Part shown: positions 1 to 64,000 of the stretch, one piece after another
How the letters are laid out: every line of letters starts with the position of its first letter
Position numbering within the stretch: the first letter of the stretch is position 1
Origin: a virus
Lineage: Duplodnaviria; Caudoviricetes
IMG/VR virus record: IMGVR_UViG_3300037067_027643
Coordinates: 192,001 to 256,000 of that record
Length of the DNA: 64,000 bases
Reading direction: 5' to 3' (one strand)
Made by a program: the position numbers and the translations under genes
The notes under the pieces: model-generated
Databases searched by the model: none
What the model was told of the DNA's origin: nothing
Seen by the model: only the letters and a program-made list of their open reading frames with translations

Positions 1-84
1 TGACGCCGGTAAACCCATTAAAACAACAAGTTGAGGATGAATTCCACTTAGAGCTTCTATTAAAATTTGTTTTAGACTTATCAT
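1..84 (-). CDS. 5' end of a P-loop kinase/NTPase-like gene (partial, runs off the window)
   Basis: ATG at 84 on the minus strand gives MISLKQILIEALSGIHPQLVVLMGLPAS..., a hydrophobic strand followed by the start of a Walker A motif. The ACTATTTATA motif lies just upstream (90-99). Not in the ORF track. Confidence 0.6.
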   Translation of the reverse strand, partial: MISLKQILIEALSGIHPQLVVLMGLPAS

Positions 85-89
85 ATTTA

Positions 90-99
90 TATAAATAGT
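90..99 (-). promoter_or_regulatory. Putative phage late-promoter motif ACTATTTATA
   Basis: Identical 10-mer found just upstream of four gene starts (90-99 -, 5833-5842 -, 10295-10304 -, 10330-10339 +). Confidence 0.5.
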
Positions 100-110
100 A
101 AAAATAAATT

Positions 111-1655
111 TTATTTTTTGGTAGAGTGTTCATATAATGGATATCCTTTTATTTTTGCAATTCTTTGATTAAATTTAGCCCACAAATCTAAATCTTTAAA
201 CTCAATATGTAATGTTCCTTTCTTATATGCTTTAACCCTAAAATAAGTCCAATCAAAACATTTACCCCATTCTATATTACGTTCGAATAATTTACTATTT
301 GGATAATCTTTTATTTTATTAGTAATATAATCTAATTTATTATTTCTAATAGTAACATCAAAATCATAATTTTTCTCATTAAGAAAATTACCTTTATCAT
401 CGACTAAAAAATATTTATTTGAAATAAAATCATCCAACGAAACTAAATTACTATAATTATCTCCTGATATATAACATAATGCTTTAACAAAATCTTCAAT
501 TAATTCAAATGTTGATGAAGAATAAGTACTTCTACTAATTTCTCCACTCCAACCAGGACTAATACAATAAGGTGTTATGAATTTTTTATTTAATAAATAA
601 TAACTATTTGTTTTCCATCCTTCAACATGATATTTATTCTCATCGTAATGTTGAGTTATTTTATCAAACACTTCTAACAAGGCTTTATCCATTCTTTGTC
701 CTGTTGTACCAATTATTACTTCTACCATTCTATATATGTTTTTCATAGTAAATGGAAAATTCTGTTGTTCTTCAATAAATTTATTTATATCTTCTTTAAG
801 ACTTTTAGTACTATATTTCTTTAAGTTAAATTTGTCAAATAAAAACTTCCAAGCTGATTTTTGTAAATCCTTTTTAAATTCACTTCTTTTAATTTCTTTA
901 TCTCCATTCTTACAACTAAAAGCAATAGTCGAACTATAAAATCCACTGAGTACACTATTTAATTCTACAGCTGATTCAATTTGTTTATCATAAATTTTAA
1001 CAGCCTGTATATATCGTTGAACTATATCTTTTACAAAGTCATATTTTACTAATCCATTTCCTTGAGCTGTTTCTGGTTCATCTTCCATAAAAAATCCTTC
1101 GAACTCAGTATTGTAATCGCTTGATGGTTTTGTTAATTTAACGCAACTAATATTTATATTTGTCTTTCTTTCTGCTGTTGAGAAACAATCTCCTAAATCT
1201 TCTGAGTAACCATAGTTATTAATAATTTCTTTGAGTTCTTGTCTTGTACTACTATATCTATCATTTTTAATTGTTTCCGTATTACATAATGAAATGATCT
1301 TACAACCTTCTGGAGCTATTTGCCAAGCATGTAATATATGCCGTTCATCAGCACTAAAAGGTGGGTTCATTATTATATAGTTAATATGACTCACATCTTC
1401 TGATTTTACTTTTAAAAAGTCATCACTAATAAATGTACTTATTGGTTTAAGAATAGTAATAAATTCTGGAACTCGTTCACAAGTTAATACCTGTTTAGTA
1501 TTATGCTTACTACAATACCGAACAATATCACCTATACCAGCACTTGGTTCTAATACCACTTTATCAGTTAAATCAATATCAAATAAAATATGATCTAATA
1601 CTGATTCTGGAGTTGGAAAGAAATCTTTGTTAAAAATTGAATATTTATCGTTCAT
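111..1655 (-). CDS. N6-adenine DNA methyltransferase with DUF4942-like C-terminal domain
   Basis: FFPTP, motif I VLEPSAGIG and motif IV IIMNPPF are present. The C-terminal region has GWKTN and FRVKAYKKGTLHIEFKD, typical of DUF4942 proteins. Confidence 0.85.
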   Translation of the reverse strand: MNDKYSIFNKDFFPTPESVLDHILFDIDLTDKVVLEPSAGIGDIVRYCSKHNTKQVLTCERVPEFITILKPISTFISDDFLKVKSEDVSHINYIIMNPPFSADERHILHAWQIAPEGCKIISLCNTETIKNDRYSSTRQELKEIINNYGYSEDLGDCFSTAERKTNINISCVKLTKPSSDYNTEFEGFFMEDEPETAQGNGLVKYDFVKDIVQRYIQAVKIYDKQIESAVELNSVLSGFYSSTIAFSCKNGDKEIKRSEFKKDLQKSAWKFLFDKFNLKKYSTKSLKEDINKFIEEQQNFPFTMKNIYRMVEVIIGTTGQRMDKALLEVFDKITQHYDENKYHVEGWKTNSYYLLNKKFITPYCISPGWSGEISRSTYSSSTFELIEDFVKALCYISGDNYSNLVSLDDFISNKYFLVDDKGNFLNEKNYDFDVTIRNNKLDYITNKIKDYPNSKLFERNIEWGKCFDWTYFRVKAYKKGTLHIEFKDLDLWAKFNQRIAKIKGYPLYEHSTKK

Positions 1656-1678
1656 TTTGTTTGTTTTAAATTATAATA

Positions 1679-1717
1679 CAAATGTACAAAAAAGAAATTA
1701 CATTACCAAATTTATTT
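1679..1717 (-). promoter_or_regulatory. Bacteroidetes-type sigma70 promoter (-33 TTTG, -7 TACATTTG) for the methyltransferase
   Basis: Minus strand reads aaataaaTTTGgtaatg...TACATTTG with a 20-bp spacer. Confidence 0.75.
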
Positions 1718-1721
1718 CAAT

Positions 1722-1753
1722 AAAAAAGACTACCAACCTAAATCGATAGTCTT
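1722..1753 (-). terminator. Intrinsic terminator
   Basis: Minus strand GACTATCGA-loop-TTGGTAGTC stem (with GU pairs) followed by TTTTTT, downstream of ORF 1788-2114. Confidence 0.6.
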
Positions 1754-1787
1754 AAAATGAATGAAAATATAAAAAACAAAATCCTAA

Positions 1788-2114
1788 TCAATAATCGTCA
1801 TTATCATTACCCTGACTATTGTGACCGTATTTATCTTCGTCAACAATATCAAACTCTTCTTCAATATCATCATAACTCCTGTAGTTCATATCTGGTAGAT
1901 ACAGTTGTCTTAGGTCATATAACTGTTCTATACCATTATCTATTTCATCATCTGTATCAAAATATCGATTACAGAAATCTGTTATTTCTTTGTCTGTTAA
2001 TTCTTCTATACAGTCAAACATGTAAGAATAAAATTCTGGTACATTGTATTCATAATGTTTTGCTTCTACTATAATAGTTAGAAAGTCATCTATGTTAGCT
2101 TTTACTACTCTCAT
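1788..2114 (-). CDS. Acidic hypothetical protein
   Basis: 108-aa ORF in the minus-strand operon, D/E-rich. Confidence 0.6.
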   Translation of the reverse strand: MRVVKANIDDFLTIIVEAKHYEYNVPEFYSYMFDCIEELTDKEITDFCNRYFDTDDEIDNGIEQLYDLRQLYLPDMNYRSYDDIEEEFDIVDEDKYGHNSQGNDNDDY

Positions 2115-2466
2115 CTTCCTTGTTGTTTAAATAGTTTTCTTTTAATGTTTCAATTAATTTAGTTATTTTTTCTTGTGTATTAGCGTTTGGTTGTCCGATT
2201 AGCATTTTAATAGCACAGTTTATACAATATGATTGTGGTACAATTACGCAAGCATTATTAATATTAACTATTTCTATTTCTTTATTAGCTATAGCATTTT
2301 GTAATGTATCTGGTATATCATTTACACTAAATATATTATTTCCAATTATACCACCTCCGGTATTTCCCGGTATAACTACATTTCCTATGAACTCTAAAAA
2401 ATCTTGTGGGTTTTCTGATTCATAGTTACATTTGTCACAAATGTATATTTCTTTATATCTTTTCAT
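2095..2466 (-). CDS. Hypothetical Zn-binding protein
   Basis: CDKC and CINC pairs. Confidence 0.6.
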   Translation of the reverse strand: MKRYKEIYICDKCNYESENPQDFLEFIGNVVIPGNTGGGIIGNNIFSVNDIPDTLQNAIANKEIEIVNINNACVIVPQSYCINCAIKMLIGQPNANTQEKITKLIETLKENYLNNKEDESSKS

Positions 2467-2484
2467 TTTTATTGTTTATTTATT

Positions 2485-2991
2485 TTAATTTTTATTATAA
2501 ATGCGTCTTCCATATTCAGCTATTAAAATTCCATCTGCGTCTTTGTGCTTCGTTATTAAAGTTTCATGTTCTGGAAATAATCTTTTTCCTATTGTCATGC
2601 TATCAATTTTTAATTGTTCTTTTGTAGATCCTATCGGTAATAGCATTCGTTGAAATAGCTTTGAGTCAGTATATTCGTATGAATATTTTAATTGTTCGAT
2701 TACAATTAATGTTGATTCCAATGCTCTTACTCCAGAAATAGTTGCAGAAAATCTTGCTGGATTGACAAGTGGGCGCTCTAATAATACATGACATTTATAT
2801 TCTTTAAATTGTGCTAAAAAATTATAAAGCTCATCATGTTTAATTCTACTGATATTTCCCTTTTTCTTTGTATAGTTTTGTGAAGAAAATGATGGAGTTT
2901 TGATAAAATATGTTTTGCCAGTAACACAATTAATAACACCAATGCTACCCGAGGTACCGTTATCAACGCCAATTACAATTTCGTATAACAT
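2485..2991 (-). CDS. RuvC-like Holliday junction resolvase
   Basis: N-terminal IGVDNGTSGSIG, internal LLERP and C-terminal DADGILIAEYG match the RNase H-fold catalytic pattern of phage RuvC. Confidence 0.75.
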   Translation of the reverse strand: MLYEIVIGVDNGTSGSIGVINCVTGKTYFIKTPSFSSQNYTKKKGNISRIKHDELYNFLAQFKEYKCHVLLERPLVNPARFSATISGVRALESTLIVIEQLKYSYEYTDSKLFQRMLLPIGSTKEQLKIDSMTIGKRLFPEHETLITKHKDADGILIAEYGRRIYNKN

Positions 2992-2995
2992 ATAT

Positions 2996-3754
2996 CTAAA
3001 ATTTTATAATTGAATAAGTTAATCCCAAACCCAAAAATATCTGTGCTTTTAAGTTACCTCCTAATCCAACTCCTACAAACGGACCTAATCCAAATCGTTT
3101 TTTATTAGCTACTTTTTTAAGTTCTTTACTATCATTTATATCTATTATAGCACCATCTAAATGAGTAATTGTAAAACCTGGATAATCACTTCTCACATAT
3201 ATTTCTAATTTACCTTTATTTTCTTTAATACCTGTTATTAAACTTATTCCAATTTCATTCTTAGTAAGTAATGTTCCTTTTGATGTTGGAGGTAAAATTT
3301 TACAATCTAATACAGTCTGTCCATTTAATATTTGATAGTTTAATTTATCTTTGGTAAAGTATTCACTGTAATCCCATTTTACTAAATATTTATCATTACC
3401 TAATGAAATAATAGTATCATGAATATATATAGTATCATGTACAATTTTAATTATTTCTTTTATAATTACTTTTACTTTACCCTTTTCTAGTTGGAGTTCA
3501 TTATATAAATCTTTATTTTGTTTTTCTAAGTTAGATTTATCTGTAATAAGAATAGTTCTATCATATTCCAGTTTTCCATTTTTAGTTCTTTCTGTTCGTA
3601 AACTGTCAGTGTAATAATCTATATTGTTTTGAATTTGTGCTTTATACTGATTGGTTTTAGAACATTGTCTAAAGAAGAGTACTATAAATACAACGGATAT
3701 TATTAATAATATAAATGTATAATTTTTTGTAATGTAATTAATTATTTTTTTCAT
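2996..3754 (-). CDS. Membrane-anchored coiled-coil protein, spanin-like lysis candidate
   Basis: N-terminal TM helix, coiled coil, and a C-terminal Gly-rich amphipathic beta segment ending in F (KRFGLGPFVGVG...GLTYSIIKF). Confidence 0.5.
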   Translation of the reverse strand: MKKIINYITKNYTFILLIISVVFIVLFFRQCSKTNQYKAQIQNNIDYYTDSLRTERTKNGKLEYDRTILITDKSNLEKQNKDLYNELQLEKGKVKVIIKEIIKIVHDTIYIHDTIISLGNDKYLVKWDYSEYFTKDKLNYQILNGQTVLDCKILPPTSKGTLLTKNEIGISLITGIKENKGKLEIYVRSDYPGFTITHLDGAIIDINDSKELKKVANKKRFGLGPFVGVGLGGNLKAQIFLGLGLTYSIIKF

Positions 3755-3757
3755 GTT

Positions 3758-4009
3758 TTATTTTTGATTTTTAATAAAATTAATAAAATCTATTTTTAAT
3801 TTATCGCCTATAAGTTCATATATTTTATTATATTCTAATTCATTAAACATTTCTATATCTTGTTGTGTTTCAATAGACCAAGCAAATGAAATTAATTTTT
3901 TTGATTTAAAATTATATGGATCGTGTATACATTCTCCAATTATAAATTCAAATTTCCCATCGATTGAAGGAATGTTATCTTTGTTAATTTTTAATTCTAC
4001 TGTTTCCAT
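3758..4009 (-). CDS. Hypothetical protein
   Basis: 83-aa ORF tightly packed in the operon. Confidence 0.55.
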   Translation of the reverse strand: METVELKINKDNIPSIDGKFEFIIGECIHDPYNFKSKKLISFAWSIETQQDIEMFNELEYNKIYELIGDKLKIDFINFIKNQK

Positions 4010-4017
4010 AATTTTAT

Positions 4018-4680
4018 TTATTTTTTATTCTTTTTAAACTTAATCTTAAATGTTGATAAAAGTAACGTCTGAAATTTAACACCAATTTTATTCGACCAAA
4101 TCTGATTTCCATTTCCGTTCATCGGAGTATTTGAAATTATTACGACTTTATTATTGCTTTTAAATATTGGCAATAAATCTATTAACATTAACTGATTTTC
4201 ATTAAAGTCATCAAATACAAATATAGCATTTTCGTATTGAGCTATTAATTGAGAATAGGCTTTTATTTCTGAGTCTTCAATAAATGTAATATAACTATTA
4301 TATTCTAACAAGTCAATTCCAATAGGAGAAAAATCTACATTATTTTCATTTGCTAATAACGATAATAATATTTTTTTAGTCATTACTATGTTAGGAGAAT
4401 GGATAATTATATTTCGATTAGTTAATGTTTTACAAAGATATAATACATACAATAGTGATATTGTAGTTCCACCTATCTGTTTTGATTTAAGTAAAAATAA
4501 TTTATCGTAAGCTAAAAGAAATTTTAAAAACTTTAGTTGATGTTTATAAATTGTAATATCATACATATTAGCAAGAGATGGATTTGTTAAATCTGGTACT
4601 AATATCTTAAACATAGAAGATATTTCACTTGCTACTCGTTTTGTAATTTTATCAAATTTTATGGATTTAAAGAAATTCAA
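4018..4680 (-). CDS. Terminase large subunit-like ATPase domain only (degenerate paralog)
   Basis: YKHQ (Q motif), LLKSKQIGGTT (cf. the T4-type KSRQxGxST Walker A) and FVFDDF (Walker B-like). Only 220 aa, with no nuclease domain. Confidence 0.55.
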   Translation of the reverse strand: MNFFKSIKFDKITKRVASEISSMFKILVPDLTNPSLANMYDITIYKHQLKFLKFLLAYDKLFLLKSKQIGGTTISLLYVLYLCKTLTNRNIIIHSPNIVMTKKILLSLLANENNVDFSPIGIDLLEYNSYITFIEDSEIKAYSQLIAQYENAIFVFDDFNENQLMLIDLLPIFKSNNKVVIISNTPMNGNGNQIWSNKIGVKFQTLLLSTFKIKFKKNKK

Positions 4681-4739
4681 TTGTTAAATAATTTAAATTT
4701 TTATTTTAATATACAAAATTATTTTTGAATTTCCAAAAT

Positions 4740-5069
4740 TTAAATAGCAACATCGTCAAAATTATTAGTTGGTGGAACATCTGTAGTAGAATCAGTAAGT
4801 AATTCTTTTTTACTTGTTTTTCTTCTTTTTGGAGTGTTATTATCTGTATAGTCGACTGTTGGATAGATTGTTTTATCTTTATTAAAAAATGTAGCAATTG
4901 TTTCTAATCCAATCATTGATGCACTTATTCCTAACGCTGTTAATACAGTAGCATCATACATACCCAATGATATTAATATCATACTCCATATAAATCCAAT
5001 GCCACCAAATACCCGTTTAGATGATATTTTACCATGACTACTAAATATTTGAAATAGAATTTTATTCAT
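4740..5069 (-). CDS. Putative holin
   Basis: ISSKR followed by two TM helices and a charged C-terminal tail; near the spanin-like gene. Confidence 0.5.
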   Translation of the reverse strand: MNKILFQIFSSHGKISSKRVFGGIGFIWSMILISLGMYDATVLTALGISASMIGLETIATFFNKDKTIYPTVDYTDNNTPKRRKTSKKELLTDSTTDVPPTNNFDDVAI

Positions 5070-5078
5070 AATTTTAAA

Positions 5079-5807
5079 TTATTTAAATATGTATCCGTGA
5101 AATGATTTATTAGATAGATTACCATTTACATTCTTTAAAGACTGTTCCATACGAACTAAAAATGATTCCATTGATACTGCTATTGGTAATAATACTGTAT
5201 ATACTCTAATTAAATTGTTTTCATATATTGGTGATGTTAATATATCTTTTAATCCATTTACACCTATATCATTTTGATTTTCGTTATATGATTTCCAAAC
5301 TGAACTTATTATAAATGATGCTATTCTACGTTCTTCTTCTGTTCTCGCATCTTTTTCAAAATCAATAATACATTGTGTTATTCCATTATAAGATATATCT
5401 ATTATAATTTGTTCTAATTCATCGGTTCTTAAGCATTCTAAATCTTCTCTTAATATAAGTTCTTTAATACTTTTTTCGATAAAATTAAGTCTGTATTTCA
5501 TTAATAATTTTATAGTATAGTTTCTAGCATCGTCTCCAAAATTTAGTATATTAAGTTTTATATTTCTTAAATAATTTAAATGTGTAAAGAAATAATGTTT
5601 TTCTAAATCCTTTTTTGTTATTTTATATTCCTTGGATATACTTCTTATATTTTTTATCCATTTAAATATATTATATTTTTCTAAATATGCTAAAAATTTA
5701 TTTAGATATTTAAGTAACAATATAATAATAACAATTATTCCAATATATAATATAATATTTGGTGAAAAATTTGTCGTTAAATAGTCAAACATTTTATTCA
5801 AATCCAT
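5079..5807 (-). CDS. Membrane-anchored hypothetical protein
   Basis: One N-terminal TM helix; late motif upstream at 5833-5842. Confidence 0.6.
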   Translation of the reverse strand: MDLNKMFDYLTTNFSPNIILYIGIIVIIILLLKYLNKFLAYLEKYNIFKWIKNIRSISKEYKITKKDLEKHYFFTHLNYLRNIKLNILNFGDDARNYTIKLLMKYRLNFIEKSIKELILREDLECLRTDELEQIIIDISYNGITQCIIDFEKDARTEEERRIASFIISSVWKSYNENQNDIGVNGLKDILTSPIYENNLIRVYTVLLPIAVSMESFLVRMEQSLKNVNGNLSNKSFHGYIFK

Positions 5808-5856
5808 CTCTTAAATTTTTATCGATTTATAATATAAATAGTAAATTTTTATTTAA

Positions 5857-7134
5857 TTAATTTTTAACAATTCTAGAACCAATTTCATATAGATACCCAA
5901 CAATTTCTTCACTTTGCTTTATTAATAATTCATTAATTTTTTCGACTTGTTTTTTTTGTACCTCTATTATTTGTTTTTGATTATCAATTACTCTCATTCT
6001 ATTAATTACAAATATTATAAAAATTATTAATAATAATATAATTATAATAATAAATGTAATTATTATTTTTTGTTGATGATTTTTATTGTACTGAACTTGA
6101 TTTGTTATTGTAAGATTTTTAATCAAAAGTAAATTCTTTTCTGTTTGATATTGTGTTTCTATTTTAGCTATGTTTTTTTGATATGTTTCATTATTTATAA
6201 TATCAAATAAAGTTTTACATCTTTCATACGATTCTAAAGACGCTTTATAATTTCCTTTAGCTTTATAAGCCATCCATAAATATTGTAATGCCCACGCTTC
6301 TTTATCTTTTGCTTTTATTTCTTGTGCTAAATCAATACTTTTATTTGCATATTCTATTACTTTATCATAATTTTGTTCTTTAATATAACAAAGGGATATT
6401 AATCCATAATAAACTGACAATTTATTTTTATTATTTATTTCTTTACTTATTTGTATTGCTTTGTTATAATAATAATGTGCTATATCATATTTATTATTAT
6501 CCATATTTGTAACAGCTATACTATTATAACAATTAGCTATTCCATTTTTATCTGATAGTTGAATAAATATTTTTAACGCTTTATTATAGTATATTATTGA
6601 CGTAAATTTTAATATTTTATCTGCCTTGCTTTGTTCGTGTAATAATAATCCATATCTATGATATAAATTTGCTAAACCATTTAAATCATTAATTTCTATA
6701 TAAATATTTTTTGATTGATTATAATAATATAATGCTTTTTTAAAATTTTTAGTGGAAAAATAATAATAACCAATATTCATATTCACATCTGCAATACCTT
6801 TTTTAAAATTAATACCTTCAAATATTTTTATTGATTTAAGAAAGTATTCCATCGCTTGATTATAATTACCAATATTATAGTGGGCTTTTCCTATATTTAA
6901 ATAAAACGAACCAATACCATTAATATAATGAAATTGTATAGCATATTTTAATCCTATATTTCCAAAATAAATTGCTGTATCTGGATTGGAATTTTGATAT
7001 TGTTCACATAAATTAAGATATATATTCACCTGAATTATTTTATTAGAATCAGCTGGATAATGTTGATTGTTTGAATATATATTATTTGCTAATAATATAA
7101 ATATAGTAATTATTATTATTTTAATTAATTTCAT
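5857..7134 (-). CDS. TPR-repeat periplasmic sensor-like protein with TM helix, lacking a cytoplasmic output domain
   Basis: Signal-like N-terminus, about 6-7 TPR repeats (e.g. YLNIGKAHYNIGNYNQAMEYFLKS), IAKIETQYQTEK linker, TM helix and a short coiled coil before the stop. Confidence 0.8.
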   Translation of the reverse strand: MKLIKIIIITIFILLANNIYSNNQHYPADSNKIIQVNIYLNLCEQYQNSNPDTAIYFGNIGLKYAIQFHYINGIGSFYLNIGKAHYNIGNYNQAMEYFLKSIKIFEGINFKKGIADVNMNIGYYYFSTKNFKKALYYYNQSKNIYIEINDLNGLANLYHRYGLLLHEQSKADKILKFTSIIYYNKALKIFIQLSDKNGIANCYNSIAVTNMDNNKYDIAHYYYNKAIQISKEINNKNKLSVYYGLISLCYIKEQNYDKVIEYANKSIDLAQEIKAKDKEAWALQYLWMAYKAKGNYKASLESYERCKTLFDIINNETYQKNIAKIETQYQTEKNLLLIKNLTITNQVQYNKNHQQKIIITFIIIIILLLIIFIIFVINRMRVIDNQKQIIEVQKKQVEKINELLIKQSEEIVGYLYEIGSRIVKN

Positions 7135-7141
7135 TTTTCTT

Positions 7142-10100
7142 TTAATCTGTTATGTTTACAAAATGTAATATATCTGTTCCATCGTAATAATTTAATCTAA
7201 ATGTTCCATCACTTTTATTATAAATTGTACAATTATAAGCTCCATATACATAAGTTGCCGATGTAAAATCTATATTATTAGGACAATATTCAATATTATT
7301 TGATTGAAAACTATCTCCAATTATATTTGAATTAAAACCATCTCTAATATTATTTGATTGAAAACTATCCCCGATTGTATTTAAATAAAAACTACTTCTA
7401 ATATTATTTACAGAGAAGCTATTTCTAATATTATTTGAATAACAACCGTCTCCAATTATATTTGAATTAAAATACTCTCTAATATTATTTGATTGAAAAC
7501 TATTTCCGATTGTATTTGAATAGAAGCTATAACCAAATATATTTGTATTTCCAATTGTATTCGATTGAAAACTATCACCAATCGTATTCGATTGAAAACT
7601 ATCACCAATTACGTTTGATTGAAAAAGTCTTCCAATATTATTTGATTGAAAAGTATCACCAATTACATTTGAATAACAACTAATTCTAATTGTATTTGAA
7701 TAACAACTATCACCAATTGTAATAGTATAACCATCAGATTTAATATTATTTGAATAGCAAGTACTTCCAAAAACAATATTATTTAGTCTTGAATAGTATC
7801 CATTATTGTCAAAGCTAATTATATTAATATGATTATCATAACAATATTCATCGTAAGGTGTAAATGTATAATAATCTAATGGGTCACTCATTGATAGATT
7901 AGTTGTTGTAATATCACCGACACTAAATTCACTTGGTGTAGATGTCCAACTATAGTTTTTAAAATTATTTAACCAAAATTGCCAATTAACAGCATCGGAA
8001 CTAGGATCTGCAATTGATTCACTGTGAGTTGTTTTTGCTTTGTATAAATAATCATTACTTCCTGATACTATATCTTTAGCTGTATAACTACCGGATGAAA
8101 CCCATCCTGTAGCATTTACTTTCCATCTTCTAAAAATTATATTTCTAAAATCATAATAGCATTCATTATTTCGAATAGTATCCTTACGATATGTAATTAA
8201 TCCTTTGAATCCATTTACAGGCAATAATTCCGGAGTTATTAAATTCCAACTTGTTCCAGAAAACATATATGTATTTGTATTACTTGTAACATACGCATAT
8301 TCATTTATAGACGCAGATGCATAAGTCCAATTACTGCTAATATATGTTGTTATTTGATGTATATGAGTATTCCAAGGCGATGGAGATCCTGGTAATATTA
8401 CTACAGAATAACCTTCTGGTGGACCCAGTGGAATTGAATTATTAATATCATCAACTGTATAAGTTGGCGGAGGAACACCTACTCCAAAGAAAGCAATATC
8501 TCTTGTATCTCCACCAGTAATATCATAATAAATTGTATCTTGTGGATATACGGTAGAAATCGCAGTTTTATCAATAGAACCAGTCGATATAGAAAATACA
8601 ACTAACGGTTCAATACTTCCGGTATGTATGTCACTTGTAATTGTATTACCATCTAATATATTATGTACTGTTTGATAATCTGTTATTTTATAATGTTTTC
8701 CGGTTGTTAATGTTTGATTGTAAATTGATGAACTTAATTGAGAATATGTAATATTAATTAATTCGGAACTACTCATATCTAATTGATCAATTCTATAATC
8801 AAAACTACTGCTATCACTAACATAAGATTGCGAATATATATTAAAATCAGCACTCAATAAATAATTGCTCTGTGAAAGATATGTATTATTTATATTTGTA
8901 TTAAAAGAAGAACTATCTAAAGAGTAATTTGTTTCGAATGTATATAATGATTGTGAACTTGCAAAGCTGGATGTATTTAAAAATATCAATCCATTTTCTG
9001 CTGGGTTTACTTGTGGAATATAATTAGCACTTGAAGAATAACTATTAGGAACATCTAATAAATTTGTAAAATATGTAGATCCAGCACTACTTGATGGAGG
9101 TGATCCAATCCATTTACTACCAGAAACACTTAATACATATCCATTTGGATAAACACCTAAATCAATTACATTATTTAAATCTCCAAGATTAACAGGAATA
9201 CTGCTACTAAGATTAACATCGGTAATATAACAGCTTTGACTTAATAAATATACAGAACTCGATGTATTTAATTGAGTATTATAAAATGATGTTGATACAG
9301 AACTACTTAAATTGGTAACAGATGTATAAACACTACTTGATAAACTCGTTATATTACTATTAGTTGTATTTATTCTGCTGTTAAAGCTACTTGATATGTT
9401 GGTTTGATTTAATTCGTATGTATAGAAACTACTAGAATAAACATATTTAGTATCTTCAACAAATACTGTTTTATCACTTCCGGAATTAACCATCAAAAGA
9501 ACAGAATAATTTGGACTTTGTGACTTAACATCTAAATAACTAGTGGGGCAATCAGTTAATTCTAGTAATGTAGTTGCCCCACTTAAAGCACTACTTGTTA
9601 TATGTGATAAACTTTCAGAAAAACTAGAACTTAAATTATAAACAGTTGTATATTCACTTGCACTTAAATTATAAATTGAGGTATAAACACTCTGCGAATA
9701 AGAAGCAGTCCAGGTATTAACGCTTTCAGAATGAATATTTAAATAACCAATGTTTGTATTATTACTGGCTGTATATTGATTTATTAACTGTTCATAACTA
9801 TTAACAGATGATGTAAATTGATTAAATGTATTAGTATTGGCAAAGCTTGAAGTTGATATAAAATCTATTTTGGAACCACTTATCTGAAGTATTTTTCCAT
9901 CTTGTCCGGTATAAGAATTATTAGCAACATCATTTAAATTGATAAATGATAATAAAGTATTTAAACTTCCTGTTGATATGTTTTCCCAATTAAAGGTAGA
10001 AGAATTATAAGCTAGTAAATTGAAATTTCCAGGTGTGGTTATTGTAACATCTAAAAGATTTGGTAAATTATCTGCATAATAAGGTAATTGACTGTATGTA

Positions 10101-10261
10101 TGAACTCCGTCACCAATCTTAATCCTTACTGATTCGCTTGGATTTAAATATAAACTTGAACTATTATATTCTAAAACAAATTCACCTTGTGCTAATACCA
10201 TTGATCCACTATCTACCCAAGAAGCTATTGAATCACGTCTAATCTGAATTTGAGCATACAT
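7142..10261 (-). CDS. Tail fibre / receptor-binding protein
   Basis: Mtd_N/hyaluronidase-type N-terminus (QIQIRRD...LAQGE...KIGDG...LPY), LxDV-type fibre repeats, a DUF2793-like segment, a CBM5/12-like segment (WVSSGSYTAKDIV...NW) and C-terminal 9-aa beta-helix repeats. Confidence 0.8.
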   Translation of the reverse strand: MYAQIQIRRDSIASWVDSGSMVLAQGEFVLEYNSSSLYLNPSESVRIKIGDGVHTYSQLPYYADNLPNLLDVTITTPGNFNLLAYNSSTFNWENISTGSLNTLLSFINLNDVANNSYTGQDGKILQISGSKIDFISTSSFANTNTFNQFTSSVNSYEQLINQYTASNNTNIGYLNIHSESVNTWTASYSQSVYTSIYNLSASEYTTVYNLSSSFSESLSHITSSALSGATTLLELTDCPTSYLDVKSQSPNYSVLLMVNSGSDKTVFVEDTKYVYSSSFYTYELNQTNISSSFNSRINTTNSNITSLSSSVYTSVTNLSSSVSTSFYNTQLNTSSSVYLLSQSCYITDVNLSSSIPVNLGDLNNVIDLGVYPNGYVLSVSGSKWIGSPPSSSAGSTYFTNLLDVPNSYSSSANYIPQVNPAENGLIFLNTSSFASSQSLYTFETNYSLDSSSFNTNINNTYLSQSNYLLSADFNIYSQSYVSDSSSFDYRIDQLDMSSSELINITYSQLSSSIYNQTLTTGKHYKITDYQTVHNILDGNTITSDIHTGSIEPLVVFSISTGSIDKTAISTVYPQDTIYYDITGGDTRDIAFFGVGVPPPTYTVDDINNSIPLGPPEGYSVVILPGSPSPWNTHIHQITTYISSNWTYASASINEYAYVTSNTNTYMFSGTSWNLITPELLPVNGFKGLITYRKDTIRNNECYYDFRNIIFRRWKVNATGWVSSGSYTAKDIVSGSNDYLYKAKTTHSESIADPSSDAVNWQFWLNNFKNYSWTSTPSEFSVGDITTTNLSMSDPLDYYTFTPYDEYCYDNHINIISFDNNGYYSRLNNIVFGSTCYSNNIKSDGYTITIGDSCYSNTIRISCYSNVIGDTFQSNNIGRLFQSNVIGDSFQSNTIGDSFQSNTIGNTNIFGYSFYSNTIGNSFQSNNIREYFNSNIIGDGCYSNNIRNSFSVNNIRSSFYLNTIGDSFQSNNIRDGFNSNIIGDSFQSNNIEYCPNNIDFTSATYVYGAYNCTIYNKSDGTFRLNYYDGTDILHFVNITD
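7290..7780 (-). repeat. Coding tandem repeat, ~27-bp / 9-aa unit (SN[NT]IG[DN]SFQ)
   Basis: Roughly 16-17 imperfect units, visible in DNA as recurring tttgattgaaaactat / tttgaata. Confidence 0.85.
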
Positions 10262-10294
10262 GTATTAAAAATATTATTAGTTTCTTACTAAAAA

Positions 10295-10339
10295 TATAAA
10301 TAGTAAAATAATTTAAAATAATTTTCAAAACTATTTATA
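10295..10339. promoter_or_regulatory. Back-to-back ACTATTTATA late-promoter-like motifs for divergent structural genes
   Basis: tataaatagt at 10295-10304 (minus sense) and actatttata at 10330-10339 (plus sense). Confidence 0.55.
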
Positions 10340-10354
10340 TAAATATAAAACATC

Positions 10355-12172
10355 ATGGCAAAAAATATTCTAATTAGACATAATCCTCAGACATCAGATT
10401 GGGAACATTGGGAATCAGATAACGAATCTACTGGTTATTGGCTTCCTGGTTTATATGGAAAAATATTTACTCCGTTTGGAACATTTAAAAAAGATACTTA
10501 TATAACAGATGTTAAAAATGATAACGGAACAGTTAATATATTTGAATTTAATACTGGTATAGTTAATACAAATATTTCAAAAACAAATACTAATATTGAA
10601 AAATTAAAGAAAGTAAAAAATATAAATATTACTGAATTAATTGATACTCCAGAAGATAATAGTCAATATACTCCTGTTGTAATTAAATTTACTAATAGTC
10701 AAGAATTACAAGTTGTAAAAGATACCACGTTAAATTTATCAGTAACTGTTTATAATCCAGTACTAAATTCAATATTAAGATATACTTGGAATGCGGATGG
10801 TAATGTAGTAAAAGAAAATAGTACAGATAATACTTATAGTCAATTAATTGGTATAAATAATAATATTACTATATATAGTGAAATTACAAATGGTATAGAA
10901 AAAACAAAAACACCAGAAATTCAAATCAAACCAATTGATTTAAATAAAGATCCTTTATTTGGAAAGAACTTAATTAAAAATTTTGATGGAAGTATAGGAT
11001 TATCTAATTGGGTAACAGTTAGTGGTATTCCAAGAACAAATTCAAAGTGGAATCAACAAACTCAAGAAGGCAAAAGTGATGAAACAACAGCATTTAATGG
11101 TTCTACCGATTTTCCAAATGAATTAAGCAGAAATGATTTTAATGAAATAGGTCCCTATTATAAATCAATAATTTCTGATTGGAATTACAATAGTTTTTTT
11201 GAAGGTGGAATTGATAGTGTTTCTAACAAAACAGAAATGTATTATGATATAGATGTATCAAATGCTATAGATATAATCGATAAAAATGTTCAAAATGTTA
11301 ATACTGTAAGAGGACAACTTTTTGCTTATATGGGTGGAGATGGACAGATTAAATTTTATAATCAACCGACATTTGATGATATGTGGTTTCAATGGTGGTC
11401 ATTTGATAGAACGACTATAAGAATTGAATTATTGGATGAAAATAATAATATTTTGAATAGAGATTATTATATTTATAATCCAGCTCACAGTAGATACCGT
11501 CCATCATTATTTTTAAGAAACATTGATTTTTATATTCCTATAGGAACAAGAACAATTAGAGTTTGGCAAACGTATGAAAGATTTCATGATTATACAAGAA
11601 CAGCAGTAATTTATGGAACTAACGGTCAAACAAATTATAATAGAATTACACCTATTCCAGATAAAAATAGAGGATATGGTTTTGAAAACGAACAATTTGT
11701 ATTCAGACATTCTACAATGAATACATTGATAAATTTATTTTTATATGTAGATAATTATATAACTATAGATCAAAATAAAATAAAAACTGATTTTACAAAC
11801 TATAAAAAAATAATTAATAAATTTGATGAATCTGTTCCTTGGGGATATAATAGCAGCATGATAAGAGAAAAACAAAGTGTATATTCTTCGTTAAACGATA
11901 AGATTCAAGAATTAAGAAATGGTCAATTTGCTAATGATCAAATAATAAATATTATAAAAAGTGATAGTTGGTTTAAAACTATGTATTCTGAAAATGAAAT
12001 AAATAAATTAGTATATAATCAAGATTTAACAAACGAATACGATTATCGAGTAACATCAAAGAATACTTACTCTTGGAACGGAAAAGTTTTAGATTTATCA
12101 CCTAATGTAACTCAGATGAATCAAAATAATACTATTATAATTGAAGAACAGCCAATAACAACAATATCATAG
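10355..12172 (+). CDS. Virion structural protein (Ig-like plus beta-sandwich domain)
   Basis: 605 aa, N/T/S-rich, Ig-like segment (LRYTWNADG) and NLIKNFDG...NW carbohydrate-binding-like start; adjacent to tail genes. Confidence 0.55.
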   Translation: MAKNILIRHNPQTSDWEHWESDNESTGYWLPGLYGKIFTPFGTFKKDTYITDVKNDNGTVNIFEFNTGIVNTNISKTNTNIEKLKKVKNINITELIDTPEDNSQYTPVVIKFTNSQELQVVKDTTLNLSVTVYNPVLNSILRYTWNADGNVVKENSTDNTYSQLIGINNNITIYSEITNGIEKTKTPEIQIKPIDLNKDPLFGKNLIKNFDGSIGLSNWVTVSGIPRTNSKWNQQTQEGKSDETTAFNGSTDFPNELSRNDFNEIGPYYKSIISDWNYNSFFEGGIDSVSNKTEMYYDIDVSNAIDIIDKNVQNVNTVRGQLFAYMGGDGQIKFYNQPTFDDMWFQWWSFDRTTIRIELLDENNNILNRDYYIYNPAHSRYRPSLFLRNIDFYIPIGTRTIRVWQTYERFHDYTRTAVIYGTNGQTNYNRITPIPDKNRGYGFENEQFVFRHSTMNTLINLFLYVDNYITIDQNKIKTDFTNYKKIINKFDESVPWGYNSSMIREKQSVYSSLNDKIQELRNGQFANDQIINIIKSDSWFKTMYSENEINKLVYNQDLTNEYDYRVTSKNTYSWNGKVLDLSPNVTQMNQNNTIIIEEQPITTIS

Positions 12173-12174
12173 AG

Positions 12175-15100
12175 ATGAATAAAAACGATATTATACTAAA
12201 TAATTCATATCCAACTACACCAGATCTAAATTCAAATACTGGACAGATAAATTCTGCTATAATAAATAATTTAACTCAATCTAAAGCTAATTTATTAACT
12301 GTTTCTAATATTATTAATACTATAAGTGGAAATGAAAATTTAGAGTATCATGTTTATCAAAGTAATATTTTAGCAACTTCTATATATAATGGATTTGATT
12401 GGAATTTAGATAATACTAAAAAAACTAAACAAACTACATTAAATACAAATAGCCAAAGACATTTAAACGAACTTGGATTTAGTCAAGGACAATTTGATAT
12501 CACTTATAATGTATATAAAAAATTATTAGGTAGTCTAACAGAAACCACTTTAATTGTCGATGAAATATCTCAAACTAAAGAAGAAATAAGGTTAAAATTA
12601 TTTGATGTTTCCGTTGAAAATTTAAATCAGTTAAATAAAATTGGTAATTTACCCAAACAAGATATAAATGGTAATATAATAAATATTCAATTAAATTTTG
12701 GTACTAATAATATTTTTACCGCTGTTAATTGGAGAATGGATCCAAATATTGAAAATAGTATTGTATTTAAATTAATCAAACCTATTCCAGATACTGTATT
12801 TGTTGAAGTAAATAATTTAGCATTGGTATGTGTGCCTGTAATAGATCCTATAAATGTTACTGTTAATTTATTTACAAGTGAACCAGGGCAGGAAGCCGTA
12901 TTATTAAGGAATCCAAATTGGACAAGTCAATTTAATATTAAAAGTAAAAAAGAAACTGATTTTTATAATTGGGATACTTTACTTTCTACTAATTCTACAA
13001 GTTCTTATCAACTTATAAATAAGCATCTTAGTGGTAGCCTATCTGGAATTGATTTAAATATAGACCATTCTTCGTATAGTAATTTTGTATTTTATAGTTC
13101 AGCTGAACAACGTCTTAAAAATTTTTATTATAAACTCGGTTTGGTAGAAAATTATAACGGAGTTTTATCTACATTACATACACAATACTCTACTTCATTT
13201 GGAATAGATCAAGTTACTGTAAATAATAATATCGTTAAATATAATAATAGATTAAATAATTTATTCGGTACTTTTGATAATTACGAAAAATATTTATACT
13301 ATGAAAGTGGTTCATCTGTTGATATAGAATCTTCTACATGGCCAAAATCTAATACTACTTATCCTTATACATTATATTCAATAAATACTAATACAGCACA
13401 AGATTGGTACGAATCACAATTATATACTGCTTCTCTTTATGATGAAAATAATGTAAATAAATTAACCAATACAATTCCATACCACATTAGTTCAGATGAA
13501 AGTAATATTGGTTATGTTACATTTGTAGAAATGTTAGGTCAACACTTTGATATATTGTGGAGTTATGTAAATCATATGACATCTATTTATAATAGGAAAG
13601 AATCAATTTATGAAGGATTGTCAAAAGATTTAATTTATCATGTTCTTCAATCATTTGGATGGGAACCAGAATTTGGAAATCAATTTGAAGATTTATGGCT
13701 AAGTAGTTTTGGTGGTAATAAATATTCATCTTCACTATATATACAAGCAGAAGAAGAACAATCATATCCAACTCCATACGAGGATATTAGTAAACAAGTC
13801 TGGAAGAGAATATTAAATAATTTACCTTACTTATTAAAGAACAAAGGAACAGCGGAAGGTATAAGAGCTTTAATCTGTTGCTATGGAATTCCAGATACAA
13901 TATTAAGAGTTAAAGAATATGGCGGACCAGATAAATATACAGTTAAATCAAAATATAAATATAATAAATTTTATTACGCTTGGAATCCAACTGGATCAAG
14001 TGATTCTAATTTTTTAACTGTTAGTGGATCTACTTATCCAAATGGATTAGAGTTTAGATTTAAAACTAATGAAAATTTTAATGGTAATTTTATAGAACTA
14101 AGTAGAAGAGAACAAGTATTATTTACAAATTTAAGTGGATCTCTTGCACAATCACTTGGAAGGATTACTTATATAAATAATCAATTTGGAAACTTCGAAT
14201 TTTTAATTAAAGATACCATATTACCTACATATCACATTCATCAGATACAAAATATACCAATATTAGATGGAGCTTGGTGGAGTGTATTATTAAATATAAG
14301 TAATGAATATTCATGTTCCATGTTTGTAAAGAAAACAGAAAATGATAATGAATCAATTACACACGCTTATTCATCTAGTTTTATTTTAACTGATAGTGAA
14401 ACAGGAAGTTTAGATTATTGCTATATAAATTTTCCTGGTAATGTATCATCTTCTATACAACCAGCAACCTATGTATTTAATCAATTTAACGGAGAATTAC
14501 AAGAACTAAGATTTTGGTCTAGTTCATTAAATGAGTTATCTTTTAACAATCATGTACTTTCACCAATTTCATATAATAGTAATACAATAACATCTTCCTA
14601 CAATGATTTACTTTTTCATTTACCATTAGGAAACGATGTAAATTTAAAATATGACTTAATTACATTATATACTAATTCTGTTGATGTTTCTTACTATACA
14701 AGTTCCTCACATCCAAATCAAAATATTAATCTATACTCTGTAATTGCTCAACCATTAACAATGAGCTTTGTTCAACATACAGAACATTTTTCTACAGAAT
14801 GGCCAGATGTAAGTGCTAATAGAATTATATCAAATAAAATTAGAATAGAGGAAAATAATGCTTTTAGTGGTAATACATTAGATTTAAAACGTAGAAGTGA
14901 AATAAGTGCTAATGATTTATATCCAACAGATACAACTAAAATTGGAGTTTACCTATCACCAACAAATGAAATAAATGAAGATATTGCTAATCAGTTTGGT
15001 GGATTTAGAATTGATGATTATATCGGAGATGAAGAAGATTATTATACAGACGAATACGTAGATTTAATTGCTTTAAGAAATGAATACTTTAAAAAATATA

Positions 15101-16359
15101 ATGGAAGATTTAAAATAGCTGATTATGTAAAACTACTAAAATATTATGATAGTTCTTTATTTAATCAAATTAAAAAAATGGTTCCTGCAAGATCGAGATT
15201 GTTAACTGGATTAGTAATTGAACCATCCATATTAGAACGTCCTAAGATTAAAACAATAAGTAAACCTACTTATGAAGTATTAGAAAAATATGTTACCTTA
15301 AATGTTACATCAAGTAATCAATTAACAGGAACAATAAATAATCTAACATCTTCGTTTTCAACTAATATTTATCAATTAAGTAGTGATTATAATGAACTAA
15401 TATCTAATCCAATAGTACATACTGCTTCTTTAAGTGGAGATACGTTAAACTTAGAAACTACATTAGATTTTACTGATATGTATTTAATGAATTCTAGTAG
15501 TGTACTCAATACTGTTATAACCAGTTCTGTACAATCGAGTAGAAAACAAATCAAAACATTATACATTAGTAATACTGGATGGTTAGAAGGCTATACAGCA
15601 TATTCAATTCCATTTGTAAATGATTTATTAGTTGGACCAAATGCGTATGCAGAAAAACCTTGGTTAAATCCTAAATATGCTTGCGTAGATGATACTAATT
15701 ATTCTCAAATAGATACATCTCCTTCAAAATATGTTACTACCGCCTCTTATGAAACGAGTGAATTATTAAATGTAGGTGGTTATGGAATATCTAATCAAAT
15801 TAATTTTCAAGATGTACATTCTGTAAGAGGAATAAAACTCAATATTAAAAAACGTAGTGCTGATATAGATGTAAATAGACATACTACAGATTATATTGTA
15901 AAATTAAATCCTAATGGATTTGTCGATGAAAGTTTTATAAATAAACAAACTGGAATTAATAGAGCCGATATTAGTACATATTGGAAAGATGATGCTATAC
16001 CGACTAGTAGCTATTATGGAAGTCCGGAAGATAATTGGGGTTATCCTTCTATGTGGAATAAATTAAATGTAAGAACATTTTTTGTTGGAGTATCTTCTCT
16101 TAATTATTATTACAATGTATTTGATAATTTAAGACCTCAAGTTAATTGTATATTAGCGGATATTTATTTTAATAAAATACAATACAAAACAGCAGAGATA
16201 CAAGATTTTGAACCTACTGATTGGGCTAATCTAAAATATAATGGTTGTAAATTGGAAAGTGCTGGATTTAATCAATTAGCAAGTGATGGATTGCCAGTAG
16301 TTGATTTTTGGATAGTAAATAGTAATGAAACAACTGTTGAATCAGCTATTAAGGTTTGA
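12175..16359 (+). CDS. Large virion structural protein (baseplate/tail-associated, LamG-like domain)
   Basis: 1394 aa; WKRILNNLPYLLKNKGT...YGIP...EYGG baseplate-wedge-like block and FNGELQELRFW LamG-like motif. Confidence 0.65.
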   Translation: MNKNDIILNNSYPTTPDLNSNTGQINSAIINNLTQSKANLLTVSNIINTISGNENLEYHVYQSNILATSIYNGFDWNLDNTKKTKQTTLNTNSQRHLNELGFSQGQFDITYNVYKKLLGSLTETTLIVDEISQTKEEIRLKLFDVSVENLNQLNKIGNLPKQDINGNIINIQLNFGTNNIFTAVNWRMDPNIENSIVFKLIKPIPDTVFVEVNNLALVCVPVIDPINVTVNLFTSEPGQEAVLLRNPNWTSQFNIKSKKETDFYNWDTLLSTNSTSSYQLINKHLSGSLSGIDLNIDHSSYSNFVFYSSAEQRLKNFYYKLGLVENYNGVLSTLHTQYSTSFGIDQVTVNNNIVKYNNRLNNLFGTFDNYEKYLYYESGSSVDIESSTWPKSNTTYPYTLYSINTNTAQDWYESQLYTASLYDENNVNKLTNTIPYHISSDESNIGYVTFVEMLGQHFDILWSYVNHMTSIYNRKESIYEGLSKDLIYHVLQSFGWEPEFGNQFEDLWLSSFGGNKYSSSLYIQAEEEQSYPTPYEDISKQVWKRILNNLPYLLKNKGTAEGIRALICCYGIPDTILRVKEYGGPDKYTVKSKYKYNKFYYAWNPTGSSDSNFLTVSGSTYPNGLEFRFKTNENFNGNFIELSRREQVLFTNLSGSLAQSLGRITYINNQFGNFEFLIKDTILPTYHIHQIQNIPILDGAWWSVLLNISNEYSCSMFVKKTENDNESITHAYSSSFILTDSETGSLDYCYINFPGNVSSSIQPATYVFNQFNGELQELRFWSSSLNELSFNNHVLSPISYNSNTITSSYNDLLFHLPLGNDVNLKYDLITLYTNSVDVSYYTSSSHPNQNINLYSVIAQPLTMSFVQHTEHFSTEWPDVSANRIISNKIRIEENNAFSGNTLDLKRRSEISANDLYPTDTTKIGVYLSPTNEINEDIANQFGGFRIDDYIGDEEDYYTDEYVDLIALRNEYFKKYNGRFKIADYVKLLKYYDSSLFNQIKKMVPARSRLLTGLVIEPSILERPKIKTISKPTYEVLEKYVTLNVTSSNQLTGTINNLTSSFSTNIYQLSSDYNELISNPIVHTASLSGDTLNLETTLDFTDMYLMNSSSVLNTVITSSVQSSRKQIKTLYISNTGWLEGYTAYSIPFVNDLLVGPNAYAEKPWLNPKYACVDDTNYSQIDTSPSKYVTTASYETSELLNVGGYGISNQINFQDVHSVRGIKLNIKKRSADIDVNRHTTDYIVKLNPNGFVDESFINKQTGINRADISTYWKDDAIPTSSYYGSPEDNWGYPSMWNKLNVRTFFVGVSSLNYYYNVFDNLRPQVNCILADIYFNKIQYKTAEIQDFEPTDWANLKYNGCKLESAGFNQLASDGLPVVDFWIVNSNETTVESAIKV

Positions 16360-16404
16360 AATTAAATCTTTATATATAGTTGTTAATATTATTTTTGCTT
16401 TGAC

Positions 16405-18020
16405 TTAATAATGATAATCAAATTTACAAGTTGCTTCATTATATAAATAGAAACAAGTCACCCACTTTTCCACATTAATTGATTCTTCGTATGTTAAAAC
16501 CTTACAGTTATCAATATCAATTTCTTTAATAATTTGTGGGTGATAATCACAATCGAAAAACCGATGTTGTTCTTCATATACAACATCGTCTACTTTTAAA
16601 GTTTTTAATAATTGTTTAAATTTATCTCTATTATTTTTTAGATTGTTCGACTTATTTTCTGTTTCTAAAATTTCCTCTCTATAATTCATATTTTGCTTAT
16701 TTTAAATCCATTTAATTCAACTGGTTCTATTACATACTTATTTATTTCATCTTCATAAACAATAGCAATTTCTTCTTGTGTTTCTTTTTCATCATTATAT
16801 TTTATTAAAACATTTTGAAGAACTTCGTTTATCTCTGATAATACTATTATACCATTATTTATTCCAACTGTTTCTAAACTGGTTCTTCTTCCTCCACTAC
16901 TAAATAATTCCATTCTCATTTTTAAATGATATGTATATTGATTATCAATTATACGTGTTTTAACAATATTGATAATAAGAGTTAATTTATATTTCTTGTT
17001 TTTAATATTGTCTACAATTTTATAATCTTGTTTCCAAAACGGTTTAGAATGAAAACTATTTAATAGATTGTCAATTAGCATGGATATCAGTTTTAATTTG
17101 TTTATTTTCTTTGTTTCTATTTTTAAATTCTGTGACTATTATCACTTTCTTTTCTGTAAGACTTTGAATTTCGTTAATAATTTTATATTTATTCCAAAAT
17201 AACTTAAATGGATAAAATAACATTTTATTTGAAAAACCCATTTTATGTTTTATTCCATCTTCTCTTAATGCAGTAATAAAATTAATATTGTACGGTGTAT
17301 GCTCTATGTTTAGAATAACACGAATAAACATAGTATCGTGATGAGCATAACTTTGTTTTTCTTTTTCTTTGGTTACTTCTTTAATTGCCTCTTTTAGTTC
17401 TTTTAGTAATAAATTCATATCTCTTTTAAAATTTTTTCTATTTTAGTTTTTAATTGTAATTTTTCGTAATTGGATATTTTAAGTTTATTTATTATGTTAA
17501 AATATTTATTTTTAATATCTGTATTATCTGTTTCAAAAAATTCATTTTGTTCTAATAATTCGTTTTTAAAATCTTCAATAATATAATTGTGTTTTGGTTG
17601 CGAAGGTATTGATATTGGTGGAGGTTGTGATATCTGTCCTGGAATAATAATTTCCTTTTGTGGTTGTATTTTTACTTCCTTCTTTTTCTTTTCTTTCTTA
17701 ATTTTATTTACAACGATATCAGGTTCTGTTAATTTAATAGTTGGTTTAATAATTTCTTTTATTTTAGTTAGATATATTCTATGAACCTGATTATTATGTT
17801 CTACAACATTTTTATCTAAATAAATTATATTACCAACAATATTTATAATAAGGAATGTTTCGTTTTTGACGTTGACATTATAGTCTTCTCCTATATTATA
17901 ATAATCAAAAAATTTTTGATTTAATTTGACAATATCGTTAATTTTAAGTATTTCAAATAGTCTGTAAATCTCTTCTTTTTCTTCCAATGAGTTAAATTTA
18001 ATTTTGGATAACTTAAACAA
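16405..18020 (-). other. Four coupled hypothetical ORFs (16405-16689, 16686-17081, 17071-17418, 17415-~17990)
   Basis: Overlapping stop/start codons. Promoter at 18018-18053; the TTG start at 18020 falls inside the -7 box, so the true start is probably downstream. Confidence 0.6.
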
Positions 18021-18053
18021 AAATAAGTAAAATTTTTCACTTATCCAAATTTA
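18018..18053 (-). promoter_or_regulatory. Bacteroidetes-type promoter
   Basis: TTTG-N20-TATTTTTG. Confidence 0.65.
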
Positions 18054-18635
18054 TTATGTTATTCTTAAAAAATTTTTAACTTCATTCCAATCTAAACAAG
18101 TCCAGCCAGTCCAATTTTTATTCCAGCTATATCTTTTACCAAACGAAATTTTACAGCCGGCATTTGAACTCATTAAATTATCATTATTGTCATCTAACAG
18201 CCACCCATCATCCATATTAACAATTGATTTATCCATTTTGCAACCATTATTTGTTAATAAAACATATTGTTGAATACAAGGTAAATGTTTTTGTAACCAC
18301 AATGATTTTAAATATAAATTTTTTGGAGTCCCTATTGAACAAATATACACATTATAATTTTTACACACTTGTTCTATTACTTCTTTGGTATTTTCATTAA
18401 TAAATTCTAAAGTTTTAAAGAATAATTCATGTTCAAAAAGTGGATATACCCATTCATGTTTCCCTTCTAACAATGGACAAACATCTTCAAAATTATAAAC
18501 ATTCGATAAAGTCCAATCGGCTTTAACCCAATTTTTATTAAAGCAATACGATAGATTATATACATTACAGAAAGCTTTAGTAGAATTTACAATAGTATTG
18601 TCAAAATCCAAAATTAATTTTTGTTTATTTTTCAT
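18054..18635 (-). CDS. HAD-family 5'(3')-deoxyribonucleotidase (NT5C-like)
   Basis: DFDNTIV motif I, K..WL, DKS, LLDD and WN motifs. Confidence 0.8.
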   Translation of the reverse strand: MKNKQKLILDFDNTIVNSTKAFCNVYNLSYCFNKNWVKADWTLSNVYNFEDVCPLLEGKHEWVYPLFEHELFFKTLEFINENTKEVIEQVCKNYNVYICSIGTPKNLYLKSLWLQKHLPCIQQYVLLTNNGCKMDKSIVNMDDGWLLDDNNDNLMSSNAGCKISFGKRYSWNKNWTGWTCLDWNEVKNFLRIT

Positions 18636-18650
18636 ATTTTACTTTTTAAT

Positions 18651-18827
18651 TATTTAAACCAACTTACTTTATATTTCTTTTGGCATTTTAAACAATAAAA
18701 TTCATTATCAATTATACACCAATTATCAATTGCGTTTGAAACTTGAGTTTCATAATTACATTTATCACATTTAACAAAGTCAGTTGAAATTGTTGTAGTT
18801 ATTTCTTTTTTAAAAATTTTACTCATA
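18651..18827 (-). CDS. Small Zn-ribbon protein (not in ORF track)
   Basis: MSKIFKKEITTTISTDFVKCDKCNY...FYCLKCQKKYKVSWFK, about 58 aa. Confidence 0.5.
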
Positions 18828-18829
18828 AT

Positions 18830-19075
18830 TTATTTTTTAATAATTTCGTAACCAGCTCTTTCTAATACGGTAATCATCTTATTCAAATCTTTGATATAGT
18901 TAATTTTATACAATTGAAATTTTCTATATAAAGTTCTGATGTTGATTCCAGTCAGCTTCGAAATTTCTGTAACTGTCGTTCCTTTTGCTATTAAATAGTT
19001 TAAAATTTCTTCTTCTAATTTAGTAATTTCAAACGTCGGTAAACAACCAATGTCAAATTGTTTATTTTGTTTCAT
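18830..19075 (-). CDS. Helix-turn-helix DNA-binding protein
   Basis: TVTEISKLTGINIRTLYRK HTH signature. Confidence 0.7.
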   Translation of the reverse strand: MKQNKQFDIGCLPTFEITKLEEEILNYLIAKGTTVTEISKLTGINIRTLYRKFQLYKINYIKDLNKMITVLERAGYEIIKK

Positions 19076-19688
19076 TATTTATCGAATTTAAAAAGTTAGT
19101 CACCCATTTATTTGATTCTAAACATCTAAGTAATTCTTCATCATATTGTTTTTGATAACGAACTAAATCTTCTTCATACATTTGAATTCTATCTTTCCTT
19201 ATTAATTTAGGATCGATATTCTTCAATTCTTTTTCAATTCTTTCAAGTTTTTGAACATGGTACTCATCATCACAATCCCATTTGATAGTATCTGTTATTT
19301 GTTGAATCATAAATTCTTTAATACCAACATGTTCTTTTGTTGGTGGAATATAATCTATAGCATGATTTAACATAGTTGTTAATTTATCTTTAAGAACCTT
19401 TATTTCCTTTATTTTATTAATATTATATTTTTTATCATTGTTTAATTGCCTTGTAACAGACTTGATAATTGAATCGTTAGATTGTTTTTTAATATTAATT
19501 AATTTCTTTTTGGTTTCCTCTATATTTTCTAAATAATAATTACTAACTTTTCTTGGTTCATATTCAATATCTAAATTTTCATCACGCATGTGAATAGTGG
19601 CACCAAATGCTCTCATACATAATTTTGCAAAATCTGGAAATGTATTTATTTTTCCATCTATAATTCCTGATGTGTATCCTGTAGGCAT
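19062..19688 (-). CDS. Conserved phage hypothetical coiled-coil protein (MPTGYT family)
   Basis: MPTGYT...CMRAFGA..HMRD N-terminus, which I recognise from phage proteins. Confidence 0.6.
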   Translation of the reverse strand: MPTGYTSGIIDGKINTFPDFAKLCMRAFGATIHMRDENLDIEYEPRKVSNYYLENIEETKKKLINIKKQSNDSIIKSVTRQLNNDKKYNINKIKEIKVLKDKLTTMLNHAIDYIPPTKEHVGIKEFMIQQITDTIKWDCDDEYHVQKLERIEKELKNIDPKLIRKDRIQMYEEDLVRYQKQYDEELLRCLESNKWVTNFLNSINNETK

Positions 19689-19715
19689 AATTTTAATTTT
19701 TTATTTATTTATAAT

Positions 19716-21587
19716 TTATTTGATTTCATATAAAAATTCATTTGTTTTTGGATGAAATAATTTTTCAATTTCTTTTCCTGTTAAATCATGATTACATTTA
19801 TTACAACTAAAAATATCAAAATTAAATCCATCTTCATTTGATTTATAAACTTTGATTTTAATTTTACCCTTATCACAATTTGGACATTTTATTATGTGCG
19901 TTTTCATATTATTGTTCTATTAAATCCAATATATAAATTTCAAAATTGTTTAAATATATTTCGCCAAAAAATGATTTAGTTTTGTAGCTTCTTTTCCTAA
20001 TTAAGCTACCCTGATATTCTTTATCGTAAGTAATAACTTTATCTTCTATTAATATAACATTTTCACTTTCTCCAAATCCACACCACTTATCTAATTCTTT
20101 AATAGCTAGTTCTTCTGAAACAGCAGAAATAATTGGTTCTGAAAAATCTTCATCTACATCAATTACTATAAATATTGATTTCATAATTCTATATTAAATT
20201 TTTTTAATTGTTTAATTAATTTATTTTTTGTTTCCTGTTTTTCATCCATTAAAATTCCTAATATTCTTAACAGAGTATTAACAGATTGTTTTTGATTAAT
20301 TTCATAATCATATTTTATTTCTTTTTTATTTTCTTTACCTGTAGTATGTATAATTATAGAAGACCAAGGAAATGTGGAATCAGGTTTATTATCTTCACTA
20401 TTTAGATTTATTAATGAACCATCTTCATCTAATATAGATTTCTTAGTTCCTTCTTTTTCTTTTTTAGTTAGATCCTTAATCTTTAAAATAAATTCATGTT
20501 CAAATGATTGGTTTCCAACATTAGCTATTAATAGAGCCATTTCATTAATATCCTTTATTTCTACATCTAAAACTTTAATCTTTTCGACAAGTTTAGAAAC
20601 CTTTTCTATTTCTTTTATATTCATTTTTATATTTAAATTAAATGTAATTTTTCTGCTTGAGTTTTAGTAAGATAAATGATTTCATTATCCTTGGGATCCC
20701 AACTTTCGTTTCTAGCATATTCGTTTGTTCCTGTTACATCACAATAATCTAACCAATCACATTTAGTTCTTATTTGATACCAATTAATTGGAATATCTTT
20801 TTCTTCTTTAACTGTTTCTTGTTCAAATGGATAATTGTTTAAAAAATAATCAAATAGGAAATCATTATACAATGGAGACTCTTTGATATCATAATCGCTA
20901 ATTTCTAAATTACTAAAATATTCTAAATCTTCTATTACTTTACCTGGATAATAATTATCGTCATCATGTACGTTTTTGGTAGCTATACATAAATAATTAT
21001 AACCAAATTTCGATTTATCCAAACGGATTAAATATGCTAATTGATTATAACCAAGCGCTGCGTTTGTTTCGTATATTTTCATAAATTATTTTACCTCTCT
21101 ATAAAATTCGTTATTAATTATTTTATATTTTAAATTATTTAATATTGCTATTTTTGATTCCTCTTTAAATACAGATTCGTCACTTGTCCAATGTTCGTAA
21201 TATATTCCATCTATATTTCTATATTTATTAGAAGAATTTTTTACTTTATTTTGATTATAATTAAACTTTGGTTTCATTTATTGTTTTATTTTAACAATAC
21301 AAAATTAATAAAAATATTTCATGCTACCAAATTTATTTTTAAAGTTCAAATAATAATTTACTATTTAATCTTTCGTAAAAATGTTTCTTACTAGTAAAAC
21401 AATTAGTATATATAGTTACTCCTTGGTTGTTTACTAATTCAGAAAAATCTTCAAATCTTAAAAAGTAACCATTTTCATTTTCTTCAAATGTATACTCGGA
21501 AAATAATTTTTGTAGTTTATTTGCTTTATGTCCAATGTAACCTAAAGAGAAACTTAATCCTGGATTTTTAATTTTATGCTTTTTCAT
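19716..21587 (-). other. Leftward block of small hypothetical ORFs (19716-19907, 19909-20184, 20181-20624, 20633-21082, 21086-21277, 21339-21587)
   Basis: Tightly packed co-oriented ORFs fed by promoters at 21300-21340 and 21621-21656. Confidence 0.6.
21300..21340 (-). promoter_or_regulatory. Bacteroidetes-type promoter
   Basis: TTTG-N20-TAATTTTG. Confidence 0.7.
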
Positions 21588-21620
21588 ACTGTTTTATTTT
21601 TAGTTTTTAATTTAACAGTA

Positions 21621-21714
21621 CAAAGATAATAATAATTTTTGACATTACCAAATAATAATTTAAAATAATTTTAAAAATAAATTTGGATATATAAAATAAT
21701 TTACTTAATTTTGT
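21621..21714. promoter_or_regulatory. Divergent pair of Bacteroidetes-type promoters
   Basis: Minus: TTTG(21652-49)-N20-TATCTTTG. Plus: TTTG(21682)-N20-TAATTTTG(21706). Located at the strand switch. Confidence 0.75.
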
Positions 21715-23671
21715 ATTCTTAAAATATAAATTTATGTCCAAAGCGAAAAATAATAATATTAACTTAGTCATTCACAAATGGATGATGACAAAAGAAGTCA
21801 AAAGAAAAAAGAAAGTCAAACCAATAGAAGAACGGTTACTAATTAATTTAGTAAAACCAAAAGTAATTAAAAAGAAATCTAAAAAAGTAAAGATATGAGT
21901 TACATTCCTAACATTATAATAGTAAAAGAAGATTTAGAAAAACATTCATTTGAATTAGAAAATTCTTATATGAACGTATCACCTAAACAAAGAGAGATTC
22001 TCGAATATTTAAATGATGTATTAAAACATAATTATGAAATTCATGTTGGTAGGCAAATATTACTTTTATGTCAACCAGATATTTCTACATTTAATAATGA
22101 TGTAAGAGAACAATTGGATAAATGGAATGTAGAGTATGGAATATCAAATTAATTAAAACATTAAATAAATTATGAAAAAATACTTGGTTATATCAAAAGA
22201 AGAAAACGAAATAGAATTTATAATTCTAAAAAAGAAAAATAAGATATCATTACTATCATCTGATTCTACTGTTTGGAATGAATGGTTTAGAAATACTAAA
22301 TTAATATCATTAATAGATAGTGGAAATGATATTAAAATAAAATGGTATGAAAAAATAAATAAAAATAAATTAGACTATTCACAAGAACAATATCTAAGGA
22401 TAATCTTAAATTTTCACGATAAACAATTAAATTTACCAAGTAAATACAAATTTTTAAAATCTAAATAATATGAAATCAATAAATAATAAACAATATAAAG
22501 AAGCTAAAATATTAGCATTAACTACAAACGAAAAATTAACAGATAGCGCACTATTTATAAGAACTCACGATGTATTTGGTAGATATATTAATAGTGCTAA
22601 TTTAGAATATTCTTTAAATCAAACATATATTAATAATATTCAACTTATAAATGATAGAAAAGCAGCAACTAATTGTTTGGATAAATATATTTTTTATAAC
22701 CTTTATATTGTTTCCAATGATAAAGTAAATGATTTTGATTGGGTTTACGATAAAGGAAATAATCGTGTAATCCAATTACAAATATCAAAAGATACAAATA
22801 TTTCTAATTATGTTAAAGTTATTGCTTCTAATGACCCACAATTAAAAAACCTACCGATAATTAATAATGATTTTATTAATGAATATGTAAACGAGTATAA
22901 TCAAAATAATAAATTAGAAACAGTTTTAGTTAAATATGAAAAAGGATTAAACGGAGAACGATGTAATATGGAATTTTTTGAAAGACCTACAATTAATAAA
23001 AAAGATAATTCAATTACAATTAAAAGGATAAAAGAAAATTATTCCAAGGAAGAAGTTAAAGATTTAATTCTTAAATTTGCAACAAAAGTATTTAGTGAAA
23101 AATTTGAAATATTAGATATAAATAATTGGATAGAAGAAAATTTATAAAAGTTAAATAAATGAAAAGAGAACCTAAAATTAACGAACAAATATATGTTCCA
23201 ACATCACTTCATGTTTATAGAGGATTTGATGATTATATTGGTGGATTAGCCACAATAACAGATATCGAATATAAAAAACATTTACCTAAAGATCATTATA
23301 ATTATTGTTTTGTTGAAATCAATAATATAAAAGGATCAACTTATAATTGGAACTATTTGTTAGAACAACAAGAATCATTAAAAGAACAATTTGGAAATCA
23401 AGTAGCTTATCCAGATCCAGATTTAAGACCAGAATTTAACGATGACGAAGAAGGATGGAGATAATATATGAAGACACCAAAAACAGTAAAAGGATATTTA
23501 AAAATGTTTGTACAAATAGCAAATGAACAATCTTGTGATTTAAATTTAAGTAGAGGAGTCACAGACGAAGAAAGAAAATTAATAGCATATTGTAGAGGTG
23601 CTATACAAAATGAGTTAGGTGATAAAGAATTTAAGCACATATTAGAAAAATATGGATTGCATTATCCTTAA

Positions 23672-23711
23672 AAATAAATTTGGTAGTATGAAATATTTTA
23701 CTTATTTTTGT
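23672..23711 (+). promoter_or_regulatory. Bacteroidetes-type promoter
   Basis: TTTG(23679)-N20-TATTTTTG(23703). Confidence 0.7.
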
Positions 23712-26605
23712 AATCTAAATTTAAAACTTATACGAAATGAAAACTATATCAGAAATTCCAACTAAAAAACAAGTAATAGTAGCTATTATATATTTAGTAG
23801 CGGTATTTACATTATTTTATTTCACAATAACAATTTTTGGATAGAATGGAAATAACAAATAATTATTTTAGTCTAAATCCAGTAATCAAAGTTAAAGAAA
23901 GTTTGTTACTTCCTTACGATGAAACTGTAAGGGTTTATGATATAAAAACTCATGAAGGAATATCTGTATTAACAGGAAGGAAAATTAATTGTATAAAGAT
24001 AAATGATAATGAATTAATAGTTAGTAAAGAATTATATAACCAAATTTCAAAGATTTAAAATATGGACAAAATAGTTTTTAATAAAGACATACCGTATTTT
24101 ACCAATAACGAAAATTTTAGATGGTATGTATGTAAAGAGCTTCAACGATATATTGAAACTAAACAAACAGAAAATCTACCAAAATTAATAGGGTTTGGAT
24201 GTTTCATTGTAAAGGGTAAAGATATTGAGGATTATGTATTAATTGATAATAAACAAAATATAATCGGTAGTTATCCTTATACATTAGAAGGATTTGGTCA
24301 AATGGAAGCAAAAATAAATATAATTAAAATTTCTAAACATTATGATGATTATGAAAAAGAAAACAAAATTTAATGAATTTTGTCACATGCATTGTGATGG
24401 ACTATACGATCCAAATTTTCCAGATGATGTACAATGTACTGGATACAAACAATTAAAGAAAATGGTTAAAGAAAAAATTAAACCGGCTTCTTTAGAAGAA
24501 ATTGAAAGGTGGGAATCCGAACCAACAAAAGAAGAATTAATGGCTACACCAGATATTAAATATTTAAGGTTTCTACATCCGGTATTAAGACCTTATATTA
24601 TTGAAAATTGGGATATAATCAAAAAATTAAAATAACATGAACGAAATAGAAAAATTAAGATGTAATGAGCTAAAAAATTTAGGAATGATGTTTAGCTTCA
24701 AAGAAAATGGTTTTATAGGAAAAGAAGATGATATAAGTGATTTCTATATTCCTACATTTGATGTTCGATTTAGCGACGATCGAAAATGGGATAAAATAAT
24801 TAAAGAATTAACAACAGAATTAAACAATAGGAGATCTTCAAAAATGAATAATGAAATAAAAACTCACATAGTAATAGATTGTACTAATTTAAAGATTAAC
24901 AATAATAAAGTATTTGTAGGAACTTATCAAGAATGTATTAATTACATAGACAGTAACGAAATTGATTATAAAATAGTTCCGATGACAAAAAAAGAATTAA
25001 AATTATATAATAACAAATAAATAAAAAATATTTCAAAACATGAACCCAATTAAAGATAGCATTCCAAGTAAATGCAAATTATATAAACCAGATCTAACCA
25101 AACCTATTCACGCAAATTGTGAAAAATTAGGAATATTATATGAGTGTAAAAATAATACAATACCCGATAATATATTCTGTTTAGGTTGTAAACATATTAA
25201 AGACATTAAATTTAAATAATTATGGAAACAACAAAATTACTAAAAGAAATAATTCAATTAATAGAAACTAATCCAAATGATTCTGATTTAGGAAAAGCTA
25301 TTAGAAAGTTATATACCAAATATAAAACTAATAGTGAATTATTAGATACAGATGACTTAGGAGAAATTAATCGTTCTAATTCAATAAATGATTAACAAAA
25401 ATAAAATTATGCAATCAATTATTCAACTTAAATTATTCGATGATTTTGTCTTTTATGATAAACGACAAATAGATACGATTACCAAACAAGGTAAAAAATT
25501 TACTAAACAGTATAAGAAAAAACTAAAAATATTAATATGAAAAAAGAATATGTAATTTGTTTTGAAAATAAAGGATATAGTGGCGTAACTAATTTATATC
25601 CATTTTTAAATAAAACATTTAAAACAATTGATATAGCAGAAGCAACAATATCAAGTTTATTAAATGATAAAAATAATACAGAAAAAAGATATTATATAAT
25701 TCCATGCTATACAAAAGATTAAAATAAATAATTATGAATAAAAATGAACTAATCAACATAGATTTAAATGAATATGATTATCAATGTTCAGATGGATGTT
25801 GTACAAACTATGGAACTATTACAACAGTAAACGGAAAAGAATTGGAATGTCATAATCAAGACGCATCTACAATAGTAAAACAAGTATTAGAACATTTAGG
25901 ATATACTAATGTAAAAGTAACCAATAGTTATAATGGTGAAATAATTAGCAAAGTTTAAAATATGACAGAAAAAGAATTAATGAAAACTGCTTATATAGCA
26001 GCAAGAAAAGAATTTGATATAATTCCAAGTAGATGTGAAGAAGCATTCGAAGAATATTATTTAAAAGAAGGAATATTCTTAATCACCAAAAATGTTTTAG
26101 AACGACAATCTCTATCAGATAATGATATATTTAATACAAAGTTAGATAATCAAATAGCATATATAGAGGCAATAAATAAAATAATGGAAGTTCCAATATC
26201 AAAGTCAATTTTAAATAGTCTAAAGGAATTAAAAACTATTAAGCAAAAACAAATAGAAAATTTAAAATAACTAAATTAAAATTATTGTGGAATATAATTC
26301 AATATTAGAAAATGTACTAATTGATATTCAAATAGACATTCAAAATGAAATTCTAAATCAATGTAAAAAATGTAATCTAGATGATTTACAAACTGATATT
26401 ATAAATGAAAATGTAATATCAACTTTTAATTTAAACAAACAAAAATATATTAAACAATTAAATAAAACAAGTGAAACATTATTAAAAAGATATATTAAAC
26501 ATATCAAAAATCACGAAGGAATAGATTATATAGATAATATACATGACTATAGTGATGATGTACATTTTAGTGAAGAAGAAATTAAACTACTTGAAACATT
26601 ATCAA

Positions 26606-26875
26606 ATGATTAAAAAACTAACAAAACAACAAAAAATATTATTAACACTATTAAGAGACTCTTATTTAACATTAGGTGATATAACTAATAGATTTTATTC
26701 TATACATACACCAAAATCTAACAAACCACAATTAAATAATATAATGAAAAGAAATTCAAAAATGAGTGGATGGTTAAATAATTTGTGGAATAAAGAATTA
26801 ATAGAAATTGATCACTGTTCAGATGATAATAGATATAGAGTAACTCAAAAAGCAATAAACTTATTAAATTTATAA
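26606..26875 (+). CDS. Putative winged-helix DNA-binding protein
   Basis: LTKQQKILLTLL...WLNNLWNKELIE...YRVTQKA pattern; the likely start is ATG 26606 rather than 26543. Confidence 0.5.
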   Translation: MIKKLTKQQKILLTLLRDSYLTLGDITNRFYSIHTPKSNKPQLNNIMKRNSKMSGWLNNLWNKELIEIDHCSDDNRYRVTQKAINLLNL

Positions 26876-28531
26876 AATTATGAAACATAAAGAAATAACA
26901 GATTATAGCACTCAATATTTTAATTCAGATTCTGTTAATAATATGAAATTACCAGAAGTAAACGTTCGTAAACAAACAAGTAAACAACATCAAACTAAAT
27001 TAAAATTAAGAATATTAGAATATATTAAACTATACGAAATAGAAAATAATTATCAATTTGAAATTTATGAAATAGATAATATATTATTAGAAATAGTAAA
27101 ACATCATCATGAATCATATTTAAATACAAAATTTGGATATGATACAATTTAATCAAAAATAAACTTATTAAATTTATAAATTTATGAAAAACAAAGATAT
27201 AAATGAAATCTTAAAAGATATTTTAGGAACAGAAGCTATTAATGACAATAATATACAAATATCAGAAAATACATCAAAGTTAGTTAAAACAATAAATTAT
27301 TTAATTACACAATTAGAAATAATTAAGAGAGAGTTTAATCCAGAATGTGATAATTCATATTTAATGGAACATATTGATTCAGTAATCAATAATACAAAAG
27401 AAATTTTATCAGAAAATAAATAATTAAAATATGAAAATAGAAAAAATTAATTCACAAACCAGAAGAGACTTTTATGCTGATATGATTTGTGAACATTGTG
27501 GACATATAGAAAAGAATGTAAGTTGTTACGATGATGATTACTTTCATCAAAATGTTATTCCAAATATGACTTGTAAACAATGTGGTAAAAATTCTGGAGA
27601 GGATTATAGACCATTAGCAACAAAATATAAATCGGACGAAGTAATATAAAAATAAAATTATACAATGTATATAGATTTAAAAATAGAAAAACCAAAAGAA
27701 AGTGATAAAATTTTAGTAGGAGTAAACGCATACCCAATGAATCCAAGAATAGCTATTTATAAAAAAGATAAATTTTGGGATATTAGTGATACAAAAATAG
27801 AATTATTCCCTACTCATTGGAAATATCCAGAAGTTCCATTTATGTTTTAATTTAATATAAACAATTGAAATATGAAAAAGAAATTATATTATGAATTTAG
27901 TGATAACGGAGATATTAGTAAAATAGTAATGTGTTTAGAAGATTGTATGGAGTGGATAAGATCAGAAACAGAAAATGTATTAGATGAATATTCAGATGAT
28001 GTAGAATATACTATTATACCTGTTTGGATGACAGAAGAAGAATTTAAAAATTTACCAGAAGCTTGTATTTAAAAATAAAATCATTAACACTTAAACGAAG
28101 TCTTGCATACATAATAGATAAGCAAGAAGGATACCTAAATGGATTTAATCCTTACGACTTTTTATGGGACTATTCCAATCCAACATGGATATAAATATTA
28201 CAAAATTTTAAATTAAAAATAAATTTATATATGTACGAAAAACTATTTGAAAGAAATCAAAAAGCATTACTCTTTATAAAAGAAAAAGAAGGTTTAACTA
28301 ATGACGAAGTAAATTCTTTATTACCCATTTGTAAAACCAAATTATATAGTAAAACAATTGTAGGTATAGCCGATCTAATGACTGAGTATTCTGAACATTT
28401 AATTAATGAACAAAAAGAATCGTTATTACTACTCGATTTCGCTAATCATTTAAATGAAGCTAGTGGGTTCGCTTTAAACTCAGAAGGATTTGAAGAATAC
28501 ATAAAAGAATTTTTAAACAAACAATAGTATT

Positions 28532-28816
28532 ATGAAAAAACAATTGAAATTAATTGAAAATTCAAATATTTTTCCTTCAACAGATGAATTAAATATAAAT
28601 ATTGTTATGAATAGTACATTACCATGCCCATTTTGTGGAAAACAACCAAATTTTGGATATTATCGTAATGAATATAGAGAAGATATTTTTTACTTAAAAT
28701 GTAACAAATGTAATGCTAAATTTTTTGAATGTAAATTTGAAATTTTACATCAACCACCTTATATTGAAATTGTAAAAAAATTAGTGAATAAATGGAATAA
28801 AAGATATAGTTTATAA
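28532..28816 (+). CDS. Lar-like (restriction alleviation) Zn-finger protein
   Basis: LPCPFCG...CNKC...WNKR motif. Confidence 0.6.
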   Translation: MKKQLKLIENSNIFPSTDELNINIVMNSTLPCPFCGKQPNFGYYRNEYREDIFYLKCNKCNAKFFECKFEILHQPPYIEIVKKLVNKWNKRYSL

Positions 28817-28851
28817 AATTAATAGAATGAATATTTATATAGAACGATAAT

Positions 28852-29274
28852 ATGAATAACAATACAATATTATATGCAGCTTTTTGTGGAACAGGTAAAA
28901 CATATATTTGCGAAAATAATACAGATATAAAATCTATTGAAATAGAATATTGGAAATATAAAGATAAAGGATTGCAAAAACAATATATCAAAGATATAAA
29001 GAAACAGTTTAGACGAGTTGATTATATTTTTATTGCTACCGACCCAGAAAATTTAAAACTTTTATATAAAGAAGGATTTGATATAACAGTTGTTTATCCA
29101 GAAAATAAATTGAGAAATGAATACTTAGATAGATATATTAAACGAAATAGTTCTTGTGATTTTATAGGAACATTTATGAAATATTGGAATCCTTGGATTG
29201 ATGAACTTAAAGAACAAAAATATTGTAAACATATAATATTAAAATCTGGACAATATTTACAAGATGTTATATAA
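28852..29274 (+). CDS. Small P-loop nucleotide kinase-like protein
   Basis: AAFCGTGKT Walker A, VYP...EYLDRYIKR and LKSGQYL. Confidence 0.7.
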   Translation: MNNNTILYAAFCGTGKTYICENNTDIKSIEIEYWKYKDKGLQKQYIKDIKKQFRRVDYIFIATDPENLKLLYKEGFDITVVYPENKLRNEYLDRYIKRNSSCDFIGTFMKYWNPWIDELKEQKYCKHIILKSGQYLQDVI

Positions 29275-30398
29275 TATTATTAACTTTTAAATAATATGAA
29301 ACCAAACAAAAAGAAATTAAAAAATAAAATTATGAAAATAACAAACTTTAAAAAAGGTGATTTAATCACAAGAATAAAAGTATCGGATGAATATACATCT
29401 GAACCTAAATATGAATTAGATTCATTTATATTTAGTGAGATATCTAATGGTAAAATTTGGCTTATTCATTTTAATGAATGTAAGGACTATGAACTTGAGA
29501 TATTTTCTGAAGTATTTGAAAAAAGAAAAGAAGATGAGTGGGAATATTATATCATTCCAGATATTCTAACAGATTTACTTTTAGAACAAATGTGTAAATC
29601 AAAATTATTACTATGTAAGTTATTAAGAAAACATTTAATTAAAAACAGTAATATAACAACTTATGAAAACAAACAAAGAAATCTTAGAATCTTATCTAGA
29701 TAGAGAACTGTTTTCACTTGGAGAAAATCTATCCGATAGTAATATATTAGATTGTATGAAAGAAGCACAAAAACAAACTAAAATTAAATATAAGAAAAAG
29801 ATAAATAAGATCGAAAAACAATATTACGACAAAGGATATACTAAGGGTTGGACAGAAGGATTTAATTAAGCAAAACAAGAAATTTAAAACAAATATATAT
29901 AACATGAGAAAAATCATTAAAGAAGATTATGGAATCGGAGTAGTAAATGCAAGTGAAAATAAACACCATTACTACATAGCAAAAAGATTATCAAATGAAC
30001 AGATAAATAAATTTGTCCAAGCTAAAACATTAATTGGATATGAAGTTGATGTTCTATATCGTAAAAAACAAAGAAAATGTATAATAGTTGCAGTCTCACT
30101 TCCAGACAAAGAACAAACCGTATATACATTCAAGGATGGTAGTAAACAAACCTATTCAAACTTTCCATTTAGTATATTTCTTTGTATAGAAGATGGTAGA
30201 CTACAAGGTAGATGGTTTAATAATATAGACTCTTTTAACTTTGATAATGCAATATATAAAGGTGTTCATTTCGAAACACATGGAACAGAATATACAGTAA
30301 TTAATAAAAATTTTGATTGTGTTGAATTGATATATGATTATAATAGTGGGCATTTAGAATTACCATGTGCTTAGTCTTATAACTTGTATGTGACAAAC

Positions 30399-30966
30399 TA
30401 TTTTAAAAAACGAAAATTAACCTCGATAAAATATGAATAAAATACACACGAAACGAGACGCAGAATCATTAATATTTTTATTACAAAAATTAGGATATAT
30501 AAATGCTAAATTAATTGGTTCATTTGGTAATGGAAAAGAAACTTCAGAACATGATATAGATGTTTATATACCAAAATTACCAGGATTTTTAAGTAAAAGA
30601 TTTAAGAGTAAACAATTTGCTGATACTATGAAAAATTTATTAGATGCAGAATCTTATGAATATACAGATATGGAAAGTTGGTATTTTACAAATACATTTT
30701 TTGGTGATGTAGATATGTTTCACAATATAGATCATTTTGATTATTAAATATTATGTTAAAAAGTATAAGAAGTATTGAAAATTTATTTTTTATTTTTTCT
30801 ATACATACACTGATTATAGACTATTTTGAAAATTATAAAAACTGATATAACATATTAGTAATAATAGAAGATATATTATACAATGACTGGAATTGATATT
30901 AAACTATTAAACTAGGGTTATTTTTATGTTATTAAGTATTTTGAAAAACCAAAATTAACCTCGATA
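30399..30966 (+). repeat. 30-bp direct repeat (28/30 identical) at 30399-30428 and 30937-30966
   Basis: tatttt[a/g]aaaaac[g/c]aaaattaacctcgata, flanking the nucleotidyltransferase gene. Confidence 0.85.
30433..30747 (+). CDS. Minimal nucleotidyltransferase (Pol beta superfamily)
   Basis: LIGSF...SEHDIDVYI and a distal VDMF acidic residue; 104 aa. Confidence 0.7.
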   Translation: MNKIHTKRDAESLIFLLQKLGYINAKLIGSFGNGKETSEHDIDVYIPKLPGFLSKRFKSKQFADTMKNLLDAESYEYTDMESWYFTNTFFGDVDMFHNIDHFDY

Positions 30967-31084
30967 TGAAAACGTATATGTCTCATTTCTCAATCTATCA
31001 TCACCCAACGTCAAAAGTGAATCATCAAATTTTTGCGAAATAGATTTTTAAATCGATACTTCGATACGGTTATAAAAATAGTGA

Positions 31085-31110
31085 TGTTACATAATAGGGT
31101 TTTATGTAAC
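31085..31110. repeat. Inverted repeat GTTACATAA-7bp-TTATGTAAC in the non-coding convergence region
   Basis: Perfect 9-bp arms. Confidence 0.7.
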
Positions 31111-32077
31111 GACAATTTAAGATAGGTTTAATAAAATGTAAGTAGATTAATAGATCATTGTTTAAATCTATTTAAAATAGGTTAGAATAATATTAGTTAT
31201 AATATACAATAATAAAATTTACATTAATTTCAACATTATTTCTTTAGATTTATTTTCTATTTGGTAATACTTTTTCTTGTTTGTTAACTATAATATTAGA
31301 TAACTCTATAACCTTATCTTCTAACCAATGAACATATTCTGGATTATAGTTAGATGATAGTATATCAAAAGATTTACCTGTTTTTGTATAGAATTCTGAT
31401 CTTATATCGTCTTGAAACATAATTTTATTTATTTTTATTTTTTATAATTAGTTTGAAATATTTTTTCTAGTTCTTTTCTTTTATCAAATTCTGGTTCCCA
31501 ATCTATACTATGACTATAATTTATTTTTCGTTCCCACCAACTGTTAGATTTGGTATTTCTTCTGTATTGTTGTTCTATATCGTTTTCTACAGTATCAACA
31601 ATAAAATATTCTACGAGATGGATGCCTGTGAGTTTCATTATTATTTATTTTTAACTAGTTCAACAATCCATCTATCATCAAAATCAAACCAACATCCACT
31701 ACATCTAATTTGTTTATTTTTTGTATCTAATGTAGCGATATCGTTAATTTTACAATATCTTTCTGATATTGGTGTTTGTAAAACTTTTACTTTCATGATT
31801 TATATTATTATTTAAAAATTTACCATGTTGCTTAGGTTTGTATCATCATTACCTTTATTTTTAGATAATGCTATTCTTGCTATTAATGTTCCAAATACTA
31901 AAACAAGTATTGACATTTTAATACCTTCTAAAATTGTGATAGGAGTTTTGTCTACATGATATCCAATTGGATAGATGATATAAAAGAATATTAAAAACAT
32001 TAATACTCCTGTTATTGTTCCTATTAATAAGGAAATAAACCATTTTTTCATGTTGTTTGTTGTTTTAAATTATAGTA

Positions 32078-32116
32078 CAAAAGTACAAAATAAAAATCAC
32101 ACTACCAAATTTATTT
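32078..32116 (-). promoter_or_regulatory. Bacteroidetes-type promoter
   Basis: TTTG-N20-TACTTTTG. Confidence 0.7.
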
Positions 32117-32842
32117 CGAGAAAATATTTTAAATTTTAAATAATATTAATACTAATATTCTAAAAGATATAGTGGTCATTATATAGTTATTTAATACTAA
32201 TATCGACGGTAATGTTTTAAAATCAAATAATAAATATAAGAATGAATGAGATTGATTATATTCAAAGTCTACTATATAAAATAAGTATAGATATAAGAGT
32301 ATTAATATCCAAATTATATATATTGATATTAATATTATTGTTGGTAGCATGATTTTTAATTTATTAATCTAATGTTTTAAATAGTTCTTTTAATTGTTCT
32401 ATATTACATAATATAAACTGTTCTACTGTGTCTTGATCTTCTGTATATGATACTTTATCATTTACAAGGTCAGATACTGAATTTCGGAAGTCTATTTGTT
32501 TTTGAAGTGTGATAGCTTCTTGTTCATCTTCTATTATTTCTCCATTAGTGAGTTGATAGCCGGATACTTTTTGTGGGGTGTTTGTTTTCATGTTTGTATT
32601 ATTTTAATTTATTATCAAACCAATCAGCGAACATAGCTGCATAATATGCAAATTGAATTATTATATAACCTATTAAAATCACTTGAAATGTTGAGTATAT
32701 TACAACATAATTTGTTGTATTTATATAATCTTTAACTAAATGTACATTAAAATAAAATGTAAGTATTGTTGGTACTAATACTATTAATATACAGATACTA
32801 AATTTAATTGCTTTCATAAATTTAATTGTTTTCATAAATTTT

Positions 32843-34111
32843 TTATTTATTTTTTTCTAATTTGTTTATTAAGATGTCAATTTGATCTTTACTTAAATTT
32901 TTATTTACTTCAGTAAGGACCCTAATAGATTCTTCTTCTATAGTAAATGGATACTTAAATTGTTTATTTAAATTCATTACTACTTTAATAGCTTTTAGTT
33001 CTTCTAATGTTAGACGTTTACTATCTTTACAAGTAGGTGGTCCAAATAAGATTTGTTTTGTTGTTTCTCTTGTATTATTTTTTGTATCTATATAAACAGA
33101 TTCTGCTATTTCTGCTTTGTGTCCATCTACTATTACATCGTTATTTTCTTCTTTTATGATTTCTGCCCATGTTCCTTGTTTATAAATTGTATAATAATTA
33201 TATTCTAATGAATCACTAAATGAATAATAAATTATAACATGTTTATCTTTTTTATCAATTATTATTGTATCACTAATACATTTTTCAAATTTAGATCTGT
33301 TTACTTTAACTCCGTCTTTAAATCCTTTCCATAATGCTACTTGAGTTAATACATCTTCGATTTGTTTTGTAGTTGCTTTAGTGACATTTGTTTTAACAGT
33401 AAAATGGTAATATTCATTTTCAATTGTTGATTTAAATTCTGATATATGATTTGGATTGATTATATAACCTTCTGTTGTATTATATGAATTTTCTGTTTGA
33501 GAACTATATCTAAATAATACTTTTTGATCATTTACCTCTTTATACAACCAATCACCTTCTTTGAAATCATTTGTTTGATTAAATTTGGATATTTCTTCCG
33601 TTGTTGCTTTTCTAACTAAATCTTTATGAACTCCAGTAGATCTTCCTAGTTCAGATCTTAAATAAAATTCATCTTTTATTTCTTTTATTTGAAAAATATC
33701 ACCAACCTTAAAAGTAGACCAATTACCTTTTCCATCAGAAATTATTTTCACATAATCATTTAATTTGTATTCATCATCTTCCTCTTCTATTACCGATTGT
33801 TTTAATAGTTGTTCAAAGCTATCTACTTTTGCGAACATGTCTTGTTTGAACTCTTTGAATTGTTCTTGGATTGATGAGGTATCTGGAAAATTTATTTCGT
33901 TAAATTCTATTGTACGATAATATGAATAAGCACACCAACCAGGACAAGGCAATAGATAATAATTATAAATTGGATTCCACTCACGCATATTTTTAAAATG
34001 TTGTTTAAGTATATAATGCTGTTCTTTTGTTGTTACATGACAGACATAATTTTTATTTTCATCAATATTATTATAATTGACACTTAATTCTTCTATTGAA
34101 TATTTTTTCAT
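32843..34111 (-). CDS. Multi-module hypothetical protein with repeated small beta (SH3/KOW-like) domains
   Basis: Recurrent FKxGD / RKATxEEI / KATTKQI motifs. Confidence 0.55.
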   Translation of the reverse strand: MKKYSIEELSVNYNNIDENKNYVCHVTTKEQHYILKQHFKNMREWNPIYNYYLLPCPGWCAYSYYRTIEFNEINFPDTSSIQEQFKEFKQDMFAKVDSFEQLLKQSVIEEEDDEYKLNDYVKIISDGKGNWSTFKVGDIFQIKEIKDEFYLRSELGRSTGVHKDLVRKATTEEISKFNQTNDFKEGDWLYKEVNDQKVLFRYSSQTENSYNTTEGYIINPNHISEFKSTIENEYYHFTVKTNVTKATTKQIEDVLTQVALWKGFKDGVKVNRSKFEKCISDTIIIDKKDKHVIIYYSFSDSLEYNYYTIYKQGTWAEIIKEENNDVIVDGHKAEIAESVYIDTKNNTRETTKQILFGPPTCKDSKRLTLEELKAIKVVMNLNKQFKYPFTIEEESIRVLTEVNKNLSKDQIDILINKLEKNK

Positions 34112-34568
34112 AATTTTAATTTATTAATGTTAATTGAATTTCTTGTGCTACAAAATGAGTATAATCATATACTTTATTTCTAATAGAGTTATCTGGTTCT
34201 ATAATATAGGTTCCACCTATAATTGGTTGGTCAGTTAATGCTTTACCTACTATTTTACCTGTTCCTTTAAATTCTCTTATATTGAATTCAACTCTTTGAT
34301 CTTGTTTTAAATCACTCATAGTTTTATATATTTTAAATTTATAAATTTTCAAATATATATAATATCTGATTCCAATAATATATATCACCTTCACTACCAC
34401 ATGTTGGTATTATTACTTTTTTAATTAGCTTTATCGATCTTCTTTTTTTAAAAAATAAAAATAAAGATTTTATTTCATCTATTTTAACTGATAATTCTTG
34501 AAATGTAAAAATATTTGTATTATTCATAATTTTTATTTATTTTTAATTTTTGTTTATTATTATATTTA

Positions 34569-34617
34569 AGGTAAAGGAGATGAAAATTGTTTGAATTTTC
34601 TATTTGCTCCTTTACCT
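34569..34617 (-). other. Long stem-loop in the 5' leader of the leftward operon
   Basis: AGGTAAAGGAG/CTCCTTTACCT 11-bp arms enclosing GAAAATT/AATTTTC inner arms. Confidence 0.7.
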
Positions 34618-34634
34618 ATTTTAATTATGTGATA

Positions 34635-34755
34635 CAAAATTAATACTTATTTTTCTATTTACCAAATTTATTTTAAAATATTTTAGATTGTTAATAACTT
34701 TCTTAAAATAAATCAAAATAAATTTTTTTATGTGACATATTATTTGTACATTTGT
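34635..34755. promoter_or_regulatory. Divergent Bacteroidetes-type promoters
   Basis: Minus TTTG-N20-TAATTTTG (34635-34666); plus TACATTTG at 34747-34754 with TTTT in the -33 position. Confidence 0.65.
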
Positions 34756-36558
34756 ATTATAATTTAAAACAATAAATAGATATGAAAACAAGTAAAAACA
34801 TAAAAGAAACAAAAACAGCAGTAAGTTCTAAATATCCAAAATGGTTAGATGTCAAAGATCAAAAATATTATGATAGTATGAAAGAAGAAGGATTTTCTAA
34901 CAGTCATATTCAAAGAACTATAGAATATATGAAATTATTAAACGAAGAATAAAAAATTTAAATAATTACAACTATGTTCGAAAAGATAGGTTACTTCAAA
35001 GAATACTATATCAACAATCGATTTATTGGTACTGTAACTCCATGTGAAAAAGATAGAGACGAAGTTGGATACTATAGTCGTAAAGATGAAGTATTAACTG
35101 ATACAGTAATATTAGATAATAAAAAAAGAATTAAAAAAGGAACACTTGGAGTTCATACATTAATATATCCATTGTTTGGAAAATTAATAAAATAAATTTG
35201 GTTATATAAAAAATATTTATTAATTTTGTAAAGTTAAATTAAAAATAAAAACAATGATAAAAGTAAATAAATACCCAGAACAAAAATCAATTAATAGATA
35301 TTTTGATGATTTAGAAGAATGGGAAAATAGTTTTTCATGTAATGAATGTGGTTGTGATAATATTACAGACTTCACTTATGACAGAACAGTTGCAAATGGC
35401 GAAGTTTGGATTTGTAAATATTGTAAAACAGAAAGACTTGTAAAAAATAAACCAAATGAAGATAGATATTAATATTAACAACCTGATATAAAACAAATGA
35501 CAAAATTTAAACTAAATTCAGAAATTACTATAAGTGCTTATACAGAAGTAGAAGCTGATACATTAGAAGAAGCAATTGAAATAGCTAAAGAAAGATCAAC
35601 AATGGAAATACCAATTAATAGTCTAGCAGATGTTAGTGAAGAATGGATTGTAGATGAAATAGATGGTATGCCAGTTAATATACATGAAACTGAATAAAAT
35701 TAATTGATAATAGTTAAAAATAACTTAACCCGGAAAAATATATGTCAGGAGTAAAAGACAAAGTATATTCTATTATTAATTAATTTTTTAAAATATAAAA
35801 CAATATGTCAAAAGCAAACGATACCAGAAAAGAAGCATTAGCATGGTGGGATAATATTCCATTTAATTCATCTAATACAACTATAAGTAAAACTCATTAT
35901 ACTAATAAATATTTTGAGGGTAGAAAATATAATAGTTTAACAGGAAGAGAAATAGAATTGATTTATAATGAACTATGTAAATGTCCTCATTGTGGATATA
36001 TAAGAAAAAATATATCAGGTCTATGTCCAGAATGTTGTATATTTCCACCAACAAATAATATTTTAAAATAATTTAAAACAGATAAAACCTATAAAAATGA
36101 ACTATAACATTATATCATTAGCAGAAGATATAGAATCTATATCAACCATTCTAAAAATAAAAAAGACAGAATTTACAGAAAATTTTTATAAAAATGTAAA
36201 TTATTCTAAGATGTCATTTTCAGAAATAAAACAATTAAATTTAGAATATCAATTAAAAATTAAAGAATTGGAAGATGACATTTATAAAAAATATCATACT
36301 AGTAAAAGATTAATTAAAAACAATTAAATATGATAGAAGATAATAATATTATACAACTCAAAGGAGCTTCTAAAAAAGATAAAGTATTAGTGAAAGAAAT
36401 TCTTTTAAATAGTTACAAAGAATTAGTAAATGAAATTGAAAAAGAAGCAGACTATTGTGATGTAATTGGTTATTGGAAAGATAATATACCAACTAGTAAA
36501 CCAATAATAACAGCTAAGGAATTTATTAATATATATAAAAATTTATTAGATAAATAAA

Positions 36559-37049
36559 ATGTATAAACCAAAGTTATTCGATACAGCAACAAGTCTAGAA
36601 GACTTTATAAGAAGATATCAACCATCTAGTTGGTGTGAACCTATTCAATCTTGTAGTTTTGTTCCATACTTTACAAATGAAGAATATGAACAAATAAAAC
36701 AAGGAAATTATGTTATTCGATATAGACCATTAACTTGGTTTGAAAAAGAAGCAATAGTAGAATTTTTTAAACAACTTCACAAGAAAAGATCTTAGAAGAT
36801 TGGAATAAAAGTAAAGAATATGACAATATAGGACCAACGGTAGAAGAATTTTTAAAAGTATTAAATCATGTTGATACTGGTGATATTATAAAACAACAGA
36901 TAAAAGACTTAATTGAAATATATAAACTTAAATTAGATTCTGTTAATAAAAGATTATGTTCTTGTTATTCAGAAGACTTGGATGATTTTAGGTTTTGTTA
37001 CGAAAATATAATAACAGAATTAACAAACATATTAGAAAACAATAAATAA
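36559..37049 (+). pseudogene. Frameshifted hypothetical gene (-1 shift near 36770)
   Basis: Frame 0 stops at 36795, but the -1 frame is open from 36771 to TAA at ~37049 (TTSQEKILEDWNKSKEYDNIGPTVEEFLK...) with no obvious start of its own. Confidence 0.6.
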
Positions 37050-38115
37050 AACATTATGAAAACAAGAACAAAATTATTTTGGATATTTACATTCTACTTC
37101 TTTTTAGGAGGTAACTTAGGTGGTGTAATATTTGCTATAACTATCCATTTAAATTTATTAAATTATATATTAAATATAATAGCAATAATAGGATTAATAA
37201 TATCTTCGTTTGGTATAGACTGGGTAACATGGCCAGGTAACGGATATCATTTTAAATGGAAGAACATATATTCATTTGTTATATATTTTAGAAATTTAAA
37301 ATCGAAAGAATATACATTAAAACAAAAATTTGATTGTATTAATAAATTAAGAGTAGCATTACAGGAAGATGAAAAAGAACAACGGCATAATGCATTTCTT
37401 TGTAATCAATTGTACCGTTTAGGTATTATACAAGATAATAAAATTAAATATGTTTTAGTTATATTTCCAGAACTACATAATATAATTATTAAATATATAA
37501 AAATTTATAATTCATGTATGATATCTGCAATATCATGTGGTGAAGATTATGGAACAAGATATAAACTTTTAGATGAATTAGAAGCTCAATTAAAAAATAA
37601 ATAATAATTATGAAAAACCTATTAAAAAAGATAATATGTAAATATTATTCTTGGCGTGATGATATTGTCTTTGAAAAGGGATATGAATATTTAAAGATTA
37701 CTCATACCGAATTAGATCAATTAGAAACACATCATCGTATATTATTAGATGACGGATATAAAAAAGTTAGTGATGTTAACTGTAATTTTTCTAAAGCATG
37801 GTGTTGGTATAGAAAACCAAATAAATAATATAACAATATTATTAAACATCAAAATCGACCAAACCCTAAAATTCATCGACGGCATATAAAAATTTATCAA
37901 GGGTTCTAGAGGTACTATGTATAACAAGGTACTCTTACTACACTAGGATTACCGAGAATTGTCCCACATGTAAATCGGACATCAAAAATTATTTAAAATT
38001 TATTTCGACTAAACAACAATATTTAACGATTAAAATATTTTGAAAAGTAGTTGAAATTTAAAGGAAGAAATAGTCAAAAATTGTTAGAATGTTATAAATT
38101 AACAATCTAACTAAT

Positions 38116-38243
38116 ATTTGTATATACAAATGTTTTTAATAAAATCGTGCTTCACATAGGCCGTAAAACCAGTATTTCAAAAAACTAAAATATTAATAAT
38201 CAACAATCTAGTTTTAAGATAATAATCATTTGTATATACAAAT
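38116..38243. promoter_or_regulatory. Two copies of the perfect 16-bp palindrome ATTTGTATATACAAAT (operator-like)
   Basis: At 38116-38131 and 38228-38243, each preceded by aacaatcta, upstream of the promoter at 38275. Confidence 0.6.
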
Positions 38244-38971
38244 ATCACCATCTATAAAAATAAATGAAAATAAATTTGGTAATGTGATAAATTATTCTTA
38301 CTTTTGTATTGTTAAATTAATACTAAAAAATAGACAATATGTGTAAAATAGTAATATCATCAATTAGAAAATTTAACGATAATGGTATCATTCGAGAGGG
38401 GATGGTTCACGGTAAATTTAAAGAAAAATCATTCATTGTTGTTGTCAAAAACTTTGAAACAAATGAAGAAGAAGACTTTATTGTCAACGAAACCGATTTC
38501 ATATAATTAGTATTAACAAGTAAATAACCAAGTTATGTTATATACCAAAGAATTTTATGAAGTAATGGACTTCTTCGAAAACAAAGCCTCTAAAGAAATG
38601 TATATAGAAGGATCATTAACAAGAGAAGATCGAGAACAATGGAAGAGACAATGTTACTATACAAATGGAAATGCAAACAATTATTTCAAAATGTTTTTAA
38701 GTGGATATCAATTAGGTAAAATAAGTTAATATTATAAAAATAAAACATCATGTCAGTAATAACAACCGCAGATGAACATATAACCAAAGCTAAAGAACTT
38801 ATATCAGAAGCCTATAAAAATTTATTAGTAGTACTAGATGAAGAAACTTGGGGTCATAAAGACTATAATGAAACATTTTTAGACAATGTACAAGAAGTAG
38901 CAATGGAACTATTAAAATTAAAAAGAAAATTATAATAAATAATTTTACTACACAATCAAACGAAAACAAAA

Positions 38972-39084
38972 ATTTTGTTAAATTTGTAACAATTTTTCCG
39001 GATTTTGTTAAATTTTTAACAAATTTGTTATAACACATTTATAATCAATTAATTACAAGAAAATATTTTGTTAAATTTGTAACA
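38972..39084. repeat. Three 20-bp iteron-like repeats ATTTTGTTAAATTT[G/T]TAACA
   Basis: At 38972-38991, 39002-39021 and 39065-39084; internal TGTTA-N6-TAACA symmetry; within a ~600-bp non-coding region. Confidence 0.8.
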
Positions 39085-39541
39085 CTTTAAATAATTAAAA
39101 ATCAAACGATTATGTGAGAAAAAATTAAAACTTTATCTGCTTAGTGTAAGTAGGAAAACACGTCGCTTAAAAACGTTGGTATTAGTATGTTATAAAGTAC
39201 GTAGATGTAACTAACTGATAATCAATGGGTAAACGCAACTAAATTTCGCATTTTCCTAATACATAATCATCTCGAATTTTTCGAAAATTATCTATTAAAA
39301 TAACCATACCACACACTAATCTATAATATACGTAATAAAAAATCTTTAATTCAATGTATTATAAAACAGTCAATAAACCAGTTAAAAATTACGTCGATTC
39401 ACCTCTTTTTCTTTAATATAACCACTTATAAATTCAATTATACAATATAGTATATAATCAATCAAAGTACCCGTAAATCTAATCTAATTAAGTTATATAA
39501 TACAATTTGTTTTACCTAATAATATTAATTAAATAAAATTT

Positions 39542-39865
39542 GTGATAGCATATAAATTATTCACTGTGAGAAAGAATGGAACAATTGTATCATTATTTAT
39601 AAATCGTAAATATGTCATTCCTATTAACGAGTGGTTAGTAGCAGAAACCGAACATCATACTAAGGGATATAAATACAGACCTTATTGGCATTGTTGTTCT
39701 GAACCTGTTGCTCCTCACCTCGGTATTAAAAATCGTTGTTGGTATAAAGTAGAGATTCAAGATTATATAAAATTTGATAGACCTATTAATCAGGGAGGAA
39801 CGTGGTATCTAAGTAAGAAAATGAAGGTACTATATCCAATGATAGTAGAATATGTTAATAAATAA
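39542..39865 (+). CDS. Conserved phage hypothetical protein
   Basis: AYKLF...LFIN...RPYWHC...APHL...QGGTWY motifs; GTG start. Confidence 0.6.
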   Translation: MIAYKLFTVRKNGTIVSLFINRKYVIPINEWLVAETEHHTKGYKYRPYWHCCSEPVAPHLGIKNRCWYKVEIQDYIKFDRPINQGGTWYLSKKMKVLYPMIVEYVNK

Positions 39866-39876
39866 TTGCGATTTTA

Positions 39877-39908
39877 TTTGGTAGAGTGAAATATTATCAT
39901 TACTTTTG
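39877..39908 (+). promoter_or_regulatory. Bacteroidetes-type promoter
   Basis: TTTG-N20-TACTTTTG; a degenerate copy lies near 40700. Confidence 0.65.
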
Positions 39909-40742
39909 TTGTATTATTAAAATATAAAAATATTAATTGTTATGAGTATATCACTTAAAAAGAAATTAATAAACATATACAACGCTAATCAATGTGTGGA
40001 TTTAAATGATTGTGATATAGCTATTAGCCAAACAAAAGAATTAATATTATTACATGGTTATACTCCAGCATTAATTAAAAGATTATTAAGTTTAGAAAAT
40101 AAAAGAAAATGTTACATTGGATAGATAGCACTACTGCACTTTTAGATGATAAATCTATTATTAATTTTCTTGATAACGGAGATGTTGAATTTTATCCTAA
40201 TACTAAATCGGGTTGGAAAAAGATTAAAAATAATAGAAAGGATAAAAATCACATGTATAATTCTAAATTTGGTTTAATTATATTTCATCACAATAGTAAA
40301 GAAGATGCTATTCGAATTTGGGAAAATATAGATATGTTATTAAATAATCAAACATTATGAAAATAGGTGATAAGGTTAAATATTCTGATCGAAACTTATA
40401 TTGTAAAAATACTGTTTCTGCGTATGCTAATATGGAGGGAATAGTTGAAAATATATTTGATGATGGCGGTTTCGTTTTAGATTGTGGTACTTCTACATTG
40501 GTTGTACCTAGTCGTGGTTATTATACATTAGATAAAGGAGTATGGATATATTTAAATGATGTACTTATATTTCATAAATTTAAACACACTTTTAAAGAAC
40601 GATTAAATTGTTTATTTCATAATATATTTTATTAATCAATAAAATAACTGTTAAATTTAATCTAATAAAATGATATAATATCAATAAATAATTACAATTT
40701 TATTTAGTAGAGTAAAATATTATTAATATAAATAAGTAAAAA

Positions 40743-41252
40743 ATGAAAGAACAATTTGTAACATTTAAAATAGCCGAACTATTAAAAAAATTAAATTTTA
40801 ATGAACCTTGTTTATCTTTATGGAGATTAATTGATAGTGAGCCAGTATTCAACATAACTTCTGATCCTTGTTATTCAGTGTCTCAAGAAAAAGTGAGTTA
40901 TATTCATGGTAGAAATGCAATTTTGGCTCCGTTGTGGCAACAAGTTCAAGATTGGGTATTAAAAACATATAATGTAGAATATCATATTTGCTCTACCAAT
41001 GGAATAGGACAGAAATTAGGAGATACTCCGGAATGGTCAATTAATTATTGTTTTCCTGGTACTAATAGCAGAGGTTGTGATTTACGATTATTATATCCAG
41101 ATGAGATGCCTAATGCTTATTTTAAATCTAAATATGATTGTTTGTGTGATTCAGTATATAGGCTATTAAAATTCTTACAGACTGAACAATTTAAAGAATT
41201 AAAAGAAAGAGAAGGTATAATACATTTAATGGGTAAAACGATGACTATTTAA
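40743..41252 (+). CDS. Conserved phage hypothetical protein
   Basis: FVTFKIAELLKKLNFNEPC...APLWQQVQDW, a family I recognise from Bacteroidetes phages. Confidence 0.6.
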   Translation: MKEQFVTFKIAELLKKLNFNEPCLSLWRLIDSEPVFNITSDPCYSVSQEKVSYIHGRNAILAPLWQQVQDWVLKTYNVEYHICSTNGIGQKLGDTPEWSINYCFPGTNSRGCDLRLLYPDEMPNAYFKSKYDCLCDSVYRLLKFLQTEQFKELKEREGIIHLMGKTMTI

Positions 41253-41674
41253 TTAAAATAGTTACAATAACATAGTATATAAATCAGTAAACAACCGTTA
41301 AATCTAATCTAAATAAGAGATATGAAACCAAATTATTTTAATGAACCAGAACATATTTATTTTTATAAACAATTGTATGGAATTGTAACAATACCCGATT
41401 ATTTAGATCATTGTTATTTGTTAACTCATGGTCATCGAAAAAGAAATATAGAAGATAGACCGTATTCCAAAACCGATGAAATAATATGTAAGGAATTAAC
41501 TGATGCTATAGATATATTAAACCGAACATACAATTATACTAATAATGAAATAAATATTGAAAATTTATATGATCCTTTTACTAGAGATTTATATAATTAT
41601 TCTATTCGTACTTATATATTTTATAAACATTAAACAATCATTAAATCTAATCGAGTCTTAATAATATATCAGTA

Positions 41675-42937
41675 ATGAAGATAAATATAAATTTAGTAAA
41701 AGTCGTCCCAAAGTCCATCAATATTAGCAACCGTGATAATAATTCATTTGCGGTATGTGTTTATGGTCAACCATCAGAAGAAATCGAGCAATGGATCAAT
41801 TACCATCAATTTAAATCGGAATACATTGATAACTATACCAATATATTTATTCCAAATGATACAGTATTATTATCTGATATATTTTTAGATGCTAAATGTT
41901 TTGAATGGATGGATAGCTTTAGTCCCAATCTTAATAAAGAGTTACATATTGGACATTTTTCTAACCTTGTATTAGGAAAATCTTTTAAATCGTTAGGTAT
42001 TTGTAAAAAGACAGTTAGTATATATGGTGATACATTAAATGATATTAATAAAGATACTATAAGTAAAGCAGAAGCACTAATTCAAATACATTATTATTTA
42101 AAACAATTCGAATATACAGTAAATAAAATCCTATTAGCTTCTCAGGTTAAATATTCTGATAAAAATGGGATATTAAAAGATGGTACTGATAAGTATCAGG
42201 GTTGTAAAATATTCGAAATTGATAATAGTAGTGGTAATAATAATGAACCAACAAAAATAGTGGCCGTTAAAAGTGATGGAAGTTCTTCTTATTTTTATCA
42301 AGATGTAGCGTTGTGTGAATTATTAAATAGCAGTTCTACATTATATTTAACTGGTAAGGAACAATGTAATCATTTTTTATCTCTTAAACAATTATATCCT
42401 GGTATAGAGCATATTGGATTAGGACTGGTTAATGTTTTTGGTAATAAGATGTCTAGTAGAAAAGGAAATGTTATATTGATTAAAGATTTTATACAATGTG
42501 TACAAGAATTATTTGATAATAATATTCAATTAGTATATAATGTATTTGCTGGTTATATATTAAAATCTTCTCCTGAACAAGACAAGGAAATAAATTCTGA
42601 CTATTTAAACAATCCTAAAAATTCATCCGGGTTATATATTAGTTATACCACTGCTAGGTTAATAAGTGCTGGTTGTGATTTAATTGATAATAATAGTAAT
42701 AATAAATATACTTTTATTTCAAAACAGTTAGAATTTGCTTATTTAAAATCTAAGTTTAATTTAAAGCCAAATATATTATTCGAATCTTTAGTTGAACATT
42801 GTAAATTGATAAACTCATTATATGCTACTCATATTATAAAAGATAATAGTGATAATAAAAATATGTTTAATTTATTATTGTCTGATTTAATATATGGATG
42901 TAAAAAATTAGGATTATTTATTATTGAAAAGGTATAA
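41675..42937 (+). CDS. argS: Shortened arginyl-tRNA synthetase-like protein (class I aaRS)
   Basis: SPNLNKELHIGH (HIGH), KSDGSSSYFYQDVA, YLTGKEQCNHF, KMSSRKGN (KMSKS), GLYISYTTARL and a DALR-like C-terminal end (...LGLFIIEKV). Confidence 0.85.
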   Translation: MKININLVKVVPKSINISNRDNNSFAVCVYGQPSEEIEQWINYHQFKSEYIDNYTNIFIPNDTVLLSDIFLDAKCFEWMDSFSPNLNKELHIGHFSNLVLGKSFKSLGICKKTVSIYGDTLNDINKDTISKAEALIQIHYYLKQFEYTVNKILLASQVKYSDKNGILKDGTDKYQGCKIFEIDNSSGNNNEPTKIVAVKSDGSSSYFYQDVALCELLNSSSTLYLTGKEQCNHFLSLKQLYPGIEHIGLGLVNVFGNKMSSRKGNVILIKDFIQCVQELFDNNIQLVYNVFAGYILKSSPEQDKEINSDYLNNPKNSSGLYISYTTARLISAGCDLIDNNSNNKYTFISKQLEFAYLKSKFNLKPNILFESLVEHCKLINSLYATHIIKDNSDNKNMFNLLLSDLIYGCKKLGLFIIEKV

Positions 42938-43007
42938 TATATAATCAATCAAAGTATAGTTAAATCTAATCTAAATAAGTAATATAATATCAATAAAAAT
43001 TAATAAT

Positions 43008-46000
43008 ATGAAACAAACACATACAATTAAAACAAATCACCCGATAGTAGAATTTATAAGGGATGAGATAATAAATAATACATATAATGATTATTATAAA
43101 GATAATGGTTTTGCTATCTGTGTACCATTAACCATATCAAATCGAGCAATATGTTCTTGTGATATTTATAATTTTAAATTTAACGGTAATAACTGGAATG
43201 TTCCTTGTATAAACATAGGCGTATATTATAATGTTAAACCTGATATAGATACTAATAATATTCCACATTTTATAAATAATAAAGATAATGATGGGTTTAA
43301 GTATTATCAAATTAGTTCTACTTGTAGTATAAAACTTAAAACATTTTTGGATAAAAATCCTCAGTGGTTAGATACATTTAATGAATGGGCTATACCTGTT
43401 AAAGAAAAGAAAATTAAATGTCGATATAACAATCATAATAATAAGGATAGAAAAGTTAGTATATTATGTCCGGATAACGAAACAGAATATATTGTTAATT
43501 TTCCATCATTAGAAACAGATGATAAAAATATTTTAACCTGGATTAAACCAATAGAAGATCGATTAACTAAACAATATTATGATACGATTAAATTTAATAA
43601 GAAAAATAATATTAAATTAAATTTAAATGTATGGTTAAATCATATATGGTATTATTATGATTATAAAGATGGTGTTGTTGAAATATACAATATTAAAAAT
43701 TATAAAGGTGATAGTATATATAAACAGTTATTGGATACCGGATTAATTAATCTTTATAATAATATACCAGAATCTACTAAAATTTTAATTAAAAAAGAAA
43801 TTGAAAGTGGTGATATATTAGTTAAAGATATTATATTAGTCGAATATAGAGAATATTCAAATAAAATAGAAATTGGTAATATATAACACTTAAATCTAAT
43901 CGAGTCTTAATATAATAACAATAAAAATTAATAATATGAAAGAAAGAATTAAAAACGTTTTAAAAACATCGATTCATTTAATTATTATTATAGTATGTCT
44001 TTCATTTGGTTGTACAAATAATACATCGAAACCTATATGCTATGAAACCGTAAATACTTCGGTTTATATAACAAATGTATTTACCGCAAAATATTCTAAA
44101 GTACAAGGTTATATTTATTACAGAAATTTTAAATTAGATATTGATAATGGTAATACTGGGTATTATTATAAAAAATATAATTTAACGTCTGGTGATATTA
44201 TCAATGGTAACGTTACTATTTATCAACAATCTTATTATTCTAATAATCCTTATAAAAATGATTTAATTTTATCGACATCAGAAGTTGATTTTTCTAAATA
44301 TGAAATAAAATAAATTTAATAAAGCGATATAATATGAATATAATCTTACAATCACGCACATCAATAAATAATGTTAAAAAATTAAATTCATTAAATGATA
44401 TTGATATTGTTAAAAATCGTTTATTTTATGAATTAGGTCATTATATTGTTTTATCAAGTTATCGTGATAAGGATGGATATATTGTTGAAAATAAAAAATG
44501 GATTAAAGAAGGTATATTTAAAGAAGTCGATAATATAAAAGAATTTATTAATTTTCACGTAAATATGTCTAAGAAAGAATTAAAGGAATATATTAAACAT
44601 CATAATTTTGTAATTGATAATCTAATAAAATAATAATTATGGGTATAGGAATAAACAGTAGTGAATATAAAATACAAGGGATAATTAAAATTAATGGCAT
44701 TAATTGTTTTTATTTATATGATCAACAAATTCGAGAAATATTATCAAATGTTTTTAAAGCTCAATTAGAACGTGAAGGAAAGTGTGTTTGTACTATAGAA
44801 GTAGAATTAAATTCTCCTCCATCTAATTATATAAACATTAATGGTAAAGAAAATAGCTAATAAAATAATAATATATGAAAACAAAAGAAGAAATAAATTT
44901 AAAAAGGTCTGTTAAAATTACCGAATTAGAAAATATCAAAATAACAAGAAATGAAATGAGAAAAATTTCTAATAAATATTTTGATGTTGATAATTTATTT
45001 GATCCTATTATTGAAAAAATACAAAATGATATTGATATTTACACTTGGGTATTAAATTAAAATAAATATTATGCAAATAACAATAAACAACATTGATTTA
45101 AATAATAGTGATTATATTATTGATAGTAATCTAAAACCTTACGAACAATTACAAGCGCTTTTAAGAGAAGAATTTACTTATAAACACTTTGATCTATATA
45201 AAGGAACAGATAAAGATATTCAATGTTTTATAGATGATTACTTATATAAATTAGGATATTATTTAAATTTAAGAGAAGATGAACAAAAATTATTAAAATT
45301 AAATGTTAAATTTGAAGAAGAACATAATCATTTAACTGAAATAAATTGTAATATCGTACCTAATAACTTATTTACTGCTTGCGTAATGTTTGGTAAGTAT
45401 GTTCCTAGTATGTTTATTAAAGAAGACTGTTTAAGTGTAACATCTAAAGATTATAGTATTATTAGTTGTAATAAAGATAAAACACACTACTATTTAAAAG
45501 AAGTTTATGTTGATAGTCCCAATTATAAAACTCCAGAACAACTTAAAAATATGTGTATGAGTGATAGAGAGAAGTATTATGATAATTTACCTTATAAAGA
45601 AAATGTAATTTATGATGTTTCCAAAATTAATATTATTGATAATATTGTTATAGAAGATTCCATTAATAAAGCAAAAGAAGTAATAGAAATAAAGGGTTAT
45701 GATTCTATCGAATTTATTAAAGAATATGAAGAATGCATTAAAAATCCTGATAAATTTAGTGATGAACAATTGTATAAATTATTAGGTTCTAAAAGTAATG
45801 AACGATGGAATAATATTAAATCTATAATAAAAGATAGGGAAGATAAAATAATATTAGAATGGAATGATAAATATCCTGGTGTTCCATTTGGAAGCATTGA
45901 ATTAGTATTAGGTAAAAATTATAAAGTATATATTGATGGAGAAATGAAAATTAGATCATTACATGGAAAATTATGGGCATTTCCTCCAGATTGTGGTAAT

Positions 46001-46942
46001 ATTAATGAAGATGATATATAAACAAAAAGTAAATAATAATATAATCGTGGAAGAAAGAATTAAAGAAACTAAAACATTTTCTACTACTATTGATAGTGAT
46101 AGATATAAATGTTATATAAAATCAGAATCAGATAATGATTTTAATCGTGTAAAACATGTACTATATATTTCGAAACTTAAAAAATTAAAATTTTTATGGT
46201 GGGAGTATTTTTTGAATATTATAGATTGGAGCACAGAATATTATATTGGTTTTAATGATTATTATTTAGAAGGTAATGTAGATTGTACTTATCTAAATGG
46301 ATACTTTTACTATTCTATTGATGGTATTAAAGAAAAGATCGTAGAAGCAGTAAAATATCATACTAGTACTATTAATATTAAAAAAGAAGAAAAAGCAAAA
46401 TTAAAAAACATTAAACATAAAAGAGAAATATAAATAATATAAACATTATGATAAAAGCAAACATAATAACAGAAACAACTCATTACATAGAATGTCCTTA
46501 TTGTCATAAATCAAAAGAAAGAATTGATCATCTATTTGAAGAAAATACTAATAGAAAAGAAACCTCATTTGGACCTTGGTATTGTGATGAATGTGGTGGT
46601 AGCTATGAAGGTGTTGTTAGAGGACAAGATGTATTCATTAAATTAAATACAAACAAAAGAAAAGATGATAGTCTTGTATTTTTAAGAAATGGTAATGTAT
46701 TATTGATTGTTAAAGGAATGTATTTTGATGGAGATCTTGATAAAGGACATCAGGAATATTTTTACAATGAACATACCTGTCCAACTAACTATTTTAAATC
46801 TGTAGAAATGGTAGTAGATTTAAAAACAGGAGATACCGATCCACATGGTATATTTGAATATGTTGACGCTATTCCTTATATAAATTTAAAAGAAATGAAC
46901 GAAACTGAAGTTCATAAATTATTGTTGTCGGTTTTAACATAA
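43008..46942 (+). other. Hypothetical ORFs (43008-43886, 43936-44313 possible lipoprotein with LSFGC, 44334-44633, 44639-44860, 44875-45060, 45071-46021, ~46010-46433, 46448-46942 Zn-ribbon)
   Basis: Co-oriented packed ORFs. Confidence 0.55.
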
Positions 46943-46953
46943 TCAAAAATAAA

Positions 46954-46985
46954 TTTGTTTAATTGATTTTAATTTATTAATTTTG
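46954..46985 (+). promoter_or_regulatory. Bacteroidetes-type promoter
   Basis: TTTG-N20-TAATTTTG. Confidence 0.65.
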
Positions 46986-48134
46986 TATTCTATAACCTAA
47001 ATTAACAAAAAATATAAAGAAATGAATAATAATATTACAATAAATATAGAAGAAATTAAATCACTTGTAGATAATAGTATAACCAATCCAGAAACAATTC
47101 GTCAAATAGCATTATATGCTATTAAAACCAGAGATGTTTCATTAATTTCTAAAATAAAAAATGGTTATGAAGTCTATGGATTATATCCAGAAGTAATGAT
47201 TTCATTAAATATAAAACCAGAAAATAAAGAATAACATGGAAAACAAATATATATTAGTCAAAAAAGCTTACGAAATTAACTTTTCTAAAATAGAAGAAGG
47301 TTATCTAGCATGTGAACAAATATGTTATGCTGAAACTAGAGGCAGAGCTAAAACTCAATTATTAGATAAAATTAAATATGATGATTGGAAAAGTAACATT
47401 ACAGGAGAACCGATTACCTATTTAAATATTCCAGTAAGAAGATGTAAAATAGAAGATTTATATAAGTTTGAAAATTGTATATATTCATTATATCAGATAG
47501 AACAAATACTAAAAGAAAGAGAAAGAATAAAGGAATTGGAAGATTTATTCAATAATGGTAATATAGGATATTGTTATATTAAAAAACGTGGACAATATTA
47601 TTGTCCCAATTGTTGTGGATATACAGATTATATTAAATATGCTGGAGTATATACTAAAAAAGAAGCTATAGAAGAAGTTAAATCATGTAGTGAATTAGAA
47701 GTAATTCCAATTAATGTTGAAAGACATAATAGTATTATAAACGAAACAATCAACGATTTAAAAACAAGATTAATTAAAAATAAATAACATGGGATTTCTA
47801 ACAACATTCACAATCTACAATGATGATATCGATAGAATATCAAAGAATCCAAAAGAATTTGTAGAAAAATTAATTGATTCCACTACCAATTATCTATCAA
47901 GTACATTTCATGTAGACGGAGCAACTATAAAAGCTCAAGGAACAAGACATAGCAGTGAAACTGTTATCTATGTTCAAAGTGGTAATACCACATGTTTAAT
48001 GAACGCATCCAATATAGAAACAGAACAATTAATGAATAACTCTCCAGAATTTTTTGAAGAAATGTTAAACGAAATGGAGAATCAGGTAATTAAATTAAAA
48101 GCAAAATATAAAGAAATTAAAAATAAATAACATT

Positions 48135-48944
48135 ATGAACAAAGATACACTAGGTGATAGAATGAAAGACTATTACGAAAACAGAACTCGTATTAGCCTT
48201 CCAAGAAGAAGCTATACTATTATTAGAATTGATGGTAAAGCTTTTCACAGTTATACCAAAGGATTAAATCGCCCGTTTGATGATGGTTTAATCGAAGATA
48301 TGGATTCTACTACTGCTTATTTGTGTAAAAACATACAAGGAGCTAAATTTGGATACGTTCAAAGTGATGAAATTTCTATACTGCTTTGTGATTTTGAAGA
48401 CATAGGAACTCAAGCTTGGTTTGATAACAATATTCAAAAGATGTGTAGTGTATCGGCTAGTATGGCTACAAGTAAATTTAATCAACTAAGATTGATGAGA
48501 ACAGCTAAATGTGGATTCGATTTGTTAAATGATTGTAAATCTCAAATATTTGCTATTCCATTAATTCATGATATGTGTAATAAAAAATTAGCAGAATTTG
48601 ATAGTCGAGTATTTCAAATACCATCCAGTATCGAAGTTGAAAATTATTTTATCTGGAGACAACAAGATGCTACTAGGAACAGTATTCAATCTGTAGCACA
48701 ATCATTGTATAGTCACAAAGAACTAAATAATAAAAATTGTGATCAGCTACAAGAAATGATATTTCAAAAAGGCATTAATTGGAATGATTATCCAAGTAAA
48801 TATAAAAGAGGTAGAATAATTAGTAAGGAAACATATACCAAAGATAATACTAACAGAAGTAGATGGACAAATATAAACAACAATGAAATACCAATATTTA
48901 CACAAGAAAGAGAATTTATTAGTAATTTAATCCCAAAGATATGA
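48135..48944 (+). CDS. thg1: tRNA(His) guanylyltransferase Thg1 / Thg1-like protein
   Basis: LGDRMKDYYE, RIDGKAFHSYT, YVQSDEISIL, FDSRVF, WRQQDATRNSIQ, GINWNDYP and KRG motifs. Confidence 0.92.
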   Translation: MNKDTLGDRMKDYYENRTRISLPRRSYTIIRIDGKAFHSYTKGLNRPFDDGLIEDMDSTTAYLCKNIQGAKFGYVQSDEISILLCDFEDIGTQAWFDNNIQKMCSVSASMATSKFNQLRLMRTAKCGFDLLNDCKSQIFAIPLIHDMCNKKLAEFDSRVFQIPSSIEVENYFIWRQQDATRNSIQSVAQSLYSHKELNNKNCDQLQEMIFQKGINWNDYPSKYKRGRIISKETYTKDNTNRSRWTNINNNEIPIFTQEREFISNLIPKI

Positions 48945-49703
48945 AAGAATTTGAATATTTATTTAAGGTAAAAACATTAGAAGCTGGACAAAGAGGTAGA
49001 TATCAAGATAGTTATTATTCCTATGAAGTAACTAGTAATTGTACAGAATATAAAGTAAAACAGTTTTGTATGAATGTATTACAAAAAAGTTATGAAAAGA
49101 AGGATATGCCTAATCCATTTGCTGGTGAGTTATTAGAGTTTAAAAAATTAACCGATAACAATAAAAACGTTGATATGTTTAATTCTACTAAAGAAGAAAC
49201 ATATTTATACAAAACAAAAGAATTATATTGTGATTAACTATGAAACAATTAATTAACCTAGTTGTCTTATTATTACTGATACCAACATCATCTATAGCAC
49301 AAGACACCATAAAATCTGATCTAGCAAAGAACATTATTACTATCTCATGTTCTATGAAAGAACCATTAGATTCTGTTTTTAATGAACTATTATGTTCTAA
49401 AATAACAACCGATACTAATAGCAATATTCTAACTGTTATTTATAGTTGTCACGATCATAAAATTGAACTATATTTTTATAACAATTTATTAATAGGAGGA
49501 GTTATACTTTATCAAACAGATGTTCAGTTTAAAGAGATAATTGAATTATTTGATCAAAAATTATATAGATTAAAGGATGATAACTATAATTGGGTGTTCT
49601 ACTATAAAGAATCTTGTAGCTTTATAATATTACATGTTGACAAAGACAAGAAAACAGTTCAAATATATCTGGATCAATAGACAAAAATATATATCAAAAT
49701 AAA

Positions 49704-49735
49704 TTTGGTAATATAAATTATTTTTACTAATTTTG
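49704..49735 (+). promoter_or_regulatory. Bacteroidetes-type promoter
   Basis: TTTG-N20-TAATTTTG. Confidence 0.7.
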
Positions 49736-49761
49736 TATTGTTAAATTTAAAGTATGTTAAT

Positions 49762-50496
49762 ATGACAACAATAATTATATGTTTATTAATTCCATTAATT
49801 CTAGTATGTTTAATTATTCTTTTAAATAATACATCTACTAAATCTAAACAGTCGATTATTAAAAAAATTAATAACCACTCAAATTTAAAATATGAATATG
49901 AATTATTAGAATATAATCTAAAATTAAATAATAACATTATTCATAAAAGAATATATGATAAATTTAGAAACGGGTTAATGAAAATTATAGAAGAAGAAAA
50001 TATTAAATTTACCGAATTAGATTCTATATATGAACTTAACAATGTTACAGAAGAACAAGTATTAAATGATATAAATATAAAAAATAACTTAGCATGTGGA
50101 TTATACATATATATTTCTAAAGAAAAATTAAAAAAGTATGATTTGATTGATTTAGATTGGTATAACAGAAAGTATCCACAAATAAAAGTTGAAAATACTG
50201 TTATTGATGATGATTTATCTTATGGAAATGAATTAATTATTGCACATGAACTTGGACATCATTTTTGTATTGCACAATTAAATGATAAAAGTGAAGAAGG
50301 TGCAGATTATTATGTACTGACATTAGCACAGAAAATTTTAACCCCATTAGAAATATATACTATTAGTATACTACTTCGTATTAAATGCAAATTAACTAGT
50401 GAAGAATTCGAAAATATGTATAATTTAGATGATATTGTATCATTTGATAAGTTTAAAGAAGTTAATGGAGATATCTATAAACTATTTGAAAATTAA
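49762..50496 (+). CDS. Membrane-anchored HExxH metallopeptidase (ImmA/IrrE-like)
   Basis: N-terminal TM helix, IAHELGHH...EEGADYY. The ATG at 49762 is preferred over the TTG at 49738. Confidence 0.65.
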   Translation: MTTIIICLLIPLILVCLIILLNNTSTKSKQSIIKKINNHSNLKYEYELLEYNLKLNNNIIHKRIYDKFRNGLMKIIEEENIKFTELDSIYELNNVTEEQVLNDINIKNNLACGLYIYISKEKLKKYDLIDLDWYNRKYPQIKVENTVIDDDLSYGNELIIAHELGHHFCIAQLNDKSEEGADYYVLTLAQKILTPLEIYTISILLRIKCKLTSEEFENMYNLDDIVSFDKFKEVNGDIYKLFEN

Positions 50497-51066
50497 ATAA
50501 ACATGGAAAATATTTATAAACCTATTATGAAATCAGTAATTGATTTTTTATTGCTAAATGGATTTACTTGTATAGAGCCAAATTCATATATTAATAATTA
50601 TTGTAATATTATTATAAACGAAGAATATTATACTATTATTGATAAAAATAACGAGGTAATGATTAGTAGAGACGTAAATATTTATTGGTTGATTGGATGT
50701 CTTACTTATTATGGTTACATGGATAAAAATTACAAACAATTAGATTAAGAATAAATAATATGAAAACATTTAAACAAAAATTAGGCAAAACAATAGCTAA
50801 ATATAAATGGCTACAATTTACAAGAGAAGATCAAGTATTTGGTAGTCCAGCAGATTTATATTATGAATTATATAATAGTAAAGGTATAGCAGAATGTTTT
50901 ATGTTAATAGATGATGGTGATTGCATAGGAGAAGAATGTGCGATTCATATATGTTGTTTATCTACAAATAAAAGAGGAAAAGTTAAATATAATTTTAAAG
51001 GAAAGATATTTGAAGGTCGTATATGTTCTAAAAAAGATTTTAAATATTTAATGAAATTTTTAGGAT

Positions 51067-51582
51067 TTGAAAAAATATATTAATAGTATGAAAAATATTA
51101 AAAACATATTAACAATCATCAATACTACTAATAATTTTAAACAAAAATTTTTTATATATTTAAGGTTATTTATTTCATTTGTACAATTTCCAGCATTTGT
51201 ATTTCATGAATTATGCCATAGCTTATTATTGATATTTTGTACTGATATAAAAATAAAGGAATATAATTTTTTAAAAATTAATAACAACAATAAAAATTTA
51301 CAAACATACGGTTTACGTATTAGCTATAATAGTACAAAGAAAGTTGGATTACTTAGTTCTGCTATGCCATTAATTGGTTGGTTAGTGTTATTTATTATTT
51401 CTTTGATTAATTGTTATTGGTTGATTTTAATATATTGTATTATTAGCTTTCGTATGTTTTATTTGAGTTCTGTAGATATTGAAAGTATGGATAATTGTGG
51501 TTGTGATAAAAGATTAACTAAAATTTTAAAATATATTAATACGAACATACAAAAATTATCAAATAAATATTATATAATATGA
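51067..51582 (+). CDS. Membrane zinc metalloprotease-like protein (DUF3267/M50-like)
   Basis: VFHELCH in a hydrophobic segment, SAMPL and SSVD; the true start may be 51088. Confidence 0.55.
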   Translation: MKKYINSMKNIKNILTIINTTNNFKQKFFIYLRLFISFVQFPAFVFHELCHSLLLIFCTDIKIKEYNFLKINNNNKNLQTYGLRISYNSTKKVGLLSSAMPLIGWLVLFIISLINCYWLILIYCIISFRMFYLSSVDIESMDNCGCDKRLTKILKYINTNIQKLSNKYYII

Positions 51583-52018
51583 AGCATCAAGATAAATCAA
51601 TAAACCTTAAATCTACAGAAAAGGAATTAAGAGAATTATATAAACGGTTTGGATTGAAACAATGGATTCCTAAATTATCAAAAGAGGAAATATTGATAGA
51701 TTTATATAACTATATATGTGGAGATAAATCAATGTTAGAGGAATTGGTAGAACATTTAGAAACTATTCAAAGTAAATTAAATAAAGAGTATCCAAACATT
51801 TGGGTTGGAGAATTATAAAATATTATGAAAACATTTATATTATGTTCTGATACAAATTACGATTTATCTGTTACAATTGTTAATGCAGAATCAGAAGAAG
51901 AAGTTAGAAATTTAGTTAAAGATAATAAATATGTTTGGCTAGGTTATAATATTAACGAAATAGATACTAAAACAAAAGGAATTGTATTTCAAGATCCTAT
52001 TGATAATTAAAAAATAAA

Positions 52019-52579
52019 ATGGAAAAATATATATTCTTAGATATTGATGGAGTAATAGCAACACCAAAAACTATAATTGATTGTGGTTGGGGTTTAACTC
52101 CTATTTGTCAAGAGAATTTAGGATTTATTTTAAAAGAAACAAATGCTAAAATCGTAATAAGTTCTAGTTGGAGACTAAATACAGTTGAAGAAACAGTTAA
52201 ATATATGGACGAACAAGGATTTTTATTTTGTGATTCTATTGTTGGAGTAACTATAAGAGCTTATCACTATATTCAAAAAGGTGTACATTTAGGAATTCCA
52301 AGAGGAGTAGAAATCAAACAATATATAGATACCCATTTAAAATATCCATGGTATGCTTATCCTGAAAGAGATAATGAGTTTAAATTGTATAGAGAAGATG
52401 GAACATTTTTAATGATGAGACATCAAGAACTTGGTAAGGATTATAACTATTGTATATTAGATGATGATACAGATTTTTTATTAGAACATAAAAATTATTT
52501 CGTACAATGTAATCCAAACGTAGGTTTAACTAAAAGTAAAGCATTAAAAGCAATTAAAATATTGAACAATGGAAATTAA
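52019..52579 (+). CDS. HAD phosphatase of the Swiss-Army-knife RNA-repair type
   Basis: IFLDIDGVI, KIVISSSWR, RGVEIKQY, YCILDDDTDFL and GLT motifs. Confidence 0.85.
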   Translation: MEKYIFLDIDGVIATPKTIIDCGWGLTPICQENLGFILKETNAKIVISSSWRLNTVEETVKYMDEQGFLFCDSIVGVTIRAYHYIQKGVHLGIPRGVEIKQYIDTHLKYPWYAYPERDNEFKLYREDGTFLMMRHQELGKDYNYCILDDDTDFLLEHKNYFVQCNPNVGLTKSKALKAIKILNNGN

Positions 52580-53427
52580 AGACGAATATACTTATACAAC
52601 AATTAACTATGATGTTATTCAAGGTAATGATAAAATTATTAAATGTATAAATTCTTGTATATCAAATGTTCAGTTAGATAGTGTAGAAAGAATGATTAAT
52701 AATTTCAATAATATTTATAAATGTGATGATATATCAATTTTGTATTTATTTAGGTTAGTGTACTCAAAAAGGAAAAAATTAAAAACATATTAGATGAAAA
52801 AAGAAAGTAAAACAATTTATATAGTAATGGGATCAACTGGTAATATATTACATGAAAATTGGTTTAAATATTCAGTAAAAGCATTTTATGATCAAGAAGA
52901 AGCTGATAAATATATTGAAAAATATACAAAAATAGTTAATATAGCTAAAGAATATTTTAGTTATTTGTATAGTAATGAATATTATACAAATAGATATACC
53001 GATTTTGAATTTGATAGAGATAATATTTACTTCTATAAATATAATAAGTGGATAGAATTTGACAAATCATTTGTTCAGGAAATTGAATTAATTTAATAAT
53101 AAATAATATGAAAGAAACAAAATTTTACAAAGATGAACTTAATGAACATTATTACAAAGAAACCGATAATTTAATTTTACATATTTTTGTATGTAGAGAA
53201 GCAAGAGATACAAAAGAATTTACATACGATGGTGATTTTATGATATTATGTCCTCATAATCTAAATGATCGGTGTATTAATAATGTACCAGAACTACCAA
53301 CAGATAAAAAACTTAAAGAAATTACTAAAGAAGAATTTGATACAGTAGTAAAACAGGTGATATTTGATTTGGAATTATATAAATATATTAAATAAAAACA
53401 ATTATAAACATTTAAAAATTAAAAAAC

Positions 53428-53901
53428 ATGACAACAACATTCTCAAAAATTAAATTACACAGTTCAGTAGATCTAATTACCAATTCATCCACAGTTATAT
53501 TCACTTATAGCGGAGGTAGTTTATCAGCAGTAAAAGACCTAGTAAACGAAATGTTAAAAGTATTTGGAAAGACAGAAACATTTGATGACATATTTTATGC
53601 TGATGTATTTTGTGAAGATCTTGATACATACTTAGAAGATGATTTATATTCAAATTTTATAGAAGAAAATGAAAATGAAGCGGTAAGTGATATTAAAGTA
53701 TTAGTAGATGATATTTTAACAGGTAAGGTAGAAAGACCAAAATGGATGGATGAAGTAGAGGAAGAAGAAAGTAGATGTGATTATTTTACTCCAGAAACAG
53801 CTTTATATCTTAAAGCAAAAGATGAAAAATATAACGAATTGGCAAATAAATTATTAAAATATTTAAATTCACAAACTCATGAAGCAACAAGAGATGGCTA
53901 A
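53428..53901 (+). CDS. ITNSS-motif protein 1
   Basis: N-terminal KLHSSVDLITNSSTVIF; acidic body. Confidence 0.75.
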   Translation: MTTTFSKIKLHSSVDLITNSSTVIFTYSGGSLSAVKDLVNEMLKVFGKTETFDDIFYADVFCEDLDTYLEDDLYSNFIEENENEAVSDIKVLVDDILTGKVERPKWMDEVEEEESRCDYFTPETALYLKAKDEKYNELANKLLKYLNSQTHEATRDG

Positions 53902-54376
53902 AAATAAAAAAGTAATATTCGTAATCCAACCTCAATCAATGGTTGATATTATTACGAACAGTTCTTCAGAATTATTTGTTTTTGAAGGCAAAGAAAAACA
54001 AGTGATAGAAGAAATGATTAAAGATGTTTATCCAGATTACTTAAATGAATATGAACAACTTGTATCAATAAATGATATTAGTGACGATAATTTATATACA
54101 TATTTAATTTATAAATATTGGGTTTACGATATTCATGATAATTTATATCTATCAAAAGAATTCAATATCGACCCAAAAATTTTATATTCTAATTGGGATA
54201 ATAAAAATACAGATAAGTATTGGTATCCACAATTAAGTAGTGAAGGTTGTAGATTAATAAAAGATAAAATTGATCCCAACAGACAGATGTATTTTCTTTT
54301 TAGTAAATATGACAATCCAGAATATGAATATCAAGAACTGTTAGAAAATATTGGAACTAGATATCATTTAGGTTAA
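53894..54376 (+). CDS. ITNSS-motif protein 2
   Basis: QPQSMVDIITNSSSELF; the likely start is ATG 53894, overlapping the upstream stop. Confidence 0.75.
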   Translation: MAKNKKVIFVIQPQSMVDIITNSSSELFVFEGKEKQVIEEMIKDVYPDYLNEYEQLVSINDISDDNLYTYLIYKYWVYDIHDNLYLSKEFNIDPKILYSNWDNKNTDKYWYPQLSSEGCRLIKDKIDPNRQMYFLFSKYDNPEYEYQELLENIGTRYHLG

Positions 54377-54397
54377 TAATTATAAATATATAAAATT

Positions 54398-54727
54398 ATG
54401 AAAAAAGAAAAATTAATATTTATAAAATTGCATTCATTTGTTGATTTAATAACAAATAGTTCAACAGAATTGTATGTAGTAGATAGTTCTAAATCGGAAG
54501 GTATTTTAAAAGAAATATTCGATTTAATTATTAAAGAAGGTAATTCTGGTTATGATGAAACTAAAATAGAATGTTTAAAAAATTATAAATATAAAAGTGA
54601 TTATATTATTCCAGAAGATTTAGATCAAAATACAGTTTTTATTTGTAATATCGATCGTGGAAATATTATTTTAATGAAAATCATAGAAAAATATTTTACA
54701 ACAATTAATTTAAAATATAATGGATAA
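54398..54727 (+). CDS. ITNSS-motif protein 3
   Basis: KLHSFVDLITNSSTELY. Confidence 0.75.
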   Translation: MKKEKLIFIKLHSFVDLITNSSTELYVVDSSKSEGILKEIFDLIIKEGNSGYDETKIECLKNYKYKSDYIIPEDLDQNTVFICNIDRGNIILMKIIEKYFTTINLKYNG

Positions 54728-55001
54728 AATAACAATAAGTAAGCCACATAGTTCTGTTGATTTAATAACCAACAGCTCTACAGTCATTTTTACAGTATCA
54801 AATAGTTATGTAAATATGATACAAGATCTAATAAGACATAGATGTCAAACATCGGATGATATGGAATGGTTTGACAAATGGTTAACGGTTATAGAAAACG
54901 AAGACGGTAACATTGAAATAGAATCATTTATAAACGATCCAGATTGGTTTTGTGATTTTATTAATGATAATTTCAATGTAATTAATGAATGGTTTAGTTG
55001 A
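54720..55001 (+). CDS. ITNSS-motif protein 4
   Basis: KPHSSVDLITNSSTVIF. Confidence 0.75.
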   Translation: MDKITISKPHSSVDLITNSSTVIFTVSNSYVNMIQDLIRHRCQTSDDMEWFDKWLTVIENEDGNIEIESFINDPDWFCDFINDNFNVINEWFS

Positions 55002-55009
55002 AAATTAAA

Positions 55010-55041
55010 TTTGTTTAAATAAATAATATTACTTACTTTTG
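55010..55041 (+). promoter_or_regulatory. Bacteroidetes-type promoter for the radical SAM gene
   Basis: TTTG-N20-TACTTTTG. Confidence 0.65.
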
Positions 55042-55057
55042 TAAAAATAAATAAAAC

Positions 55058-55924
55058 ATGATTAAAACAAGAATAGAACCAGAAGCGAATTATCGTGCTA
55101 TTTGGTGTAATGGTAAAACACTTAGATTTGCAATAGATCCAAAGAAGCCAATTACAGAATTAAAGTACCCAGAATTTTTTGATATAATGACAACTTCCTG
55201 TTGTTCAGGGTTTTGCAAAGAATGTTATATGGATAGTTTCCCGCAACCACATTATGAAAATATCATAGAAAAAACAAGAACATTTTTTGATAATATTCCA
55301 AAAGAACATTTACCATTTCAAGTTGCACTTGGTGGAGGAGAACCAACAAGTCATCCTGATTTTATTGAACTACTTAGAGTATTAAAGGAAGAATATGATA
55401 TCTGTCCTAACTATACTACAAATGGAATGTTTTGTGATTATAAAGAAGCTATATCATCTCAAAATGAAATTGATATATTAGAAGCAACTAAAAAATATTG
55501 TGGTGGAGTAGCAGTTAGTTGTCATCCGCATTTAAAAGATTATTGGGAGAGAGCTGCTAAACAATTTATACATTATGGTATAAAACTTAATTTTCATATC
55601 ATTATATCAGATCGAGAATCAATTGACAACTTTGTAGAAATATATAATGAATGGAAAGATCGAGTTGATTACTTTGTTTTGTTACCCTACGGAGTACAAG
55701 GAAGAGCTAAACAAAAAGAAATAGATTGGGAATATTTAGTAGAACAACTTCCAGAAGAACAATCTAAAATAGCGTTTGGTGCTAACTTTTATCCATATTT
55801 ACTTAAAGGAGGACATAATATTAAAGTGTGCTTGTATGAACCAGAAATAATGAGTAAATTTTTAGATTTAAAAGATATGAAACTTTATCCAAGTTCGTTT
55901 AATTTAACAGAAATAAAACAATGA
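55058..55924 (+). CDS. Radical SAM enzyme
   Basis: C49-x3-C53-x2-C56 (CSGFCKEC), QVALGGGEP and NYTTNG; no C-terminal SPASM cysteines. Confidence 0.9.
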   Translation: MIKTRIEPEANYRAIWCNGKTLRFAIDPKKPITELKYPEFFDIMTTSCCSGFCKECYMDSFPQPHYENIIEKTRTFFDNIPKEHLPFQVALGGGEPTSHPDFIELLRVLKEEYDICPNYTTNGMFCDYKEAISSQNEIDILEATKKYCGGVAVSCHPHLKDYWERAAKQFIHYGIKLNFHIIISDRESIDNFVEIYNEWKDRVDYFVLLPYGVQGRAKQKEIDWEYLVEQLPEEQSKIAFGANFYPYLLKGGHNIKVCLYEPEIMSKFLDLKDMKLYPSSFNLTEIKQ

Positions 55925-58900
55925 CAAATAAAGAGCAAGAAACCGTAGATAAATTACTTAGATTAGTAAATGATCTAAGAACAGAAAACAATAAGTTTAG
56001 AGAAGACATCAAACTACAAGTAGACGCTATTAATACCAAAACCAATAATAAACATCTACCAATAGTTTTAGAACAGGATATTTTAAGAACTACTCAATTA
56101 GCAATAGATAAATCAATTCAAACTGTATTAACCGCTTATGATAGCCCACTTAATAAACTTGTAAAATCTGTAGTAGATGAAAATTCTATGGAACTAAGAA
56201 AAATAATATCAGATAGTTTTTCACAAGTAATCAAAACAGATGATTTTAAACAATCAATTATAAGTGGATTTGCACATAAAGTAGCTAGAACTATAATTTC
56301 AAATAATGATGGGTTGTTTGATAAAGTATCTAATGAACTGAAACAAGATAGTATATTTAAATCAAAGATGTCTTTAGCAGTTGCTAATGTAGTGGAAGAA
56401 TGTTTACAAAATAAAAAGTAAATAATATGGATAAAATAGATAAACTTAAAGAACAAATAGATCTTTTAGACAGTAAGGTTGATGCTCTAATTGATAAATT
56501 TGATAGAAAATGGTTTAAAACATATAATCCATTTAGTGAAAAGACATTTGATCAATATAACAAAGAAAGAAATGATTATTGTCAACCACATTTGGAAGAA
56601 TTAATAAAATTAAAATTGGAATATCGATTAACAAAACCGTATAAATTAGAACCAGTTCCAGATTATGGTGATGTAATGTCTTTAATTGATTTTATAGATT
56701 GTGTAAAAGAAGGAGGTTTTATTGATTATGATGGGTATGGAAGATATATTATAAATAATTATATGACAGATATTGAAATTTATCCAACTGATGTAAAAAA
56801 TAATTATTTAAGAAAAGAATTTGATACTATTATTTGGTTTAATAGATAGAAATATGACACTATCAGAAAATATACAATCAACTTTAGATTCTGGTTTTGT
56901 AGTAGAATCTATTGAAACAGGAATAAGGATACAAAAAACAAATGATACTTATTATTTACAAGACAGAGATGAACAGTTAAAATTTACTGAGTGGAGTGAA
57001 ATATTTAGTTATTTTATAAAGTGTCATTTCCTAGAGTTGCAAAAGAAGTACGAAGATAGTGAAGAAGATAATTAAAAATAAATTTGGTAATATAAAATAA
57101 ATTGTTTAATTTTGTAAAAAGAATATAATGGAAAATAAAAATAATCTTATTAGGAGAAATACTATATTAGATTTAATATCATATGAGATATATTGTGAAG
57201 AAAAACGAATAGAAAATATGTCTGAATGTAAGTTAAAAGAAAAGAAAAAATATTTAATTATAAAATTAAATGATCTAAAAGAAAAAGTTGAAGAATTAAA
57301 GGGCATTTAAATAAATTGTTTAATTTTGTAAAAAGAAATATATGGAATCAAATTTAAAAGAATTATATGTTATTGTTTTATGTGGTTGTGAAGGAATAGA
57401 TTCATTAGTTTATGCTACGTTAGATAAAGAAGACGCCGTTAATGCAATAAAAACTTTAAAAAACGATATTACAAAAGCAATAGAACATCAAAATAAAGTA
57501 TTTGAAGAATTTGGGAGTGAAGAAAATGAACAATGGAATACAGTATGGGATAGAATGTATTTTAATAAAGAAATCACAAATAAAGAACATGATGATGCCT
57601 GCTTCAAAGATCCGGATGCATATTGTATTAGAAAATGGAATGGAATAGAATTTTCGTGCGTATGTAGTGAATTAGGATGTAGTCCAAGTAAACCGTGGTT
57701 AATGTAGATAATTAAAAATAATAATAATGGAAAATAACAAAGAAATAGTAGAATCAGTAAAATTCAAATGTATGGATTGCAAACACTTTCATCAGATCAC
57801 TTATTCAATAGGACAAGGATCTGAAACAATGTATTGTCTAAAAAATCCAACTATGTATCTTAAGAAATTTGAATATATAGTAGATTGCAATCAATTTGAA
57901 GCAAAAGGTAGTAGAACAAAATTAAATGACTAAATAATATGAAATGGAAAGTTAAATACCCAACTATCGGTGATACAAGAATCATAAAAAGATTTTTGTT
58001 TTTACCTCGTTGTATAGAAGGCGAGGTTAGATGGTTAGAATTTGTCAAAATTAAACAGATGTATAAAATAAATTATATGGATGCAGATAGTTGGTATGAT
58101 ATAGCGTTTGTTGATTAAAGTTTTAAAATTATGAACGTCAAAAAAGAAGTATTAGATAAGTGTAAGTCAATGGTTCAAAAAGAACTAAACGAAGTTCAAT
58201 ACAAAATTCGTTGTAATAAATATAAAATAAACGAATTGTCCAAAGAACAGAGAGTATTAAAAGCAGAATTAGGTCGATTATTTGAAATAAGAAATTCATT
58301 AAAATAAAAATAAATCATGAAACAATTATCATTTAGAAAAAACGTAATGTGGATAGGATTAACAACCATCTTTCCAATGCTATTTTCGCTATTATTTTAC
58401 CTATTACAGAGATATAATATAATGTATGTAGGAAACCTATGGATAACATTACCTTTGATATTAGCTAGTATATTATGGGTGTTTGCTATTATTGTAACTA
58501 TCAAAGATCATTATAAAAACAAAAGTGATGAAAAGATTGAATAAATTTTGGGCAATCAATATTGTAATAGGATTCGTAATGCTATGTTTGTGGAACTATT
58601 GTGATTTAATTGGAAAGATAGGTTATTTATGGATGATGACAAGTATAATGATGACAATTTATAAAATCAAATAAAAATATAAAAAAGAAAATTATGACAA
58701 CAACATTAATTATTTTAATATCCTTTATAATTTGGTTAATTATAGGATTTATAAGTTTTGTTTACTGGTGGACTAGAGATTGCGGTAATATTACAACAAA
58801 AGAATTATCTTATCTTTTTACATTTTCTATACTTGGAATAATCTCTTGGTTTATTGGGTATGGAATTCATAGAATGACGTTAGAAAAACCCAAAAAATAT

Positions 58901-60211
58901 AAAGAACCTATGATATTATTTAAAAGTAGAATAGATAATTATTAAAATAAATGAAACTAACCGAAGAACAAATTAAACAAAATAATAATATTCCTACATC
59001 AGAAATTGAAGATGATATTTATGAAACTCAATATGAAATTGATCAATATGAATCAGAACTTAAACCATTAAGAAATAATCCAGTCGAAAACAAGTTGAGT
59101 ATTTATATGAAAGAAGGAAACATTTTAAAACGCAAAGATTTTATAGACGAATTAAATCAAATATTAGAATATAGAAAAATAAAATTATGAAAAATCAAAA
59201 AGAATACGATAGTTTAGTTGTATTATACGATACAGTTAAAAATTTAATTAAAACATATAAATTTAATAAAAAAGCAGAACAGAAAAGACTTAAGAATATT
59301 CATATTAATACACTTCCTCCTTATTCTGGAGATGATCTAGTTAGTGCTAGAATTGATGAAGAGATCACTAATATTGATATATTTATTATGGACTTAAAGA
59401 AAATAAAAAATAAAATAATCGAATTAAATAATATTGATAATGAAACTAATTAAAATTGAAGTAAATAAAGAATGTGATAAAACAATGATTCTAGGTGAGT
59501 TAGAATTATATCCTGTTACTCTTACATTCAAAACATTATTTGGTAAAGTAAAAACTGTTTTAGCTTATCCAACCAGTTATGGTCCAACTTACTGGAGTAA
59601 TTTTATTCATTTTTACTATTATATTGATGAAACTGGAAAACAATTAAGCGGCAATATATCAGAGAAAATAACAAATTTTTGTAAAACATTAAGATTTAAA
59701 TAATTATGAATCAATTAAATTATAACTTAGAAAAATTAATTAGAATATCTGTAGTAGATGTTAAAAAGAGTAATACTTACGAATATATCAAAGGTCATTA
59801 TAATTTTTGGGGTAAATTTATACCCACTTACATAGAATACAGAGATGGTCTTGTATATGAAAAAACTAAGAATATTGATGAACTACCAGATAATTTGTTT
59901 TTAAAGGATAATATAATATATAAAAAATCAAAATGTGTATTAGAATTTCAAGATCATTATCAATATACATATTGGTTTGAAACATATCAACACGCTATAT
60001 ATAAAGCAAACGAAATAAAAACATTATCAGGAAATAGGTATTTAACTATAAATTAATAAATTAATTATGAAAAAGAAACTAAGTAAAGAAGAATTCAAAG
60101 CAAAAAGAGAAGCAGCTAAATTCAAAAGAAATGAAATAGATTCTCATACAGTAAAAATGAGTAGAATAAATGGTACTTATGTAGAGCCAACAAAAATAAA
60201 TAAGTAAAGAT

Positions 60212-60781
60212 ATGAAAAAGTTCGAGAAAATAGTACAATTAGAATTAAATAACACATTATTAAGAAATGAAGTAGCAAACCTAAGAAAGTCAAATTTAAG
60301 ATATGAAGAATTACTCAAAACTTTATTATGGACTAAAGAATTACCTAATAATGATACAATGAAAAAATTAGCTATTCCAGTTCCAACAAAACAAGAAGAT
60401 ATTAATATTAAATATCCACCAACCAAATTTGAGTTTAAACCAGAAATCGTAGAATTAAAAGATAGTAAATATATAACATCAATCATTCACATTAGAAATG
60501 ATAATCAATATAATCATGTAAACGCTACCTTAGTTGGAATTGTAAAAGAAAATAAACTAAATATTGGTATTTCATTTTGTCATGAAAAAGATAATTTCTC
60601 TAAAAAAGTAGGTAGAGAACAAGCATTAGATAGAGCTATAAATAATCCAATAGTGTTTCCTTGGTTAAAGACCTCAAATCCAAAAGAAATTAAAATGTTT
60701 TTATATGAATTTGCCGAACTATGTAAGAATACTAAAAATACATTAGTTGAAAATCTTTACAATACTAATAAAAATAAATAA
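60212..60781 (+). CDS. Hypothetical protein with a C-terminal G-x-S-x-C-x4-NF-x4-G-x3-A-x3-A phage domain
   Basis: GISFCHEKDNFSKKVGREQALDRA. Confidence 0.5.
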   Translation: MKKFEKIVQLELNNTLLRNEVANLRKSNLRYEELLKTLLWTKELPNNDTMKKLAIPVPTKQEDINIKYPPTKFEFKPEIVELKDSKYITSIIHIRNDNQYNHVNATLVGIVKENKLNIGISFCHEKDNFSKKVGREQALDRAINNPIVFPWLKTSNPKEIKMFLYEFAELCKNTKNTLVENLYNTNKNK

Positions 60782-63199
60782 GTATGGATATACATATAAA
60801 AGAATTAGTAAAAGATGAACTACAATTTTGTGAAGAACTTGATTGTGTTAAAAATGAACATGGAGTGTATATTTATAAAAGTTCAAATGAAGTACATAGT
60901 TTTAACTTACCTCTGCTATTAAGCCATTATAAAGATTGGTTAATTGATAATAATATAGTTAAAGGAATTGATATAGATTTAGAAAATAAAAGATATCCAA
61001 CCGACAAAGAAATTCAAAAAAGAGGTAATGATTATGCGGATGGTTGTAATCATGAATATAGTGAAAATCCATTATCACCTTATTACCAATGCGCAGAAGA
61101 TTTTATAAATGGAGCCAGATGGTTGAAAAAATATATTAAGAAAAATAATGAAAAAACAAAAAATCGAACTAATAAGAAGTCTTGAAAGAGATTGTGGATT
61201 TCAACGATTTAAAGTCAATATTAAATCTAATGAAGAAGATATTAATAATGTATTAAATTATGTTAGAAGTATTATAATTGAATTAAATGATCATTATAAA
61301 CAAGATATTAATAATTTATTAGAACATGAAAAATAAAAGATATCCAATGTGCAAAGATCAAATAGCACAAATAGATTGTAGACAAGAAGAATGTAAATAC
61401 CATAAAAATGCTTGTTGTACTAATATAAGTCCAGCAATATCACTATATTCAAATGGAAATTTTGTTTGTTGGAGTTACAAACATAAAAAGAAATAATATT
61501 ATGATTGAAAAAGACAACGACTATCTTTGGAGACAATTTATAAAATTAGGTGATATGATGGGAAACGGACTACATCATGAACCAGATGGTAAATGGATAA
61601 TTAAAGAATATAATAAATTAGCTAAAATTTTAATACCAGAAATAAAAGAACAAAATAAAGAAAAACGTAAATTAAAATCAGAACATATAAATAAACAAAT
61701 GCAAATATTGCTATTAACCAAAAAATGTCATTGCGGAGGACAATTAGAACAATCAAGAAGTGGTAGTAAAGTTTGCTATTGTAAAGATTGTAAGAGTAGA
61801 TACATAGCCAAAAATAAATAAAATAATAAAATGAAAATAAACATTAAAGACTTAGTAAAAGATAAAACAGCAAAATTATCATATATTTGTAACTGTATAG
61901 CTTATTTTGAAATAGATGAAAAATATCAGTTTCCAATTAATTTAACAACGGATGAATGGAAAACTACATATCTATATACAGAATATAAAGCTATCACATT
62001 AATGAGATGGATAAGAATAGCTATAAACAATGAAACATTAATAATTTTAAAATAGTAAAATGAAAACATCAGAAGAAATAAACATTAAAGTTCTGAAAAC
62101 TAAAAAATTGTTTGATAAAAAACTTATTGAATATAATAAAATACGTCAAAATGGAGCAGTAGATGGTTCTTGGAATCGATTAGAATCTGAATTACAAGAG
62201 TTAAATGGTATGTTAAAAGCTTTTAAATGGATAATAAATCATAAATAATATAAATCATGAAATATAGAATTAAAATCATAACTTATAAAAGTGGTAGAAA
62301 AACATATTCTCCACAGTTTAAAACATTTTTTGGATATAAAGGATTGTCATATACAGGTGAAACAAGACCGTTTAGTTTAGAACTAGAATCTAGAGAACAA
62401 GCATTAACTTTTATTGATTATCATTATAATGGTAATAGTAAAGTACAAACAATTGAAGTTGAATATATAACAAAATAACAATTAAATTATGAGTATAGAT
62501 ACAAACTTACATGTTGGACCATATTTAGTTCAACTAAAAACAAAAGAAACCGAAGTAGAAAAGACAATTAAAACATGTTCAAATGATAATTGTCAAATAA
62601 ATATTAATAATGAGAGACAAACTTCGAAATTTTGTCCAAATTGTGGTAGTCCGGTTTTAGAAAAAATATATATTGAAACAGAAATAATGGATATCTGTGA
62701 TATTTTGTGTAATAATGAAGAATTTGAAAACGAATTAAGTAATATAGATCAAATGGGTTGTAGAAAAGATAATATTATTATTTCTAATGGAGGATCTCCT
62801 TTTGACGAAGATAGATGGACAGAAGATGATGATATTTGTGATCTAACCAATGTAAACGTACAGGAAGAAATTGAATGGTTTAAAAATGAATATAAAACTA
62901 TTTTAGAAGCAATAGAAAAAGAATTAGGTGAAAATGCTTATGAAATAAAATACGGAGTCATACAATGGTATAGTTAAAATTTATAAAATTAAAATGGGAC
63001 AAATTATAGAAGAACAATCATTTGAAAGAGATGAAGATTATGGTATAGATATTAAAATTACTCAAAAATGTGAATATAATAGCATATCAGAATGGATCAT
63101 AGTAGAAACGGATGGACAACAATTAAGTTTACCTACTTTTGAATGGAGAATGTTATATAATTTAATCAATAAATGTTTAGAAATGAAAGGACACAAATT

Positions 63200-63454
63200 A
63201 TGAAAAATTTTACAGATAATGATGCACAAGAATTCGGTGATAAATTAGTTGATACAGTAAATAAAATAACTGCTGGGCACATGATACCTCCATAAAATAT
63301 CGATAAAGAAAAGGAAGAATCATTTAAGAAATGGGTTGATAAATTACACAATGATATAAATTCAATTACTGGTAAAGAAATGTTGGACTTTTTAAATAAT
63401 AATTGGGTTGTAGATAAAGATGGAAATATTAATAAAATAAATTTAAAGAAATGA
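63200..63454 (+). pseudogene. Hypothetical gene with an in-frame premature TAA at 63293
   Basis: The ATG overlaps the upstream TGA. The frame continues past the single TAA to a TGA that overlaps the next ATG (63451). Confidence 0.6.
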
Positions 63455-63661
63455 AAATAACAAAAAATTTAACTTGGGAACCCAATTTTAATAATCAAAT
63501 AGAAACAGAACATAAAACATTTATACTTACTATCAATAAAAAAGAAGTAGAAATAAATTGCAACTGGGATTATGGTTGGGCTGGTAGAGGAAGTGAAACA
63601 ATGGTTCTCGGTTTAGAAGAATTAAAACAATTAATTAATGAAATAGAAAATAGTTAAAATT

Positions 63662-64000
63662 ATGGAAGACAACTTAACAATAATTCTAAGACAGTTTGAA
63701 CGACTTAAAGGACAATTGGTTATTACCGCGTCTTGGGAAATAGAAAGATTAATAGCAATAAGTTCAGATAAATGGGACTATTATTATGTAACTTACAATG
63801 GAAGAAAACTAATATTTAATAGCTGTGTAAGTAGATTGATACAATTAAAAGATAAAATTGATAAAGAAGATTATAATGAATTGATACGTATAGCTAAATT
63901 AAACAATTACGATTATATAGTAAAAGATGAAAAAGATAGAAAACAAATTAGAGATGATTTATTATCAGTGTTTTACGACGATGATACAGAAATATTATTA
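63662..64000 (+). CDS. Partial hypothetical protein (runs off the window)
   Basis: MEDNLTIILRQFERLKGQLVI... is open to the window end. Confidence 0.6.
   Translation, partial: MEDNLTIILRQFERLKGQLVITASWEIERLIAISSDKWDYYYVTYNGRKLIFNSCVSRLIQLKDKIDKEDYNELIRIAKLNNYDYIVKDEKDRKQIRDDLLSVFYDDDTEILL

Follow-up and report, generated by a model that had tools for sequence, protein, structure and literature searches.

Four phage proteins with a shared N-terminal tag and a neighbouring radical-SAM enzyme: probably an undescribed protein-modification system

Background

Why should a radical-SAM gene in a phage stand directly behind four small genes whose products have one short peptide in common? The locus lies in a stretch of 64,000 nucleotides, which we call the window, from a 286-kb phage genome. 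An initial annotation had proposed that the peptide is a tag for the enzyme next door, either a site of recognition or modification or a docking strand. In the literature we searched there is no description of the motif together with a radical-SAM enzyme. We believe the tag and the enzyme are probably an undescribed protein-modification system.

Results and discussion

The locus and its promoters

The features to which we refer are these:

49704..49735, + strand, nearest upstream Bacteroidota-type promoter
53428..53901, + strand, gene of tagged protein 1 (157 aa, acidic, class A, C-terminus RDG)
53458-53493, + strand, tag of protein 1 (His11-Thr22)
53894..54376, + strand, gene of tagged protein 2 (160 aa, class B, C-terminus HLG)
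53933-53968, + strand, tag of protein 2 (Gln14-Ser25)
54398..54727, + strand, gene of tagged protein 3 (109 aa, minor subfamily, C-terminus YNG; tag 54431-54466)
54720..55001, + strand, gene of tagged protein 4 (93 aa, minor subfamily; tag 54747-54782)
55010..55041, + strand, Bacteroidota sigma70-type promoter TTTG-N20-TAnnTTTG, 17 nt before the enzyme ATG
55058..55924, + strand, radical-SAM enzyme gene (288 aa; CxxxCxxC at 49-56; no SPASM/twitch)

All four ORFs carry the pattern [HQ]S-x-V-D-[LI]-ITNSS[TS], starting at 53458, 53933, 54431 and 54747. They score 35-51 bits with a profile of the tag and the next best match in the whole 285,744-bp genome scores 11.9 bits, so the tag in these ORFs is not a chance resemblance. 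They hold its only copies in the genome. Coordinates and scores thus bear out the four tag-bearing ORFs of the initial annotation. Gene 2 starts within the end of gene 1, overlapping its stop; with the other possible ATG, at 53879, its product would be 165 aa long. Gene 4 overlaps gene 3 in the same way. The sequence is supported by contigs from two DNA runs, one of which may be its source; no RNA datasets carrying it are listed.

The enzyme gene was said to have its own promoter, and it does, of the Bacteroidota type. TTTG-N20-TAnnTTTG, which we take to be the Bacteroidota promoter consensus, occurs at 22 sites in the window against 3.0+-1.7 in shuffles, and most of these sites lie just before genes. 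A scan for E. coli-type promoters stayed at chance level. The site at 49704..49735 is followed by contiguous same-strand ORFs from 49738 to 55001 that include the four tagged genes, and it likely drives this array. Such host-type promoters suggest action early in the infection of a Bacteroidota host.

Conservation of the tag and its linkage to the enzyme

Among 279 tagged proteins (median length 147 aa) the consensus is H-S-x-x-D-x-I-T-N-S-S, with the N and both final S residues at 100% and the T at 98%. In 359 relatives TCN as well as AGY codons occur at the invariant serines; the first Ser after Asn is AGY in 172 and TCN in 187. Switching between Ser codon classes means that selection acts on the peptide, as the synonymous differences among the four local copies had suggested, and it rules out a DNA-repeat origin of the tag.

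Co-location of the motif proteins with this radical-SAM clade had been set as a test, and it is seen in both directions. All 82 non-redundant loci of the clade with at least 3 kb of flanks carry one to seven tagged genes, and the enzyme lies within 10 kb at 144 of the 158 loci fetched by the tag. A census of 136 enzyme loci found tags at 121 and any other family at no more than 11. No accessory gene recurs at those 136 loci (no protease, transporter, kinase or other nucleotide gene), and the same census found no glycyl-radical enzyme or E1/E2 near the enzyme. Nothing in this census backs the nucleotide modification that the initial annotation had considered. Enzyme and tagged proteins keep company in more than 100 uncultured phage contigs.

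Sister modules have other leaders. An RxxVFETNSSSTHS tag occurs in Ma-LMM01 (gp130/gp128) and in Lak phages; an RxGFATNSSSSHS form is fused in gp146c of the Salmonella phage Arash and unfused in RM378. Both are uncharacterised, and the literature searched holds no published description of them. The sister enzymes are homologous to the ITNSS enzyme, including its N-terminal sheet (97%) and D42. Their tags have the same T-N-S-S core and differ in the leader (RxGVFE or RxGFA). Since T-N-S-S is constant and the leaders differ among clades, the leader tracks the enzyme clade and the core is fixed. One sister clade contains 21 natural tag-enzyme fusions, Arash gp146c among them, and one genome has both tag-enzyme pairs side by side. 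The ITNSS enzymes form a long-branch group of their own (SH-aLRT 100 in a quick tree). Homology of the sister bodies (GNDN...YKGN) to the ITNSS bodies (DN...HLG) found no support, with no hhalign pair exceeding 15%; the likeness is a visual one.

The enzyme

Judged by its sequence, the enzyme is a member of the radical SAM superfamily, as first annotated: CxxxCxxC is followed by GGE and a partial TIM barrel. The cluster motif is C49-x3-C53-x2-C56, with each Cys 97-100% conserved; G94-E95 is conserved, and PF04055 matches with 30 bits against a cut-off of 29.5. The reported absence of a SPASM domain also holds: no SPASM model matches, and the C-terminus has no Cys cluster that is conserved. Within the final 80 aa, 76 of 131 sequences lack Cys altogether and not one Cys position is conserved. 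Radical-SAM epimerases of the EpeE/PoyD type have a conserved Cys as H-atom donor. Of 130 sequences of the clade here, 109 have C148 and 76 have C155; the sister clades share neither of the two, and no extra Cys is clade-wide, though a different donor could serve. The N-terminal extension had been called too short for an RRE. It is true that no RRE or PqqD family matches and that only ~35 residues precede the barrel, whereas a full RRE has three helices and three strands, but this three-strand element is itself predicted to be the leader-binding part.

The enzyme has 1056 homologues at E<=1e-20, many of them labelled 'organic radical activating enzyme' by JGI, and it scores below every NCBIfam cut-off. 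Cultured phage records contain no close relative of the ITNSS enzyme clade, and GTDB genomes give 5 matches only, all on MAG contigs. Nearly all long homologues contain inteins (weak evidence); the enzyme is a repeated intein target. A second radical-SAM gene of the same genome has no tagged neighbours.

One could argue that the product of the enzyme is a small molecule with toxic or antiviral action, as with viperin, and that the tagged proteins plug its active site as pseudo-substrates and so inhibit or regulate it. There is a weak PADLOC pVip match (E 2e-6, 25 bits), there are weak PDB matches to viperin-like sequences that are confined to the SAM-binding stretch, and the enzyme, never found without a tagged gene, lacks an auxiliary cluster as viperins do. 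We consider this improbable: the NCBIfam viperin model gives 15.1 bits where its cut-off is 180, neither a kinase nor any other nucleotide gene accompanies the enzyme, one to seven divergent paralogues per enzyme are hard to reconcile with an inhibitor, and the conserved N-terminal sheet is predicted to be dedicated to leader binding.

The bodies of the tagged proteins

The initial annotation saw no similarity after the motif. This stands for pairwise BLAST of the four and fails at the family level, where orthologues over the full length exist elsewhere for each of the four and homology among the main subfamilies extends beyond the tag. The latter appear to be built on one ferredoxin-like core in which an insert varies, and their bodies are not unrelated carriers as had been thought. 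The tail of protein 1 matches 87 relatives (subfamilies 0/1) and that of protein 2 matches 30 (subfamily 3); proteins 3 and 4 have 6 and 5 full-length relatives. With proteins clustered at 50% identity, the class B profile matches 2644 clusters; no class B protein was seen in a long fusion (weak evidence). No family in Pfam, PHROG, NCBIfam or PADLOC fits the four proteins, and 66 tagged-protein members contain no Pfam family. PDB sequence and Foldseek searches with the tagged proteins gave nothing significant, and BFVD and Atlas searches gave uncharacterised phage proteins only.

The AF2 model of protein 2 (pLDDT 90.2) has the ferredoxin-like core with its insert. Its matches to ACT-type domains are middling (Z 4-5.6, rmsd ~3 A over 60-80 residues), and the covariation pairs 25-137, 28-135 and 30-154 fit a ferredoxin-like (ACT/PII-type) beta-alpha-beta-beta-alpha-beta order with strands 1/3 and 1/4 paired. 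The model of protein 1 (pLDDT 84.5) has a low-confidence tag and a misplaced tag strand, and its structural matches reach Z 3.8 at most. Tag residues 11-20 have pLDDT 48-58 in both monomer models; such poor predicted order is as would be the case for a substrate segment.

Class B conserves E26, D140, N141, H158 and G160 (protein 2 numbering), and the predicted fold sets the invariant D-N and the terminal H-L-G beside the tag. Class A has no conserved equivalent of the D-N or the His. Its C-terminal D-G comes from an ATG/stop overlap in 29 of 52 cases and so is partly a by-product.

The tag might instead process itself in the manner of pyruvoyl enzymes, with Asn-Ser or Ser-Ser undergoing an N-to-O acyl shift, and the radical-SAM enzyme would act on something else in the pathway. 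Ser-Ser and Asn-Ser are known autocleavage dipeptides, and the conserved E, D-N, H and C-terminus of class B adjoin the motif. The strict linkage to the enzyme, the covariation of leader and enzyme clade, the fusions and the predicted binding would all be left unexplained, and we hold this to be the most improbable explanation considered here.

The predicted complex

The predicted complex of the enzyme with tagged protein 1 scores 0.80 and the best control 0.02. Among 80 solved complexes 58 attain the mark for this score, as do 2 among 110 mismatched pairs, a calibration that does not extend to our model with its custom alignments and ligands. Between runs at least 82% of contacts agree, with partner pLDDT of at least 75. 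There are ~157 confident contacts, on the partner side mostly in residues 9-30, and the interface takes in the client's first helix. The first half of the tag is predicted to join the N-terminal sheet of the enzyme as a further strand, where the modelled pairs (enzyme-client 24-9/10/11, 23-11/12/13 and 21-13/14) fit antiparallel addition on strand 3. Partner residues 14-30 contact enzyme residues that we infer to line the barrel. Six contact residues, D42, Q/E88, N118, T120, L209 and S280, are conserved in all three enzyme groups. The prediction thus places the motif at the barrel, in line with the expectation that it enters the active site. Radical-SAM/peptide complexes are present in the PDB, and the score may be due in part to memory of their geometry. 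The two-way linkage, this complex and the sister-clade fusions together uphold the idea that the tag is the recognition handle of one dedicated enzyme. Neither outcome named beforehand as refuting it, motif proteins mostly apart from the enzyme or a model lacking contact, was observed.

The client C-terminus, with its conserved last Gly, is absent from the predicted interface. A C-terminal Gly is found in 53% of tagged proteins, and we considered and rejected it as a ubiquitin-like or glycyl-radical site, given that no E1/E2 or glycyl-radical enzyme co-occurs, that the terminus lies outside the predicted interface and that D-G/N-G endings are partly start/stop overlap.

Tight predicted binding can equally fit a subunit or an inhibitor. 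The tagged proteins could be exchangeable subunits or adaptors whose unchanged tag is a docking strand and lid, with inserts that bring host proteins or nucleotides to the enzyme. The large interface with the client's first helix agrees with this, as do bodies that are folded and conserved as orthologue groups. Each of the 21 fused proteins could modify itself just a single time, and this fits a subunit or adaptor no less well. However, a polar N-S-S that stays constant while leader strands differ is more typical of a reacting site, and the segment after the docking strand, if it does contact the barrel lining, would block a second substrate. This is a possibility to be taken seriously, though we doubt it.

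A RiPP-like scheme, in which the modified T-N-S-S is excised as a short peptide and the body is a follower or scaffold, has in its favour the leader-plus-core layout, the several precursors per enzyme and the RRE-like binding geometry of the predicted complex (PMC7470986). Yet an invariant core with variable bodies is the reverse of most RiPP precursors, the bodies are folded with invariant residues of their own, and no protease or transporter recurs. We think it less probable even than the viperin-like scheme.

A proposed mechanism

We lean towards a dedicated maturase without auxiliary clusters that covalently alters Asn or Ser of the tag. The module would be one radical-SAM maturase with several folded clients. 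In the predicted first step the front half of the tag, K-L-H-S-x-x, adds antiparallel to the third N-terminal strand of the enzyme (K20-T21-L22-R23-F24) and the client's first helix packs beside it, a leader grip like that of an RRE without the RRE helices. The invariant T-N-S-S would then be fed into the barrel beside SAM, where the 5'-deoxyadenosyl radical would abstract a hydrogen from Asn or either Ser. The enzyme lacks an auxiliary cluster, and no additional Cys is common to the whole clade. Rather than oxidative cross-linking or epimerisation we therefore favour a reaction at Ser that is redox-neutral overall, either a fragmentation or an elimination. This would leave an electrophile: dehydroalanine or, if the backbone is cut, a new N-terminus with an aldehyde or keto-acyl group. 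We put forward this particular chemistry only tentatively.

The altered residue would sit at the start of strand 1 of the ferredoxin-like core. Its neighbours there would be the conserved Glu, Asp-Asn and His together with the carboxylate of the C-terminus, and with them it might complete a reactive site, comparable to formylglycine in sulfatases. Each paralogue would owe its own target to the variable insert. Since class A lacks a conserved D-N or His and its D-G is partly an overlap by-product, this last step rests mainly on class B. Taken to its speculative limit, the clade would use cleavage or elimination at Asn-Ser-Ser to make a new protein-derived cofactor and so switch on ferredoxin-like enzymes or covalent effectors, with inserts that pick host targets and orthogonal leader/enzyme pairs in one genome. 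This full picture is no firmer than the chemistry.

Significance

To our knowledge the whole-protein radical-SAM maturases are few (anSME, the glycyl-radical activases and HxsB/C), and we know of no characterised one encoded by a phage. The module is common in large uncultured phages, with more than 1000 enzyme clusters and 2644 client clusters. The candidate enzyme-substrate pair has a defined 14-residue tag and is directly testable, and sister pairs in the cultured phages Ma-LMM01, RM378 and Arash make in vivo study feasible. Should the tag prove to be modified, this would reveal a new radical chemistry on Asn/Ser that needs no auxiliary clusters, as well as a minimal element for leader recognition. 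The tag could then be moved to other proteins to modify them site-specifically, and a very large block of phage 'hypothetical proteins' would gain a function.

Comparison with known systems

The glycyl-radical activases PflA and NrdG are, like the enzyme as we read it here, short radical-SAM proteins without an auxiliary cluster that act on a partner protein. However, the phage enzyme scores 16 bits against cut-offs of 232 and 126, has no glycyl-radical enzyme nearby, and the conserved Gly of its clients is the last residue, outside the predicted contacts. Ophion and the peptide systems of Kaur 2020 have a different architecture, and we rejected both as the same system.

The RRE-dependent RiPP maturases (CteB, SkfB, PqqE/PqqD, and for Thr/Asn chemistry TqqB and NxxcB) bind the leader antiparallel on strand 3 of a three-strand sheet, and the same is predicted here, with the core led into the barrel. 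The phage enzyme differs in having the sheet only (~35 aa), with a helix supplied by the client, and no SPASM/twitch; its substrate would be a folded protein of 90-280 aa with an invariant core and no protease or exporter.

In the HXS antiphage system HxsB/HxsC mature HxsA, a case of whole-protein maturation at a His/Ser motif with N-terminal processing (PMC13128918). HXS has two enzymes plus HxsD, five HxS repeats and an export/peptidoglycan domain, whereas the module here is phage-encoded and has one enzyme, a single tag and neither domain; the HXS models of NCBIfam and PADLOC gave no match.

Besides HxsB/C, a precedent for radical-SAM maturation of a protein client is anSME (PMC10114670). 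As in anSME/AtsB, the radical-SAM gene here stands beside that of a protein client with a short N-terminal motif, and Ser would be turned into a reactive residue (PMC10114670). The anSME have SPASM/auxiliary clusters; the phage enzyme does not, so an oxidation to formylglycine would have to do without the usual electron path. Their client motif is C/S-x-P-x-R on sulfatases, in place of T-N-S-S on one to seven small, apparently ferredoxin-like paralogues, and unlike anSME the tag-enzyme module is found almost only in phages.

A two-part module of tag and enzyme

The features concerned are:
53428-55001, plus strand: four tandem tagged genes (proteins 1-4)
55010-55041: Bacteroidota-type promoter of the enzyme gene (pattern match)
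55058-55924, plus strand: radical-SAM enzyme of 288 aa, with cluster motif C49-C56 and a marginal PF04055 match

The four reading frames and their motifs were rechecked in the sequence and lie where the initial annotation placed them. The separate promoter it noted for the enzyme gene is also present. These four are the only tagged genes in the genome, scoring 35-51 bits with the tag profile; the next best protein scores 11.9.

We gathered 165 loci by enzyme and 158 by tags. When enzymes are collapsed at 85% identity and only loci flanked by 3 kb or more on each side are counted, tagged genes occur at 82/82 loci, 1-7 at each, with 205 upstream of the enzyme and 18 downstream. In the other direction the enzyme lies within 10 kb in 144/158 tag-fetched loci, a redundant set. 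Five of the remaining 14 have the enzyme elsewhere on the same contig and the others are mostly contig-end cuts or incomplete records; one tag-bearing record without the enzyme is 60% complete. The suggested co-location of motif and radical-SAM clade thus holds from both sides. A census of neighbours found tags in 121/136 enzyme loci and any other family in at most 11, so the tags and the enzyme form a two-part module. No description of it was found in the literature searched. The module is real, widespread and uncharacterised.

The tag

Across 279 distinct proteins the profile reads hydrophobic-x-I-x-I-[HQ]-S98-x-x-D92-x-I92-T98-N100-S100-S100-[TS]-[EV]-[IL]-[FY], where numbers are percentages. 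The claim of selection on the peptide is borne out by the invariant serines, whose codons interchange freely between TCN and AGY; such switching argues for repeated selection of serine itself. Tagged proteins end in glycine in 150/282 cases vs 60/1424 neighbours. The H-L-G ending is a protein-level feature; for D-G and N-G endings an overlapping start codon coincides in about half of cases. One 332-aa chain (P0161) unites two tagged proteins, one of class A and one of class B, the classes of proteins 1 and 2. At L275:6225-6692 the C-terminal portion of the enzyme carries a tagged N-terminus, probably by deletion or misassembly.

The bodies of the tagged proteins

It had been said that nothing is shared after the motif. 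This is right for the four tails compared pairwise, but each tail belongs to a full-length orthologue subfamily and the large subfamilies are linked. Comparison of tail-only profiles joins subfamilies 0-1 at 99% over 116 columns, 1-2 at 87% over 104 columns and 2-3 at 73%; for proteins 3 and 4, whose subfamilies are small, the same comparison found no link. Searching with the class B profile gives 2644 matching clusters at 50% identity.

AlphaFold2 models of the bodies are confident (84.5, 90.2), with the tag weak in both. The core of protein 2 is predicted as beta-alpha-beta-[insert]-beta-alpha-beta, and this model resembles ACT/ferredoxin-like domains at a middling Z of 4-5.6. Covariation in 235 class B sequences agrees with the topology: S25-S137 (z 11.8), F28-L135 and F30-G154. 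The 25/137 pair is T-G in 68, S-S in 145 and S-G in 1, with 34 joint changes vs 45 if independent. Strand 1 would begin, and strand 3 and the chain itself would end, at one edge of the class B fold, which would bring together T-N-S-S, E26 (98% conserved), D140-N141 (85% and 99%), H158 and G160.

The enzyme and its predicted complex

With a cut-off of E<=1e-20, 1056 homologues of the enzyme were found; in its Atlas clusters the viral share is 96-100%. Every NCBIfam model scored far under its cut-off, and no close relative was found among solved structures. LAGLIDADG inteins are repeatedly inserted in the gene, either directly behind the third Cys of the cluster motif or ahead of GGGEP, a sign that it is highly conserved, and in several gut phages the enzyme is split after its QVAIG motif (intein and split cases: L037:5293, L034:4440, L052:4392, L272:11206; P0114, P0271-P0282). 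P0283 combines a DNA-methyltransferase domain with a distant family member that has a Cys-rich tail. A second radical-SAM gene of this genome (287 aa, G000:C1:176786-177655) is unrelated and has no tagged neighbours.

We modelled the enzyme with 4Fe-4S, SAM and protein 1. The tag is predicted to contact the enzyme, as had been proposed, and the complex scores 0.80 vs 0.02 for the best control. The score mark is reached by 58/80 solved complexes and 2/110 mismatched pairs, counts that are only approximate here because custom alignments and ligands were used. Runs share at least 82% of contacts, with partner pLDDT at least 75. Since radical-SAM/peptide complexes exist among solved structures, the model may partly remember geometry.

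Protein 1 makes its predicted contacts through residues 9-30 and the first helix. The most confident pairs (enzyme 24 with 9-11, 23 with 11-13, 21 with 13-14) suggest that the tag adds as an antiparallel strand onto enzyme residues 20-25; K20, T21 and R23 are conserved at 91-97%. Leaders bind along the third strand of an RRE in like manner (PMC7470986); here the helix would come from the client. Other predicted contacts are 40, 42, 88-92, 116-120, 149-152, 176-180, 204-209 and 235-245, which, judged by where they stand with respect to the cluster and GGE motifs, would lie on successive barrel strands. At least 90% conservation is found at 28/61 contact residues vs 27/227 others, although conservation was an input to the model.

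Sister systems

One fetched genome encodes a distant enzyme that matches the ITNSS clade at 97% over 204 columns, N-terminal sheet included, and adjoins a protein tagged E-T-N-S-S-S-S-H-S. The same genome has ITNSS tags with their own enzyme 100 kb away. Two cultured phages, Ma-LMM01 and RM378, and the Lak phage genomes carry the sister family, with tags in 112/129 fetched loci; T-N-S-S is invariant and the leader is different. The common unit is thus an enzyme with a T/S-N-S-S core, the leader following the enzyme clade. No alignment was found between sister and ITNSS bodies. A quick tree places the ITNSS enzymes in one group (SH-aLRT 100) on a long branch, and D42, Q/E88, N118, T120, S154, L209, R216 and S280 are kept in all enzyme groups. 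Tag domain and enzyme are fused in 21 proteins, among them Salmonella phage Arash gp146c (L332:4452-5882, annotated 'methyltransferase'); the fusions of this clade (L332, L381-L412) are ~480 aa long.

Genome and host

The virus record is 285,744 bp, and the window (its positions 192001-256000) has ~24% G+C and 22 tRNA genes. It holds 22 TTTG-N19-21-TAnnTTTG sites vs 3.0+-1.7 by chance, mostly 14-60 nt 5' of genes (pattern matches spanning 1679-57114, e.g. 21682, 35197, 46954, 49704, 55010, 57083). The whole genome has 53 of these strong sites; in many the -33 element is extended to TTTGGTA, and they mark its gene arrays. This pattern is the Bacteroidota sigma70 consensus, so the sites are probably host-polymerase promoters and the host probably a Bacteroidota. 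The stretch is present in groundwater and landfill metagenomes.

NAD and RNA-repair functions are typical of counter-defence. By eye we assume a nicotinamide phosphoribosyltransferase-like gene at G000:C1:152556-154046 and a Thg1-like gene at window 48135-48944; a HAD_SAK_2 RNA-repair phosphatase lies at 52019-52579. Four near-identical 31-nt stretches (7299-7671, spaced 81-135 nt) fall within a long minus-strand ORF and are thus a coding repeat.

Mechanism and comparison with known systems

We lean towards the view that the tag is covalently changed. The radical would attack the Asn or a Ser of the tag; what follows might be a fragmentation or an elimination that is redox-neutral overall. Oxidising SPASM enzymes employ auxiliary clusters (PMC10114670); the cysteines for these are absent here, and conservation revealed no Cys donor for epimerisation common to all enzyme clades, which is why we favor a redox-neutral reaction. 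The altered tag could complete a reactive site in the client, which may then act on host targets early in infection. That the enzyme merely binds these proteins as unmodified adaptors seems to us rather improbable; inhibitor, RiPP and self-cleavage readings together take what probability remains.

The module falls outside the RRE/SPASM RiPP enzymes, the glycyl-radical activases and the viperins. It is likewise no anSME and no HXS system, but in its mode of working we liken it to both, that is, to anSME with its sulfatase and to HxsB/C, which matures HxsA (PMC13128918).
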